Part shown: positions 1 to 64,000 of the stretch, piece after piece
Position numbering within the stretch: position 1 is the stretch's first letter
Layout of the letters: every line of letters starts with the position of its first letter
Made by a program: the position numbers and the translations under genes
The notes under the pieces: model-generated
What the model was told of the DNA's origin: nothing
Database searches by the model: none
Seen by the model: only the letters and a program-made list of their open reading frames with translations
Assembly: GCA_965216875.1 (NCBI GenBank)
Contig: OZ244207.1
Location: 2,336,001-2,400,000, forward strand
DNA: 64,000 nt
From: Rubripirellula sp.
Lineage (GTDB): Bacteria; Planctomycetota; Planctomycetia; Pirellulales; Pirellulaceae
Reading direction: 5' to 3'

Positions 1-193
1 GGCAAAACCGGAACGATCTTTTCTCGGTTTCGAAAGACCATTCTCAGAAACGCAACTGGTGTTTTTCCGTTCCAAATTTCTGTTGTGGCTATCCGCAATC
101 CATGCCATGCAAACGGGGGGCCTCCGTTAGTTAGAGGTAAGAATTCCTCGACGGGCAACTCGTTTTAAGCAGCGCTGGATTTGGGGCAAAACA

Positions 194-1978
194 ATGCGTG
201 AAGGGAACGTCGGACATTGGACACTACGCACAAAACTGATGGTCACTTCGATGGTCACGTTGATCATCGTCGCAAGTTCAATGACCTGGATGAACTACAG
301 TGATTCCAAGCAAGCCGCGATCGATCAAAGCATCGAAAAGGCGCGGGCCGTCGTCCTGACCACCGAGTCAATCCGCGAGGGCATGGCGGACAAATGGAAT
401 TCAGGAATCGTTAGCAAAGAGTTGATGTCCAAGTGGGCCAGCGCTGGCGAGATGGACAAGGTTCTGGGCGCCGTCCCGGTCGTGACTGCATGGCAAGCCG
501 CACAGGCCAAGGCCGAGGAGGGAGGCTACGAGTTTCGCGTTCCCAAAGTGAACCCGCGAAACCCCAGCAACGAACCCGATGCGGTGGAACTCGCCGTACT
601 CGAGCGTTTCAAGGCAGACGGCTATCTCAAAGAACACTTTGAAATTGACCGAGAACACAACAGCCTGCGTTACTTTCGGCCGATCCGGCTGACCGAAGAT
701 TGCATGCTCTGTCATGGCGACCCCGCAACCTCAGCGGAGCTCTGGGGTAACCACGATGGACTCGACCCAACCGGTGCCAAAATGGAAAACTGGAAGGTCG
801 GTGACGTGCACGGTGCCTTCGAAGTCATCCAATCCCTTGACGAAGCCGATGCGCGAACCACACAAGCTCTGTTCAAGGGTTTGTTTGTGCTCGCAGCCGG
901 CATCACGCTGGGCAGTCTTGCGTTGCTGTTGATCATCAACCGCATCACCGCACCCATCAAAGGCATCGTGGAGATGCTGAAAGAGATCGCGCAAGGCGAG
1001 GGCGACTTGACCAAGCGAATCGCAGTCGCTTCGCAGGACGAGCTTGGCGAACTGGCACACTGGTTCAACCAATTCATTGGCAAACTGCAAACGATGGTCA
1101 AATCGTTTGCAAACAATGCGTCGTCGCTTGACGCTGCTTCGACGGAATTGGCCGAAACCGCCTCGCAACTCAGCAATAGTGCCAACGACACGACCGGTGA
1201 GACGGCCTCAGTCGCCTCTGCCGCTGAGCAGCTAACCATGAACACGAACTCCATGGCGGCGGCGAGCGAGCAAATGACGACCAACATCCAACACATTGCA
1301 GCGTCTCTCGAGGAAATGAACAGCAGTGTCGATGAAATCGCGGCGACCGCTCACAAATCAAGCGCGGTGGTCGACAAAGCAACCAATCTGACGGAAGCCA
1401 GCAGCGAGCGATTAGAAAAACTTGGTTCGACCGCGGATGCGGTTGGCAGCGTCGTCGCCACCATCCAAGACATTGCCGAACAAACCAACTTGCTTGCCCT
1501 CAACGCCACCATCGAATCGGCCAGGGCAGGGGAGGCGGGTCGAGGATTCGCCGTTGTCGCAAACGAAGTCAAGTGCCTCGCGCAACAAACGGCCCAAGCG
1601 ACCGTCGGTATTCGAGACCAGATCACCGAGATTCAGGACGCCAGTGAACAAGCCATCGACTCGATCGCCGAAATCCGTGATGTGATCCAACAAGTCAACA
1701 GCGTCTCAACCACCATCGCTTCCGCGGTCGAGCAGCAGAGCATGACGACCAAACAGATCGCGACGGTGATGTCCCAAACGTCCGATGCCGCCCAAGATGT
1801 CTCGCGCGGGATTTGCGAATCGGCCACGGCAACGCGCGACATCACGCGCAATATGACCAACGTTGACGAAGCGACCCAGCAAACGGCCCATGGAGCGGAC
1901 CAGACTCGAAGTTCAAGCTCGGACCTCTCACACCTTGCCGACGAACTACAAAGACTCGTCCGGCAGTTCAACGTCTAG
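194..1978 (+). CDS. Methyl-accepting chemotaxis protein with periplasmic heme-c sensor (DUF3365/Tll0287-like), HAMP and MCP signalling domains
   Basis: Two TM segments flank a region with [17 protein letters not shown] and the CxxCH motif CMLCHG; HAMP ([16 protein letters not shown]); MCP core [34 protein letters not shown]. Confidence 0.93.
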
Positions 1979-2201
1979 ACAAGACCGAACTTTGGTCGGC
2001 ACCAAATCCGTGAGGGGTGCCCCGCGCAAAGCTGGCACAAACCTGCCAGTCGGCTTTGTCGGGCAATATTCTGCTCCCTCTCCTTTGGTGCCGGCCGATG
2101 CCGGACTCCTTCTCTCGAGTGTCTTCGATCGAGCGATTTCGATTGCGAACAGAGCTTCCGAAATCGCGGGTACGAATTGACGCGGCCAAGTTTCTCAGCT
2201 T

Positions 2202-2888
2202 GTGCGAATCCTAGCTCACGACCATACTTGGGGTGTGAGGAACGAGCATCCAACGCTTGTTGCAGTTGGCTTTGCTTTGATTCAGATTTTCGAGCGCATC
2301 ATCCGAACTTCGCCGCTACAAAAATACATCCATTGGGTGCTGTTTTTTGCGGTCACGTTTGCGCTCTCTGGAATCGTTCTGATTCCGACTTCCCAAGTCG
2401 ACAAATCGAATCTCTCTGAACGGTTTCCTTGTGAAAACTGCCCCTGTGGGTGTCGAAGTGCCGATTTCTGCTGGGATCAATGCTGTTGTCACACCGACGA
2501 AGAAAAGCTCGCCTGGGCCAAGCGTGAGGGTGTTCGTCCCCCCGATTTCCTAGTCGCCCGTGTCTCCCGCGCTGCCTTGGAATCGACGGCAAGCACCGAG
2601 CGTTCTTCGTGCTGTTGTTGCTGCAGCTCGCAGGATGCAAAGTGCGTCGCGCCAAACGCGGACGCCGTTGCTGCCAACGCGGGCCCGCCCCAGACCGTCT
2701 TGATGTGGAAAGCCGCGCAATGCCGCGGCCTCGACCACTTCTGGATGCTGTTGGGGTCGGTCTTTGTTTCTCCACCGTGGCAATCATCTGATGAACCTTG
2801 TTTGTTGCACCGATGCGAAGTCCGTAATGAACGAGTGACGTTCGTCGCCCGCAAACCCGATCCGCCCGTTCCCTGGGCATCACTCTGA
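2202..2888 (+). CDS. Cys-rich membrane-anchored hypothetical protein (start uncertain, probably further downstream)
   Basis: TM segment [20 protein letters not shown], then [22 protein letters not shown], a second cluster SSCCCCCS and a Pro-rich C-terminus KPDPPVP. Confidence 0.7.
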
Positions 2889-3165
2889 GCGGCACTCTGC
2901 TGCGCCCATCCACTGCCATACCTTCACTACCTGCTGTAGTCGGTCACCGCTGCGCCTCGAGCTCGAGGTGCCGATCGATGCACGCTTCCACGTGGGCATT
3001 GTTGACGGCTCGTTCCTCACAACAACGCGTCTGATTCACGCCCGCGTGGAGGCGACATCGCAAAAGCTGAGTACTCCAACTTTGTCAGCCTGCGCAACCG
3101 CGTTCGCTTACGGAGATGGCTCAGCGTGCGCGCCGACGTCCAGCGTTCATCTTCTATCAATCAAA

Positions 3166-4242
3166 ATGAAACTTCAAACAAAACACCGCCCCGCTGCGTT
3201 CACCCTCGTTGAACTACTGGTCGTGATCTCAATCATCGGCGTCCTTGTCGCACTTCTGTTGCCAGCAGTCCAAGCGGCAAGGGAAGCAGCCCGGCGAATG
3301 AGCTGTAGCAACAACATGAAACAAATCGTGTTGGCCATGCACAACTATGAAAGTGCATTCAAAAAGTTGCCTGCAAACTACACCACCGGGCAAGGCATCT
3401 CGGGCAACTTCTCGGTCTTTGCCCAAATGGCTCCCTATTACGAACAAGCCAACGTGCTTGATCTGATCGATTTTGGTCGCCCGCTTCACGTTGGATGTTG
3501 CCCCGGCCAGCTCGTCGCACCACACGACACAGCGGCTGCGACCATCTTGCCAATTCTTGCCTGCCCCAGTGAAAGTGGCCAGCGCACCTTTGGCGTCGTG
3601 TCGCTGTCTGGGCGGGGCCCGACCCAAAGCTATGCCGGAACGAACTACGCGATGAATTTCGGGACAGGCGTTGGTCTTGGTTACGACACGCGGGTACCGA
3701 CCAACGGCGTTCAATGGATCGACGCCAACGTTGGTTTCAGCGCCGTCCAAGATGGGCTCAGCAACACCGCCGCTTTTGCCGAGCTGCTGCTTGGCGTGCT
3801 CAGTCAACGTCCCCAGGAACCCACAACCGATTCACGACGACGACGAACCATGATGAACGTTCGTTGCCAATTCGTCGATCGAGCGAGAAGGCCCGCGACA
3901 CCTGGCTTTGCAGGATTCGAAATACCCGAGGATCCCAACCAACTTGAAGAGTACACACGCAATCATGCCCTCTTTCGAGGATGGGCGGGGCAACGCGGTG
4001 CGGGTTGGATCAACGGCCGCGAGTATTGGACCGGTTACTCGCACTACCATCCACCGCAAAGTGGAACACCCGACATGACCAGTTGTGGTTGGGGCGTTTT
4101 CGGAGCGCGCAGTAACCATCCCGGTGGCGTTCACGTCGCCATGTGCGACGGAAGCGTGCAATTCGTTAGCGAAAGTATCGATCTTACGCTCTGGCGAGCC
4201 ATCGGTACGCGTTTTGGTCGCGAAGTGATCGAAGAGCTTTAG
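3166..4242 (+). CDS. DUF1559 (SBP_bac_10) protein with prepilin-type N-terminal cleavage/methylation motif
   Basis: [50 protein letters not shown]-terminal H-X9-DG motif [16 protein letters not shown]; start moved to ATG 3166. Confidence 0.95.
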
Positions 4243-4366
4243 TCGAACACTCGCTGGGTGACGAAATCAGATTGTGGATTAGCGTGCGCGCAGCCGCACG
4301 CGGGACACACTCAAGAATCGGCGCAAGATTCGGGTTATCCCGAATTTAGGGGAAGACAGAAGCTCG

Positions 4367-5386
4367 ATGAAACGACTCGCTCGCATGTTGATCGCGCCGT
4401 GCTTGGTTGCACGTCGCAGCTACCTCGCCATGCGAGCCGTCCGATACTTGTATCGCTTCAAGCCATTGGTCGGTGCGATCAACTTTCTGTTTGATCCCAA
4501 CAGCATTCGCAAGCACACCGCGCACTCAATTCCGGCGATGTACGTCAATGTTCGCGGTCGTTTGGGTGAGCAGCTTCGCGTGAACCTTGGCGACCACATT
4601 GGTTGGAACATCTTCCTGACCGGGCATTTTGACCTGACCCCCGTCATCGCAGGCCTTGTTCTGCAACAGGAGTGCCCTCAAGGCGTCTATATCGACATTG
4701 GCGCAAACATTGGCGATACGTCCATCGCGATCGCGCGGCACGGGATCCATACAGTTGGCATTGATGCATCGGCAATGGCAATCTCCGAATTATGCCACAA
4801 CATCGCGATCAACTCGCCCATCCCTTACACCGTGGTTCACGCGGCAGTATCCGCGACGCCCAAGCCACGCTGCGGTGAGGTCGAACACGACTACATCAAA
4901 TTGCATGTGCCGATGGGCAACACCGGTGCGGCCTCGGTACATGATGACTGGAATCCCTCACGCAGCCAAAGCGCCTCGCTCCTCGCGGCTCCTCGAACCA
5001 TCAGCGAAATCGTTGAATCACTTTCGATCGATTCGGTCAGCTGTATCAAACTTGATGTCGAAGGTGCCGAACGCGAAGCACTCGCCGGCATGCGATCGCT
5101 GCTCGATGCAACCAAAGCACCCCTGATTTTCGAATACCGCCGCGATCTTTCCAGCGGCAATGAAACGGCAGAGGCAATGCTCGAATTACTGCCGAAGCAA
5201 TATCGCTGCTATGGGATTCGTTGCATCGACATCGTCGAAGATCGCGCGACACTCCGTATTGAACCGTTCGACCGCGACCGATCCTATGAAAACGTCCTCG
5301 CGGTTGCCGAATCCCTGCCTCCGTCCCTTGCGCCCGCCGAGCGCCCAAGCGGATTGGTCGTGCCCTTTGCCAGGGATGCCGCTTGA
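4367..5386 (+). CDS. FkbM family SAM-dependent methyltransferase
   Basis: YIDIGANIG motif I and IKLDVEGAE motif. Confidence 0.9.
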   Translation: MKRLARMLIAPCLVARRSYLAMRAVRYLYRFKPLVGAINFLFDPNSIRKHTAHSIPAMYVNVRGRLGEQLRVNLGDHIGWNIFLTGHFDLTPVIAGLVLQQECPQGVYIDIGANIGDTSIAIARHGIHTVGIDASAMAISELCHNIAINSPIPYTVVHAAVSATPKPRCGEVEHDYIKLHVPMGNTGAASVHDDWNPSRSQSASLLAAPRTISEIVESLSIDSVSCIKLDVEGAEREALAGMRSLLDATKAPLIFEYRRDLSSGNETAEAMLELLPKQYRCYGIRCIDIVEDRATLRIEPFDRDRSYENVLAVAESLPPSLAPAERPSGLVVPFARDAA

Positions 5387-6741
5387 TGTCGCAGAATGCT
5401 GCTGGCCTAACCGGTAATCATGTTCGATTGGCAGATCGCCTGCGCGCGTTATTCGCTGCGGGAACACGACGCCATGCTGCCGACTCCGCAGCGCTTGCGA
5501 CCGGATATGTCGCCCAACTCGCCTTTCAAATGGTCTACTTCCTGGTGCTCACCCGCATGTTGGGACCAGATTGGTTTGGGCGGTTTGCCGCGGCACTTGC
5601 AGCAATCAATTTGGCTTCGCCATTGGCAGGGCTCGGCTTTGGCGAAGTCGCCCTGCTACGGGTTAGCCAAGACCGCAAATCAACGGGCCGGTGGACAACG
5701 AACGCAACGGCAATCACGGCAATTTCGGGCTTCGCAATCGCAGCCGTTCTGGCACTCGCCGCAGCCGTCTTGGTCTCAAATCAATGGCTGCCTTGGCAAA
5801 TGATGCTCGCGCTCGCGATCAATGAACTGGTTTTGGTTCGCTGTTGCCACGTCGCCGCCAGGATCCACCAAGCGCGACGTGAAATCCTGCGTACCTCTGC
5901 AATCAATGTTTCGGTGGCGGCACTCAAAGCTGCCGTTGCCGCCGCGATCTTTTTCGCTGGACCTCAAACGCTCGAAAGTCTCGTCTTCGTTTTGTTGTTG
6001 AGCTTCGCGCCACTCGCCGTCTACGTCGTCGCCTCTTTGTTTTCGCGTGCGCCAGCGACCGGGTTGAACTGGAACCATCTTCGCAGCGACTGCAAGCTCG
6101 CTTTTTCTTTTGCGTCGGGCACGATCAGCAAAGCGGTATACACCGACCTCGACAAGCTCTTCTTGGCACGATGGCAGACCTCGTTCGTCGTTGGCACCTA
6201 CGCTGCTGGCTACAAGCTGTTGGCATTGTCCTTTATGCCAATTCGGGCCGTCCTCGAAGCAACCTTTTCAAGACAGGTCGAACTCGCCGAAAACGATCGT
6301 CAAGCGTCACGGTCGTTTACGACCAAACTCTTCTGTTTTAACACTGCCGCCGCCGCAACCATCTCCGTCACGCTCTACGCCCTCGCGCCACTGGCGACAC
6401 TCGTTTTCGGAAGCGAATACGAAGAATCGATTGACGTGATCCGGATTGGGTGCTTCCTCCCGCTACTTCAATCGGTCCACTACACCCTAGGCAACCACCT
6501 CACCGCTACCGGACGCCAACACGTGCGTACTGTCGTCCAAATCTTTGTGGTGGCAGTCTATGTCATCACGGCGATGTATGTGATCGCGACCTATTCCTGG
6601 AAAGGTGCCATCTACACAAGCTTGGCGTGCGAAGCGTTGTTGATGTTCCTGTTCGCAATCGCGTGCTTATCCACTTCGCCCAGAGATGCATCAGGAATGA
6701 CCATTGACCGAAAGCAACCCACCGAAGGGACGTCGTCATGA
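5386..6741 (+). CDS. Polysaccharide/oligosaccharide flippase (Wzx-like, MOP superfamily)
   Basis: Many TM helices; LTRMLGPDWFG; YTDLDKLFL..VGTYAAGYK; overlaps both neighbours by start/stop coupling. Confidence 0.85.
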   Translation: MSQNAAGLTGNHVRLADRLRALFAAGTRRHAADSAALATGYVAQLAFQMVYFLVLTRMLGPDWFGRFAAALAAINLASPLAGLGFGEVALLRVSQDRKSTGRWTTNATAITAISGFAIAAVLALAAAVLVSNQWLPWQMMLALAINELVLVRCCHVAARIHQARREILRTSAINVSVAALKAAVAAAIFFAGPQTLESLVFVLLLSFAPLAVYVVASLFSRAPATGLNWNHLRSDCKLAFSFASGTISKAVYTDLDKLFLARWQTSFVVGTYAAGYKLLALSFMPIRAVLEATFSRQVELAENDRQASRSFTTKLFCFNTAAAATISVTLYALAPLATLVFGSEYEESIDVIRIGCFLPLLQSVHYTLGNHLTATGRQHVRTVVQIFVVAVYVITAMYVIATYSWKGAIYTSLACEALLMFLFAIACLSTSPRDASGMTIDRKQPTEGTSS

Positions 6742-7892
6742 AAACATTGATCATCAGTGACGAATACCGGCCCGTCATCGGCGGTATCGCGCGCGTCGCA
6801 GGCGCCTTGGCAGACGGGCTCGTCCAGCGAGGGCATGATGTCACCGTCCTTACAAGTCGAGCCAGACTTTCGCCATCCGATCACGCCGACGAAAGGGCGA
6901 CGATCCGGTATTACAACCGCCCAAAAACGGCAAAACTTGGAAAGCTCTACCTGACAGCTGTTTGGCCCCTATCTGTAGGTGCGTGGATTCGCAGCCAGTC
7001 GTTTGACCGCACCTTTGTGCTCGACCCAGTCAACGCGTTGCCCCTGCCGATGATGAACGTCGGCGGCGCGGTCGAGTACGAATTGCTGCTCCATGGGTCC
7101 GAACTGCTACGTTACTCTCGATCGGCCGCCACCCGAATGTTGCTCGGTAAGGCCATCGCTCAGGCGAAACAAGTCTTTACGACCACTCGTTTCGTCGAGA
7201 CGCAACTCCTCGAGCGCTACCATCAACCGAGCATCCGAACGTCATGTGGTGTCGGCGATGAGTTTTTTGAAACTGCCGAGTCGCCTGAGACAACCGATCG
7301 CCTACGTTCACGCTACGGATTGGCTAGCGATGACTTTATCGTTGGTACGATCAGCCGACTCGACTTCCGCAAGGGAAACGACATCGTTGTCGATGCGGTT
7401 GCACAGCTGGCCAACAGATTCCCCAAACTCAAATACCTGATCGGCGGCACAGGACCTCAAGCCGAGCCGCTACGACGTCAGGTCCAGCGCTTGCAGCTTT
7501 CTGATCGAGTCGTTTTTTGTGGGCGCATTGCGGATGACGAACTTGTCTCGCATTACGATCTCTTCGACGCCTACGCGATGCCCAACCGACTGCTTGACGA
7601 CAACACCGTCGAAGGCTTTGGGATCTCGTTCGCCGAAGCGGCTGCACGCGGCATCCCGAGTATTGGTGTTGATAATGGCGGCGTGGCTGAATCGGTCGCC
7701 GATGGCACGTCTGGGATCTTGCTGCCCGAGGCTACCGTCGACCTTGTCTCACGGTCGTTGGTGCAGCTTCTAACGGGTCAGGCAGCGTTTGACAGGTCAT
7801 TGATTCAAGATCATGGGCACTCGTTCCGTTGGGATCTTTTCATTGACCGAATGCTGAATCCCAACACCAGCCCCTTGATCCAGGCCGCGTGA
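6738..7892 (+). CDS. Glycosyltransferase family 4 (GT-B)
   Basis: YRPVIGGI, GHDVTVLT, SRLDFRKG, EGFGISFAEA (EX7E). Confidence 0.92.
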   Translation: MKTLIISDEYRPVIGGIARVAGALADGLVQRGHDVTVLTSRARLSPSDHADERATIRYYNRPKTAKLGKLYLTAVWPLSVGAWIRSQSFDRTFVLDPVNALPLPMMNVGGAVEYELLLHGSELLRYSRSAATRMLLGKAIAQAKQVFTTTRFVETQLLERYHQPSIRTSCGVGDEFFETAESPETTDRLRSRYGLASDDFIVGTISRLDFRKGNDIVVDAVAQLANRFPKLKYLIGGTGPQAEPLRRQVQRLQLSDRVVFCGRIADDELVSHYDLFDAYAMPNRLLDDNTVEGFGISFAEAAARGIPSIGVDNGGVAESVADGTSGILLPEATVDLVSRSLVQLLTGQAAFDRSLIQDHGHSFRWDLFIDRMLNPNTSPLIQAA

Positions 7893-7957
7893 ACTGGCGT
7901 TCCGTTGATAGAATCAGCAATCAAGATTGATGCCGGAACACCATTGGGGACGCATTG

Positions 7958-8350
7958 ATGGATGGCAAGTTCGAAATCACTGTCAAAGAGAACTTTGTTC
8001 ACGTCGTCCAGACCGGACCCGACTCTTATGAAATCTCGCTCGCCATGTGGAAACAGATTGCCCAAACGTGCAATGACCACAAGATCTGGAACGTGCTTGG
8101 CGAAACAGCGACCTCGTCCCCGCTTTCGACCAAAGAAGCGTACGACCATATCGAGATCTTTCGCATCTGCGGGATCACGATCAAACACTGTGTGGCATGG
8201 GTGCACCACGGTGAAGACGTGGATGGGAGCATGCGATTCGCCGAAACCGTCCTCAAGAATCGCGGCATGCTTCGAGGAAAGTTCTGCGAGTCCTACGAGC
8301 AAGCAGAACGCTGGCTCAACGAAAACGGCGTTCCTCCCTGTTCGGCTTGA
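7958..8350 (+). CDS. Small hypothetical protein (possible SpoIIAA-like/STAS-SEC14 fold)
   Basis: 130-aa ORF between two GT genes; RFAETVLKNRG..FCESYEQAERWL resembles SpoIIAA-like C-termini. Confidence 0.55.
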   Translation: MDGKFEITVKENFVHVVQTGPDSYEISLAMWKQIAQTCNDHKIWNVLGETATSSPLSTKEAYDHIEIFRICGITIKHCVAWVHHGEDVDGSMRFAETVLKNRGMLRGKFCESYEQAERWLNENGVPPCSA

Positions 8351-9543
8351 TCCCGCCGCCCAACCCGCTCGCTCTCTTTCGGATTGGCCCTTTGAGAATC
8401 ATGCAAATCGTTGCCGATGGAACGCCGGGTGGGGGAACGACCAACGTTCTTGCGCTCTGCGAAGACCTCGTCGCAGAAGGGGTGCAAGTCGTCTTTTGCA
8501 GCCAAAAGTCTTCCTACGCCCTCGCGCGAGCGATGGAACTCGGAGTCCACGATGTCGTTGACGGTGTCGACTTCTTTCGTGGCCGCATCGATTCGCGGGT
8601 TAGCACAATGCTGCGCCGAATCCTGTCCGACTTTCGTCCCGACATCATCCATGCCCACGGTGGCCGAGCCGGACTCGGTGTGCTTCGCGCGTCAAACGTC
8701 AACCAGCGAGATCGAATGATCTACACCGTGCGCGGCTACCAGTTCTACCGCAAACCTTGGCCACTACGCTCACTTGCCAAGCTTGCCGAACGCAGGATCA
8801 GCCGCTCTGTCTTCCGCACCGTGCACGTCAGTCAAAACGACCAGCGTGTTGCCATCGAAAACGGCTTCCTGCCCGACTCTACCTGTTCGGTGGTGATCCG
8901 CAATGGACTTCGAATATCAGACATTCTCCAACGCGGCTTGCAAACGCTAGGGGATGGTTCGATCGACCCGCAACCGTTCAAGGAGATCGCGATCCTTGGA
9001 AGATTGACCCAGCCCAAGAACCCGCATCTCGTACTCGACATCGCAAGAGCGCTTCGCGAGGACGGCTTTAAGTTTCATTGGATTGGCTCGGGTGACATGC
9101 ATGATGAAATCACTGGCCGTGCGACACGAGAAAAGATCGACAACATCACGTTCCACGGCGGACAATCACGCGAGAAAGGCTTGGCTCTACTTGCCAAGTG
9201 CGGGACCCTCTTGATGCCAAGTCTTTGGGAAGGCCTACCACTGGCCCCCGTCGAGGCGATGGCCGCGGGTGTCGCCGTCGTCGTCAGCGACATTCCTGGG
9301 AATCGAGAAGTGGTTCGAGACGGCATCGATGGTCGAGTCGTGCAAGGCGGAACAATCGAGGATTACTGTCGAACGTTGAAACAGGTTGTCAGCTCGCTCG
9401 AATCGACCAAAGCAATGATCGACTCGGGTAGACGACGCGTCGAGCAGGAATTCACCCGCGATCGAGTCGTCCGCCAACACCTTGAACTCTACCGCGAGTG
9501 TCTTGACCAACAAATCGCTAGTGGACGAGGCAGCGAGCCCTAG
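8347..9543 (+). CDS. Glycosyltransferase family 4 (GT-B)
   Basis: GGGTTNV, PDIIHAHG, GRLTQPKN, PSLWEGLPLAPVEAMAAG. Confidence 0.92.
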   Translation: MIPPPNPLALFRIGPLRIMQIVADGTPGGGTTNVLALCEDLVAEGVQVVFCSQKSSYALARAMELGVHDVVDGVDFFRGRIDSRVSTMLRRILSDFRPDIIHAHGGRAGLGVLRASNVNQRDRMIYTVRGYQFYRKPWPLRSLAKLAERRISRSVFRTVHVSQNDQRVAIENGFLPDSTCSVVIRNGLRISDILQRGLQTLGDGSIDPQPFKEIAILGRLTQPKNPHLVLDIARALREDGFKFHWIGSGDMHDEITGRATREKIDNITFHGGQSREKGLALLAKCGTLLMPSLWEGLPLAPVEAMAAGVAVVVSDIPGNREVVRDGIDGRVVQGGTIEDYCRTLKQVVSSLESTKAMIDSGRRRVEQEFTRDRVVRQHLELYRECLDQQIASGRGSEP

Positions 9544-9610
9544 CAGCTACAGGCTGCAGTAGCGCTTCCATCAGCAGGAATCGTTGCCGAGGTTAACGCG
9601 TGCTCTAACA

Positions 9611-9638
9611 AACACCCTCCCACTTGCGGGAGGGTGTT
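9611..9638. terminator. Hairpin between convergent genes; probable bidirectional terminator and member of a ccctccc..gggaggg repeat family
   Basis: aacaccctccc-acttgc-gggagggtgtt, a perfect 11-bp stem; near-identical to 16259-16281. Confidence 0.6.
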
Positions 9639-9686
9639 AACGTGAGCGATTTCGAAGCCTTTGCTGAACCGAATGAGGACAACGTA

Positions 9687-10628
9687 TTAGGTCTCGTCCG
9701 AGTCACTTTTCTCGTCGTCGCCACTTGGTCCCTGTCCGCGTGGACCTCTGCCGCCAGGGCCCCTCTCTCCGGCTCCCGGTCCGCCGGGACCTCGTCCGCG
9801 ACTTGGCCCACCCAATCCTGAGCGGCCTTGCGGCCCGGGCCCATCGCCACCACGAAAACCGCCACGCATCCACGGTGGACCTTGAGGGCCGCCCTGTGCC
9901 GAAGGTCCTCGGCCGCGTCCCGCCGACGGCCCGCGATCGCGAGTTTCCGATTTCGATTTCGAATCTGTGTTCGCATCGCTTGCGTCTTTCGTATGACCAT
10001 GGTGGCCTCGTGAGCCGTGCGATCCCCTCGATGCCCGGTGACGAGCATGCGAGGCACTATGACGACCATCCGAATCACCGTCGCGTCCACGCGATGCGCG
10101 ATCGCTGTCTTTCGAACTGCCTCGCCGATCATGTGACGATCCGTGAGGACCATGACTCATTCCGCGCGGTCCACGAGCATCACCGCGTCCCTTCGACATC
10201 CAAGGTGGCCCCGACGATCCCCGCCGCGACATTGCGAAACGTGAAGGTCCGCCTTGACGACCGCGGTTTTGCATCCAAGGTGGCCCCGAGAACCGGCCCT
10301 GATGGCGTCCAAGACTCGGGCCGCCCCTGCCTGAGAAACCGCGTGCCGCGAACCCATGTCCCCGTTTGCTTGACTGGCCCCGGCGACTCGATGCGCCCCG
10401 TTCTTTTCCGCGCCGACTGCTCGACGCTGACTTCGCTTTTTGATGAGCGCCGCCGCGTCCGCGATGCCAGGCAGCGCTCCCCTTTCCACCACGAACGCTC
10501 GCCCAATGGGGCTTGCCTTTTTGCTTGCTTGATACCGATTTGTTGCCGCGATGTGGATGCGCCGATGCAACTTCACTGCAGGCAAGGGTCGCGCAAACAC
10601 ACGCGACCAGAATCATTCCTCGAAACAT
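9687..10628 (-). CDS. Secreted low-complexity Gly/Arg/Ser/His-rich protein
   Basis: Signal peptide MFRGMILVACVCATLACSEVASA from ATG 10628; three GPPWM repeats; RG/RGG-rich; acidic C-terminus. Confidence 0.6.
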   Translation of the reverse strand: MFRGMILVACVCATLACSEVASAHPHRGNKSVSSKQKGKPHWASVRGGKGSAAWHRGRGGAHQKAKSASSSRRGKERGASSRRGQSSKRGHGFAARGFSGRGGPSLGRHQGRFSGPPWMQNRGRQGGPSRFAMSRRGSSGPPWMSKGRGDARGPRGMSHGPHGSSHDRRGSSKDSDRASRGRDGDSDGRHSASHARHRASRGSHGSRGHHGHTKDASDANTDSKSKSETRDRGPSAGRGRGPSAQGGPQGPPWMRGGFRGGDGPGPQGRSGLGGPSRGRGPGGPGAGERGPGGRGPRGQGPSGDDEKSDSDET

Positions 10629-10787
10629 TTCCCAACGCCTTTGTTGTGTGAGAACAGTGGGCCTACCGATGCGCTTCTGTGATCCTTGCTGCGCTCGCAC
10701 ATAGGCTTTCTACCCGCCGGTGAACTTAGATGGTTCTAAAACACCACGTTCTTGGCTTTGGTTTCGTACTTCACACAAAAATTGTCG

Positions 10788-11810
10788 CTAATTTTCTGAG
10801 CTGACGTTTTCTGAAGTCTTTGACTTTCGGTCGACTTCCGCCGCCAGCTCTTCCTTGATCGCCTCCAACACCCAGGGGTCGGGCACGTTCTCTTTCCCAG
10901 TTACGAGAAACGCGAAGTTGTCAGCGAGAATCTCTTCGGGGTGAACGATATAGCGAGTGTTCCTACCAATCTGGCGTTTGAAGTCAGGAAAATAGGGTCG
11001 ATGCAAAATGGGTTTCCCTTCCTTCAAGTTAGCCACCACTTGTTTGCCAACGATCTCCTTCACCTCCAGCAACCGAAACTCCATTGTCGAGAAAAGACTC
11101 ATGCCTCGATTCGCGTCATATTCGCGTTCTGAGAAGACAACCGGCGCGACCGTGATCTTCTTGTCACCTTCCATTTTGATGTCCATCACGTGCGCGATCG
11201 TTGGCGCATCTGGGTTGGTAAGCTTCAACTCCTTCATCGCATCGGGAAAGGTAAACCCGCGACGGTAGAAACCGATCCTCTTGTAAAGTGCATCGCGCAT
11301 GTCGGGATGATGCCTCGAGAGAACGTGAAACAACTCGTGCGCCATCACACTTCGTTTACGTCGATCCGATGTGCCGACTTCACCGGGCGGTAAGATGATC
11401 GCGTTACTTCGCGTGTAGGCCGCTCCGGCTTCTTCACTTCCGTCGGTGTGCACAATCAGGATCTTCTCCATCGTTGGCATCTTGAGTTCGCCAAGCCTTT
11501 CTGAAATGTCCCCGAGTGCATTGGCGATCGAATCCCTGGCATCCTTTGGCCAATCGCGCGCCGCCTGGGCGGCAAATCCCAGGTACGCGTCGCGCCCCGG
11601 ATCCTCGACCGATTGCATTCTCACTTGACGATCAAAAAGACTCATTTGCTTGACGTATTCGTCCTCGCGACCGAGGACGTCGCTGCCTTGCTTGGCGGTC
11701 GCAAATTCGAACAAAAACGGACCGACTTGAACGGTGTCCGCCGCCCGAATTCCGTGCGGCAGGAGCGTGGTCAACGCCAGAGAGAAAAAGAAAACTCGGA
11801 ACAAAAACAT
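10788..11810 (-). CDS. Secreted hypothetical protein with HExxH motif (zincin-like metalloprotein)
   Basis: Signal peptide; AAYTR; MAHELFHVLSR; distal HPEEILADNF. Confidence 0.7.
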   Translation of the reverse strand: MFLFRVFFFSLALTTLLPHGIRAADTVQVGPFLFEFATAKQGSDVLGREDEYVKQMSLFDRQVRMQSVEDPGRDAYLGFAAQAARDWPKDARDSIANALGDISERLGELKMPTMEKILIVHTDGSEEAGAAYTRSNAIILPPGEVGTSDRRKRSVMAHELFHVLSRHHPDMRDALYKRIGFYRRGFTFPDAMKELKLTNPDAPTIAHVMDIKMEGDKKITVAPVVFSEREYDANRGMSLFSTMEFRLLEVKEIVGKQVVANLKEGKPILHRPYFPDFKRQIGRNTRYIVHPEEILADNFAFLVTGKENVPDPWVLEAIKEELAAEVDRKSKTSENVSSEN

Positions 11811-11936
11811 GGGGTCAGCGCCGTTGCGTTAGAAACTTCCTTTACCGATTGCGCCCTCAGGCTATCAGATCTGTGCCAGGAAGGGGTCCGTTTTTGACGC
11901 GTCAGTTATGATGGGACTCGAACAAGGAGCACGGTT

Positions 11937-12674
11937 TTGTTGGAGACAATGCACTTGAGTGAACAACTCGCTGTCCTGCGCGAATGTGCCGATCGAATTG
12001 AAGCAGAAACGATTCGCATCCGGCTTGAGTCTGACGACATTCGCGTTTTCATCACTGGCACGGATGCAGCCACAGCGCTCGGGCTCGGTGGCGCCGGGAC
12101 GAATCGCCTCGTCCGCGTCGAAGTCCCCGAGAGTGAACTGGTGCGCGCACACGAGTTGCTGCTGGCGGACGAAATGCGCATGGTCGAACAAGGTCCATGG
12201 ATCTGCGGGCGCTGCCGGGAAGACAACGACGCGTCGTTTGACATCTGCTGGAGCTGCGCCAAACCAAGGCAGGAAAGTGACCAACAAGGGCGCCGAGCGG
12301 ATCAGACCAAACCAGTCCCTGCCGCCGGGTTCGCGGAAACGCAGACCGAAGAGGAAACGGTCGCCGTCCTCGATCGCAATCCCTATTCACCAACACACCT
12401 CGCCGAAACCGCGACGCGAACGAAAGAAGAACCTGACTACGAAGAGCATGCTGAGGAGAATCGGGCAAATGTTCGTCGCGCGCTGCTTTCGTCCGTGATG
12501 GGCGTGATGATCCTGATCCCCTTGATCAGCTTCTATTCGATCTTTCTACTTTGCCGAGTGGCTGGCACGGGAGCCTACCGCGATCCTGAGCTGAGCGGGC
12601 GATGCTGGATCGCATGGGGCGTCAATTTCTTGGCGTTGGGCGTTCAAGCGTTCGTCTTTCTCGGCATCGGCTAG
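11937..12674 (+). CDS. DUF2007-like N-terminal domain, RanBP2-type Zn ribbon and two C-terminal TM helices
   Basis: EAETIRIRLESDDIRV..VRVEVPESELVRA; WICGRC..N..FDICWSC; NPYSP; hydrophobic C-terminus. Confidence 0.7.
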   Translation: MLETMHLSEQLAVLRECADRIEAETIRIRLESDDIRVFITGTDAATALGLGGAGTNRLVRVEVPESELVRAHELLLADEMRMVEQGPWICGRCREDNDASFDICWSCAKPRQESDQQGRRADQTKPVPAAGFAETQTEEETVAVLDRNPYSPTHLAETATRTKEEPDYEEHAEENRANVRRALLSSVMGVMILIPLISFYSIFLLCRVAGTGAYRDPELSGRCWIAWGVNFLALGVQAFVFLGIG

Positions 12675-12757
12675 CAACTGGCCTTTCGCTTCACGCAACA
12701 CTCTACGCTTTGGCGAGCGCAGCTAGCTCCGCCGGTGGTCCCGACGCTGGGCTCTCA

Positions 12758-12885
12758 CCGTTCGTAGTACCGAGCTTTAGCCGGAATCTCCTCGTCACGA
12801 AGATCGGGGACGCAGAGCGTCCCATGTGTCCGTTACCACGCAGAGCGTGGTAACGAGGGAGGCCTAAAGGCTCTACTACAAACGG
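12758..12885. repeat. Nested REP-like palindromic cluster
   Basis: Outer imperfect inverted arms ccgttcgtagta.. / ..tactacaaacgg enclose the hairpins gggacgcagagcgtccc (12807-12823) and cgttaccacgcagagcgtggtaacg (12831-12855). Confidence 0.7.
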
Positions 12886-12916
12886 CGCGATCAACGTAGC
12901 GACGGCGCGATCGAAG

Positions 12917-14014
12917 CTAGATGATCAACATCGCATCGCCGTAACTGTAAAACCGATACTCTTGCGCGATCGCGGTTCGGTAGGCGTGAAGCGCCAGGTC
13001 GCGTGAAGCGAACGCGCTGACGAGCACCAAGAGCGAACTCTTGGGAAGATGAAAGTTGGTCATCAGGGCGTCGACCGCATTGAACTGGTACGGCGGACGT
13101 ATGAAGAGATCGGTTAGGCCTGTCCATGGCTGTAGCTCGCCACCCGACGCGGCACACGCACTTTCCAAAACACGAACGCTTGTGGTCCCCACAGCAACGC
13201 AGCGACCTCCGCCCGCGCGGCGTTCTCGAATTTGATCGACTGTGATTGAATCGATTTGCCCCCACTCTTCGTGCATCTCGTGCTGGTCAAGTGAATCGGT
13301 TTGGATCGGGCGAAAGGTACCAATCCCGACATGAAGCGTCACTTCACAGGTCGCCGTTTGACCTTTTCGAATGCTCTCAAGAAGCGAGTCGGTGAAATGC
13401 AGGCCAGCTGTCGGCGCCGCAACACTGCCGCGTTGTTTCGCAAAGACTGTTTGGTAGCTGGCGATATCCGAGTCGACCATTTGGCCATCGCGAATGTAGG
13501 GCGGCAAAGGAATCCGTCCATACCGCTGTAACCAATCGGCTGGTTCAACAAGATCATCGGTGCTTTCGTTCTCATGCGGGACATAGTTGTCCGGCATCTG
13601 CGGAGTCACCAATAGCTTTCCGTCATCCGTGCGCGCGACCACAAGCAACTGCATACTATCTCGCGCGTTGCGATCTTGGATCGTGATCGTCTCGCCCGCT
13701 TTCAGCTTGCCCCGAGTCTTGGTCAGCACTTCCCAAATGCCGCTTTCTCGATCAGCGCGTAGAAAAAGCCCTTGCCAGCGCCCCTTGGTTTCCGTGCGAT
13801 ACCCGACCAATCGAGCCGGGACCACCTTGCTGTTGTTCATCACCAAGGCATCATCGGCCCGCAAGAGATCGGGAAGATCCCGAACGTGATAGTGGTCGAT
13901 GGTTTCGGTCGCCCGATCCACCAGCATCAACCGCGCGTCACTGCGGACGGGCAACGGGTCTTGTGCAATCAGGTTTCGGGGCAGGTCGTAGTCGTAGGCA
14001 TCCAGCTCGTTCAT
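12917..14014 (-). CDS. queA: S-adenosylmethionine:tRNA ribosyltransferase-isomerase
   Basis: YDYDLP..IAQ, PLPPYI, YQTVFA..GSVAAPTAGLHF, TLHVGIGTF, VGTTSVR, TNFHLPKSSL, YRFYSYGDAM. Confidence 0.97.
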   Translation of the reverse strand: MNELDAYDYDLPRNLIAQDPLPVRSDARLMLVDRATETIDHYHVRDLPDLLRADDALVMNNSKVVPARLVGYRTETKGRWQGLFLRADRESGIWEVLTKTRGKLKAGETITIQDRNARDSMQLLVVARTDDGKLLVTPQMPDNYVPHENESTDDLVEPADWLQRYGRIPLPPYIRDGQMVDSDIASYQTVFAKQRGSVAAPTAGLHFTDSLLESIRKGQTATCEVTLHVGIGTFRPIQTDSLDQHEMHEEWGQIDSITVDQIRERRAGGGRCVAVGTTSVRVLESACAASGGELQPWTGLTDLFIRPPYQFNAVDALMTNFHLPKSSLLVLVSAFASRDLALHAYRTAIAQEYRFYSYGDAMLII

Positions 14015-14091
14015 CGCCAAAGTCTAGCAACTCGGCCCAATATTCTAGAGGGGCCCAACCGCGGGCCTACGTAAAACCAAACAACTTCCGA

Positions 14092-14421
14092 CTACGGACG
14101 TGGGTATTTTTCGGCGTTGCGAATCATCTTGGCTTTCAAGGCACTCGAAACATCGATTTCCATCGTATTTGCGAGCGCGAGGATGTACGACAAGCAATCG
14201 GCCAGCTCCTCTTCGACCTCGTGCTTCTTCGCCGGATCCTCGCCGACCGCTTGACACTCCTCGGGCGTCAACCACTGAAAGTGCTCCATCAACTCCCCCA
14301 CCTCGATCGCAAGCGACATGGTCAGATTCTTGGGGGTGTGGAATTGACGCCAATTTCGCTCATCAACGAACGTTTGCACGACTCCCCGCAGCTCGGAAAC
14401 GGTGGTCGATTCGTCAGACAT
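14092..14421 (-). CDS. MazG-like nucleotide pyrophosphohydrolase (dCTP pyrophosphatase type)
   Basis: FVDERNWRQFHTPKNL..EVGELMEHFQW..EELAD..KMIRNAEKYP. Confidence 0.9.
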   Translation of the reverse strand: MSDESTTVSELRGVVQTFVDERNWRQFHTPKNLTMSLAIEVGELMEHFQWLTPEECQAVGEDPAKKHEVEEELADCLSYILALANTMEIDVSSALKAKMIRNAEKYPRP

Positions 14422-14683
14422 TGAGGCCTTCGGGGGATTCGAGAATGTGATCAGGCGGGATGAGGCCTGTGGGCATACAGCCGACACCCTAACGAGTGAG
14501 TCCCGGGCAAATTCACCGTAGATTCACCGCGAATTCGCAAACGGGCTCCAAATGATGCCAGGTCGGCGAACCGGGAGATCTATTGTACGGTGTTGTACCG
14601 AAGAGCAAGGGTCGCCTCGTCCTCGCGCCCCATTGCCACGAGAAATTGACCAACTGCCAAACATCGAGATCTGAAACGAATTC

Positions 14684-16117
14684 ATGCCACGTGACTTTTT
14701 GAAAGGTGCTGCGGACGAATATGACGTCATCGTGATTGGCAGCGGGTTGGCCGGAATGACGTCGGCTAACATTCTCGGCCGCGCTGGCCACCGCGTGCTG
14801 CTGCTTGAACAGCACTACAAACTCGGTGGCTTAGCAACTTGGTTCCTGCGTCCCGGAGGCCACATCTTTGACATTTCGTTGCACGGCTTTCCGCACGGGA
14901 TGGTCAAGTCATGTCGCCGCTACTGGAACCGCGACATCGCTGACCGAATCGTCCAGCTAAAAAACATTCGCTTCGATAACCCACAGTTCTCGCTAACGAC
15001 AACGTTCAATCGCGAGGACTTTACGCGGTTGCTTACCACCGACTTCGGTATCGAACCCGCAACGGTAAACGACTTTTTTGATACCGCGCGGGGAATGAAT
15101 TTCTACGACGATCAAACCACCACCACGCGTCAACTTTTTGACCGCTTCTTTCCTGGGCGTGACGATGTCGTTCGGTTGTTGATGGAACCGATCACCTATG
15201 CCAACGGATCCACACTCGAAGACCCAGCGATCACCTACGGAATCGTTTTTAGTAACTTCATGAGCAAAGGAGTCTTCATCTACGAAGGCGGCACCGAAGA
15301 CCTGGTTGCCCGGATGAAGAAGGAACTCGAATCAAACAACGTTGACATTCGCATCAATTGCCCCGTCGAAAAGATCCATGTCAAAGACGGACGGGTTGCC
15401 TCGGTTGATGTGGGCGGACGCAATATCCGTTGCAAAGCGATTGTTAGTAACGCAAATTTGCGATCCACCGTGCTGAACATGCTCGGTTCGGAAGTGCTCG
15501 ATAATGACTACGTCGAGCGCACCAACGATGTGCGACTCAATAACAGCAGCACTCAGGTCTACATGGCGCTGAAACCTGGCGAAGAGATCGACGAATCCTC
15601 GGGCGACCTCTTCTTTACCAGCACGGCAAACGAATTCCGCACCGACCTCCTGCTGAGTCGTGACATCACTAGCCGCACGTTTAGTTTCTACTATCCGAGA
15701 ACTCGGCCAACGAAAAAGAAACGGTTTGCAATCGTCAGTAGCACCAATGCGAACTGGTCGGATTGGGCCGACCTCAATGAAGAGGACTACAAGGCGAGCA
15801 AGGAAGATTTGGTTCAGACGACCATCGATGCGCTCGAGAAATACATCCCCGGCGTGCGGGACAAAATCGAGCACGCGGAAGCCGCGACGCCTTGCACGTT
15901 CAACCACTACACGCGACACGAACTCGGCGCGAGCTTTGGAACCAAATTCGAAGGACTCGCCGTCAGCCGCGAATTGCCCCAACAGGTCGGCGGAATGTAC
16001 CACGCAGGTAGCGTGGGGATCATCATGAGTGGCTGGCTCGGAGCGATCAATTATGGCGTGATCGTATCGAACGAAGTCGACGGCATGCTGACGGCCCAAA
16101 GCGCACACACGCCGTAA
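14684..16117 (+). CDS. Phytoene desaturase-family FAD-dependent oxidoreductase
   Basis: [12 protein letters not shown] dinucleotide motif; [32 protein letters not shown]. Confidence 0.85.
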
Positions 16118-16174
16118 GTGGACGCGGTTTGTGAGCGAGCCGCTGGCACTAGGCTTCGAAACTACGCACGTTAG

Positions 16175-16281
16175 CACTCTCCCTTGGGAGAGTCGGGCTC
16201 TAAGGCCCGGAGAGGGTTTGTGTTGTAGGAACCATTCCCTCCCCGGACTTTGCGTCCGACCCTCCCGCAAGCGGGAGGGTG
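16175..16281. repeat. Inverted pair of composite hairpin repeats
   Basis: The left arm cactctcccttgggagagtcgggc..gcccggagaggg (16175-16216) mirrors the reverse complement of the right arm ccctccccggac..gtccgaccctcccgcaagcgggagggtg (16237-16281). Confidence 0.65.
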
Positions 16282-16914
16282 ATTGGTCGAGCGTTACCGC
16301 GTTGGGCTGAGGAGTCGCGTGTTTTTTTGCGCAAACGTCGCCTCGTTATCCTCAGTAAGGCCTACGAGCCCATCTTCCGTACAAGCGTTCACTAAACCGC
16401 ACCGCACCACCCCTCTTCCGAACACACCAGCAACACCCGCATGGGCTAATTGCGGCACTTTCTTGATCGTATTGAGTACAGGTCAGGGTGCATTGCGTTC
16501 ACGTTGCGACCAGCCAATGCCGATGAACAAGCCTGATCGTTAAGGTTCCTACAACCGGTTCGGTTTGACGCTTGCATTGCTGGCGGGTAACCTACCCGTC
16601 GCTGTGAAGGTGCTTAGGGAGATGACTCCGACTAAGCTAGAACCTTTACTTCGATCATCCCCCCAACACCCGATGCATGACTCGAAACGCTACACGCGGA
16701 TTTCAAGCCACATTGGGCCCCGCCTTAAAACGTTGCCTTGTCGTCCTAAGTCGTCCTTTTGGCGATAGCAACATCCTCAAATTCGAGACTCGTTTGAAAA
16801 CCAACTTTCAACAGCTCGTATTTCATCAACCAGCAGGTCGCCAACGAAAAGCGTGGGCTGACCTTACAACCATCGCTCACGTTTGACGGTAACAATCACG
16901 GGAGATTTACAGGC

Positions 16915-18219
16915 ATGCGTTGTCACGGAAACCCATTTGGCCGACGAGGATTCCTCGCCGCAGGAGCTTTCGGTGGACTCGGAATCTCATTGCCCCAGCT
17001 TCTATGGATGGAGCAAGCGGCCGCCGAGCAAAAACACTACGACTTCATCGAGGCGAAAGCCAAGAGCGTGATCCATATCTACCTTCCTGGTGGAATGGCT
17101 CATCAAGAAAGTTGGGACCCCAAACCCTACAGCCCGCTCGAATACCGCGGCGAAATGAAACCTGTGAAAACCAACACAGGTGAAATCTTCTGCGAATCGA
17201 TTCCCAAGCTCTCAAAGATCGCTGACAAACTTTGCGTCATTCGTTCGATGACGCATGGCGAAGCGGCTCACGAGCGCGGCACCCACAACATGTTCACTGG
17301 CTACAAGCCAAGCCCCGCCCTGAAGTACCCCAGCTTTGGTGCAGTGGTCAGCCACGAATACGGTCCTCGGGACAACATGCCGCCGTATGTTTGCATTCCA
17401 AACCAACCGAACGAGTTCGCCGGCACCGGCTACCTCAGTTCATCGTTTGGCCCCTTCTCGTTGGGAAGTGACCCTGCCAGCAATGGTTTCAAGGTTCGCG
17501 ACCTCGACCTCTACAGCGGCGTTGATCAAGAACGATTTGCACGTCGTCAATCGGCCCTCGCATCGGTCAACAAGAAGTTTGGCACGGTAACCAACTCTGA
17601 CAATGTGTCGGCGATGGATACCTTCTACGAGCGAGCCTACAACTTGCTCAGCAGCCAAGAAGCAAAGGTCGCATTCGACCTGAGCAAAGAAGACGACAAG
17701 ATGAAAGACGCGTACGGCAAGAATCAAGCCGGCCAGCGTCTCCTGATGGCTCGTCGACTGGTCGAAGCAGGTTGCCGCTTGGTCACCTTGACCTACGGTG
17801 GCTGGGACATGCACCAGGGGATCACCGCTGCGATGAATCGCACGATGCCACCTCTGGATCAAGCGCTCAGCAAGTTGATCACCGATTTGGACGAACGCGG
17901 AATGCTGGACAGCACGCTGGTCATGGTCAGCAGCGAGTTTGGCCGCACGCCAAAGATCAACAAAGACGCAGGTCGTGATCACTATCCAAAGGTCTTCAGC
18001 GTCATGCTTGCCGGTGGCGGCATTAAGGGCGGCACCATTTACGGTTCGTCCAACGCAACCGCTTCCGAGCCTGAGTTTGATCCCGTTGGCCCCGAGGATC
18101 TGGCAACCACGATGTATCACCAAATGGGCATCGTTGCTGACAAGGAACTGATGGCACCTGGCGACCGCCCCATCGAGATCGTCGATGGCGGCAAAGTGCT
18201 GACCGACATCATCGCCTAG
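16915..18219 (+). CDS. DUF1501 domain protein (Tat-exported)
   Basis: GRRGFL Tat motif; AKSVIHIYLPGG..WDPKP; ARRLVEAG; GWDMH; EFGRTPKIN..GRDH; GGAGA RBS upstream. Confidence 0.93.
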   Translation: MRCHGNPFGRRGFLAAGAFGGLGISLPQLLWMEQAAAEQKHYDFIEAKAKSVIHIYLPGGMAHQESWDPKPYSPLEYRGEMKPVKTNTGEIFCESIPKLSKIADKLCVIRSMTHGEAAHERGTHNMFTGYKPSPALKYPSFGAVVSHEYGPRDNMPPYVCIPNQPNEFAGTGYLSSSFGPFSLGSDPASNGFKVRDLDLYSGVDQERFARRQSALASVNKKFGTVTNSDNVSAMDTFYERAYNLLSSQEAKVAFDLSKEDDKMKDAYGKNQAGQRLLMARRLVEAGCRLVTLTYGGWDMHQGITAAMNRTMPPLDQALSKLITDLDERGMLDSTLVMVSSEFGRTPKINKDAGRDHYPKVFSVMLAGGGIKGGTIYGSSNATASEPEFDPVGPEDLATTMYHQMGIVADKELMAPGDRPIEIVDGGKVLTDIIA

Positions 18220-18395
18220 TGCGATGGAAGTGAGACCGCGCGGGGGGATTTCCGCGCGGGATTTGGGAATCGTCTCACGGAAGACATCCGTCCTCGATTC
18301 AGATCTGACTTCGATTTGAACTAGGACCTGGGGCTTCCGTGAATCGAATCCCGCCAGACAACCCCAATGCCTCCAATCGCAAAATCCCTTCACTC

Positions 18396-20831
18396 ATGCA
18401 TCGCCCCCTCCTGACCCTTTCGTGCTTGAGTCTGTTTCTGTTCGCATCGGTTGCCGATGCGTATCGCCCTGAGATCTCAGGCACGCTACCGCGCGGACTC
18501 CAGCGCGGGACCACTGCTACCGTTGTCTTGCAAGGCAACCGCATCAAGGATGCTCGCCAAATCTTGATGGACAAAGGTGGTGCAAACATCAAGTCGATCA
18601 AAGCGCTTGATGATCGCAAAGTCGAACTTGAAATCGAGGTCCCCGCCGAAACTCAGCCGGGTCTGTACCCGATGCGTCTGGTCACCGAAACGGGCCTCAG
18701 CAACGTCGTCATGTTCTCGGTCGGCGTCATGCCACAAGTGGACGAGAAGGAGCCCAACAGCGAATTCGCGACTCCCCAAGTTGTCGACAACAACACAACG
18801 ATCGAAGGCGCCGTCGCACGCGAAGATGAAGACTACTACGCCGTGACGCTCAAAGAGGGCCAGCCTTTCACGGCCGAGCTTGAAGGTGTCCGCATCAAGA
18901 AGGGACGAAGCAACCCCTTCTTTGATCCCTACATCGCGATCCTGAACTCCGAGCGTTTTGAGCTGGCAACGAGTGATGACGCGCCGCTGCTTCAACAAGA
19001 CTGCGTCTGCTCGATCCGTGCACCTAAAGATGGCACGTACATTGTCGTCGTACGCGACAGCTCCTTTGGCGGAAACAACGATCGCTACCGCTTGCACGTT
19101 GGTTCGTACCCGCGACCACTTGCGGTGGTGCCTGCAGGTGGTGCCCCTGGTGAACTGGTCGACATGACCTTCATCGCTGCCGGTGGCGAGGCTTGGATCG
19201 ACAAAGTCCAAATGCCAAGTGAAGCCAATGAAGCTTACCCATTGGTCATTTCGGGCGAAGGCGGCACGTCACCGTCACCCAACTTCATTCGCGTTCAACC
19301 GATGCAAAACGTGATTGAAAAGGAATCGAACAATTCGGTGAAAGAGTCGACCCCCGGAACCTTGCCCGCTGCGTTTTGCGGCTCGATTGGCGAACCCGGC
19401 GACACCGATTTTTTCAGCTTCGAAGCGAAGAAGAACCAAACCGTCACGATTCGTTTGTTTGGTCGAAAAACACTGCGGACGGCACTCGACAGTGTCATGA
19501 ACATCTACAACGACAAAGGGGGCCGAGTCGCTGGAAACGACGACACCGGCGGTCCAGACAGTTTCGTTCAGTACAAGATCCCTGCCGACGGCAAGTACCA
19601 CATCGGCATCTATGACCACCTTCGCGGTGGCGGTCCCGAATACGGCTATCGCATTGAAGCGAAGCTCTTCGAACCTCAATTGACCCTGTCGATGCCCGAT
19701 CGTCGACGTTACGAAGCAACCCAAATCAATGTCGCCCAAGGCAATCGCGCCGCAGTGATGATGAACGCCTCTCGCTCTGGATTTGGCGGGCCGATCGACA
19801 TCAGTGCCGAGAACCTTCCCGAGGGTGTCACCCTGACGCCCATTCAAATGCCCGGCAATCGCACTACGGTTCCAGTCCTGGTTACTGCGACGGCCGATGC
19901 AAAACTTGATGGCCGGCTCGTTAACTTCGTTGGCAAGGCCGTTGATAGCCCCAACGTTCCGAGCCGATTCACACAACGACATCAATTGTTGATCGGGCAA
20001 AACAACTCGGTCGTATACGATTACCACGCGGATCGCGGCGCGGTCTCCGTCATTAACAAACTGCCCGTCACCATCTCCGTCACCCAGCCTCAGGTACCAA
20101 TCGTCCGAAATGGAGCGTCGCATGTTGTCGTGAAAGCAAATCGCGACGGCTACGACGGCGACATCTCGGTCCGAATGCTCTACAACCCACCTGGAATCGG
20201 ATCGAGCGGCAGCATCAAGATCCCCAAGGGCAAAGACGAAGCACACATCCCCATCACCGCCAACGGTTCAGCGGCCATCGGCAAGTGGCCGCTAATCGTT
20301 TACGCAAGTGTTGCCGGTAACGAGATTGCTTCCGAGCCAGTGACGCTTGAAATCGCCGACCGAATCTTCAACTTTGGATTCCCCAAAACAAGCAGCGAGC
20401 TCGGCGCCGAGGCGGATGTCTTGGTCAATGTCGAAGTCTTGCGTGAGTTCGAGGGTAAGTGCGAGGTCGAACTTGTTGGCATTCCCGCGGGCGTCACCTG
20501 TGAGAACCCCAAGGCCGAGGTGGGCAACGACACCGAGAAGATTGCGTTCAGCGTCAAGATCGACCCCAAAGCTCGCGTCGGCCAGCACAAGACACTTGTT
20601 GCTCGCGCCAGGATCACGAGCGACAAAGGTGTGATTCAACAGACGCAAGGAACGGGAACGGTGCAAATCGACAAGCCAATCCCCGCTCCGGTGGCGAAGA
20701 AGCCAGAACCGAAAAAGAAAGAGGCTCCCAAGCCAGCCGCTAAGCCTGCGGCCCCCGCAAAACCAAAACCACTTTCCCGAATCGAGCAGCTTCGCAAAAT
20801 GCGCGAAGAGGCTCGCAAACGTGGCGAGTGA
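18396..20831 (+). CDS. Planctomycete PPC (pre-peptidase C-terminal) domain protein
   Basis: Signal peptide; PRGLQRG; EKEPN/EKESNN repeats; DEDYY and DTDFFSF..NDD PPC modules; Pro/Lys-rich tail. Confidence 0.85.
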   Translation: MHRPLLTLSCLSLFLFASVADAYRPEISGTLPRGLQRGTTATVVLQGNRIKDARQILMDKGGANIKSIKALDDRKVELEIEVPAETQPGLYPMRLVTETGLSNVVMFSVGVMPQVDEKEPNSEFATPQVVDNNTTIEGAVAREDEDYYAVTLKEGQPFTAELEGVRIKKGRSNPFFDPYIAILNSERFELATSDDAPLLQQDCVCSIRAPKDGTYIVVVRDSSFGGNNDRYRLHVGSYPRPLAVVPAGGAPGELVDMTFIAAGGEAWIDKVQMPSEANEAYPLVISGEGGTSPSPNFIRVQPMQNVIEKESNNSVKESTPGTLPAAFCGSIGEPGDTDFFSFEAKKNQTVTIRLFGRKTLRTALDSVMNIYNDKGGRVAGNDDTGGPDSFVQYKIPADGKYHIGIYDHLRGGGPEYGYRIEAKLFEPQLTLSMPDRRRYEATQINVAQGNRAAVMMNASRSGFGGPIDISAENLPEGVTLTPIQMPGNRTTVPVLVTATADAKLDGRLVNFVGKAVDSPNVPSRFTQRHQLLIGQNNSVVYDYHADRGAVSVINKLPVTISVTQPQVPIVRNGASHVVVKANRDGYDGDISVRMLYNPPGIGSSGSIKIPKGKDEAHIPITANGSAAIGKWPLIVYASVAGNEIASEPVTLEIADRIFNFGFPKTSSELGAEADVLVNVEVLREFEGKCEVELVGIPAGVTCENPKAEVGNDTEKIAFSVKIDPKARVGQHKTLVARARITSDKGVIQQTQGTGTVQIDKPIPAPVAKKPEPKKKEAPKPAAKPAAPAKPKPLSRIEQLRKMREEARKRGE

Positions 20832-20942
20832 ACACCGTAATTGAACAAACCGAATGATTTGCCCGATGGATGGGCAGCCCCAATACCCATGCTGACATCG
20901 CCACGTTGTTAGCCACCAAAGGAAAGACCCGAAGGTATCACT

Positions 20943-23417
20943 ATGATGCGTCGACTATCCGGAACATTCGCCTTGTTGTTGACTGCCAGCATTTCTTTCG
21001 CAGCCGAACCGGATCCTGATCCCGTTCCGGCTCCAGCGAGCTCAACGTCAGCGGCCGCCCCGTCTCAAAAGCTCAACCTCGCTGTCTATCCGCCAGCGAT
21101 CCAGCTCGACACGTCGCGTGACTATCAATCGTTCATCGCCGTGGTCAAACGCTCCGACGATGTGACCATGGACGTTACCGACGCCGCCCATTGGAACTTG
21201 GCAAACGACAAGCTCGCCAAGATCGAGGGCAACAAAATCGTCCCCTTGGCTGACGGTGAAACCGAGTTGGTTTGCAACATGGGCGGGAGCGAAATTCGTA
21301 TTCCTGTCAAAGTCACGCGTAGTGGCGAAAAGATGCCGATCTCCTTCGAGAAAGACATCGTTCCGATCATGACGCGAAGCGGCTGTAATACCGGCAGCTG
21401 CCACGGAGCCGCACGTGGCAAAGACGGCTTCATGATCAGTCTCTTCGGTTACGATCCAGCCGGTGACTACAAACGCATCACTCGCGAAATCGGGATGCGT
21501 CGAATCAATCTCGCCGTGCCAGAAGAAAGTCTCTTCCTGACCAAGGCAGTTGGTTCGGTGCAACACACCGGCGGCAAGCTATTTGGCGAGGACAGTGTTT
21601 ACTACCAATCGATCCTTGAATGGTTGCAAGCCGGCGCTCCTGGCGACGCCACACCACCGCCAGCGGTTGAAAAGCTCGAGATCTACCCACCCCAAGCGGT
21701 CATCGAAGGCACTGGCAGCAAACAACGCTTCATTTCAATTGCCCACTACGCTGACGGCACGACGCGCGACGTGACAAACCTTTCGGCGTTCATGACCAAC
21801 AACGAAACGTCGGCCGCAATCGACAACGACGGGAACGTCACCGCCGGAGCTCGTGGCGAAGCCTTTGTGATGGCTCGCTTTGAAACAAAGACGGAGGGAC
21901 GACAAGTCTTGGTCTTGCCCAAAGAGCTCAACTACAAGGCTCCCGAGATCCAAGGAAACTACATCGACCAACTCGTTGGCAAGAAACTGAACCAGCTGCG
22001 AATTCTGCCCTCTGGTCTCTGCACCGATGAAGAGTTTCTGCGACGCATCACGGTCGACATCACCGGCCAACTGCCAACGGAGCAAGAGTATCAACAGTTT
22101 CTCAACGACGCGGCTCCGAACAAACGTGCCGAGCTGATCGATCGTTTGCTCGAGCGCAAAGAGTTCAGCGAAATCTGGGCGATGAAGTTTGCTCAGCTGT
22201 TGATGATCAAGAGTACGAACCAAGTCTCTTACAAGTCGGCGTTCCTCTACAACCAATGGCTGACCGACAAGTTCGCCAAGAATGTTCCGATCGACGAGAT
22301 GGTTCGCGAACTCTTTGGGGCGACCGGCGGTACATTCAGCAACCCGGCGACCAACTACTACCAGATTGAACGCGATACATTGAAGCGTGCCGAAAACGCG
22401 GCTCAAGTCTTCATGGGCATCCGCACACAGTGTGCTCAGTGCCACAACCATCCGCTCGACCGCTGGACGATGAATGACTACTACGGTTTTGCCGCGTTCT
22501 TCTGTCAAACAGGCACCAAGAATGCAGAGGACTACCGCGAGCGAATCATCTACGACCGCCGCAGTGGTGAGGTCAAGCATACGGTCACCGGCCAGGTGAT
22601 GGCCCCCAAATTCCTTGGTGGCGAAACACCTGACACCAAGGGCAAAGACCGCCGTGTCGTGATGGCCGAGTGGCTTACGAGCCCCAACAACCCCTACTTC
22701 TCGACCAGCATCGCCAATCGAGTTTGGGCACACTTCATGGGCGTCGGTATCGTTGAACCGGTTGATGACATTCGCGTTTCCAACCCACCAACCAATCCCG
22801 AACTGTTCCAAACGCTGGGTGACAAACTTGCGGAATACAAATTCGACTTCCGTCAACTTGTCCGCGACATCTGCAACAGCCATGCGTACCAACGCACGGC
22901 GACGCCAAACGAGAGCAACCAGTCGGACACGCGCAACTACGCCTATGCGACGGTTCGTCGGATTCCCGCCGAGATGCTCCTCGACTGCGTCAGCCAAGTG
23001 ACAAACACCAAGGAAAAATTCCGAGGTTTGCCGCTGGGTGCTCGCGCTGTCCAAATCGCAGATGGACGCACCAGCACCTATTTCCTGAACACCTTCGGAC
23101 GCGCACCTCGAAATACGGTTTGCGACTGCGAGGCATCGACCGATCCATCGCTTTCACAAGCACTTCACCTGCTCAATGGCAGTGCCACCAGTGGCAAAAT
23201 CACTCAGGGCAAAGTCGTTGACGAACTACTGAAAGACAACGCAAGCACCGAGGACGCCCTGAAGCGTTTGTACGTGCGTTGCCTGTCCCGATATCCCACC
23301 GACGACGAAATGAAAGAGCTTTTGGCCAACGTTTCGTCGGCACCCAACGCAAAAACCGGCTTAGAAGACGTCTTCTGGGCCATTTTGAATAGTCGCGAGT
23401 TCGTCTTTAACCACTGA
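20943..23417 (+). CDS. DUF1549/DUF1553 (PSCyt2/PSD1) protein with Ig-like (Big_2) domains
   Basis: GCNTGSCHG; NYIDQLV..DEEFLRR; CAQCHNHP..W..DYY; NRVWAHFMGVGIVEPVDD; WAILNSREFVFNH. Confidence 0.93.
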   Translation: MMRRLSGTFALLLTASISFAAEPDPDPVPAPASSTSAAAPSQKLNLAVYPPAIQLDTSRDYQSFIAVVKRSDDVTMDVTDAAHWNLANDKLAKIEGNKIVPLADGETELVCNMGGSEIRIPVKVTRSGEKMPISFEKDIVPIMTRSGCNTGSCHGAARGKDGFMISLFGYDPAGDYKRITREIGMRRINLAVPEESLFLTKAVGSVQHTGGKLFGEDSVYYQSILEWLQAGAPGDATPPPAVEKLEIYPPQAVIEGTGSKQRFISIAHYADGTTRDVTNLSAFMTNNETSAAIDNDGNVTAGARGEAFVMARFETKTEGRQVLVLPKELNYKAPEIQGNYIDQLVGKKLNQLRILPSGLCTDEEFLRRITVDITGQLPTEQEYQQFLNDAAPNKRAELIDRLLERKEFSEIWAMKFAQLLMIKSTNQVSYKSAFLYNQWLTDKFAKNVPIDEMVRELFGATGGTFSNPATNYYQIERDTLKRAENAAQVFMGIRTQCAQCHNHPLDRWTMNDYYGFAAFFCQTGTKNAEDYRERIIYDRRSGEVKHTVTGQVMAPKFLGGETPDTKGKDRRVVMAEWLTSPNNPYFSTSIANRVWAHFMGVGIVEPVDDIRVSNPPTNPELFQTLGDKLAEYKFDFRQLVRDICNSHAYQRTATPNESNQSDTRNYAYATVRRIPAEMLLDCVSQVTNTKEKFRGLPLGARAVQIADGRTSTYFLNTFGRAPRNTVCDCEASTDPSLSQALHLLNGSATSGKITQGKVVDELLKDNASTEDALKRLYVRCLSRYPTDDEMKELLANVSSAPNAKTGLEDVFWAILNSREFVFNH

Positions 23418-23572
23418 TGAACGTAAAATGGCGACTGTGATCACGCACATGATCTCAGCCGCCACGCGATGAAACTCACGGGGGGAAAGACAAACGCTTT
23501 CCCCAATTCCGCCAGGACCGTTACGTAACAACGGTTCCCTAGGCGCATCCATTCTCTGTGACGAAAACGAAG

Positions 23573-26500
23573 ATGAATCGTATCGTTTTGACTCTCGGCG
23601 GCTTGGCAGTTGTTGCATCCACGGCACTCGCGCAGGAAGCAAAAAAGGAAACTCCCAAAGATCCACCCAAGATCAATTACGCCGAGCATGTGCTGCCGAT
23701 TTTTCGTGAGCACTGTATGAAGTGCCACAACGCCAACGACGCCAAAGGCGGCCTTGCGCTCGACAGCTTCGCAGCATTGATGGAAGGCGGCGGTAGTGGC
23801 GAGATCGTGTACGACGGCGATGCCGACGGCAGTCGTCTGTATCAATTGATGATCCATGAAGACACGCCGGTCATGCCGCCGAATCAGGATCCAATTGCCA
23901 AAGAGAAATTGGATGTCATCAAAAACTGGATCAACGGCGGTCTGCTCGAAAACAGTGGAAGCAAGGCCCGTAAAAAGAAAGGCCCCTCGCTTTCAGTAGC
24001 CAACCTTGCAATCGGCGAAAAACCTGAAGTCATCTCGATGCCCCAGAGCACATGGCGTGTTCCGGTGGTCGTCTCGAAACGAGCGGCCGCATCGTCTGCA
24101 CTCGCAGTAAGTCCATGGGCGCCTCTTGTTGCCGTGGGCGGACAGCGCCAAGTTGCGTTGTACAACACCGATACCGCGGAACTGCTGGGCATCTTGCCTT
24201 ACCCCGAGGGCATTCCACAATCGATTCGCTTCAACGTCGATGGTTCTTACCTGCTTGTCGCCGGTGGCACGCACGCTTCACGCGGCGTCGCAGCCGTCTA
24301 CGACATCAAGACGGGGCAACGTGTTGTTGCTGTTGGCGACGAACTTGATACCGCGTTTGGTGCGGACATCAACGAAAGCATGAGTCGCATCGCGACCGGC
24401 GGCCCTGAAAAGCTCGTCCGCATCTACGACGTTGCTTCGGGCGACAAGCTTTTCGAACTCAAGAAACACACCGACTGGATCTACTGCGTCGACTACAGCC
24501 CAGATGGAATCTTCGTTGCATCGGGCGACCGAAGCGGCGGATTGCATGTCTGGGAAGCTGATACGGGTCGCTTGTACCTCGATCTAGTCGGCCACAAAGG
24601 TGCAATCCGCGGAATCTCCTGGCGTGCTGACTCGAACGTTTTGGTCAGTGCCAGTGAGGACGGCACCGTGAAAATGTGGGAAATGAACGAAGGCAAACAG
24701 CTCAAGAGCTTCAATGCTCATGGCGGCGGTGCAACCGGCATCATGATGGGCAAGGATGGCCAAATGGTGACCAGCGGCAAAGACCGTACGGTGAAATTCT
24801 GGAAAGCCGATGGCGGTGGCATTCGTACCTTCCCCGCCTTTGCTGAACCTGCACTCGAAGCCGTCATCACGCACGACGGCAGCAAGGTCATCGGCGGCGA
24901 CTGGAGCGGTCGAACGGTGATGTGGAACAGCGCCGACCCGAAACAAGCCGTTGAATTGGCTGCCAATCCCCCAACGTTGCAACAACAACAAGCTGCCTTG
25001 ACCGCGCGCGTCGCGGAACTTGACAAGTTGGTCGCCCAAGCCTCCGCCAATTATGCCAACAGCCAAAAAGGCGTTGAAGTCGCCAAAGCTGCGCATGGGG
25101 GCATGGTCAACAAACTCGCCGAAACCAAAAACCTGCTAGCCAAGGCGAACACCGATAAAGCGGCGGCCGACAAGAAAATGGCTGATCTCAAAGCCCAGCG
25201 TGCAAGCGAAGATCAGAAACTCAAAGCCGCAAACGCGAAAATCGCGACGCTCGACAAGCAAATCAAAGACGCGACTGCACGGCTTGCCACTGCAAACCAA
25301 CAAGCTGCGGCTGCCACCACGCGCCGCGAGGCTGCAAAGAAAGAGTTGGCAACGGCGCAAGCATCACTGACCGACCTGAAAGCCAATATCGCCAAGGTCA
25401 AACAGGCTGCCACCGCGCGACTAAGCCAGCTGACGATGTCAGAGCTCGATGTCGCCGCCAAGGAACAACTCGCCGCACGCACCGAAGCGAACGCTGAAAA
25501 TGCTCGCAAGGCAAGTGAGCAGAAGCTGAACGACACGAACGGAAAGATCGCTGCACTCAACGCCCAGATCAAGACTTCGACCGAGAAGATCACGGCACTG
25601 GCCGCTGAAAAGAAAGCATCCTCCGAACTGATCGTTTCTCATACCGCGAAGGTCACCGAAAGTCAGAAAGCCGTCGACGCAAAGAATGCGCAGATTGCTG
25701 GCATCCAAAAACAGATCGCCGAAGCGAAAGACGACGCGCAAAAGAAGACGCTCAACGAGCAACTCACCAAGGTCCAAGGCGAACTCAAGTCCGCCCAAGG
25801 TGTGAAGGCTGCTGCCGATTCCCAACTCTCCGAATCCAAATCGAAGCTTGCTTCAATCGACAAACAAGTCGTTGACCTCAACAATTTGATCGCTAGCTCG
25901 AAAAAGCAGCTCGAACCGCTCGCACCTCAACGCGATACATTCGCCGCACAACTGAAACAGCATTTGACCAATCGCGACGCCGCCGCGACCGAAAAGGCCA
26001 AGCACACCGCGGCCCGCAATCAGGTCATGGCGCAGATCAAGGCGGAGGAAAAAAACAAGGCCCAGACGGTCGCCAAAATTGCCGACATGGTCGCCCAGGA
26101 AAACGGACTGACAGCCAAAGTCCAGCAACACCAAGCTTCTGCCAATCGCGAAGAAGCCGCTCGCGTTGCCGCCGCAAACCAAGCAACCACCGAGCAACAG
26201 GCCATCGACAAGAACAAGCCTCTTCTGGCAGCCGAGCAAGCGATCAAGCAAACGGCCACAAAGAAAATCGGTGAACTCGATGCAGCTTTGAAGGCACAAC
26301 CTGGCGTGATCGCAGGATTCGCAAATGCAATCAAACAACACTCTGCTGCGATGCCAAACATCGAAAAGCAAATTGCGGCGATGAAGACCAAAGTGGACGA
26401 GTCGAACAAAGCGATGGTCGCCGCTAAGACCGCGGTCGATACAGCTGGAGCTAACGCATCAGCCGCTAAGAAACGGCTGGAAAGCATCAAGACGGAGTTG

Positions 26501-26845
26501 GTCGCCTTCGAATCCCACGCGGCCAAACTCGCAGCAGAATTTGAGCAGATGCAAGCGGACGCCGATGCAAAACGCAAAGCAGTGACTCCTCAGGCGGACG
26601 CGGCTGCGAAGTTGACCGCATCGATGACTGCACGTGACGCTGAAATGAAAAAGATCGCCCAGACTGTTGCGATGCTCCAGGCAGAAATGTCCGCCATGCA
26701 GAAGTCACAAGCGACCGACAAACAATCACTCGACACAGTCAAAGGCAAGCTGCAAGAGCTCGAAACGGCCGCCGAAGACGCCGAAGCCGAAGCAGCAACC
26801 CGCAAGGACAAGCTCGACTTCTTCAAGTCTGCCTACGGAGCGTAA
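23573..26845 (+). CDS. Planctomycete cytochrome c (PSCyt1), WD40 propeller and very long coiled coil
   Basis: Signal peptide; VLPIFREHCMKCH..GGLAL..MPP..WI; WD repeats (HTDW, GHKG..DGTVKMWE); ~620-aa Ala/Lys/Gln/Glu-rich C-terminus. Confidence 0.88.
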   Translation: MNRIVLTLGGLAVVASTALAQEAKKETPKDPPKINYAEHVLPIFREHCMKCHNANDAKGGLALDSFAALMEGGGSGEIVYDGDADGSRLYQLMIHEDTPVMPPNQDPIAKEKLDVIKNWINGGLLENSGSKARKKKGPSLSVANLAIGEKPEVISMPQSTWRVPVVVSKRAAASSALAVSPWAPLVAVGGQRQVALYNTDTAELLGILPYPEGIPQSIRFNVDGSYLLVAGGTHASRGVAAVYDIKTGQRVVAVGDELDTAFGADINESMSRIATGGPEKLVRIYDVASGDKLFELKKHTDWIYCVDYSPDGIFVASGDRSGGLHVWEADTGRLYLDLVGHKGAIRGISWRADSNVLVSASEDGTVKMWEMNEGKQLKSFNAHGGGATGIMMGKDGQMVTSGKDRTVKFWKADGGGIRTFPAFAEPALEAVITHDGSKVIGGDWSGRTVMWNSADPKQAVELAANPPTLQQQQAALTARVAELDKLVAQASANYANSQKGVEVAKAAHGGMVNKLAETKNLLAKANTDKAAADKKMADLKAQRASEDQKLKAANAKIATLDKQIKDATARLATANQQAAAATTRREAAKKELATAQASLTDLKANIAKVKQAATARLSQLTMSELDVAAKEQLAARTEANAENARKASEQKLNDTNGKIAALNAQIKTSTEKITALAAEKKASSELIVSHTAKVTESQKAVDAKNAQIAGIQKQIAEAKDDAQKKTLNEQLTKVQGELKSAQGVKAAADSQLSESKSKLASIDKQVVDLNNLIASSKKQLEPLAPQRDTFAAQLKQHLTNRDAAATEKAKHTAARNQVMAQIKAEEKNKAQTVAKIADMVAQENGLTAKVQQHQASANREEAARVAAANQATTEQQAIDKNKPLLAAEQAIKQTATKKIGELDAALKAQPGVIAGFANAIKQHSAAMPNIEKQIAAMKTKVDESNKAMVAAKTAVDTAGANASAAKKRLESIKTELVAFESHAAKLAAEFEQMQADADAKRKAVTPQADAAAKLTASMTARDAEMKKIAQTVAMLQAEMSAMQKSQATDKQSLDTVKGKLQELETAAEDAEAEAATRKDKLDFFKSAYGA

Positions 26846-27300
26846 GCCGACAACGGCGTCGCCTCTAGCGTCGCAGCCCAGAGGGCGATCTATCCGTGCC
26901 GGTGGTGTTAGCCACCGGATCTGAGGCATCACTTAGTCAAGCCCGGCGGGCGTTCGGAAGAGATGGCAGAAAGATGGTGGGCAAAAAAATAGAGCCGATT
27001 GCCTACGTCTTCGAGCGGTTTGGAACACTAGTCGACGCTAATCGTCACTCATCAAAGAGTTGATGATCGGACGTCGGTATTTCGTGTGGGATAGAGATCG
27101 AAGATCGCCAAGCTGTACCAGCGATGACTTGCTCACGACGTTCTGTTGGAGCAGGGTGGGCATGTGCACTCGGCCTTGATTAGTGACGATCAGAGGCGAT
27201 GAGTGTTCCCCTCCTTTCTTATTGCCGGTTATTTGGGGACACAGCACAAAATTGAATCGTGCGATGACCGCGCTGCGTTCCCCTTCCGCGTTGCTTGATT

Positions 27301-27634
27301 GACTTGACCCAACAATCACGCAAAACGCACAGAGTGCTTTTCGTGCCTTCTTGCGTTTTTTGTGGCCATTCTCTGCATCAAACGTAGGGTGTGTGCTTGC
27401 ACGCACCGATTCTTTCATTGCCGTATTTCGCTCCGCGAAAGTTGCGTCCGACCGCTCTCTTCACGCGATACCTATTCGACTTGCCCCAACAATCACGCAA
27501 AACGCATAGAGTGCTTTTCGTGCCTTCTTGCGTGTTTTGTGGCCAATCTCTGCATCAGAAGAAGAAGCGGTGCGTGCAAGCACACACCCTACGACATTGT
27601 CGCCTTTCGCTCCGCGAAAGTAGCGTCCGACTGC
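27301..27634. repeat. Two-unit tandem mosaic repeat (period ~177 bp) with an inverted internal REP cassette
   Basis: 27301-27380 vs 27478-27557 match at 76/80; tails 27416-27455 vs 27595-27634 are similar; middles 27383-27414 and 27562-27593 are reverse complements (31/32). Confidence 0.9.
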
Positions 27635-27730
27635 AATAATGAGCAAGCTTGACCATACTGTCTCGGAGCATCTTGATGCCCAGATGTTTCGAAAACAAAT
27701 TGATGTCCACTCAGCTCTGGTCCACTCGCC

Positions 27731-28204
27731 ATGAAGCAGCGTCAGCTTTTCATATTGCTCGCCGTTCTTGCCTTGCTTCTGCTTTTTCCCATTGGGCTTT
27801 CGATGCGCGAGAGCTATCACCGCTGGCGTTTCGCTCATTCAGAGCGTGCAGTCGTAAATAAGCAGCCCACACGTTCGCTTGTGCTCTTCAAGAATGACCA
27901 TGTCGCCAAGAACTACCATCTGGAGCGACTTGTCGACCTCGGGGCGATCAAGAAAGTGGAGTACGAATTCGTCTCCATTGAAAATGCAACTCCCGAGGCG
28001 CAAAGCATCCTGGAAAGGCTTATCGATCGAACTGGACCAACCTACATCCAGTTTCAGTCACCGGTCGGCGAACCCGACACGCCGCTCGAATTGACTTTAT
28101 GGCTCGATCCAGCAGACGAATCAGCGTGGCGGTCTTTTCTTCAAGAAGTTGATCGCAAGGGTGAACAATCGCTCAACGATGCGTCAGCCGAAGCTCAAGA
28201 GTAG
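27731..28204 (+). CDS. Hypothetical membrane-anchored protein
   Basis: ATG start, N-terminal hydrophobic anchor, 157 aa. Confidence 0.6.
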   Translation: MKQRQLFILLAVLALLLLFPIGLSMRESYHRWRFAHSERAVVNKQPTRSLVLFKNDHVAKNYHLERLVDLGAIKKVEYEFVSIENATPEAQSILERLIDRTGPTYIQFQSPVGEPDTPLELTLWLDPADESAWRSFLQEVDRKGEQSLNDASAEAQE

Positions 28205-28281
28205 ATCCCAAACACGATTTCGCGGCCAACGCTCGTCAATGTCATGCCCCGCAAGTCGCCAGCCACACGTGAAAGAGGTTT

Positions 28282-28353
28282 GCCACAAGAAACACGAAAA
28301 GGCACAAAAGGCATTTGCCCCTATCCTTCGTACGCTCTCGTGTTTCTTGTGGC
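28282..28353. repeat. Inverted repeat of the gccacaagaaacacga family
   Basis: Perfect 16-bp arms at 28282-28297 and 28338-28353; related to the ..gttttttgtggcca block in the 27.3-kb units. Confidence 0.75.
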
Positions 28354-28471
28354 CAATCTCTTTTTCTGAGATGATTGGAAGGTTGCGCGAATTCGGTTTC
28401 ATTCAATTCGAAGCCCGACGCCTGACACTCAATGCCAATGCACGGGCGGAGCCTTAACAGGAATCAAGCCA

Positions 28472-28858
28472 ATGAAGACCAATACAAAACGCGTTTTTGT
28501 GATCGTGGGTTTGCTCTTCGCGTGCTTCGTTGTCACGGTGAGCTGGTCGGCGTTCAAAGCGGTGGCATGGGCTCGTGACCTACCCAATCGCGTTGTCATT
28601 GATGTCGAACCCATGGCAAATGCCTTCGGTCAAGCAGTCAACGATTCCTACCATCTCGCTCTGCGTGGAAGCGATGAAACGGTTCAGCTTCAAGTGCTCG
28701 AAGATCAATTCGAGCCTTTGATACGCGAAAGCGATGAAGGAGCCGAATGGATCCGTAAGGAGTTCCACGACGATCTCTCAGCACTTGTCGACTCGAGTAA
28801 CCCCGAGGTTTCAAAGGCAGCGTCCAACATCCTCTCGTTGTTAGATGGGGCAAAGTAG
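28472..28858 (+). CDS. Hypothetical membrane-anchored helical protein
   Basis: AGGA RBS, N-terminal TM, HEAT-like C-terminus DSSNPEVSKAASNIL. Confidence 0.6.
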   Translation: MKTNTKRVFVIVGLLFACFVVTVSWSAFKAVAWARDLPNRVVIDVEPMANAFGQAVNDSYHLALRGSDETVQLQVLEDQFEPLIRESDEGAEWIRKEFHDDLSALVDSSNPEVSKAASNILSLLDGAK

Positions 28859-28910
28859 AGTGCAGGCTGCTGCCTACCTTTGCCGGGCCCGACCTTTGTT
28901 CAGTCCAATA

Positions 28911-29981
28911 TCAGTCACGTGGAACTTCGATGCCGCGGATCAGCGTGGCGAGTTCTTCGTCCGTATTGCGACCTTCGATTTCCGCTTCTGCAGTGAGCTG
29001 CACGCGGTGCCTAAGTGCGGGCACGGCGATGTCAACGACATCATCAGGGATCGCGTAGTCACGACCGCCGAACGCCGCCAACGTTCGCGCTGACTGCATC
29101 AGCGCGAGCCCCGCACGCGGTGATGCTCCAATGTGAAACGCCGGCCATGTTCGCGTTGCTCGGACGATTTTGTTGATGTAGTCGACAAGGTTGTCTTCGA
29201 TCAACACAGTGCCACACATCTCAATCACTTTTTGCAATTGCTCGGGATTGGTCACCTTGCGAACTTCTTCCATCAGTCGTTTGTTGACGTCCACCTGTTT
29301 GCTGTGCAGCTTCAGAATCTCAGCTTCTTGTTCGGCAGTCGGATAGTCGACGCGCAACTTGAACATAAAGCGGTCAAGTTGAGCTTCAGGCAAGTTGTAG
29401 GTGCCTTCGCTCTCGAGTGGGTTCTGTGTTGCGAGCACCAGGAACGGGCGTGGCACTTTGTGGCTCGTTCCATCAATCGTTACCCGATACTCCTGCATGA
29501 TTTCCAGCAGCGCCGCGTGCGTTTTCGCCGGCGATCGGTTGATTTCATCAGCAAGCAAGAACTGGGTGAAGACCGGGCCGGGGCGAAAACGAAACTCGCT
29601 TTCCTGCATGTCAAACACGGGCGCACCGGTGATGTCCGATGGCATCAAGTCCGCGGTGAACTGGATTCTTCCGTTCTCGCAACCTAGCACCTGGCCAAGC
29701 GTTCGGACGAACAGTGTTTTCCCAAGTCCGGGAACCGACTCGATCAGAACGTGGCCCCCCGAAAACAGCGCAGTCAGCGTGCCAAGCACGAGTTCATCCT
29801 GGCCGACATACAGCTTGCCGATCTCCGCGGAGATCGCATCAAAAAGCTGTTGGACAGGCTTGAACTTTTCCGATTGGACGCGAGCGGCTTGTGGCGTTGC
29901 GCCTCCAGAGGCTGGGTTACCGGAGGTTGGATTACCTGATCCGGGTGCGCCTGGCACGTCGCTTGGGGGAACATTACTCAA
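28911..29981 (-). CDS. MoxR family AAA+ ATPase
   Basis: GHVLIESVPGLGKT, RIQFTADLMPSDITG, LLADEINRSPAKTHAALLE, ATQNPLESEGTYNLPEAQLDRF. Confidence 0.95.
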   Translation of the reverse strand: MSNVPPSDVPGAPGSGNPTSGNPASGGATPQAARVQSEKFKPVQQLFDAISAEIGKLYVGQDELVLGTLTALFSGGHVLIESVPGLGKTLFVRTLGQVLGCENGRIQFTADLMPSDITGAPVFDMQESEFRFRPGPVFTQFLLADEINRSPAKTHAALLEIMQEYRVTIDGTSHKVPRPFLVLATQNPLESEGTYNLPEAQLDRFMFKLRVDYPTAEQEAEILKLHSKQVDVNKRLMEEVRKVTNPEQLQKVIEMCGTVLIEDNLVDYINKIVRATRTWPAFHIGASPRAGLALMQSARTLAAFGGRDYAIPDDVVDIAVPALRHRVQLTAEAEIEGRNTDEELATLIRGIEVPRD

Positions 29982-31531
29982 GGTTCTTCCTCTTTCTTAT
30001 CTTGAGAAGTATCTCGTGTTTGTTGGGGTGCCGATTGCGATCCATTTGCTGGCAATTTCTGCGAGCTCTCGGCAGACGCTTCGGGCGTCAATTGAACATC
30101 CAGCAACTCGTCATCACCTAGGCTGTCGTCAAGCAGCGCATCATCAAGCAGCGATGCGGTTGCGTTGGGCTGAGCGGAGTTGACCGCATTTGATCCCGCG
30201 GGTTGTTGAGTCTTGTTGACCGTTGCGCCGGAGCCAAAGTGCTTTCTGAGAGGCGCGTTGATATTCGTGGTGGTATCGGGCTTTTTATCTGGAATCACCC
30301 ATCGGCCACTCGTCTCGCCGTGCATTCGCTTTAGATACTCACTGATTTTGGTTCGAGCAAATGCCTCGCCCCCAGCTTTGTTCATCAGCGCAGCGACGGC
30401 GTCGAGGTGGTCTCCAAAGTTGCTGTGCTGCGTTTGGTCCACTTTGCGGGGGCGCCCAAAGATCGGAAACAGCATCAAGCAAATGACGACACCCAAGAAC
30501 ACGCCGTGAATGGTGATCAAAGAAAGCGGGTAGACGGTCAACAATTCCATGCCGCTGGCCTTCGGAACACCCGGTTCCGATTCACTCACCGAGATATCGT
30601 TACCCCAAGTCAACATGAACCCGATCCGCAAATCATCGTCGCCCGCGGGAGTGGCTTCTTCGATGATGGCGTCCGCAATCCGTCGATTCGCCGGCTCGGT
30701 GAACCCGTAATTGGTCAGCAGCGAGCCACTGTTAACAACGATGACTCGCGAATTACTCCACTGTTTGTGGGTCACCTCGCCAATGACGACTTTACCCGTA
30801 CTCGAGGTAACCAGCGGGTTGAATGGGTGCGATTGCGAGTAGCCGGCAAATCCACTTTTGGTGCAAAGGAATTGGCCACCACGATCGGTCGCCAGTTGCG
30901 ATACCGAATTGTACGACTCTTCATCGAAAGCGTAGACCGAAAACTCGACACTCGTCGACGACGGCCGAACATCCTCGCCATTGATCCGATCAGCCCACGC
31001 GCCGCCGACTACACCGATTGGCTCACGGACCATATCGTCGCTGAAAAGAAACCAGCCATTGGTCGCACTGGCTCGAGGCGACATCTGCCCCATCAGCCGC
31101 TCGTTCAGTTTTGCGGCGGCGCGGCGGCGGTATTCCAACCGGTGCTCCGGTGGGGCAAGCTTTGACGCGTCAGTCCAGTAGTCGATTTCGCTTCCAGAGT
31201 CGGGCAGGACATAGACAAGCGTCTTATTTCCAGATCGCAACCATTGGTGCATCCATTCCGTGCTTTTGTCTTCGAAACTGGCGATGGTACGTGGCGTCCA
31301 TACAAGCACATCGGTTTGCTTGACGCGCCGGGTAAGCCGAGTGATGTCGCGGGCTTCGAATCCAGCTTCTTCGAAACTATTGCGCAGCGACCCAAAGCCG
31401 TTGATACTGACGCGACCGGCTGAACCACGCGACGGACCGTACGCAGTCTTTAGTTCTGAAGCGCATCCAGAACACACCGCCGTCAACAGAACCGCGATGA
31501 TCGCGATCCATTTGCCTTTGATCCAAATCAC
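29978..31531 (-). CDS. DUF4350-like membrane protein/lipoprotein of the MoxR operon
   Basis: GTG start overlapping the upstream stop, with GGAGG RBS; possible lipobox AVCSGC; SINGFG; TM followed by PIFGRPR..HLDAVAAL. Confidence 0.7.
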   Translation of the reverse strand: MIWIKGKWIAIIAVLLTAVCSGCASELKTAYGPSRGSAGRVSINGFGSLRNSFEEAGFEARDITRLTRRVKQTDVLVWTPRTIASFEDKSTEWMHQWLRSGNKTLVYVLPDSGSEIDYWTDASKLAPPEHRLEYRRRAAAKLNERLMGQMSPRASATNGWFLFSDDMVREPIGVVGGAWADRINGEDVRPSSTSVEFSVYAFDEESYNSVSQLATDRGGQFLCTKSGFAGYSQSHPFNPLVTSSTGKVVIGEVTHKQWSNSRVIVVNSGSLLTNYGFTEPANRRIADAIIEEATPAGDDDLRIGFMLTWGNDISVSESEPGVPKASGMELLTVYPLSLITIHGVFLGVVICLMLFPIFGRPRKVDQTQHSNFGDHLDAVAALMNKAGGEAFARTKISEYLKRMHGETSGRWVIPDKKPDTTTNINAPLRKHFGSGATVNKTQQPAGSNAVNSAQPNATASLLDDALLDDSLGDDELLDVQLTPEASAESSQKLPANGSQSAPQQTRDTSQDKKEEEP

Positions 31532-32343
31532 GCGGCGACCTCCTGTCGATGCTTCACAATCTCTTCGAGCTTTGAGTTTCCACGCCAAAGATCTTTGAAA
31601 GTGTCGCCCCGGATTTCATGGCGCCCAAAATAGGACTGTTCGAATGCCCGGACTGTCTCGCGCAAAAGGGTTGCTGCCGAAGGATCGCCCGCTTTCGTTT
31701 CGCGTACGTATTTGCCATTCGTCTTGCCGCGGTTGAGACGCAAGAGGCCAGCGCGGTCGAGCAGCAAGAGTTGATGTCCGAACAAAAGGATGATGGCTTG
31801 ATCAAAAGCACCTAGCCCCATCAAACGCTCGGCCTCCGTACGTAGATTCACATCGGTACGTCTCAGTTCGGCCGGCAGGTGCTTGATTCGCTCGAGCGTC
31901 TGCTCATCCGGCGATTCATCTTCTCGCTTCGCTTTCTTTGCGTTGTCGCTACCAAAGTCGACTTCGGATTTCGAGATGGCAAACAACAAAAGGCCAACGA
32001 TGACACAGGCCAGGACAACCAAAAGCATCCAGCCGACCATATTGCCCAAAGATAGACCGCCAAGACCACCGCCTCCGCCGCCACCTCCGCCGCCCGCGGC
32101 ACCACCTGTGTTGGTGGTCGCCTTGTTCTTCGAAACTCGATCGGCTTTGGGCAACCAACGACTGTTACGGTTGAGCACCTCGCCGTCAGCTGGCGTGACG
32201 TGAATGGGAACGAGCTCACCCGCGTCGCCGTCGAACCAGCTCGTATTGGGAATCGATCGTGACGCGGGAGATTCGTCGTCGCCGAGCGCAGGAACAGAGA
32301 TCGAGAGCAGGCACAAACAAGCCGCCAAACACCGGAACATCAT
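31528..32343 (-). CDS. DUF4129 domain protein
   Basis: Signal peptide, poly-Gly linker, TM; AIILLF..GKTNGKYVRE..FEQSYFG. Confidence 0.8.
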   Translation of the reverse strand: MMFRCLAACLCLLSISVPALGDDESPASRSIPNTSWFDGDAGELVPIHVTPADGEVLNRNSRWLPKADRVSKNKATTNTGGAAGGGGGGGGGGLGGLSLGNMVGWMLLVVLACVIVGLLLFAISKSEVDFGSDNAKKAKREDESPDEQTLERIKHLPAELRRTDVNLRTEAERLMGLGAFDQAIILLFGHQLLLLDRAGLLRLNRGKTNGKYVRETKAGDPSAATLLRETVRAFEQSYFGRHEIRGDTFKDLWRGNSKLEEIVKHRQEVAA

Positions 32344-33365
32344 CCTTCCTCCGATGTAACGAGTGCTGCGGTTTCGACCTCTTGCGATGACTGAGTGCCA
32401 CTCTTTTGTGGCCGACGTTTTTCAGATGGCGTCACGCGATGCCGCTGCATCCAGCCGGCATCTTCACCAAACTGACGCATCGCTTCGGCTCGAATCGCTA
32501 ATTCGACTTCCCAACCTTCGAGACGAATCCGCGTATCGAGGTAGCTGAGCAGTCGAACGATACAGCTCAGTCCAGCCACCATCCACAAAGCTAATGGAAA
32601 AATCACCACGTAGACGAACAGATCCCAGCTCCACGCCCCGGTCCCAATTCCCCGGACAAAAAGCAGCGAATAGATCGTGCTAAGCAGGATCCAGAACAGC
32701 ACGAATGCCACGGCAAAGAAGCGTCCTCCAAGGTCACTCGCGACCGGGGTATGCAGCGATTTTGAACGGCGTGAAGAGGTAATCTCATTCTTGTTTTTCG
32801 AACGCAGTGGACATTGTTCGAGCAACAGAATCTCGGGAAGAAACGGACGAGAACTGCGTTGAACCGCCATCACGACAACGAGAACGATTGGCAACATGAC
32901 GTCCATCAACGGGTTCGCGTCGTGCGCAAACATTCGAAAGGCGAGCAGGAACATGGTAGGAATCGCCATCCTTGTCACGCCCAGTACCCAAACCCAAGTG
33001 CGAGCCAGGCGCCGCACTTCGCGAAAAACACTACGCCAAGGCGGCCTTTGCTCGAAAACGGCTTGCCCCAAGTAGTAGGTCGTAAACACTCCCGCCGCTG
33101 GGGTTTGCAAAATGACGAGCAGTGTCATCCACATCATGTACCGAGTGAGCTCCGGAAACGCCTCCGGATCGTCGAACCCATATTTCGATTCGTTGAGAGG
33201 AATTCCGCCCAACAAAACGAAGTTGGCGATGGCCCAAGGCAATGCGCCAAGAGCGAACCCAACGAGCAGCGAGCTGGGATAGCGACGTATCATCACCAGT
33301 GCGAGGTCACCAATCTCAGAAAGCGCTCTGAGTCGGATAACAACATGCGTGCGATCAAGCTGCAT
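32340..33365 (-). CDS. Multi-TM membrane protein of the MoxR/SpoIIM operon
   Basis: Several TMs; IRLRALSEIGDLA; YLDTRIRLEGWEVEL. Confidence 0.78.
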   Translation of the reverse strand: MQLDRTHVVIRLRALSEIGDLALVMIRRYPSSLLVGFALGALPWAIANFVLLGGIPLNESKYGFDDPEAFPELTRYMMWMTLLVILQTPAAGVFTTYYLGQAVFEQRPPWRSVFREVRRLARTWVWVLGVTRMAIPTMFLLAFRMFAHDANPLMDVMLPIVLVVVMAVQRSSRPFLPEILLLEQCPLRSKNKNEITSSRRSKSLHTPVASDLGGRFFAVAFVLFWILLSTIYSLLFVRGIGTGAWSWDLFVYVVIFPLALWMVAGLSCIVRLLSYLDTRIRLEGWEVELAIRAEAMRQFGEDAGWMQRHRVTPSEKRRPQKSGTQSSQEVETAALVTSEEG

Positions 33366-34383
33366 CTTCGCCTCCATCGATCGGGGGCGCCGTCAAGATA
33401 TCTCTCGGGAATCCAAGGATCACAAAGTAGAAGCTGATCAACCCCGACGACATGATCGCCCACATCGCCTTGACCGTGTAAGGCGCTGGACTTGGCGAGA
33501 GAAATCCTTCGGTAAACGCCGCCATACAAAACAGAACGGCGGAGGCCGAGATGACGGGCACGGCGCGCATGGCGCTCTTTCGAACCGAATCCATCCGAGA
33601 CAGACCACCGGTGCTGAACAGACCAACGCCAAGCCTTAGTCCGGCCGCAGCTGCAAGTGCGATCGCCGTCAGTTCGAACGGACCGTGCGCCGTGACGAAG
33701 TGGTAAAAGTTATCACCGCCCGAAACCTCGGGTCTGGCCATGTAGCCAAACATTGTCCCCAGCGCTACCGCGTTAAAGGCAAGCGTGAACAAACAGGGGA
33801 TGATCAGGATTCCATAAGCAAAACACTGCAAACCGATGCCCGTGTTGTGACGGATGTAAAACGAAGACATCATCACATAGTGGTCAAGCGACGCGTCGAG
33901 CGGCTCGTCGTACATCTCTTCGAGGCTTTCCAGTTGCGTTTCACCCACCATGTTTTGGGCAAAGTTTGGAAAGAGTTCCTCGTTCGCACCGAGATACATC
34001 GAAAGTGCGAAGAGACCAAAAAACACAAACGTCGCCACGCGGACACAGGGGTCGGCAAAGATCTGCTGAGGAGCTTGACGCAGGATCACGTCATGCCAGC
34101 GATTGGGCTCAAACCGATTGGCACGATAGAGTTGGTTGTGTGCTCGAGCGACCAAACGGTGCAGGTAGGTGACCGTTCCCGGCGGCAGTTGGTAAGCATC
34201 CGCCAACGCGAGGTCTGCACACGCAGCACGGTAGAGCGTTGAAAAACGTGAAACGCCCTCTGCGCCACGATGTCCTGGTCCACGGGCCGAATCGGTCTTT
34301 CCACGAACCTCCATTGCATCACACAGTCGTTCCAATTCTGTCCATTGGACCCGGCGTTTTTCGAGCAGTGTTGCGACGTTCAT
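33355..34383 (-). CDS. Stage II sporulation protein M family membrane protein
   Basis: WTELE..LYRAACADLALA; HN..FNAVALG; HGPFELTAI..AGLRLG; AFTEGFLSP. Confidence 0.88.
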   Translation of the reverse strand: MNVATLLEKRRVQWTELERLCDAMEVRGKTDSARGPGHRGAEGVSRFSTLYRAACADLALADAYQLPPGTVTYLHRLVARAHNQLYRANRFEPNRWHDVILRQAPQQIFADPCVRVATFVFFGLFALSMYLGANEELFPNFAQNMVGETQLESLEEMYDEPLDASLDHYVMMSSFYIRHNTGIGLQCFAYGILIIPCLFTLAFNAVALGTMFGYMARPEVSGGDNFYHFVTAHGPFELTAIALAAAAGLRLGVGLFSTGGLSRMDSVRKSAMRAVPVISASAVLFCMAAFTEGFLSPSPAPYTVKAMWAIMSSGLISFYFVILGFPRDILTAPPIDGGEDAA

Positions 34384-35426
34384 TGAGGCCCCCGGTTTGG
34401 CTGGCCCTGAGTTGGCTGAGGCCGCATTTGCTGAGTGGTTACCGGCGCACTCGGACCGTCCATCGACGGCAGCTGGTTGTCCGAACTCGTGAGCGCTTCG
34501 GTGATGGCTGAAGTGGGCGCGTTGCTGTCGCCAGCGAGCCCCTGAGGTTTATTCATATCGCGTAGCAGCGGGCTGTAACCGGCTAGTGGTCCCAGATCAG
34601 GCAACTCGGCATTGGGGTCGGCGAGAAAAGTCTTGTAGTAAAGCGCATACATCAGCAAATCGGGATCGATATCCGGACGGAACTCAAATCGTTCCACCAG
34701 CGGCGCGGTCAAATGGCGTGCAACTTCACGCCGGCGAGCTGGCGTCAGGTAGTGACGACGTTCAGCGTAAATGGCCAACGTCCGCGCCATGCTACGCGAC
34801 ACGCGGTAGTCACCCGGAAAGAAAGATGCCAACGCTGGCACTCTCGCGTCATCCACCTTGGCCACCGGCAGCCTCCAACTCCGTTCGTCAACAATCACCA
34901 TCGTTCCTGCTGCTAAATCGCCCAGACGTTGCAGACGGCGAGTCGAAATCATGACCCCGAGCCCAATCATGCCCGTGGGTATCAAAAACGCGGGCGGCGC
35001 GCCCTCGGCGATATCAGCCAACGCCGCCATGGGGAATAGATCGGCAATCCTCAGCAGGTTCCGAATCAACGCGCGCTTTCCGCTGATCGGTCTGCCGTCG
35101 ACCGAAATTGCGCGAATCCCACAGGCCCATTTCCCGATCGTACGACCGTTGAAATAGGTCTCCAAGATCGTGCCGTAAAACCAACTCACGAAAAAGTAGA
35201 TCAGGTTCACGGCCGCAAAAGCGAACGGTCCCAGCGCCCAAAAATCAACCAGCCCGACAATCAACATGATCCCGAGACCCACCGCAAGGATGAACATCCA
35301 GCGAATGGCGACGTCGATCAAATAGGCAGGCAGGCGACGGAACGGGCCTGCAAGTTGGTAATCGAACGAGATGTTCTCGGGCGTAACAACCGCGATTGTT
35401 GTATCGAGTGCTGCGGGGGCGGCCAT
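34380..35426 (-). CDS. RDD family membrane protein
   Basis: TPENI..LAGPFRRLPAYLID; GRTIGK..IRNLLR..D; QRLGDLAAGTMV. Confidence 0.9.
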   Translation of the reverse strand: MAAPAALDTTIAVVTPENISFDYQLAGPFRRLPAYLIDVAIRWMFILAVGLGIMLIVGLVDFWALGPFAFAAVNLIYFFVSWFYGTILETYFNGRTIGKWACGIRAISVDGRPISGKRALIRNLLRIADLFPMAALADIAEGAPPAFLIPTGMIGLGVMISTRRLQRLGDLAAGTMVIVDERSWRLPVAKVDDARVPALASFFPGDYRVSRSMARTLAIYAERRHYLTPARRREVARHLTAPLVERFEFRPDIDPDLLMYALYYKTFLADPNAELPDLGPLAGYSPLLRDMNKPQGLAGDSNAPTSAITEALTSSDNQLPSMDGPSAPVTTQQMRPQPTQGQPNRGPQ

Positions 35427-35734
35427 GCGGTCGTCAAAACTCTCGTGAATGTAAATCTGGGCTGCCGCAACCACCACCGATTCTCTCGGAGGTTTCGGAA
35501 AGGGATGTCCTTCCAGTTTCCGGCTCTACCATTATCGACCGCGTCCCCCCCGCTATGCAACTGCATGGCAAGATTCCGCGATCGACTTGCGAACAAAAGT
35601 TGTACGTTTTCTGCCGCCAGATTGTGCGGCAGATGCCACTTGATACAGCACTTCGTGCTAAAACTTGACTCCTGCCGCTCTCATTTGACCTCCTCAATGT
35701 GCGCGCGTCATTCTCCCGCGCTTCTGAAGACGCC

Positions 35735-37369
35735 ATGACCGATTCGTCGCAAGCTCCCAATCCCTACGAAAGTCACCCGCCATCGGACGACGCCAACGGC
35801 TCATTGGATAGCACAAAAGGCCCCTCCTCGAATCCAGAATCGGACGATCAGTCCCCTGTCGACCCACCCCAGAGCCCGATGCGCATCATTCGCTGCATCG
35901 GACCGGGCCTGATTGTCGCCGGTTCCATCGTGGGCAGCGGTGAATTGATCGCGACGACCAAGACGGGTGCCGAAGCCGGATTCAGCCTGCTTTGGTTGAT
36001 CATCATCGGCTGCGTGGTAAAGGTCTTTGCTCAAATCGAGTTTGGCCGCTATGCGATCATTAGTGGAAAGCCAACCCTTCGAGCGCTTGATGAAGTGCCA
36101 GGACCACGCATCAAGGGTCGCGGTAACTGGTTGGTTTGGTATTGGCTGGTGATGTGGCTGGCGAGCATCAGCCAACTCGGCGGAATTGTAGGTGGCGTCG
36201 GCCAAGCACTTGCGATCAGCGCACCGATCACTCAAGCCGGTGTCGCCTACAACGAAACCGCCGACGCAGAAACCCTCAAGAAGTTCGAAGACTTCCTCGA
36301 AGCTCAAGATGGCGAAGCGGTCGCGGGGGAAGAATCCAACGTTCGCCTTGTCGACGACACGCCGTCCGAAACCGCAACGCTTGCCACACCAGCCGACGCG
36401 GCGATCTGGGCAACCATCATGGCGGTCGCAACAAGTGTGCTGCTTTATGTCGGCCGCTACGGATTGATTCAATCACTTTCGACCGTCCTGGTCGCGTCGT
36501 TCACCGTCCTAACCGTATTGAATCTGTTCTTGTTGCAACGCCAAGCGGACTGGAGCGTCAGTCTGGCCGAGTTTGTTTCCGGTTTGAAATTCTCATTGCC
36601 CGAATCCTCGCCAGGGGTAAACCCGATCGGAACCGCGTTGGCCACGTTTGGCATTATTGGAGTGGGAGCCGCGGAACTGGTGGTCTATCCCTATTGGTGC
36701 CTCGAAAAAGGATATGCACGCTTCACAGGCAAAAACGATGGTTCGGCAGAATGGACTCGGCGCGCCCAGGGCTGGATGCGGGTGATGCGGGTCGACGCCT
36801 GGGGTGCGATGGCGGTCTACACCTTCGCGACGGTCGCCTTCTACTTACTAGGAGCCGCGATTCTTCACCGCGTCGGATTGAACCCTGAACGCGACAGCAT
36901 GGTTCGCACGCTCGCCGTGATGTTTGTGCCCGTCTTTTCTGATTGGGCTTCGGCAGTCTTTCTCTTTGGTGCGTTCGCAGTCCTGTATTCGACCTTCTTT
37001 GTGGCCAATGCAAGTCACGCCCGGACCTTTGCGGATGCGTTGCATGTCATTGGCGTGATCGGAAAGGACGAAGAAACCCAAAAGAAATGGGTCCGGATTC
37101 TCAGCGGCGTCTTCCCCATCTTGTGCTTGGTGATCTTCCTCTTGATACAAGCCCCCGCGCAGCTTGTCTTGATTTCTGGCGTCGCCCAGGGAGTGATGCT
37201 TCCGATGCTCGCCGGCGCTGCCCTCTTTTTCCGATACCGACGTTCCGTCCCCGGACTCACACCCGGCAAGATTTGGGACATCATGCTTTGGGTTTCGGCC
37301 GTCGCAATGTTGATCACCGGAAGCTGGACCGTGATCAACAAAGTGCAGGGGTATTTGTCAGGCCCGTAA
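35735..37369 (+). CDS. NRAMP/MntH-related (APC superfamily) transporter
   Basis: IGPGLIVAGSIVGSGELI..GAEAGF; many TM helices; lacks the canonical DPGN metal motif. Confidence 0.8.
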   Translation: MTDSSQAPNPYESHPPSDDANGSLDSTKGPSSNPESDDQSPVDPPQSPMRIIRCIGPGLIVAGSIVGSGELIATTKTGAEAGFSLLWLIIIGCVVKVFAQIEFGRYAIISGKPTLRALDEVPGPRIKGRGNWLVWYWLVMWLASISQLGGIVGGVGQALAISAPITQAGVAYNETADAETLKKFEDFLEAQDGEAVAGEESNVRLVDDTPSETATLATPADAAIWATIMAVATSVLLYVGRYGLIQSLSTVLVASFTVLTVLNLFLLQRQADWSVSLAEFVSGLKFSLPESSPGVNPIGTALATFGIIGVGAAELVVYPYWCLEKGYARFTGKNDGSAEWTRRAQGWMRVMRVDAWGAMAVYTFATVAFYLLGAAILHRVGLNPERDSMVRTLAVMFVPVFSDWASAVFLFGAFAVLYSTFFVANASHARTFADALHVIGVIGKDEETQKKWVRILSGVFPILCLVIFLLIQAPAQLVLISGVAQGVMLPMLAGAALFFRYRRSVPGLTPGKIWDIMLWVSAVAMLITGSWTVINKVQGYLSGP

Positions 37370-37579
37370 TCGGCTAGCCTCTCGCAAATGACGTAATCGC
37401 GGCTCGTCGAGAGGCATTGTGTTCCAGGGACAATTCGGCCCCCGCTTTTTTCGGACCAACCTCAGGCGAAAGCGCGTGAAGAATCCCGCGAATGCTCGGT
37501 GCTACAAACGGGTGTTTAGGTAATCATCGCAGTCCTACTGCGCAGTCATCGACAAACACTGGAGAAGGCATTCCTTTCG

Positions 37580-38560
37580 ATGCGTTTTGGAATCATAGGT
37601 ACTGGACGGATCACCCGTCGCCTCGTGGCTGACTTACAGTCGACCGACGGCGTCGAGGTAACGGCGATTGCCAGTCGCACTGCGGAACGTGCGAAATGGT
37701 ACGCCGACCAATATGGAATCGCGGCAGCGGTAAGCGGCTACGCCGAGTTACTCAAGCGCGACGACATCGATGCCGTCTATATCTCATTGCCCCCATCGAT
37801 GCACTGCGAATGGACGCTCGCAGCAGCGATCGCGGGCAAACATGTCCTCTGTGAAAAACCGCTGGGCGTCAACGCTAAGGAAGCGCTCGCGATGATGGAC
37901 GCTTGCCATAGCGCAGGCGTGCGATTGCTCGATGCCACTGGTTGGCTTCACCACCCTCGCACTGACGCGTTTGCGGACTGGCTGACTGCGGGAGAATTTG
38001 GAACGATCGGCCACATCAGCGCCGCCGTTTCCTTCTACCAGCCGTTTCAATCGGGCGACCATCGTCTCGACCCTGAGCTTGGCGGAGGCTGCATTCTCGA
38101 CTTGGGCTGGTACGCATGCGGAGTCGTTCGATTCGCAATGCAACAATTGCCGCAATCGGTTGTTGCCGAAGCGGTGTTTCGTGACGGTGTCCCACAACGC
38201 GCGACCGCAATCCTCCGCTTCGACAACGACATTTCCGCTTCCGTCTCGTGTGGCTACGACACGGCAACTCGCAAATGGTTCGAAGTCGCGGGAAGCGGGT
38301 CGTCGCTCATCTGTGATGATTTCACCCGTCCTTGGCATGATCGACCGCCCCGTTGTTGGATTCATGACGCATCGGGATCGGTCCAATCACACAGCTACGC
38401 GGGCAATCAAGAGCGACGCATGATTTCACGTTTCATCGGCGATGAATCGATCAGTGCGTTGCAACAACAGTGCTACCAGACGCAACAAATCCTCGACGCA
38501 ATCAACCGGTCCGTTTCGGAAAACGAGCGTGTTGAAATGCAGGATATCGTCGGAGCTTGA
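37580..38560 (+). CDS. Gfo/Idh/MocA family oxidoreductase
   Basis: RFGIIGTGRI, DIDAVYISLP, GKHVLCEKP, GGGCILDLGWY. Confidence 0.92.
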   Translation: MRFGIIGTGRITRRLVADLQSTDGVEVTAIASRTAERAKWYADQYGIAAAVSGYAELLKRDDIDAVYISLPPSMHCEWTLAAAIAGKHVLCEKPLGVNAKEALAMMDACHSAGVRLLDATGWLHHPRTDAFADWLTAGEFGTIGHISAAVSFYQPFQSGDHRLDPELGGGCILDLGWYACGVVRFAMQQLPQSVVAEAVFRDGVPQRATAILRFDNDISASVSCGYDTATRKWFEVAGSGSSLICDDFTRPWHDRPPRCWIHDASGSVQSHSYAGNQERRMISRFIGDESISALQQQCYQTQQILDAINRSVSENERVEMQDIVGA

Positions 38561-38564
38561 CGCC

Positions 38565-38912
38565 ATGCGCATGATTGTTGCAATCATCCAACCGACCAAA
38601 CTCTCCGCGGTTCGCGATGCTCTGGCCCAGCTTGGCATTCACAACATGACCGTCTGTGATGCAATGGGCTATGGACGACAGCGCGGACAAGTCGCAAGTT
38701 TTCGTGGCAACGAATACAAGGTCGATCTGCTACGAAAGATTGCCTTGGAAATCGCCGTTTCGGACGAGCGTCTTGACGAGGTGATCGACGTCATCCGCAC
38801 CTCGGCGCTGACCGGCAGCGAAGGACAAATCGGTGACGGCAAGATCTTTGTCCTGCCGATGGGCGAGGCGATCGATATCGCCACCGGCAACCGCGGCGCA
38901 AGGGTGACGTAG
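38565..38912 (+). CDS. P-II family nitrogen regulatory protein (GlnB/GlnK-like)
   Basis: IVAIIQPTKL..V..GYGRQRG..FRGNEY (T-loop Tyr), TG..GDGKIFV. Confidence 0.92.
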   Translation: MRMIVAIIQPTKLSAVRDALAQLGIHNMTVCDAMGYGRQRGQVASFRGNEYKVDLLRKIALEIAVSDERLDEVIDVIRTSALTGSEGQIGDGKIFVLPMGEAIDIATGNRGARVT

Positions 38913-38932
38913 CGCCGCGATGTCTGAGCGGT

Positions 38933-39337
38933 CTATTCCGCGGACATCATCGAGAAATCGCCGTAGTTCCAACTGACGGTCGTGGGCGGATGGAGTTCCG
39001 TTGTCCCAACGCCCGTATTCACAAATTCGCCATCAATCTTGTAGGTCCAACCTTCACTGGCCGACGTTGCCAAATCACCAATTCGATTGACAAAGGCTGT
39101 GGTCCCGGATCCCTGGATCTCGATCGTGGGTTCCGTCAAATCTACCAGCACGGTCTCGAGTGTGGTCCCGTCGGGAACATCAGGGACGGAGTACCGTTGC
39201 ACCGAGTCGCCGCCAAGGATCTCTATCGTGACCGTTCCGGTCTGCTGTTGGCCCGTTTCGCTGCCAGAGGGAGCCTCGCTCTTGGTCGAGCAGGCAGGTA
39301 CCAAGAGAATGAGTGCGAGCAAACAGAACTTTTTCAT
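38933..39337 (-). CDS. DUF4430-domain lipoprotein (transcobalamin C-terminal-like beta-grasp)
   Basis: Lipobox LVPAC; GSGTTAFVNRIG..WTYKIDGEF..G..VSWNY. Confidence 0.75.
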   Translation of the reverse strand: MKKFCLLALILLVPACSTKSEAPSGSETGQQQTGTVTIEILGGDSVQRYSVPDVPDGTTLETVLVDLTEPTIEIQGSGTTAFVNRIGDLATSASEGWTYKIDGEFVNTGVGTTELHPPTTVSWNYGDFSMMSAE

Positions 39338-39375
39338 CGATCGGCTTTATGTGAGTTGTGACCAAAAAGCCGAAC

Positions 39376-40869
39376 CTATTGTTCGCCTTCGCCTTCGTCC
39401 ACCCCTAAACCAAGTTTGCCTTGATGTTCGCTCACGCCAAGCAACTCGGGGTCACTACTGTTGCCACCTACGATCTCGGGCAGTGGAAGAAACGAAAACC
39501 ACTGATGCGGCGCAACCGTATTCGGATTCACCGGCGCGGTAAACCCAGGCTGGAAGGTCGCCCCCATGGCAAGCGTCGAGCTCGACTCTAGCGTTCCATC
39601 CACTAGAAACAGCTCGTACTCGATGCCGTAGTGTGGATTGCCTGTCGAATCACAGACATGAACAAGCCCGCGAAACTTTTCCGCTGACTCTCCTGATGCA
39701 TCGGCGATGCTGTATTGAGCTGACCATCGCTGCCCCGACTGATCAATCTTCAATGGAACGGCGGAATCGTCATTGGCCACGGCCCCCGCAACATACTTGC
39801 GTAGGCAGCATGATGTCATATTGCCATCGCGAAAGAGGGTCGGCGTCGCATGCGGGGCCCTTTCGATTTCGAGATGAACTGCAATCGAACCGACAACTCG
39901 ATCGCCCCAGTTCAACTGATTGCCCTCGCCATCACGAAGCGACAGCGTCATGGTTGCTGTGCGATAGTAGCCGTTGTTGAACAGCTCAGGATTCCGTTCG
40001 TCATTACCTCGATAGTAGCTACCGCCGAGGCGGGGCGGATGCGGCGGAATGAGCGGCCGAACCCTTCGCCCGATCCCAGCAGCACGGTGTCCCTCGACAG
40101 TACCTCTTTGGGCGATCAGTTGACGTTCATATCGTTTCCGTTCGAATTCAACTCGCTCGATGTCTGCACGGTACAACATAAAACCTGCGACCAAGGCTAG
40201 CACGAGCATTGTGATTACGTATTGATTGAGCCCGAATGACGCGGCCAGGCGATCAAAAAGCGTCCTGGCCTCGCGCTGACCGTCCGCAAGTTTGCGTTTG
40301 CGTCGCTGCAACACCAAGATCAGCAACATTGCCGCCAACCCGGGAATTAGCAGACTCTTGGTCGCCAGCTGAATCTCGACGGCGCGTTCGAAAGCCTCAC
40401 TTTTCCATTGCTCGAAGGATTTGGGATTCTCGACGGGAGGCGTTTCGAGCAATTGGTCCGCTGGCCATGACGCACCCTCTTCGACCCAACGTTCAAGCAG
40501 CGCGATTTCTTCGGCCGTCAGCTTCGCCGCATCTTTCGGCATTCGATAGAGTTCGTCGTCCGATCGAATCCGGCTAAGCAGCTCACTCTCTTCCACACTT
40601 CCGAGAATCGGATTGCCGGAATGCCCGCCCAACTCCATGAGCGAGCGACGGTCCAGTCGAAGCCCGCCCCCAGCCTTGAATGCTCCGTGGCACCGCAGGC
40701 ATTTTTCCTGGATCAACGGCCAAATTTCGTCGGCAACGTTGATCGGTCTCTGCGACTCTGCAGCATGAGCAACGCTGCCGAGGATCAAGAGCAATGACGC
40801 AGCAAATCGGCACACGGACGGAAGCTCGATCAATCGAAAGATTGTGAATTCCATGACGGCAAGGAACAC
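39376..40869 (-). CDS. Planctomycete cytochrome c (PSCyt1) membrane protein with unknown C-terminal domain
   Basis: EIWPLIQEKCLRCHG..GGLRLD..MPK..WVEEGA; two TMs; YYRGNDER motif. Confidence 0.75.
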   Translation of the reverse strand: MFLAVMEFTIFRLIELPSVCRFAASLLLILGSVAHAAESQRPINVADEIWPLIQEKCLRCHGAFKAGGGLRLDRRSLMELGGHSGNPILGSVEESELLSRIRSDDELYRMPKDAAKLTAEEIALLERWVEEGASWPADQLLETPPVENPKSFEQWKSEAFERAVEIQLATKSLLIPGLAAMLLILVLQRRKRKLADGQREARTLFDRLAASFGLNQYVITMLVLALVAGFMLYRADIERVEFERKRYERQLIAQRGTVEGHRAAGIGRRVRPLIPPHPPRLGGSYYRGNDERNPELFNNGYYRTATMTLSLRDGEGNQLNWGDRVVGSIAVHLEIERAPHATPTLFRDGNMTSCCLRKYVAGAVANDDSAVPLKIDQSGQRWSAQYSIADASGESAEKFRGLVHVCDSTGNPHYGIEYELFLVDGTLESSSTLAMGATFQPGFTAPVNPNTVAPHQWFSFLPLPEIVGGNSSDPELLGVSEHQGKLGLGVDEGEGEQ

Positions 40870-40907
40870 GCTGGCCGCTTGGCCGCCATGGCATGCTGCC
40901 TAAGCAA

Positions 40908-41876
40908 CTACTTGAAGACGCGTGCGCTCGATTCGTCGGCCGATGGAAAATCCTCGGGAACATCGGTCAACGTGACCTTTCCGGTTGCCGCCCACTCCGT
41001 ACCTCGAAGCAGGACCGTGATGAATCCAACGCACTGCATGGAAACGTCATAGTGTCCCATGGGGGTATGAAAGACGCGTCCCTTTCCGTAGTCGATGGTC
41101 ATCAACATTGGCTCGTGTCGATCGGTACCCTTGTACTTAGGATCGGCGTACGCCGTGGCAAGAATGGTCATGTTGTTCGCTGGTCCACGGAGCTTTTGGT
41201 ACAGCTCGTCTTGCGTGTGTTTCCAAGCCCGTGGCAAGCCTTTGGTAATGGGATGATCAGGATTGCGAACGACGATTTGATATTCATGCTGTGGGCCATG
41301 CGATCCGCCACCACCCGCGGTTGTATCGCGAACGACATTGCCGCCATCGTCGACGTACACATAGGGACCTGATTTTTCATTGCGTCCATCCCAGCCGCCC
41401 AAGCCAATCATCTCATTGAACGCTTTCCATCCACCAAACGAGTTGTCTGCCGCGTGGACAATCACGAGCCCTCCGCCGTCATTAACAAACGACTCGAACG
41501 CTTTCTGCGTCTCTTCTGGCCAAGCGGCCGCCTTCCAACCAAAGTTGCTGATAACAACGTCATAGTCAGAAAAGGTTGGCTTGAATTCTGGGTCCGGCTT
41601 TGGTTGGGGCAGGTCTTCATAGGTCTTTCCGTCGCCAAGAGGGAATTCCTCGAGTAGTTTTCCGCCCTTCCACGTGTACTGGGTCCGAGCCACGTCGACG
41701 GCAAAGCGACCCGAGTCCTCCAGATACTTCTTCATCATCACCGTGGTCTTCGGCCAAGCGCCATGGTTATTCTGGCCGTCAATGATCAAGGCCTTCAACT
41801 TCTCGTCGGCGGTTGCGGAACTGGCAACGACAAACGCGACAAGACAAATCGCGAGAGCACGGATGATTGCGTTCAT
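40908..41876 (-). CDS. ThuA-like (trehalose utilisation; class I GATase-like fold) secreted protein
   Basis: Signal peptide; ALIIDGQNNH; GGGLVIVHAA; HPITKGL..DELY; YGKGRVFHTPMGH. Confidence 0.88.
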   Translation of the reverse strand: MNAIIRALAICLVAFVVASSATADEKLKALIIDGQNNHGAWPKTTVMMKKYLEDSGRFAVDVARTQYTWKGGKLLEEFPLGDGKTYEDLPQPKPDPEFKPTFSDYDVVISNFGWKAAAWPEETQKAFESFVNDGGGLVIVHAADNSFGGWKAFNEMIGLGGWDGRNEKSGPYVYVDDGGNVVRDTTAGGGGSHGPQHEYQIVVRNPDHPITKGLPRAWKHTQDELYQKLRGPANNMTILATAYADPKYKGTDRHEPMLMTIDYGKGRVFHTPMGHYDVSMQCVGFITVLLRGTEWAATGKVTLTDVPEDFPSADESSARVFK

Positions 41877-42066
41877 ATTCGAAAACTAGTTGGGAGGGTT
41901 GATTTGGTTGGGGCATTTGCCGAGCCCCCAAGCCGAAGAAGGCCGGGCGAGCTCGCGCTCTATCTTACCAGCTTTCCTCGGTTTTTCTGAGCCCCTGCCG
42001 CCTTTGCGACAAATCCCCGCATTGATGCCGACAAGAACCCATCGAACCTTACATCCCCCGAAAAAC

Positions 42067-43167
42067 TCACTCGTCCGATAGGAAGCGTGATGCCCGGCGA
42101 AGGCCAACAGCACGCGATGTCGACCACACGGTCGAAACGTCGCCGATGTGTTGAACGAGGCTCGGGATCGGATACCAAAACGAGATCCCACGACTCCATG
42201 CCCAAGCGCCGACACGCGTATCAATCCCCGCTTCTCCAGCGACAGTCTCAAGCTGACCGTCCCGGATCGAATCAAGCAATTCAACTGCGACGCGCCGCGG
42301 AAAGACCCAGGCCACTGCCCCGAGCGTCCACGGCTCTTCAATAAGATGCCACCCCGGCTCTCGGTCGCGTGAATAGTCCGATGATGTATAAAGCGAAACG
42401 ATACAGTTGTCGGATGCTGGCCAAAACGCCGCCTCCAAGTAGGCACGCATCTCCGGTGCGGGTGCGAAATATGCATCGTCTTGAACAAGCATTAATGCAT
42501 CGGCATCGCCTGCATCCTCGAACAACAGCTCGAATGCCCGGCACCACGCAGTCCACGCCCCCGATGGACCGTCAAGCTCGATCGCGTGAAGCGTCTGATG
42601 CTCGCTGCCCAGTTCAACAGGCCCGTCAAGAAACAGAGTGAATTCGTCGCTCGACCAACCACATTGAAGCAAGCTGTTCACCGAATCTGTAACGGTGGAA
42701 AGCCGTCGGTGACACGTTGTCATGCCAACTGCCCAGCGCACGGGTGAACCGCAACGTTTCGGGGGAATCGGAATCCGCTTGGCCAGTTCTTGTTGATCAA
42801 ACGAACCCTGCGAATCAGTTGCTCGATTGCCGGCACAATCATCTTCGCTTGGCAAAACGGTTGGAAGCTGAGACTGGGCGAACGCGAGAAGCTCTTCCTG
42901 ACGATCACGTCCAGCACCGCAACTAACCGGCATTTCGCTTTCGACGAATTGATAAAGTAGCGATGCCACAACCGGATTCAAATCGCGAGCGTTCGGGGCA
43001 AAGCTCTCACAACACGCTTCGCAAGCCCCTTCGGGGATGTCGCTCAATCGATTCGGATCGACCTTCGTGATCTCCGCCAACAACCCACAGCAACAACGCT
43101 CGCCATCGACCATTCGGTACGGGCAATCGCACGGACGGCGTCCGGTGAATCGATCTTCGGCAGTCAT
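42067..43167 (-). CDS. GT-A fold glycosyltransferase-like protein with N-terminal Cys-rich module
   Basis: WAVGMTTCHR..TDSVNSL; LMLVQDD; GAVAWVFPR; GID; PSLVQHIG (resembles GT54/MGAT4- and GT25-like C-terminal motifs). Confidence 0.72.
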   Translation of the reverse strand: MTAEDRFTGRRPCDCPYRMVDGERCCCGLLAEITKVDPNRLSDIPEGACEACCESFAPNARDLNPVVASLLYQFVESEMPVSCGAGRDRQEELLAFAQSQLPTVLPSEDDCAGNRATDSQGSFDQQELAKRIPIPPKRCGSPVRWAVGMTTCHRRLSTVTDSVNSLLQCGWSSDEFTLFLDGPVELGSEHQTLHAIELDGPSGAWTAWCRAFELLFEDAGDADALMLVQDDAYFAPAPEMRAYLEAAFWPASDNCIVSLYTSSDYSRDREPGWHLIEEPWTLGAVAWVFPRRVAVELLDSIRDGQLETVAGEAGIDTRVGAWAWSRGISFWYPIPSLVQHIGDVSTVWSTSRAVGLRRASRFLSDE

Positions 43168-44891
43168 GGGTGCACGCGTTGGGTCACCTCGGCGTGAACA
43201 CCCAACGCACCGAATGGCCGCGGGTCAAACTGCCCGAGCGCGAAAAGTTGCAGTCGCCTTCCAAACTCTTCGTGCGATTCTTGATTGGGTCCGCTACCCA
43301 AACCTGTGCTGCTGTGCTGCGTCGCGGATTGCCTGTGACAGCGGTAACGCAACAACACCGACTTACTGACAGCGATGTGACTGCGCGCGTAGTAAGCCCG
43401 TGACTGCAATTCGGTATCGACCCCCGTTCGATTCCGTTTGCGCTCGCCAAAGTCGGCATACCCTCCCATTCCTTCGAACCAACTGCGTTTCATCACTAAC
43501 GTCGGATTCTCCAAAAAGTAGCCGGCCCCGCGGCGACATGGGTAACGCGACTCTCGCAGGTACCGCTTTGTTCCTTCGGCAGCGACCACGCGATGAGCGA
43601 CCGCAGGGAACAACTCCGGCAATCCAAACAACTCGGTGGCTCCGCCAGCGACGTCCGCACCCGAATGTTGAAGCAGTGCAACCAAACGCGCGAGACGATG
43701 AGGCAAACTCACGTCATCCGCGTCTTGAACGGCAAGGAACTCGGTCTCGGCAGATCGAGAAACGTTGTTGAACGTCAGGAATGGCCCGATGTTGAGAGAG
43801 TTGCGGTAGAACCGAATGTTCGAATACTCACTCAGCCCCCTAAATAGCTCATCGGACGATTGGGTTGAGCAATCATCGACAAGGTGAATTACTACATCGA
43901 CCCCAGCTTGCTCCAACAAACTCGCCACAGAACTTTGTACGTATTCGAAATCATCCCTGAAGGGGACGATCACATCACAACTAGCTCTCTCGTTTGATTC
44001 GGGCCTAAAAAGCCGCGACAAATTGGTTCGACGACAGAAAGTTGCACGTCGATCTTGAACTCGATTGGCATCCTTGCCACTTCGTAACGGTCCATCTTCA
44101 TCGATGCGAACCAATCGATGCTGCGCCGTCGCCACCGCGGCGAAATCGTCGAGCCCCTCGATCGTTTCCTGATCGTCAAGTATCATGTCAACGAGTGTTG
44201 CCCGCCTAACGACCACCGATTCGATCGACACCGATTCGCAATTCGAATCTCGATGGGCAAGCATTTCACCGCCGCGTTCATCAAGCGCGCCGATCACTTG
44301 CCGCAACGTTTGATCATCGTAAACCGCTGTTGCATCCAAGAGGGCAACGAATGGTGTCGTCAACTGGTCCAGTATCGACTCACTTCGCGCCGCGGTCGTT
44401 CCTTCTTTAGCAACACAGTGCACTCGAACGTTTGGCGTGTCGGCGTAGCGATCGGCGATGCTCGATGAAACTTCGTCGACCAGCAAATGCACCACAACAT
44501 AGACGCGATGCTGATTCAAGACCGAATCAAGCATTTGATCGATTGGTTTGACACAGCCGTGCAAATCGAGAACCACGTCGCAACTGTAGGACGCGGGCGC
44601 AAAGTGCATCGACGACTCTGCTCGAATCGATTTCTGCGACCAGGCATTGAGTAGGCTGGCCGCCTCGTCTTCGCCTTCACAATTCTCCGTCGCCCGATAG
44701 ATCAAGGACGAGATCACGGGATTTGCATCCGGCGAAGCAAAGGGCGAATGCGTCGCACAGACTTCACACGCAGTGAGGTCGACCTGACAATCGCGGTCGT
44801 CGGCTCCAGTCAATCGCTGTACGAATCCGCAAACCGCTGCGCCGTCAGGTCCGGAAACGATGCGAAAGGGGCACTCAGTCGGATCAGCCAC
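43164..44891 (-). CDS. Glycosyltransferase family 2 with N-terminal Cys-rich module and a degenerate first GT2 domain
   Basis: C-terminal GT2: DVIVPF..SVASLLEQ..HLVDDCS..NIG..FLAVQDADD..RL..YRCH; upstream degenerate copy CDVVL..LDSVLNQ..FVALLDATA. Confidence 0.85.
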   Translation of the reverse strand: MADPTECPFRIVSGPDGAAVCGFVQRLTGADDRDCQVDLTACEVCATHSPFASPDANPVISSLIYRATENCEGEDEAASLLNAWSQKSIRAESSMHFAPASYSCDVVLDLHGCVKPIDQMLDSVLNQHRVYVVVHLLVDEVSSSIADRYADTPNVRVHCVAKEGTTAARSESILDQLTTPFVALLDATAVYDDQTLRQVIGALDERGGEMLAHRDSNCESVSIESVVVRRATLVDMILDDQETIEGLDDFAAVATAQHRLVRIDEDGPLRSGKDANRVQDRRATFCRRTNLSRLFRPESNERASCDVIVPFRDDFEYVQSSVASLLEQAGVDVVIHLVDDCSTQSSDELFRGLSEYSNIRFYRNSLNIGPFLTFNNVSRSAETEFLAVQDADDVSLPHRLARLVALLQHSGADVAGGATELFGLPELFPAVAHRVVAAEGTKRYLRESRYPCRRGAGYFLENPTLVMKRSWFEGMGGYADFGERKRNRTGVDTELQSRAYYARSHIAVSKSVLLRYRCHRQSATQHSSTGLGSGPNQESHEEFGRRLQLFALGQFDPRPFGALGVHAEVTQRVHP

Positions 44892-45113
44892 CTAGACCGA
44901 CGTGGCTGGCGCCAAACAAGGTGTCGTGCGCAACTGGCCTTTGAATCGCCCAGCAAGCAGAGGTGGTTCGCCGACGACGCCGCCGTCGACCGGTTGGTTC
45001 AACTTGACGTTCCACTGGGCTCCATCAAATTCCCAGAGCGTCGTTCCGTAAGCTGACGCTTGCCCGCCGCTCGAATGCGAGTGCAATTTAACGTCTGATT
45101 CTGTGTCCCACAT
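44892..45113 (-). CDS. Small hypothetical protein (~73 aa) heading the glycosyltransferase operon
   Basis: AGAGGG RBS before ATG 45113; its TAG directly abuts the GTG start of the GT2 gene. Confidence 0.62.
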   Translation of the reverse strand: MWDTESDVKLHSHSSGGQASAYGTTLWEFDGAQWNVKLNQPVDGGVVGEPPLLAGRFKGQLRTTPCLAPATSV

Positions 45114-45292
45114 TGACTGATCCCTCTGTCTTACCATGAACGCCATCCGCAATCAGTGCAGATGCTTGCGCCCCACGGTGAACATAGCCGCAAGACGAAG
45201 ACAAATCAAATGATTGTTCGTATCAGCCTGTTCGCTTTCTAAACACCTTACGTATCCTTCCATGTTGTTACGCAAGTTTACCTAGACTGTCG

Positions 45293-48200
45293 TTACTCCT
45301 GTACAGATGTCGGCGCCCTGACAACTCGAAAGCCGAACGAAAAAGCGCGCTTGCGCGTTGTCTCGGTTCCATCGGTAAGGAAATCAGGATCTGTATACGC
45401 GGTGTTGGCATACCCTCGGAACTGGCGCACATCACTGTTTTTGTTGACGCCGATGCCTGAGCACCACTCGCTTAAGTTGCCAACCATATCAAAGATGCCC
45501 AAGCGATTTGGCATAAACGTTTTAACCTTGTGAGGATTGTCTAAATCGTTCCCAACGAGCCATTTGTAATTACGTTGAAGGCTTGGATCGTGTCCGAAGG
45601 GGAAGGGAGTCGTCACCCCTGCAAAACATGCCGCCTCCCATTCTTCGGCCGTCGGTAAACGATACCCCTTTCGCGACAGGTAATCGGAACGAAGAAGGAT
45701 TTCGTCGTTCTCAAGTCCCTCGAGTGCTGGATAGCACATCTCCGCCTCACCCATCCCTTCCTGACGTGTGAGCCAACGCGTGTAGGAAACCGCATCAATC
45801 CAGTTCACCAATTGCATTGGATGCTCATTCGTGGGCGCCTGGTCGCGATGCACGTTCGGCTCTCGGCCAGGACGATGCTCAAGATACTGGCCCACCGTGA
45901 CTTCATTGATTGCGATTTCAAAATCGACCGTCTCATTGGAAACCCGCACCATCGTCTGGCCGCGAGGCGTCACTGTCCACTGATTCGACGGATCAGTTCG
46001 ACCGGCCAGTCCCAACGTTGCCTCATCGACCCACTGATCCATCCCAAGCTTTCGAAGCAGGTATTCCGATGCGCCATGAACGGCACAGTCGGGATGTTCA
46101 ACAAAGTGTCGCTGTGCTACGGCGGCAACGTTGTCTAGTTCATCCCCAGTACCGACAACGTTTTCAAATTGTGCGATCAACAGCATCAAACCGTAAATCT
46201 CGCCAGGGTCACTGGCGATTTGTAAACGCTGTACCAAAACGTTGGTCTCTAGCTCCAACTTGGGTGTTCGGTCCAGCAACCAGGCGCGTGTGTCGGGCAC
46301 ATCTTTATGCTGCAAACCCAACCACAACTCATCAAACTCGCCTCGGCTCGCCAACACGGCGATTGCGTTTGCCTTGCGGCTACTTTTTTCTGAAAGCTCT
46401 GTTTCATCCGCATCAGGTCCGATGTCTGGGAACGCAGCTTCCCTGAGTACCGGCGTGATTTCGTCCTCCATCGTTCCCAGCATCGCCAGAATCTCGCCAA
46501 CCCGCTCGCCGCGAACATCGAGCATCGTCAATGCGATCATGGCGGGTTCATCCGAATAGATGTCGCTCACCACGGCAACGGTCGCATCGCGCTGCTGGGG
46601 TGTAGCGTTCGTGCGAAATTCGGCTGCAAACGAATCGACAAGTGCCAACCGGATGGGCATCAGTCCATCGATGATCGCGTCGTAATTACCCGGTTTCGAA
46701 GAGACCTTTGCCAATGCCGTTTGAACGAGGAACGGTGCCAAGGCGTTCCAGCGCGATTCGGGACTCACATCGAGTTCTTCGCTGATCCTCGCGAGCACCA
46801 ATCCGCTACGCAATCGCAGATCATCATCTTCATCGTCGTCTTCCAGTGTTTTCAACAGACGCAAACGAAGCTGCTCGGTATCCCCTTTTCGCAGCTCTGC
46901 GGCGATCACCAACATCAAGTCGTAATCGACGGTGAACAATCGCTCGGTCAACTCATCAAAAACGCTTTGGTCCGTCGGGTCGATCGCAAGCAATGCCGTG
47001 TGCGCACGCAAGTGCTGCGGAGTCTCGACATCGTACTTTGTCAAACGGTGCCTGAGTTCCGACTGCATCCACGATCGATCGGCCTCGGCCTGCTTCAAGA
47101 GCCGCGGCAACTCGGAAGTATCCGCTGTCACCAGTTGGTCGGCCAAAGCGGTTGCCTTGATTTCGCGCGAATAGCGAAACGCACCGACGCCCAGTAGCAA
47201 CATGAATGCTACTGCCGCCACAGTGCCCAACAGATACCTTTTGTTGGCCGCGGAGAGCATCTCTTGGGCGGCTTGTCCACGCTGAGCCGGCATGGTCAAC
47301 AACGAAAAGTAGACCCACTCGATCCATGACGGCATGTGCCGCCGATCCGAACGTGAAAGGTAGACTTCCGTTCGATCGGCCAGTCGCAAGGCAGCACGCC
47401 CTCGCATCGTCAATTGTTGATGCGTTTCGATCCACTGGCGCACAGCTGGCACCAAAAAATCGTGGGTCAGCTGATAGCAAGATTCGCCCACAACCTTTTC
47501 AACCTCCCCCGCGCGACTTCGTCCCGCTGGCGTGATCAACCGCAGATCGCGATCCAAGATTTCGATCATCTCATTGAACCGTTTTGGGTGCTGCCCATAC
47601 CCACACAAAAGACGCAGCTCCGATTCAGGTCGCATCGCTCCTTTGATGTTGGTGCCTGTCGCTGGAAGCAACGCCGCAAGCAGTTTGCGAGTCGCCTCGA
47701 GGTGCTTTCGATTGCCTACCGGAGCGTCAGGAGAAGAGAAAGACTCATCAAGAAATCGTGCACCTACACCTTCGATCCCTCCCAACGCACTCAGCGAATC
47801 CGCATCCCATTGGCGAGTCTTCATCATCTCGGCAAAGGTGGCAAGGCGGACCGGCATCACGGTCGAATTCTCGCTCAAGCCTTCGATCGCACGTTCCACA
47901 AAGATCTCTTGTTGGTAGCTCCAGTCGCTCGATCGGTCAGGAAGTTTTCCAAAGGCTCGCCCAAATTCACCGAGCACTTTCTGGGCATGGGGGCCGTCGA
48001 AACGATCGATCAATGCCAGGTTTCGATTTCCAACAAGATCGACCTCAAGTTCGTCCATCAGCTGGCTAATCGAAAGCCAAAACTCGTCACGCACAAGAAA
48101 CAAAGACTGGAGATTCAAGCCATCGCACTGCCGAAATGCGATCGCGAGCTCGTCTACTCCGGAAGCCGCGCGGGCGTGCAGCCATTGCTCGAATTGATCA

Positions 48201-49918
48201 ACAACGATCAAGGTTTTGCGGCCAAGTTCACTCTTGGCGTATCGGCGCAACCACGACATGCTGTCGATGAGATCGAGATCGCTTGGCAAACCAGGACACT
48301 CTGACTTGAGCGCCGCGTGCAAGTCTTTGGCAAGCCCGTCCCCAGAGGCTTCGACAAACACAACCGTCACCGACTCGTCGATCAACGGCACCAGCCCCGC
48401 TTTGACGAACGAAGACTTCCCGCATCCTGAAGGCCCATAAATCACACCCGCACGAAATGCCAATTCAGGATCGTCGGACAGGATTCGCCGCTGCCAAAAC
48501 CGCAAACTCTCTGGCACGCCCAGGCGATCCAACGGCCCCGGCAGCAACTGCTGGAAGAAACTAGCGTCCTCGGTATCAAACGACCTTAGTCCCCGAGGCA
48601 CGATCTTCTCTGGACGTGACGAGCTCGGATCGGCTCCAGAAGCAACCGCCTGCATACCGAACGATGAGTTTCCGATCGACTCTTCAAGCACGCTCGCCAG
48701 TTCGGCAGCGAACGCAGCCGCACTCGGATAGCGATCAGCAGCACGCTTGCTGAGCGCGCGGCTACAAATCCTGTCGAGCTCTTTGGGCAAAACGGGATTG
48801 TGATGCTGGAGCGGCAAGGGATCCAGTGTCAAAACCTCGTCGATCACTTGGTGGTGTGTTTTTCCGGGGAAGGGACGTCCGCCCCCAAGAACCTCATACA
48901 TCACAACGCCAAGACTGAACACGTCACTGCGTCCGTCCACCAAGTGACCTTCGCCACGCGCTTGTTCGGGACTCATATAGCCGGGAGTGCCAAGCCACCC
49001 ACGCCGTCGTTCGTGAGCGTCCTCGGTCAATGCGAGCCCAAAATCGCTCACGAAACACTCGCCGCGCTCGTCGAGCAACAAATTGGCCGGTTTGATGTCG
49101 CGATGCACAACTCCCTGGTCGTGCACGGATTGAAGAGTCTCGGCAACGGACTGGACCAAAACAAGCGCGTCACGAATCGGCATCGGAGCACGACGAATCC
49201 GTTGACTCAACGATTCGCCCTTGATGTACTTCATCACCACGAAACAGCGATCGTCGATTCGGCCGACATCGTAGATGGGAACCACGTGCGAATGATCCAA
49301 ATTGGCAAGCATTCGCGCTTCGGAAAGGTACAACTCAATCGCGGCGGGCGTCATCTCGCGATCGGGATGCGGGAGTTTGACCGCCACTTGCCGGTTCAAC
49401 TCCGGGTCCTGCGCGAGATAGACGTTTCCGAATCCGCCCGATCCCAACACGCTTTCCAGTTGATACCTGCCCACCGTCAACCCAAGGTCGCTGGAAGCGT
49501 CCTTTGCTTGGCTGTTTGTGCCAACCGAGATCTCATGTTCAGCCGTTCGCGCACCCGCTACGTTGGTCGCGCTGTGATTCGATTCGCTGGCAATCGTTGC
49601 GTGCCCATCGAGCACTTCTTTGATCACGTTGGTGAACTGAGGAAACTCGCTGAAATAGTCACCCACGCTTCGCGAAGAGCCGCGTTGTTGTCGCATGGAC
49701 ATGTCGAACAGAAGCAACTCGCGAAAAACCTCGGCTCGCTGCTTGACCGGAATCTCGTCTTGCACGAGCTGGTCTACGAAGCTGCGGAGGCTGAAATCTC
49801 CCTCTTCATGCCAGCTGCTCTCAAACTGAGCGCGATAATTTGAGTGGTCGGCCGAATCTTGATCGACCGTTTCATCGCTTGTCATTTCAAAACTAGCTTC
49901 AACCGACTCATGCCCCAA
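45293..49918 (-). CDS. Ser/Thr kinase + nSTAND1-type NTPase + TM + helical region + FGE-sulfatase (C-lectin fold) domain
   Basis: LGSGGFGNV, VAVK, HRDIKPANLL, DFG, GTPGYMSPEQ; GLRSF, GPSGCGKSSFVKAG, VDQFEQ, LTHDFLV; TM; RLPTAEEWE, PNRLGIFDMVGNLSEWC, GFRVVR. Confidence 0.9.
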   Translation of the reverse strand: MGHESVEASFEMTSDETVDQDSADHSNYRAQFESSWHEEGDFSLRSFVDQLVQDEIPVKQRAEVFRELLLFDMSMRQQRGSSRSVGDYFSEFPQFTNVIKEVLDGHATIASESNHSATNVAGARTAEHEISVGTNSQAKDASSDLGLTVGRYQLESVLGSGGFGNVYLAQDPELNRQVAVKLPHPDREMTPAAIELYLSEARMLANLDHSHVVPIYDVGRIDDRCFVVMKYIKGESLSQRIRRAPMPIRDALVLVQSVAETLQSVHDQGVVHRDIKPANLLLDERGECFVSDFGLALTEDAHERRRGWLGTPGYMSPEQARGEGHLVDGRSDVFSLGVVMYEVLGGGRPFPGKTHHQVIDEVLTLDPLPLQHHNPVLPKELDRICSRALSKRAADRYPSAAAFAAELASVLEESIGNSSFGMQAVASGADPSSSRPEKIVPRGLRSFDTEDASFFQQLLPGPLDRLGVPESLRFWQRRILSDDPELAFRAGVIYGPSGCGKSSFVKAGLVPLIDESVTVVFVEASGDGLAKDLHAALKSECPGLPSDLDLIDSMSWLRRYAKSELGRKTLIVVDQFEQWLHARAASGVDELAIAFRQCDGLNLQSLFLVRDEFWLSISQLMDELEVDLVGNRNLALIDRFDGPHAQKVLGEFGRAFGKLPDRSSDWSYQQEIFVERAIEGLSENSTVMPVRLATFAEMMKTRQWDADSLSALGGIEGVGARFLDESFSSPDAPVGNRKHLEATRKLLAALLPATGTNIKGAMRPESELRLLCGYGQHPKRFNEMIEILDRDLRLITPAGRSRAGEVEKVVGESCYQLTHDFLVPAVRQWIETHQQLTMRGRAALRLADRTEVYLSRSDRRHMPSWIEWVYFSLLTMPAQRGQAAQEMLSAANKRYLLGTVAAVAFMLLLGVGAFRYSREIKATALADQLVTADTSELPRLLKQAEADRSWMQSELRHRLTKYDVETPQHLRAHTALLAIDPTDQSVFDELTERLFTVDYDLMLVIAAELRKGDTEQLRLRLLKTLEDDDEDDDLRLRSGLVLARISEELDVSPESRWNALAPFLVQTALAKVSSKPGNYDAIIDGLMPIRLALVDSFAAEFRTNATPQQRDATVAVVSDIYSDEPAMIALTMLDVRGERVGEILAMLGTMEDEITPVLREAAFPDIGPDADETELSEKSSRKANAIAVLASRGEFDELWLGLQHKDVPDTRAWLLDRTPKLELETNVLVQRLQIASDPGEIYGLMLLIAQFENVVGTGDELDNVAAVAQRHFVEHPDCAVHGASEYLLRKLGMDQWVDEATLGLAGRTDPSNQWTVTPRGQTMVRVSNETVDFEIAINEVTVGQYLEHRPGREPNVHRDQAPTNEHPMQLVNWIDAVSYTRWLTRQEGMGEAEMCYPALEGLENDEILLRSDYLSRKGYRLPTAEEWEAACFAGVTTPFPFGHDPSLQRNYKWLVGNDLDNPHKVKTFMPNRLGIFDMVGNLSEWCSGIGVNKNSDVRQFRGYANTAYTDPDFLTDGTETTRKRAFSFGFRVVRAPTSVQE

Positions 49919-50026
49919 TAAGCCACAACAAAGAGATTGCCAAATAGGAATTGACCATCATAACATTGATTGCTGGTCACAGCGGGCCATCAGCTGCTAA
50001 CGACCTAGATTCTAGTTCCGTTGATT

Positions 50027-51505
50027 CTAGAGTCGCTGCAGCGCAACCCCACCCGTTTTGCGGGCAAGCTGAATCAGGTCGTCATTCTCGGCTTCAACGA
50101 TAAAGACGTGCAGCATGATTCCCTTGAGCTCTTTCGGCTGGACATTTATCCCGTGATCTCCGTCGGTAACAATGATGAGCTCCGGCCGTAGAGCATCCAT
50201 GTCGCTAACCGCTTTGCGAATCCTCTTAATCCCTTCGCGCAACGCGAGGTTGATGTCCGTGTCATCCCCCATGAAAAAGTCGTAGTGCAAACGCTGGATC
50301 TCTTCGCGTGCTTCGGACACTTCCGTGACCATGACTTCATCGTGAACGACCGAATCAAAAAAGCTGTAGCCCAAAACCGCCTCACGACGTCCGACCGCTC
50401 GCAGTCGGTTCAGCAAAATTGCCAGCAATTTGTAGATCCGTTCGCCCGCTTGCATCGATTTACTGCGATCAAGCAGCGCGTAGAAAAACTGCTTCTTGTC
50501 ACTCCGCTTGATCTTTTCTCGAACCATGAAGCTCTTCGTTGCGACACGGTACCGAAAGTACTTTGGTGAGGCCACTTTCATCGCCCAAGCCGCCGGGGCA
50601 AGCTTCGACAACTCATCAAAGGACTGCATCATCCTCATCCGAGTTTGATCGCCGTCCGCTGCCGGAATCATCTTTTTCTCAAAACGTGGCTGAAACGCGA
50701 CATATTCGTTCGCGATTCGAGCAATCCGAAGCAAAGCCTCCATGCTCGGTTCTTCGAGCAATCGCGAGGCAACGTTCAATCGCCGAACCGAAAGCGGGTG
50801 CATTTCCTTCTTCTCGGTTTGCTCGCGCATCCCGCCAAAGCAATCACTAAAAAGCGACGCGATTCGACCGCGTGTTTCGATCGTTTCGACAAGTTGTATC
50901 GAGGTGATGCCGCGATCAACACTCATCTGTTCGTGGTCAATCTTGTCGGTTGGCTTGAGCTGGTCTTCATTGGGAAGACATTCGAGCAATTCGATTTCAT
51001 CCGCTTCAAGCCCACCTACCTCCTGGAGCGCCCAATTGATCTGTTCAGCAATCTTCTCGGGTGGAATCCCGACTGCGATGGCGCGTTTTGCCGTTGCGAT
51101 GATCGCAACGTTGGCGATGGCTCGATCGATGTCGGTTCGACCGTGAATGTTCTGAAACTCGACATCGCGCAAGCTGAGAACTAAACGATGATAGATTTCG
51201 GCGTCCTTGACCGACCAGTTCACGAATTCATCAAGCCACTGAAGCGGCTTCCACATTCGCATCCTGTAAGTGAGCCGCGTGCGCCGTTCGATTTCCGCCT
51301 TACTGGCGAAGGTGCCTTCGTCAACCAGATGCACACCGTCCCAAATGATGGGCAACGGAAGATGATGCATCCCAATGGCATCGAGTTTCTTCACCACTTC
51401 GTTTGTGTTGATCTGCTGCCGCCGTTCACTCATGTCTGGCAAAGTGACATGAGTGTGGTGCTTGATGAAATTCAGAAATCTGCGATCAACTCGAATGCGT
51501 TCCAT
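50027..51505 (-). CDS. vWA-domain protein (ViaA/CoxE-like architecture)
   Basis: C-terminal MIDAS: LLDRSKSM, GDDTD, IIVTDG; helical N-terminus. Confidence 0.8.
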   Translation of the reverse strand: MERIRVDRRFLNFIKHHTHVTLPDMSERRQQINTNEVVKKLDAIGMHHLPLPIIWDGVHLVDEGTFASKAEIERRTRLTYRMRMWKPLQWLDEFVNWSVKDAEIYHRLVLSLRDVEFQNIHGRTDIDRAIANVAIIATAKRAIAVGIPPEKIAEQINWALQEVGGLEADEIELLECLPNEDQLKPTDKIDHEQMSVDRGITSIQLVETIETRGRIASLFSDCFGGMREQTEKKEMHPLSVRRLNVASRLLEEPSMEALLRIARIANEYVAFQPRFEKKMIPAADGDQTRMRMMQSFDELSKLAPAAWAMKVASPKYFRYRVATKSFMVREKIKRSDKKQFFYALLDRSKSMQAGERIYKLLAILLNRLRAVGRREAVLGYSFFDSVVHDEVMVTEVSEAREEIQRLHYDFFMGDDTDINLALREGIKRIRKAVSDMDALRPELIIVTDGDHGINVQPKELKGIMLHVFIVEAENDDLIQLARKTGGVALQRL

Positions 51506-51625
51506 AGTGACCGCATTCTACTCGACTCAGCCTCGGATCGCTTGGCCCGAGAACCGGGACGTCCCTAGGAAGGACAGTTCCGTAGGAGCGTCACCCTCCC
51601 AAGGTCGAGTCAACAGATGCCCCTG

Positions 51626-52597
51626 TTAGGCCGAGGTCGCTGGTTGGTAGTCGCGTGATGTCTTGCGACCACGTTTGCATTGATACATCAAATCATCGGC
51701 AAGCGTCCACGCATCGGCAAGTGACTTTGAAGGTTCGCGATGAGCCAAGCCAATGGATGCTTGCAGCCCCGCCTCTGCCAGCGATGCTTCAAGACGCGAC
51801 ACGAGCTTGCGTCCTTGCTCGGTATCACACTGAACTGCGAGAACAGCGAATTCATCGCCCCCAACGCGTGCAAGGACATCACACTCACGAGTGGCTGCCT
51901 TGATCGCATGTGCCGCTTTGACGATCACTTCGTCCCCGCTGCTGTGACCAAATTTGTCATTGATGATCTTGAGGCCATCGAGATCAATCGCGAGAACGGA
52001 AGCCTGGTTCCCGTAGTCACGGCAACGCTCTTCTTCGCCTGACAACAACATGTCCCAACCGCGGCGATTGTAAAGTCCGGTCAATGAATCGGTCGAAGCT
52101 TCCATTTCGGCCCGTTCCGCCCTCCGCATTTCCGATTCCGCGCGCAGTTCCGACGATAGAATCGTTCCGAGCATCCGCGAGATCAGTTCGAGTTGCGGTA
52201 GCTCGTAGATCAAGTCGTCCGATTGCTTCTTGGGATCAATCGCACACAACGTTCCAAATAGCGTTCCGTCGGGTTTCGTCAGCGGCAGCCCAACATACGC
52301 CTCAATGTCGACTTGGCGACCAATGGGTGCCTCAAGATAGGCCGGAACCAAGCCAGAGTTGGGTGCGATGCAAGGCCCGAGCCCTTCCACCATCCGCGAG
52401 CAAAAGGAATCGGTCCAATTGAAGACGTCACCTTCCTTGACGTCGTACCCGTGATCTTCCGCTTGCAGGACAATCCAATCGTTGCCCTCAGTTCGAGTCA
52501 CCATCCAGAGCGAGAACCCGAGTCGCTCATGGAGGTAGCTGAGTACTTCCTTCGATGTCGCGCGAAAATTTGCATACGGACTGAATGTTCCAAGCAT
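51626..52597 (-). CDS. GAF-GGDEF diguanylate cyclase
   Basis: GAF: SFC..YVGLPL..GTLFGTLCAID; DSLTGLYNRRG; DLDGLK.INDKFGH..GD; RECD I-site; RVGGDEF. Confidence 0.93.
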   Translation of the reverse strand: MLGTFSPYANFRATSKEVLSYLHERLGFSLWMVTRTEGNDWIVLQAEDHGYDVKEGDVFNWTDSFCSRMVEGLGPCIAPNSGLVPAYLEAPIGRQVDIEAYVGLPLTKPDGTLFGTLCAIDPKKQSDDLIYELPQLELISRMLGTILSSELRAESEMRRAERAEMEASTDSLTGLYNRRGWDMLLSGEEERCRDYGNQASVLAIDLDGLKIINDKFGHSSGDEVIVKAAHAIKAATRECDVLARVGGDEFAVLAVQCDTEQGRKLVSRLEASLAEAGLQASIGLAHREPSKSLADAWTLADDLMYQCKRGRKTSRDYQPATSA

Positions 52598-52834
52598 CTG
52601 TCTGCCCCACTGATGTCGTTGCTCGTTTTGGCTCGGTCTTTCGACGACAACGATTCAAGCCGCCCACTACGTTGCCAGGGAAACCCTAGCTTCGAAACCG
52701 GCGGGGCACTCACAAACCTTAACGCTTTTGCTGCGGGTAGCCGCATCCGTGTTTTGTCAGGCGGTTCGTACCGAATGGACCGGTTAAACCTCGTACAATT
52801 GCGGTCTCGCGCAGTCCCCGCCTCCATCCCGCCA

Positions 52835-54277
52835 ATGAAAACCAACGCGATGCTTCCTCGACGACTCTACGGAATCCTCACCGCATGCTTCGCAGCAATC
52901 ATCTGTTGCGATGGACTCTCGGCCGCGCCTCCGAACATCCTGTTCATCGCCGCGGATGACTTGAGGTGTGATCTCGGATCCTACGGTAACACGGATGTGA
53001 TGACTCCAAACCTCGATCGACTCGCAGACCGAAGCGTGCAATTCAATCGAGCCTATTGCCAACAAGCCGTTTGCAATCCGTCGCGCTCGTCACTGTTGAC
53101 CGGCAAGCGTCCCGACACCCTTCGACTCTGGAACCTCGGCAAACACTTTCGCGATGAGTTGCCAGACGTAGTGACGCTTCCGCAGTATTTCAAACAACAG
53201 GGCTACTTTGCCCAGAACATTGGCAAGGTGTTTCACAATTGGCAAACCAAAGTGAAAGGGGATCCGCCATCTTGGAGTGTCCCTGCCGTCATGCATTACG
53301 CACGGCATGGTGACGATGCTGCAAAGTCCGACGAGCCACTCGCCGAGAACTTCGCATCAGATAAAAAATGCGAATGCCGCGACGTCCCTGACGACGCCTA
53401 TTTCGATGGCCGCATCGCGCACATGGCAGTCGAAGCCATCAAACAACGCTCGGAATCGGATACGCCTTTCTTTCTTGCCGTTGGATTCTGGAAACCGCAC
53501 GCCCCCTTCAACGCTCCGAAAAAATACTGGGACCTGTACGATCGCAGCAAAATCAGCATGCCGCACCCTTCTTCCTGGCCCAAGGATGCGCCGCGCATCG
53601 CATGGCACAATGGACGAGAATTGCTGGGGACGCCGGCACGAAAACTCACCGATGACGCAATCCTCGAGATGCGTCACGGCTACCTCGCCGCAATCAGCTA
53701 CCTCGATGCTCAAATCGGGAAAGTACTCGACGCGATCGACGATGCCGGCCTGGCCGATGACACGATCATCGTTTTCTGGTCCGACCATGGGTACCACCTG
53801 GGCGAACAAACGCTCTGGGCAAAGACATCCAATTTCGAACTTGATGCACGCGTCCCGCTGATGATTTCGACACCCGATACTGTCTCCGGCCAATGCGACT
53901 CGGTCGTCGAACTCCTTGACCTTTACCCGACGCTGGTTGACCTCGCAGGACTTCCAGCGAAACACGGCCTCGAAGGCAAGAGCTTGACGCCCCTTCTAAA
54001 GAATCCAACCAAATCATCCGACACGGTTGCTCTCACCCAACACCCACGACCGGCCTATTTCAAAGGTTCGTATGAGACGATGGGCTATTCACTCCGGTCC
54101 AACCGCTTTCGCTACACCGAGTGGCGCGCGGCGAAGACCGACAAACTGGTAGCCCGTGAATTGTATGACCACCGGGATGATCCCTACGAAACGGTCAATG
54201 TCATCAACAAAGCGATCTTCCAATCCGAGGTCGAGGGAATGGCCAAGCGACTCCATGAAATTCGCTTGCGCAAATGA
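52835..54277 (+). CDS. Formylglycine-dependent sulfatase (iduronate-2-sulfatase-like)
   Basis: Signal peptide; PNILFIAADDL; CNPSRSSLLTG (CxPxR); GKVFH; KPHAPF; SDHGYHLGE; start moved to ATG 52835. Confidence 0.93.
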   Translation: MKTNAMLPRRLYGILTACFAAIICCDGLSAAPPNILFIAADDLRCDLGSYGNTDVMTPNLDRLADRSVQFNRAYCQQAVCNPSRSSLLTGKRPDTLRLWNLGKHFRDELPDVVTLPQYFKQQGYFAQNIGKVFHNWQTKVKGDPPSWSVPAVMHYARHGDDAAKSDEPLAENFASDKKCECRDVPDDAYFDGRIAHMAVEAIKQRSESDTPFFLAVGFWKPHAPFNAPKKYWDLYDRSKISMPHPSSWPKDAPRIAWHNGRELLGTPARKLTDDAILEMRHGYLAAISYLDAQIGKVLDAIDDAGLADDTIIVFWSDHGYHLGEQTLWAKTSNFELDARVPLMISTPDTVSGQCDSVVELLDLYPTLVDLAGLPAKHGLEGKSLTPLLKNPTKSSDTVALTQHPRPAYFKGSYETMGYSLRSNRFRYTEWRAAKTDKLVARELYDHRDDPYETVNVINKAIFQSEVEGMAKRLHEIRLRK

Positions 54278-54292
54278 GGGACGCAAAAAGCG

Positions 54293-55456
54293 TTACAACG
54301 TCCACTTGGCTTGCCGCAAAACCGCACGTGCGGAGCCTTTCATTTTTTCGTACCAAACAGTGAGCAGCGTGCCGTCGCTGAGCTGGACAGTACTTGGGTA
54401 ACCCAAGTCGCCTCCGACCCCGTCGTCAGAAATCACAATAGGGTCGCTCCAGGTTTCTCCCTGATCGCTGCTTACCCGAGCCTGCACACCAAACGGTGGT
54501 CGGCGGTGCCCGTAACTCATCAGGAGTCTGTCGTCGGCCAGCCGCACAAGATGGGACGGCAGTCCCCAAACACCAATCGATCTTGGCGTGCTCCAAGTCT
54601 CCCCACCGTCGGTCGATTCACTTTGCAATGTTTCTCGAGCGTTCGTTCGGTTGTGATTGCGAACGTGTGCGATCAACTTGCCATCGCCAGCTTCCACGGC
54701 GTGAAGTTCGTGGTAGTTCGCTGGATCATCGCCCTCGCGAGTCGGCAGCGCCGCCAGCCATCGCCACGATTGCCCATCATCGTCAGACACACAGAAGCCA
54801 CACCGTCGCTCGCCCGTCCAAAGTTCCTTGCCTGCATAGAGCAGCCGACCGTCGGCAAGTTGGTTGGGACCATGCGGACTGTTTACGATGCTCGAGTAAC
54901 GCTTGGACCAAGTGACTCCACCATCAGTCGATCGAATCATCCACTGGCCGAGCTCTGCTTTCCGATGCGCCGCGTCAAGGCGTCGATGCGCCGATGCCCA
55001 GCGTCGCATTTTCTCACTGACAGTTTGACCGGAACCAGCGGCGATCTGCTCGACCGCCGCATTGAGTTCGTCTGTTTCATAAGCAAGTGACGTGAACGTG
55101 GTCACCAACAACGTGCCCTTGGCGGTGACAGTAATCCCGGCATCTCGATCGTCGATCGGTCCGTCGATCAACGTTCGAGGATAGGTCCATGTTTCGCCGT
55201 TGTCGGTCGAACGTATCATTTCAACGCGGCCAAACGGGCAAACGTGCTGTTCGCGCCCACCGGAATAGACGACCAAGAGCTCGCCATTGTTGCGTCGCGC
55301 AAGCGTCGGCCAGCCACAGTAAAGATTCGGCGTCGACGAGATCACTCGACGATCGATTGACCGGTTCGGCTGTGCGATCATCCGACCGGCAAACGCAATC
55401 GGTGATGCGGCTGCAATGAACTTGAGGGCAACACGACGAGACGTTGTTGTATCCAT
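54293..55456 (-). CDS. Tat-exported BNR/Asp-box sialidase-like protein
   Basis: SRRVALK Tat-like motif; Asp boxes STDNGETW, STDGGVTW, SDDDGQSW, STDGGETW, SSDQGETW; DLGYPS. Confidence 0.85.
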   Translation of the reverse strand: MDTTTSRRVALKFIAAASPIAFAGRMIAQPNRSIDRRVISSTPNLYCGWPTLARRNNGELLVVYSGGREQHVCPFGRVEMIRSTDNGETWTYPRTLIDGPIDDRDAGITVTAKGTLLVTTFTSLAYETDELNAAVEQIAAGSGQTVSEKMRRWASAHRRLDAAHRKAELGQWMIRSTDGGVTWSKRYSSIVNSPHGPNQLADGRLLYAGKELWTGERRCGFCVSDDDGQSWRWLAALPTREGDDPANYHELHAVEAGDGKLIAHVRNHNRTNARETLQSESTDGGETWSTPRSIGVWGLPSHLVRLADDRLLMSYGHRRPPFGVQARVSSDQGETWSDPIVISDDGVGGDLGYPSTVQLSDGTLLTVWYEKMKGSARAVLRQAKWTL

Positions 55457-55519
55457 GAGTCAGCACGCTAGGAGGGAGGAAGCAGGTGGGGCGCTCATTC
55501 TAGACGATCCGACTGTCGA

Positions 55520-56123
55520 CGTAGGCCGGATCAAGGAGCGTCAGCAACGCAGATCCGGCAAGCTCCCCAAATCACTGACCATCTTCTGTGTCGTGCACAA
55601 CAATCCCCACGCGCACTAAAATGGTCCCCTCACTCACCTGCCATCGAAATCGGGAAAAGGGCGTTGATCTATTCACGCGTACTGTCGGCAGCTGTTTGCG
55701 TCGTCTATTTCGCGTGGCGAGCGATCGAGGGCGACGTAATGGGCCGCCTGCTCGTAGGATTGTTCGGATACACCATGCTACTGGTGCTCATTTGGTTTCC
55801 TGATCCGTTCGCCAATGCGATCAGCGGCAACGTTTTTGTGAGTCCCACCATCAATCGAACCACTCCTGCCCGCTTTGTCGTCATTGGCGCTTGGTGCCTA
55901 CTCGTTGCGGGAATCAGCACCAACATCTACATCCTTGCAAATATGTAGGCCTGTGAGCCGCCGGCCGTGAGGCCTCGGGCCCTACCCGACCTGCGCCAAA
56001 TTGAGTTTAGATTTGCGATTCAGTGCCCGGCCGCTTACGCGATCACGGCTCAATTAGGTGAATTCGGCTGGTCGTACGATCATGCCGGATCTGCGTCGCT
56101 GTCGCTCCTTGATCCGGCCTACG
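55520..56123. repeat. Inverted GTAG-type REP pair bracketing a small gene
   Basis: 55520-55560 and 56083-56123 are reverse complements (39/41); each carries a gccggatc..gatccggc hairpin. Confidence 0.85.
55664..55948 (+). CDS. Small membrane protein (about 3 TM)
   Basis: 94-aa hydrophobic ORF; purine-rich RBS (aaaggg) before TTG. Confidence 0.55.
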   Translation: MIYSRVLSAAVCVVYFAWRAIEGDVMGRLLVGLFGYTMLLVLIWFPDPFANAISGNVFVSPTINRTTPARFVVIGAWCLLVAGISTNIYILANM

Positions 56124-56127
56124 GTGA

Positions 56128-56550
56128 CTATTCTTTCGGTGCAAACGCCGCTCTGGATTGGGCACGACTGAGAACTTCAAGTGCCCAAATACCCGTCGGT
56201 ATTCCTAGAACGACGAGCGGCGAGCAGCACGGAATGCAGCAGGTAAACGCGCCAAACCAAGCCAAGCGAAACGATCTGATTCTCATCATTTGGACCCCGC
56301 AATAGAACTGAAATGCGTGTACTAACAGCAGAAGGACTAGCTCCGGAACTGCTGGAGCCCCCATCCCTGCCGACCGCTCTTCAACGACCAGGACTACGAT
56401 GCCCAGCAGCTCAAACACTATGCTTGCGCCAGCGAATGTCATGATTGCTTTGGCTGGCCGCGTCAGGTAAGCAAGTGGATGATCATCCAACTCGGTCGAC
56501 TGGTCCGAGTCCGGCTCACTTACTGGGGGCGAATAGGGGTTCGTGTCCAA
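56128..56550 (-). CDS. Small membrane protein with N-terminal NPYSPP motif
   Basis: MDTNPYSPP; TMs; CCIPCCSP..LGIPTGIWALEVL. Confidence 0.7.
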   Translation of the reverse strand: MDTNPYSPPVSEPDSDQSTELDDHPLAYLTRPAKAIMTFAGASIVFELLGIVVLVVEERSAGMGAPAVPELVLLLLVHAFQFYCGVQMMRIRSFRLAWFGAFTCCIPCCSPLVVLGIPTGIWALEVLSRAQSRAAFAPKE

Positions 56551-56692
56551 GATGAACGCAGATGGTTGGGAGAATGTAGCCGGACGAAGATCGTAGCTAC
56601 CGTCGCCAGAAGCTGGTCGCTACGGGTGAGCGAGACCGTAGGTCATGCTGTGCATGACTGCCACAGATTGTCATGCACAGCATGACCTACGA

Positions 56693-57532
56693 CTATCCTT
56701 CGCGGAGACCTTCTTCGACTTGCGGCAGCTCGTCGAGCGATTCGATGCCGAAGAGGACGAGAAACCGTTCGGTTGGATAGTAATGGGGCACTGCGCGACC
56801 CCCCTTCTCGGGTTTCACTCGTTCGATCCTCAGAAGCTGTCGGCGAACGAGTTGATTCAAGAGCGAACCGCTCTCTCGACCGCGTTGATCCTGGACCTTC
56901 TGAGCGTTGATGCCTGGTTGGTAAGCGACCAACGACAAAACCTCGATACAGGACTGACTCAGCCTTGCTTCACGCACTTTGCCGAGAAACGAGCGACGAA
57001 CTCCCTCGACCTCGGGCGCGATCGCCATCCGGTATCCATGCTCGTCGCTAACAATCCTGATCCCTTGATCGGCTTCTCGATACGATTCGTTGAGGCGTTC
57101 GATACACTCGATCGTTTCTTCGGGTGTGAAGTCGCGAATCAAAGAAGCAAGACGTTGTTCCGTCAGCGCCTGGTTGTCGGGATGGCCAACAAACAGCGCG
57201 CCCTCAATGATCGCCTCGGGTGTGACGAGCTCGTCTTCGTCAGCCTCTTCCTCCTCGGCGGCCTCGTCGTCAGACGCGACCGCTTCTTCGTCTGCCTCTT
57301 CGTTCTCCTCGGGATCGGGAGCGAATGCATCGGGGTCGTGTTCGGCAGCCGCTTTCGCGTAGGCCGCGCCGAGATCATCGAGCGAGAGTTCTTCGTCTTC
57401 GAAGTCGCCTGATTCATCATCCGCAACCTCGTCAGCACCTTCGATCAAAGGTGCGTCGGAAGCGGAGCGGGATTCATCACCGATTTGATCGTCGTCGTCG
57501 CGATCTGGCTCGGCAACTTCGTCGTCCGACAT
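56693..57532 (-). CDS. scpB: SMC-Scp complex subunit ScpB with acidic N-terminal extension
   Basis: IIEGALFV; LSQSCIEVLSLVAYQPG; YYPTERFLVLFGIESLDELP. Confidence 0.87.
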   Translation of the reverse strand: MSDDEVAEPDRDDDDQIGDESRSASDAPLIEGADEVADDESGDFEDEELSLDDLGAAYAKAAAEHDPDAFAPDPEENEEADEEAVASDDEAAEEEEADEDELVTPEAIIEGALFVGHPDNQALTEQRLASLIRDFTPEETIECIERLNESYREADQGIRIVSDEHGYRMAIAPEVEGVRRSFLGKVREARLSQSCIEVLSLVAYQPGINAQKVQDQRGRESGSLLNQLVRRQLLRIERVKPEKGGRAVPHYYPTERFLVLFGIESLDELPQVEEGLREG

Positions 57533-57538
57533 GATTGA

Positions 57539-58273
57539 CTAGACCCATTCCTGGATGGTTGGTTTGATCACCACTTCGGGCACGTTGGCTCGAGGCGGCA
57601 GATTGCAGATCGTGACCACAACCGAAGCGATGTCTTCAGGTTGCAGGATCGCATCTTTGTGCTCCTGCGAAACGGGCGTTGGACGGTTTTCGAGGATCGG
57701 CGTATTCACTTCGCCGGGGTAGACGTTGGTGATACGAACGCCTTCGTGACGCACTTCATTTGAAACCGCCGTTCCCAACGCAGTCATGGCAAACTTGCTG
57801 GCACAATAGACGACACCGCCCAGTGTGATCGCCCGTTTCCCCGCGACCGAAGAGATATTGACCACCAGTCCGTCTTTGCGTTCACGCATCGCGGGTAGGA
57901 CTTGGTGCATACAGCGGTAGGCACCGCTGGCGTTGATCTGCAATACACGGTCCCAATCGGCCGGATCCATCTCGGCCATCGTCCGCTTTTGAATGTTGAT
58001 TCCGGCGCTATTGACCAGAATGTCGACGTCACCCACGTTCTCGCGGACATCGGCAAAGAAGGCATCCACGCTGTCGGGCGATGCGACATCGATCACATGT
58101 GTGCGAACGGGATGGGCGCCCGAAATTGACCCAGCCACTTCCTCAAGCTTTTTGATTCGACGTCCGCCGATCGTCACCTTGCACCCCGCCTCAGCAAGGC
58201 CTCGCGCAATTCCTGATCCAATCCCGGTACCACCACCGGTGATGGCAACCACTTTCCCGGCCAACTCGCTCAC
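57539..58273 (-). CDS. Short-chain dehydrogenase/reductase
   Basis: TGGGTGIG, NSAG, NISSVAG, YCASK, PGEVNT; start moved to GTG 58273. Confidence 0.92.
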   Translation of the reverse strand: MSELAGKVVAITGGGTGIGSGIARGLAEAGCKVTIGGRRIKKLEEVAGSISGAHPVRTHVIDVASPDSVDAFFADVRENVGDVDILVNSAGINIQKRTMAEMDPADWDRVLQINASGAYRCMHQVLPAMRERKDGLVVNISSVAGKRAITLGGVVYCASKFAMTALGTAVSNEVRHEGVRITNVYPGEVNTPILENRPTPVSQEHKDAILQPEDIASVVVTICNLPPRANVPEVVIKPTIQEWV

Positions 58274-58368
58274 GTGAATCTCTTTCTTGAAAAAACCATC
58301 TCGGATGTCTCTGTCAACGATCGGAGTGTAACAGAGAACCAGGTTTTCTCGAAGAGAGCGTGAAGAAT

Positions 58369-58451
58369 GTAGGGTGTGTGCTTGCACGCACCACTACTCG
58401 ACACCCCCGAGCCAGCCTAGGTGATTTGGTGCGTGCAAGCACACACCCTAC
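58369..58451. repeat. GTAG REP doublet (perfect 25-bp inverted repeat, 33-nt spacer)
   Basis: gtagggtgtgtgcttgcacgcacca (58369-58393) / tggtgcgtgcaagcacacaccctac (58427-58451); same unit as at 27384 and 27569. Confidence 0.9.
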
Positions 58452-58454
58452 TGT

Positions 58455-59813
58455 CTAAGCCAGTCCGGTGAGCGCGCCTTGGCCGCAGTAGTCAGGATTG
58501 CCGAAGCTCTCTTCTGGGTAACCCATCGCTTCGGTGATCGACAGCAACAACCGATTGTGGGCTTCGTGCTTGAATTTCTTTGCTTGGCCCATTTTGAAGC
58601 CCAAGCCGCCACCGACCATCACGAACGGAATGTCGTTACGTGTGTGCGAGTTGCCTTTGCCCAGCTCGTTGGTCCAGACGATCGTTGTGTTGTCGAGCAA
58701 CGAACCGCCGCCACCCGGTTCAGGCGTCTCGGCCAATCGCTTCGCCAAATAGGCCACCTGCTCGCCGTACCAGGTGTTGATCTTGATCAACTTTTCGTAC
58801 GAATCCTCGTCTTTGTCAGGCTTGTGCGACAACGAGTGGTGTCCGTCATCGATATCGAGCCAACGCATCTTCGGATTGCCAACGCTGTTGGTGATTTGGA
58901 ACGATGCGATCCGACTGAAGTCAGCCACGAAACTGTTGACTAACAGATCCGCCTGCATGCGGCTGATCTGAGGCATGTTGTCGTTTTGCTCTTCGACGTT
59001 CGGTGGCAACTTGGGCACGGCATGCTGTGGCAGTTGCTCGGCCGCTTGTTCGCTTCCGCTGCTCTTTTTCTTCTCGGCAGCCAACTCCGATTGCAGTTCC
59101 TTTTCGACCGAACGCACCATCGCAATGTGCTCGTCAAGAATCCGACGATCTTCACTACTCACGATCTTTTGCACGCGAGCGAATTCGTCGCCGAGATCAT
59201 CCAACACACTGGCCAACATTTGTCGGTTTGCAGTTTGACCGTAGAGTTTGTCAAACATTTGGTAGGGATCGCTAATGGGCGCGACCGGCTGGTTTGGACC
59301 GGCGTAGCTCATACGAGTCCAGGTGTCGGCGCGATCAGGAACCATCACACCAAATTCGAGTGAGCCGAATCGCGTCCGCGTCGCCGCATCGGCTTGCAGT
59401 TTGTTCTTGAGGTGTTGGTCAACGGAAATGCCTTGCGACCAACCAGCGGGTGTGTCCGATCCACCTTGGACGTCACCGGGGAAGAGTTCGACCCCAGTCA
59501 ACAGGCAACCGATGCCACGCATGTGGCCGTCACCATCACCTTTGATCTTGTTGTCAATGCCTTGCAGCGTCAGTAGCTGTTGCTTGAAGGGATCGAGCGG
59601 AGCGAGGATGCGTTTGAGATCTTTGTGCTGACCTTCTTCATCAGGCCAAAAGTGTTTGGGGATGACACCGTTTGGGCTGAAGACGAACACCAGTCGCTGC
59701 TTGCGTTTGGCCGTCGCTGCGTAACCCAAGCTTGGCAGCGCAAACAGGAAGTTTGCGGCTGCGGCTGAAACGCCAAGGTTTCGGACGAATTCGCGTCGTG
59801 ATGAATGAGACAT
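58455..59813 (-). CDS. DUF1552 domain protein (Tat-exported)
   Basis: [46 protein letters not shown]. Confidence 0.9.
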
Positions 59814-59871
59814 CTTGCTTATCCTCGTGGCTATTCCACACGCGACGGGCAATGCCCGTGGCGGCGAAGTG

Positions 59872-62184
59872 TTACGTCTTATTCTTTTCAGTAGGGTGGG
59901 AAGCGGCAAGCACCGCGATTTCGACGACCAAATCACGAATGTTGAAGCCACTGTCGATGAACTTCTGGGTCAATTCTTCGTGAGCGTCTTTGCCAAAGGC
60001 GGCGATCGGTTGTTTCACGAAGTGCTCGAAAGCGGCTTCGACAAACGACCTGTGGCAGTCTCGGCTGCCGGCAAGGTAGTCGGCAAGTTGGCGGGCATCC
60101 GCGAAAGCAATCTTCTTTCCTTCGCGGTCGACGTAGCTGCCTGAGGCATCGACGTCTTTCTTGTTGTCTTGCAGTCGAAATCGACCGACCGGATCGTAGT
60201 TCTCCAGCGTAAAGCCAACAGAATTGATCTTCTGGTGGCATACCTGACAGTCCACATCGCCTGTTTGCATTTCAACCCGCTCGCGGGTGGTCAGGTCCGG
60301 ATGCAATTTGGCATCTAACGGAGCAAAGGCCGCGTTGGGGGGACGGATCGTTCGCCCCAAAACGTGCCGATAAAGCAGGATGCCACGGTGAATCGGCGAG
60401 GTCGAGTCGTGGTGTGCGAAACTGGCCATCAACAAGGGGTGAGTGATCGCGCCGGCACGAGTTTTTGAGTCGCTGACACTCCGGTGAAGTGCGTTTTCAG
60501 TTTGATTCTTGTCGTCCGATGCCTTCCAACCGTCGCCATAGAAAGCAGCGAGGCGTTGATTGGTGTAGGTCCAATCGGCTTGCAACAGTTGCCGATAGTC
60601 ACTGTTTTCACTCGCGATCACATCGTCAACGAAGGCGTCAAATGATCCTCGCAGGTCGGCGACGAGTCGCTGGTCAAATCCCGGAAACAGTTCTTCGCTC
60701 TTCGAGATCTCTTGCAGGTCGCCCATGTGCAACCACTGGTAGAGCAATTCGCGAATCTTGGTTTCACAACGAGGGTCGCGAGCCATCTGAATCGCTGCAC
60801 TCCTCACTTGGGCATCGTTGCCAAGTTGCCCCTTCGCAATCTTGGTGATCAACCACTGATCGGACGGAAGCGAATCAAACAAGACCAACGCGAGCTGGTT
60901 GGCAGTGCGTTGCGAATCGCTCTGTCCCAAATCGAGTGACGGGTACAGGAACATCGGTGACTTGAGACCGATCAACAGCGATCGTTTGATCGCTTCGGCA
61001 TCGTCTTCAGCAACCGCAAGCTGGTTGTCGATGTAAAGTTTTCGTTGCTGGTCGCTCAGCGGATTACGGAAAGCGATCGTCAACGCCTCATCGAGGAAGC
61101 TCCGCAGCTGAGCGCGGTCCTTGTCGTCCTTGCCACGCTGCTTGCGTTTGTAGCGAGGCCAAAGTTCGCTGGCAGCCGCCTCGGCAAATTCAATCGCAGC
61201 CGCCGTCGTTGATTCATCCCATTGGCGATGAATGGCGATCCCACGTTCGTAGCCATAGCTCCGGTCGTCGGCGGGCAGCTTGGTTTGCAACGAGAACTGT
61301 GGCGGCAAAAAGGTCGGAATCAGATTGCGCTGCGGGATGATCTCTTCAACACCACCGGGCGGCTTCCACGAGAGCGACACCTTCGCTGGCGGCTGCTCGG
61401 TCTTCCGCTTGCGTTGAATGAACTCAAGTTTGAACGGATAGCTTCGCCCGGCGGTCAGGGCAACCGTTCGACGAAATTCAGTCTTCCCTTCACTTTGCAC
61501 ATGATTGTTGACGAGCTCGCGATCAGAGTGACCAAACCGCAACATGCACGAGCAGGTCGATCGCAAGACGATTTCGTAACGCCCACTGTGTTGGACCTTC
61601 AGTGATCCTTCCCAAAGGATGTAAAAGTCCTTGGCGTCAATCTCGGCACCAGGCCCTTCCTTCTTGAAGTCGAAATCAAGAACCGGGTCGACACGTTCGA
61701 TTCGGATTTTGTCTTTCTTCCAACGCGAACCGGTGAAGTAAGTTCCTTCAATGCCGCTTCTCTTTTCTCCCCATGGTGTGCCGGCAAAATGACCGTAAAC
61801 GTCGGCCAAACTTTGCCGAAGCTGGTCGGCGGTCAACCGAGCAAGCCCAACACGCGGGGGACGATTGCGGATGCGGGCCGCTTCGCTGTAAAAAGCGTGA
61901 TGGATGTAGCTGGCCACTGACGCTGCATCTTCACCGACACAAGTATCGGGATCTTCTTCCGGCATCGTGTCGCTGATGATGTCGGTCAATTCACCAATCG
62001 AAGAATCACCAATCAGCGGATCGTCGTAGGATCCGGCAACGCCTTGCCCTTTCTCTCCGTGGCACGAAGCGCACGACTCGGTGTAGATGCGTTTGCCGCG
62101 TTCGAGAATCTCTTCTTGGGCGATCGCCGACGACGTCAGAACCGAGAGAGCGAGAAGTGCAATGAGGAAACGTGGCTGGGACAT
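59872..62184 (-). CDS. Cytochrome c + PA14 + DUF1595/DUF1592/DUF1588/DUF1585 protein
   Basis: Signal peptide; CASCHG; PA14 ([13 protein letters not shown]); [36 protein letters not shown]. Confidence 0.9.
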
Positions 62185-62424
62185 AGTCCGCCGGCAACGC
62201 GGCCGCGTCGCACCGGCAAAATCTCTTTTGATGTTGGTAAGGCAGGTCCAGGAACAGGCGTCCCTAGAGGATTCAGGCGGGACTGCCAGTATAAACGCAA
62301 CCGCATATCGCACCTAGTAGAGAATGCTGCGACGGCCGGACGCAGGGCATCGGGTGCGGAAATCAGGGGATTCTTGGCCTGATTGTGACGGATCTACTGG
62401 ACTGCAGCGTGGAAAATCTTCACC

Positions 62425-62483
62425 GTAGCTACGCTCGCCAGAGCGTGGTCAAGCTGCGACCACCTTCTGGCGAAGGTAGCTAC
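62425..62483. repeat. GTAG REP doublet (gtagctac..cgccaga..gtggtc family)
   Basis: 62425-62450 and the inverted 62458-62483; a third related copy at 56593-56618. Confidence 0.8.
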
Positions 62484-62505
62484 ATGAATGCGGATGCCGC
62501 CCTCG

Positions 62506-63126
62506 TTATGCGGCCGCATCGAGAAGACGTGTGTAGTCAACGATGTCCTGGAACCTTCCGCCGCTAAGGAACTCGACGTTCGCTCCCAATGCGAGACACT
62601 CAAAGTGCTTGGCACCTTCGCTGACGTTTGGTTCGTAACCACAGAAAGTGAAGATGAAGTGCCGCAGACGGTTCGCCGACCGAGAACCTCGGCCGCGCCC
62701 GGAACTTGATGCTCCAGAAACGGTGGTTGCCCAGGAGGAATTTGTGACCTCGTAGGAGGCACACATATCAAGATTGTCCAAGTTAATTGCGTGTGGCTGC
62801 GAATCGACGTCCCCGGCACGTTGTGCCCATGAAGCGCAACCGGTGAACTCTACGACCGCGATTCCTTCGGCCGCGCCCTGCGTCGCTTGAAAGGCAAAGA
62901 AGACAAGATTGGAACCGGGAATCACCACTCCACCAAACTCACTTCGCTTTGGCGTGACTCCGATGTCAATTTTCGTTGGTGTGTCGATGGAAACCCGACC
63001 GCGCCGAGAACGCCGTGATGCCTCCGCGACAGAGGGCAACGCGGTTGCACCCGCAACTGCGATGAGTGACGCATCACGCAAGAAGCGACGGCGTGTGTTT
63101 TCAAGAGATGTATTCGTTCGAGTCAT
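62506..63126 (-). CDS. Tat-signal hypothetical protein
   Basis: TRRRFLRDAS..AEA; YEVTNSSW..LRHFIFTF..FECLA. Confidence 0.65.
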   Translation of the reverse strand: MTRTNTSLENTRRRFLRDASLIAVAGATALPSVAEASRRSRRGRVSIDTPTKIDIGVTPKRSEFGGVVIPGSNLVFFAFQATQGAAEGIAVVEFTGCASWAQRAGDVDSQPHAINLDNLDMCASYEVTNSSWATTVSGASSSGRGRGSRSANRLRHFIFTFCGYEPNVSEGAKHFECLALGANVEFLSGGRFQDIVDYTRLLDAAA

Positions 63127-63343
63127 CGTCGTGGCCTTCTGCGTCTACAAGTAAATTGACGGAAAGAGATTCGAAGCCGCAAACCCTGGCTTTCCCATCC
63201 GGCGTGCATTGTAGGGTCAAACATGCCTCCCCCGCAAACGAGCCAACTGAAATCCCCTTAGATGGGAACAGCTGTCCATCACCCTTAAGTGCGTCACTAC
63301 CCTATGCTCAGTTTTGTTCACTGCACATGTTGCTTCTAAGTGG

Positions 63344-64000
63344 CTATCGCTTGAGGGCACCAAAGGCTGCGAAGCACATGTTTTTGTGTAGCACTTCGAC
63401 ACAATCAAAGCCAACCTCATCAAGCAGCGAAAGCTGGTACGAAAGCGATGCTGGCGTGTCTTCCTTTTCGATGTAGGAGAAGACCTTGTCGCGATACGCA
63501 TCGCCGCCCAGCTCGACCAGGTAATCCGAATAGCGTTGCTTGTCGGTAGCGGCGACCGAAGCATTTTCGCTCTCGATCATGTCATAGATCCAAACGCTAC
63601 CTCCTGGTCGAAGCCATCGGTACATGGACGCGAAGACGCCGCGCCACTGGGCCGGCGTACGAAGATGATGCAAGACTGCAGCGGCCAAGATCACGTCCAC
63701 CGATTCATCCGGAATTTCGAGCTCTCGAACATCTGCTTGATAGAGCGAGATCTCACTGAAACCCTCGCTTGCCAGACGCTGGCGGGCGCGCTGGAGCATC
63801 GGGTCGGAAAGGTCGACCAAGTGACAAGCGGGAACGTGCACCTCCTGTCCTCGCGTCGATCGCAGCTGCTGCAAGAACCTCAACGTGTAGTTACCAGCGC
63901 CACACCCGATGTCGAGCACATCGTTGGCTTCCGCAACGCATCCACAGGCCGCCTGGGCAATGAGCTCCAGGCAGAGAGGGGAATCAACAGCGGCCTGTTG
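63344..64000 (-). CDS. Class I SAM-dependent methyltransferase (CmoA-like); 5' end lies outside the window
   Basis: VLDIGCGAG, VDLSDPML, AVLHHL, LRPGG; the frame stays open to the window edge. Confidence 0.88.
   Translation of the reverse strand, partial: QQAAVDSPLCLELIAQAACGCVAEANDVLDIGCGAGNYTLRFLQQLRSTRGQEVHVPACHLVDLSDPMLQRARQRLASEGFSEISLYQADVRELEIPDESVDVILAAAVLHHLRTPAQWRGVFASMYRWLRPGGSVWIYDMIESENASVAATDKQRYSDYLVELGGDAYRDKVFSYIEKEDTPASLSYQLSLLDEVGFDCVEVLHKNMCFAAFGALKR

Follow-up and report, generated by a model that had tools for sequence, protein, structure and literature searches.

Two neighbouring glycosyltransferase genes of a Rubripirellula genome, here called gene A and gene B, begin with the same segment of conserved cysteines. 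What is this segment, and what would it do at the front of two different enzymes? We analyzed the locus within a window, namely the whole stretch of 64,000 nucleotides, and compared it with related bacterial and viral loci. The features of the locus are collected in Table 1.

Table 1. Features of the locus in the window (positions count from the first letter of the window)
Feature	Position	Strand	Size	Description
Gene A	43164..44891	-	575 aa	Module, GT2-like domain, then GT2 domain with QDADD
Cys4 module of gene A	44616..44885	-	residues 3-92	C7, C21, C42, C45; N58
Gene B	42067..43167	-	366 aa	Module and predicted GT-A-fold domain (residues 143-365)
Cys4 module of gene B	42859..43140	-	residues 10-103	C15, C27, C49, C52; N64; predicted beta-hairpin and four helices
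Small gene	44892..45113	-	73 aa	Ser-rich segment, then a core of ~50 aa (44904..45053); called gene P0266
Kinase	45293..49918	-	1541 aa	Ser/Thr kinase, nSTAND1 NTPase, TM, helical region, FGE-sulfatase (FGS)

The Cys4 module and its enzymes

In the preliminary description, the segments CPFR-x10-CG and CPYR-x8-CG were placed at the N-termini of genes A and B, respectively. Both lie in frame and translate as described there; their four Cys align, and 11 residues separate the last Cys from NPV in each module. The idea that both enzymes carry the same N-terminal module holds, but the proposed length of about 58 aa was too short. The domain extends about 35 aa beyond NPVxxSLLY, forming two C-terminal helices, and reaches about 95 aa. 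Comparing the two proteins by BLASTP gave a single significant HSP, located at the N-terminus (23 of 68 residues identical, E 2e-8). The catalytic domains had been said to differ; they share no significant sequence similarity, yet both are of the GT-A type. In the 8.26-Mb genome, each module finds the other by tblastn at E 6-7e-7 with nothing else below 0.015, and a profile search counts these two copies only.

A profile built from 22 module sequences retrieved 355 representatives at E<=0.001. The preliminary description had expected homologues to keep the cysteines, and they do: among the best 150 of the 355 representatives, the four Cys are retained in 147/147, 149/149, 150/150 and 149/150 sequences (99-100%). 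In the same set, R10 is kept in 144/147, N61 in 143/150 and S66 in 144/150, a fifth Cys is frequent (110/150), and the module is N-terminal in 138 proteins and internal in 12. The same pattern holds for the 120 gene B homologues listed: of the sequences that cover them, 103/103, 108/108, 113/114 and 113/113 have the four Cys. A second Cys/His module stands behind the first in 24 of the 150 proteins, and homology between the two was not detectable (HHalign P 0.65).

The AlphaFold model of the module (pLDDT 94) consists of two strands and four helices, with the predicted topology E10-13, E16-19, H20-26, H40-46, H57-70, H77-91. As the preliminary description had supposed, the module belongs to no named family. 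Pfam and NCBIfam gave no match near the cut-off for the window modules, and across the 22 modules the best Pfam E-value was 0.0076 and the best PHROG E-value 0.037, each for one member, with no named domain. Fold searches returned nothing clear from the PDB by Foldseek (best E 1.8), from BFVD (best E 1.0) or from the ESM Atlas (features 0.75, TM at most 0.50). A wide structural search reached a best Z of 4.7, with PqqD-like domains not among the matches listed; such unclear results do not establish the fold as new. PDB sequence searches with profiles of the module, the gene B-type enzyme and the small protein were empty below E 0.7. We conclude that the module is a real, unnamed and well-folded domain. 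Because its four invariant Cys stand in cytoplasmic proteins without export signals, this conserved Cys4 domain likely binds zinc.

The four invariant Cys and the frequent fifth could also hold an Fe-S cluster or a disulfide pair that places the enzymes under redox control. We regard this as highly improbable: the spacing C-x(8-17)-C-x(~20)-CxxC differs from the ferredoxin motif CxxCxxC and the radical-SAM motif CxxxCxxC, and no recurrent redox genes were found in 13 neighbourhoods.

Gene A matches Pfam PF00535 (E 2e-22) in two stretches. In its homologues, the first GT2 stretch is missing the DxD-type motif and the second carries (Q/H)D(A/G/S)DD, so the first, GT2-like domain, which has no such motif, is likely inactive. 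Gene B finds no match in Pfam or NCBIfam and matches phrog_854, a glucosyltransferase, at E 7e-9; its motifs include QDD, W-x2-GA and PSLVQHIG. Its full-length AlphaFold model (pLDDT 91, pTM 0.89) predicts a GT-A fold, closest to POMGnT1 (5ggf; Z 16.7, rmsd 3.4 over 203 aa) and to GnT-I (1fo9; Z 13.9). The GT-A assignment rests on this predicted fold and on Q229-D230-D231, whose two Asp are kept in 120/120 listed homologues. In the predicted model, the closest folds of gene B are thus glycoprotein GlcNAc transferases, both of which we take to be members of the GT13 family. The likeness of POMGnT1 and GnT-I is that of best fold matches to the catalytic domain, known by predicted fold; gene B differs in sharing only 16-17% identity and in having no membrane anchor. 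A scan of the proteins of genes A and B found no TM segment in either.

The module is fused to a wide range of enzymes. Among 89 longer carriers scanned, the accompanying Pfam domains are GT2, GT4, GT25 and CAP59, as well as methyltransferase-24, sulfotransferase, polysaccharide deacetylase, PRTase and NPCBM; in Planctomycetota, the module also joins POMGnT1-like enzymes. It precedes GT-A folds, GT-B folds and non-GT enzymes alike. Its distribution is patchy, with 12 of 200 family genomes (a 13th is a marginal match at E 1e-3) and 5 of 400 phylum genomes. A search with gene B yielded 80 loci, of which 77 are titled Planctomycetota, 2 Verrucomicrobiales and 1 cyanobacterial (a 2-kb contig); these loci partly overlap the genomes of the family search, and the counts are not additive.

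The small gene and the kinase of the cassette

The preliminary description did not mention a small gene, a kinase or a link to phages. In the window, the order is kinase, a gap of 180 bp, the 73-aa gene, gene A and gene B; no gap separates the last three, whose stop and start codons are either adjacent or overlapping. The GTG start of gene A follows immediately after the stop codon of the 73-aa gene, and the start of gene B overlaps the stop of gene A as ATGA. A promoter and terminator scan of the cassette revealed nothing above shuffles.

The 73-aa gene is real, though unannotated, since gene calling includes it and its codons show a coding pattern when compared with its counterpart in locus L056 (codon-position identity 49/57/27 of 71). 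The core of its product is homologous to a Cys repeat of a phage tail-region protein. In 48 small proteins, Ser and Thr make up 24.7% of the 14 residues that precede the core, compared with a background of 11.5%, and 42 of the 48 have at least two Ser/Thr in this segment. None of the Ser/Thr positions is invariant among the 48, and 14 contain a TM-like segment. The small domain had no usable match in the ESM Atlas. Judging from its sequence and position, the small protein is a candidate acceptor or partner of the enzymes.

The kinase matches PF20703, PF03781 and PF00069, contains one TM helix at residue ~896, and has intact kinase and Walker A motifs. The same three Pfam domains, a combination that characterises the NTPase-FGS class, are found in 9 of 10 neighbour kinases scanned (the kinase of locus L032 has no nSTAND1). 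Kaur et al. (2021; PMC8195603), in the passages covered, described NTPase-FGS conflict systems with nSTAND1, including the combination of S/T kinase, nSTAND1 and FGS; they proposed that FGS is a sensor with a lectin fold and that GT4 domains act as effectors. The cassette kinase is a member of this nSTAND1-FGS class. In contrast to the systems in the covered part of that work, a TM helix separates STAND from FGS in the cassette, the partner enzymes are separate genes bearing the Cys4 module, and a small phage-repeat-like gene is added. Such a cassette was not found in those passages or in the part of the supplements searched, and it may still stand among the neighbourhoods listed in the supplements.

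The 80 loci indicate which of these genes belong together. The module is present in 79, with two to four module-bearing genes in 44 and a single module in 35, some of the latter being cut by contig ends. The small gene occurs in 62 loci, in 61 of which it ends 12-282 bp before a module, and is found in 20 of the 35 single-module loci; the kinase occurs in 53. In 13 loci with at least 1 kb upstream the profile missed the small gene, and one of these (L117) has a divergent copy seen by eye. Ten of the other twelve, without the small gene at their gene B-type locus, were searched genome-wide, and all ten (10/10) encode it elsewhere. Among the 200 family genomes, strong small-gene scores occur in 11 (10 of them in the profile, plus G174), and in each of two other module genomes a weakly scoring ORF occupies the corresponding position (E 0.046 and 0.021). 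The helical region of the kinase, on the other hand, is found in 122 of the 200, mostly without the module. Given these 122 genomes against 12 for the module and 11 for the small gene, the specific pair is the module and the small gene, and the kinase class is common. Three genomes depart from the usual arrangement: in G174 the small gene occurs with neither the module nor a gene B-type enzyme, and G599 and G601 have it beside the kinase with the GT located elsewhere.

The repetition of the module within one locus raises the idea of a homotypic or heterotypic oligomerisation domain, which would gather the cassette enzymes into an assembly line for glycans, much like effector-associated domains (EADs). 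Both window enzymes carry the module and are translationally coupled, and 44 of the 80 loci have several module-bearing genes. The covered part of Kaur et al. (2020; PMC7159879), which describes EAD1-10, proposes that small adaptor domains recurring in one operon link proteins to one another. Like the EADs of that part, the module is small, non-enzymatic, repeated in one operon and terminal on varied enzymes; it differs from them by its four invariant Cys and by not standing on the core NTPase, as none of the 127 module matches in the 80 loci falls in a kinase or STAND ORF. Adjacent copies are not closest relatives either: of 93 modules, 2 have the copy of their own locus as nearest neighbour, and 73 have a module on an enzyme of the same type. 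On two counts, the core-NTPase copy and locus-wise grouping, we rejected the module as an EAD. The same two counts, together with the 35 single-module loci, also argue against oligomerisation, which we consider unlikely.

Homologues in phages

Thirty viral loci encode a gene B-type catalytic domain. Module, STK and STAND were found in none of the 30, and several have other Cys-rich N-terminal domains. We built a tree of 83 gene B-type domains, comprising 41 of type B (every second one), 16 of the paralogue B2 and 26 viral sequences, after dropping duplicates and domains <185 aa. Type B and 22 viral sequences fall together, separated from B2 with a support of 0.94; since the tree is midpoint-rooted and without a clade test, no direction of transfer is drawn from it.

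The small protein leads to phages as well. Its profile weakly matches the repeats of a Thr/Cys-rich protein in one viral locus (L177). This protein has 734 aa and is encoded downstream of a tape-measure gene and upstream of three modifying enzymes. When a profile of only nine L177 repeats is run against the bacterial-locus ORFs, the top 24 places go to small cassette ORFs, with E-values from 5e-6 to 0.18; the first non-member has 0.23, and the best E-value of the reversed control is 0.011. Aligning the small protein with the phage repeat by HHalign gives P 95.1 and E 3e-8. DNA-pattern scans for the phage repeat were mostly noise, and their E-values are biased because the matches were preselected for W-x-G-x-x-W, so the homology rests on the reciprocal profile test. 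Each phage repeat contains 4-6 Cys, and 22 of the 48 bacterial cores contain zero.

In a second phage (L234), the module itself lies directly behind a Ser-rich repeat protein (E 6e-4 in 23,191 ORFs, next unrelated match 0.25). Among 80 viral loci selected by the second domain of the L234 protein, four distinct phages have the module, namely L420 (identical to L234), L423, L424 and L472, that of L424 being picked by eye. The gene order is the same in all four: repeat protein, module protein, enzyme. The phage module is unfused to any enzyme and forms part of a separate two-domain protein. Tape-measure genes lie upstream in L177, L234, L423 and L424. In L234, L423 and L424, the enzyme encoded after the module protein matches phrog_854, as gene B does, and these three phages may be kin given their common gene order; the L472 enzyme has no match in PHROG and is a glycosyltransferase by our own reading only.

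At E<=1, a profile of the four phage modules picks out 47 of the 24,142 bacterial ORFs, and 45 of these are module ORFs; the best E-value is 6e-8, compared with 0.48 in the reversed control. HHalign of phage against bacterial modules gives P 89.8 and E 2e-6, and all four phages keep the four Cys, the Asn and the Ser without exception. As judged by these sequence comparisons, the homology of the small protein to the phage tail repeat and the occurrence of the module in four phages are new.

These phages also bear on the reading of the module as a structural metal-binding cap, which would stabilise or gate its own catalytic domain without a partner protein. The full-length gene B model is confident as one unit, as expected of a cap. 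Nevertheless, we give this reading a low probability, for the module is unfused in the four phages, viral homologues of the gene B-type domain lack it, and in bacteria it precedes enzymes of different folds.

A possible docking role of the module

Our leading explanation, to which we assign slightly less than an even chance, is that the module is a docking domain, which would bring cytoplasmic glycosyltransferases to the small protein of the cassette for O-glycosylation of the Ser/Thr-rich segment of that protein. The Cys4 module, as a putative zinc domain, would bind the small protein; the enzymes, once brought to this tail-like protein, would O-glycosylate the segment ahead of its core; and the kinase-STAND-FGS receptor would switch the pathway on or read its product. 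In bacteria the module is fused to each enzyme, as expected of a targeting tag. We read it as a targeting domain for the repeat because it is a free adaptor between a Ser/Thr-rich repeat protein and a glycosyltransferase gene in phages and is fused to enzymes beside a one-repeat protein in bacteria. Among the functions offered by the preliminary description, substrate recognition is now the best supported, since the 73-aa gene offers a candidate substrate and the phages a parallel, whereas nothing specific speaks for an Fe-S or redox role and heterodimerisation stays as a rival.

Several observations run against docking. The small gene is an orphan in G174 and accompanies the kinase with the GT elsewhere in G599 and G601. 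The module occurs in only four distinct phages of the 80 selected loci and in none of the 30 gene B-type viral loci. No Ser/Thr position of the small protein is invariant, and the pTM of the gene B model would fit a module that packs on its own catalytic domain.

We compared pairwise distances in 33 loci, a weak test given short sequences and kin that are not independent. The small protein and module B show the lowest correlation (Spearman 0.14), the small protein and the kinase helical region reach 0.40, and module B and STAND reach 0.55, the highest for the module. On this slender basis, co-divergence does not favour the pair of module and small protein. The value for STAND would suit a different arrangement, in which the kinase/STAND part on the cytoplasmic side is the docking site for the module and activates the enzymes, and the small protein serves the receptor. 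The kinase of 53 loci and its persistence beside the small gene in G599 and G601 are in line with this arrangement, but the kinase class is widespread in the family, mostly without the module, four loci of at least 15 kb have small gene and module without a kinase, and no STK or STAND match was found in the 80 viral loci, the four module-bearing phages included. We therefore think it quite unlikely.

Docking would have partial parallels in known systems. RiPP recognition elements are PqqD-like winged helices with a three-stranded sheet and three helices. They resemble the module as small domains on tailoring enzymes beside a short, possibly substrate gene, and the module may by analogy work like one. 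In contrast, the predicted module is a hairpin with four helices and a Cys4 set, and the small cassette protein has a folded-looking phage-repeat core with no evident split into leader and core.

Mycobacteriophage capsid and tail glycans have been described (Freeman et al., 2023, as cited in PMC12619734), where phage glycosyltransferase genes likewise stand beside structural genes. The phage relatives reported here, compared by gene order and homology, lie behind tape-measure and Ser/Thr-rich tail-region genes and are candidates for such glycosylation; the citing passage of PMC12619734 mentions no adaptor domain or bacterial chromosomal counterpart. POFUT1/2 and FUT10/11 modify folded Cys-rich repeats, according to the portion of PMC11949838 covered, and share with docking the principle of directing O-glycosylation to a small, folded repeat rich in Cys. 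They are, however, eukaryotic ER enzymes that, as described in that portion, recognise their repeat with no separate domain of this kind, and we claim no homology.

The anatomy and homologies described above delineate a planctomycete cassette defined by the module, the function of which we infer to be glycosylation. The simplest reading of the cassette is a phage tail-glycosylation kit that planctomycetes took over and set beside a receptor kinase, with transfer inferred to run from phage to planctomycetes. A further version, which we hold to be rather doubtful, makes this domesticated kit an anti-phage defence, made up of a Cys-depleted single tail repeat, the Cys4 adaptor fused to enzymes, phage-type GTs and a kinase-STAND-lectin receptor. 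It would yield a glycosylated tail mimic, or mis-glycosylate the tail proteins of infecting phages through repeats that the module would recognise.

Our literature search, which covered the supplements of PMC8195603 in part, found no paper describing the Cys4 domain or the cassette. If the module targets enzymes to the 50-residue tag, it would serve as a portable address for the O-glycosylation of proteins in the cytoplasm, and it would explain how the module-bearing phages might direct sugars onto one tail protein. The locus also offers a testable function for the unannotated GT-A family of gene B, which lies near POMGnT1 in fold. Planctomycetes have many uncharacterised kinase-STAND-FGS receptors, and for one of them the cassette provides a concrete candidate for the output. 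It may also represent a case in which a host reuses phage structural-gene machinery.

Neighbourhood of the cassette

The cassette at one bacterial locus, L029, lies next to genes encoding a caspase-domain protein and a CHAT-nSTAND1 protein (Pfam), neighbours which may hint at a conflict context. Reading by eye, we noticed a pair resembling these two genes at L053, and a putative ECF sigma factor gene lying immediately upstream of the kinase at three loci. The 492-aa protein upstream of the kinase in the window has no counterpart in the 12 neighbourhoods compared.

Kinases and small genes outside the usual arrangement

The window's genome encodes two more kinase-nSTAND1 paralogues, both without the Cys4 module. 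At L085, L088, L105, L125 and L028, the kinase or enzyme ORFs seem to be broken across several frames, possibly reflecting sequencing errors or decay. In a 99%-complete genome (G174), the small gene occurs with neither the module nor GT-B, and is possibly a remnant. We also notice duplication of the small gene within a single locus (L059, L099, L167/L171).

Additional Cys domains in bacterial and phage proteins

Behind the Cys4 module, 24 of the 150 top homologues and 13 of the 80 bacterial loci have a further unnamed Cys/His module with the motif C-x-aromatic-x-G ... C-x-H ... TT ... CxxC; some copies carry an additional CxxC. This second module is absent from the window's genome, and two phage enzymes (viral loci L152 and L155) gave weak matches. 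Alignment A8 represents a third Cys domain, this one from phages (motif M-x-x-WG-x-x-GC). It was detected in 115 viral stretches, where it stands alone, locates downstream of varied Cys modules, or is fused to a glycosyltransferase. In a phage multi-glycosyltransferase, an N-terminal DUF6171 Cys domain precedes a GT-B-type domain, hinting that DUF6171 may serve as an adaptor of similar kind.

Locations of the features discussed
Feature	Location	Remark
Kinase-nSTAND1 paralogues	G000:C1:5659627-5664927; G000:C1:3047811-3052409
ECF sigma factor-like gene	L030:3773-4444; L034:4052-4660; L032:13586-14179	by-eye reading
Caspase-domain and CHAT-nSTAND1 genes	L029:2-6148
492-aa protein	window 50027..51505, minus	weak vWA match, E 4e-4, below cut-off
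Lone small gene	G174:C11:76725-77021 = L054:9726-10022
Second Cys/His module	L103, L107, L111, L116	proteins P0128, P0134, P0144 and others
A8 domain	L420-L499, L143, L147, L159, L233, L242	viral loci
DUF6171 enzyme	L142:4551-7871	phage
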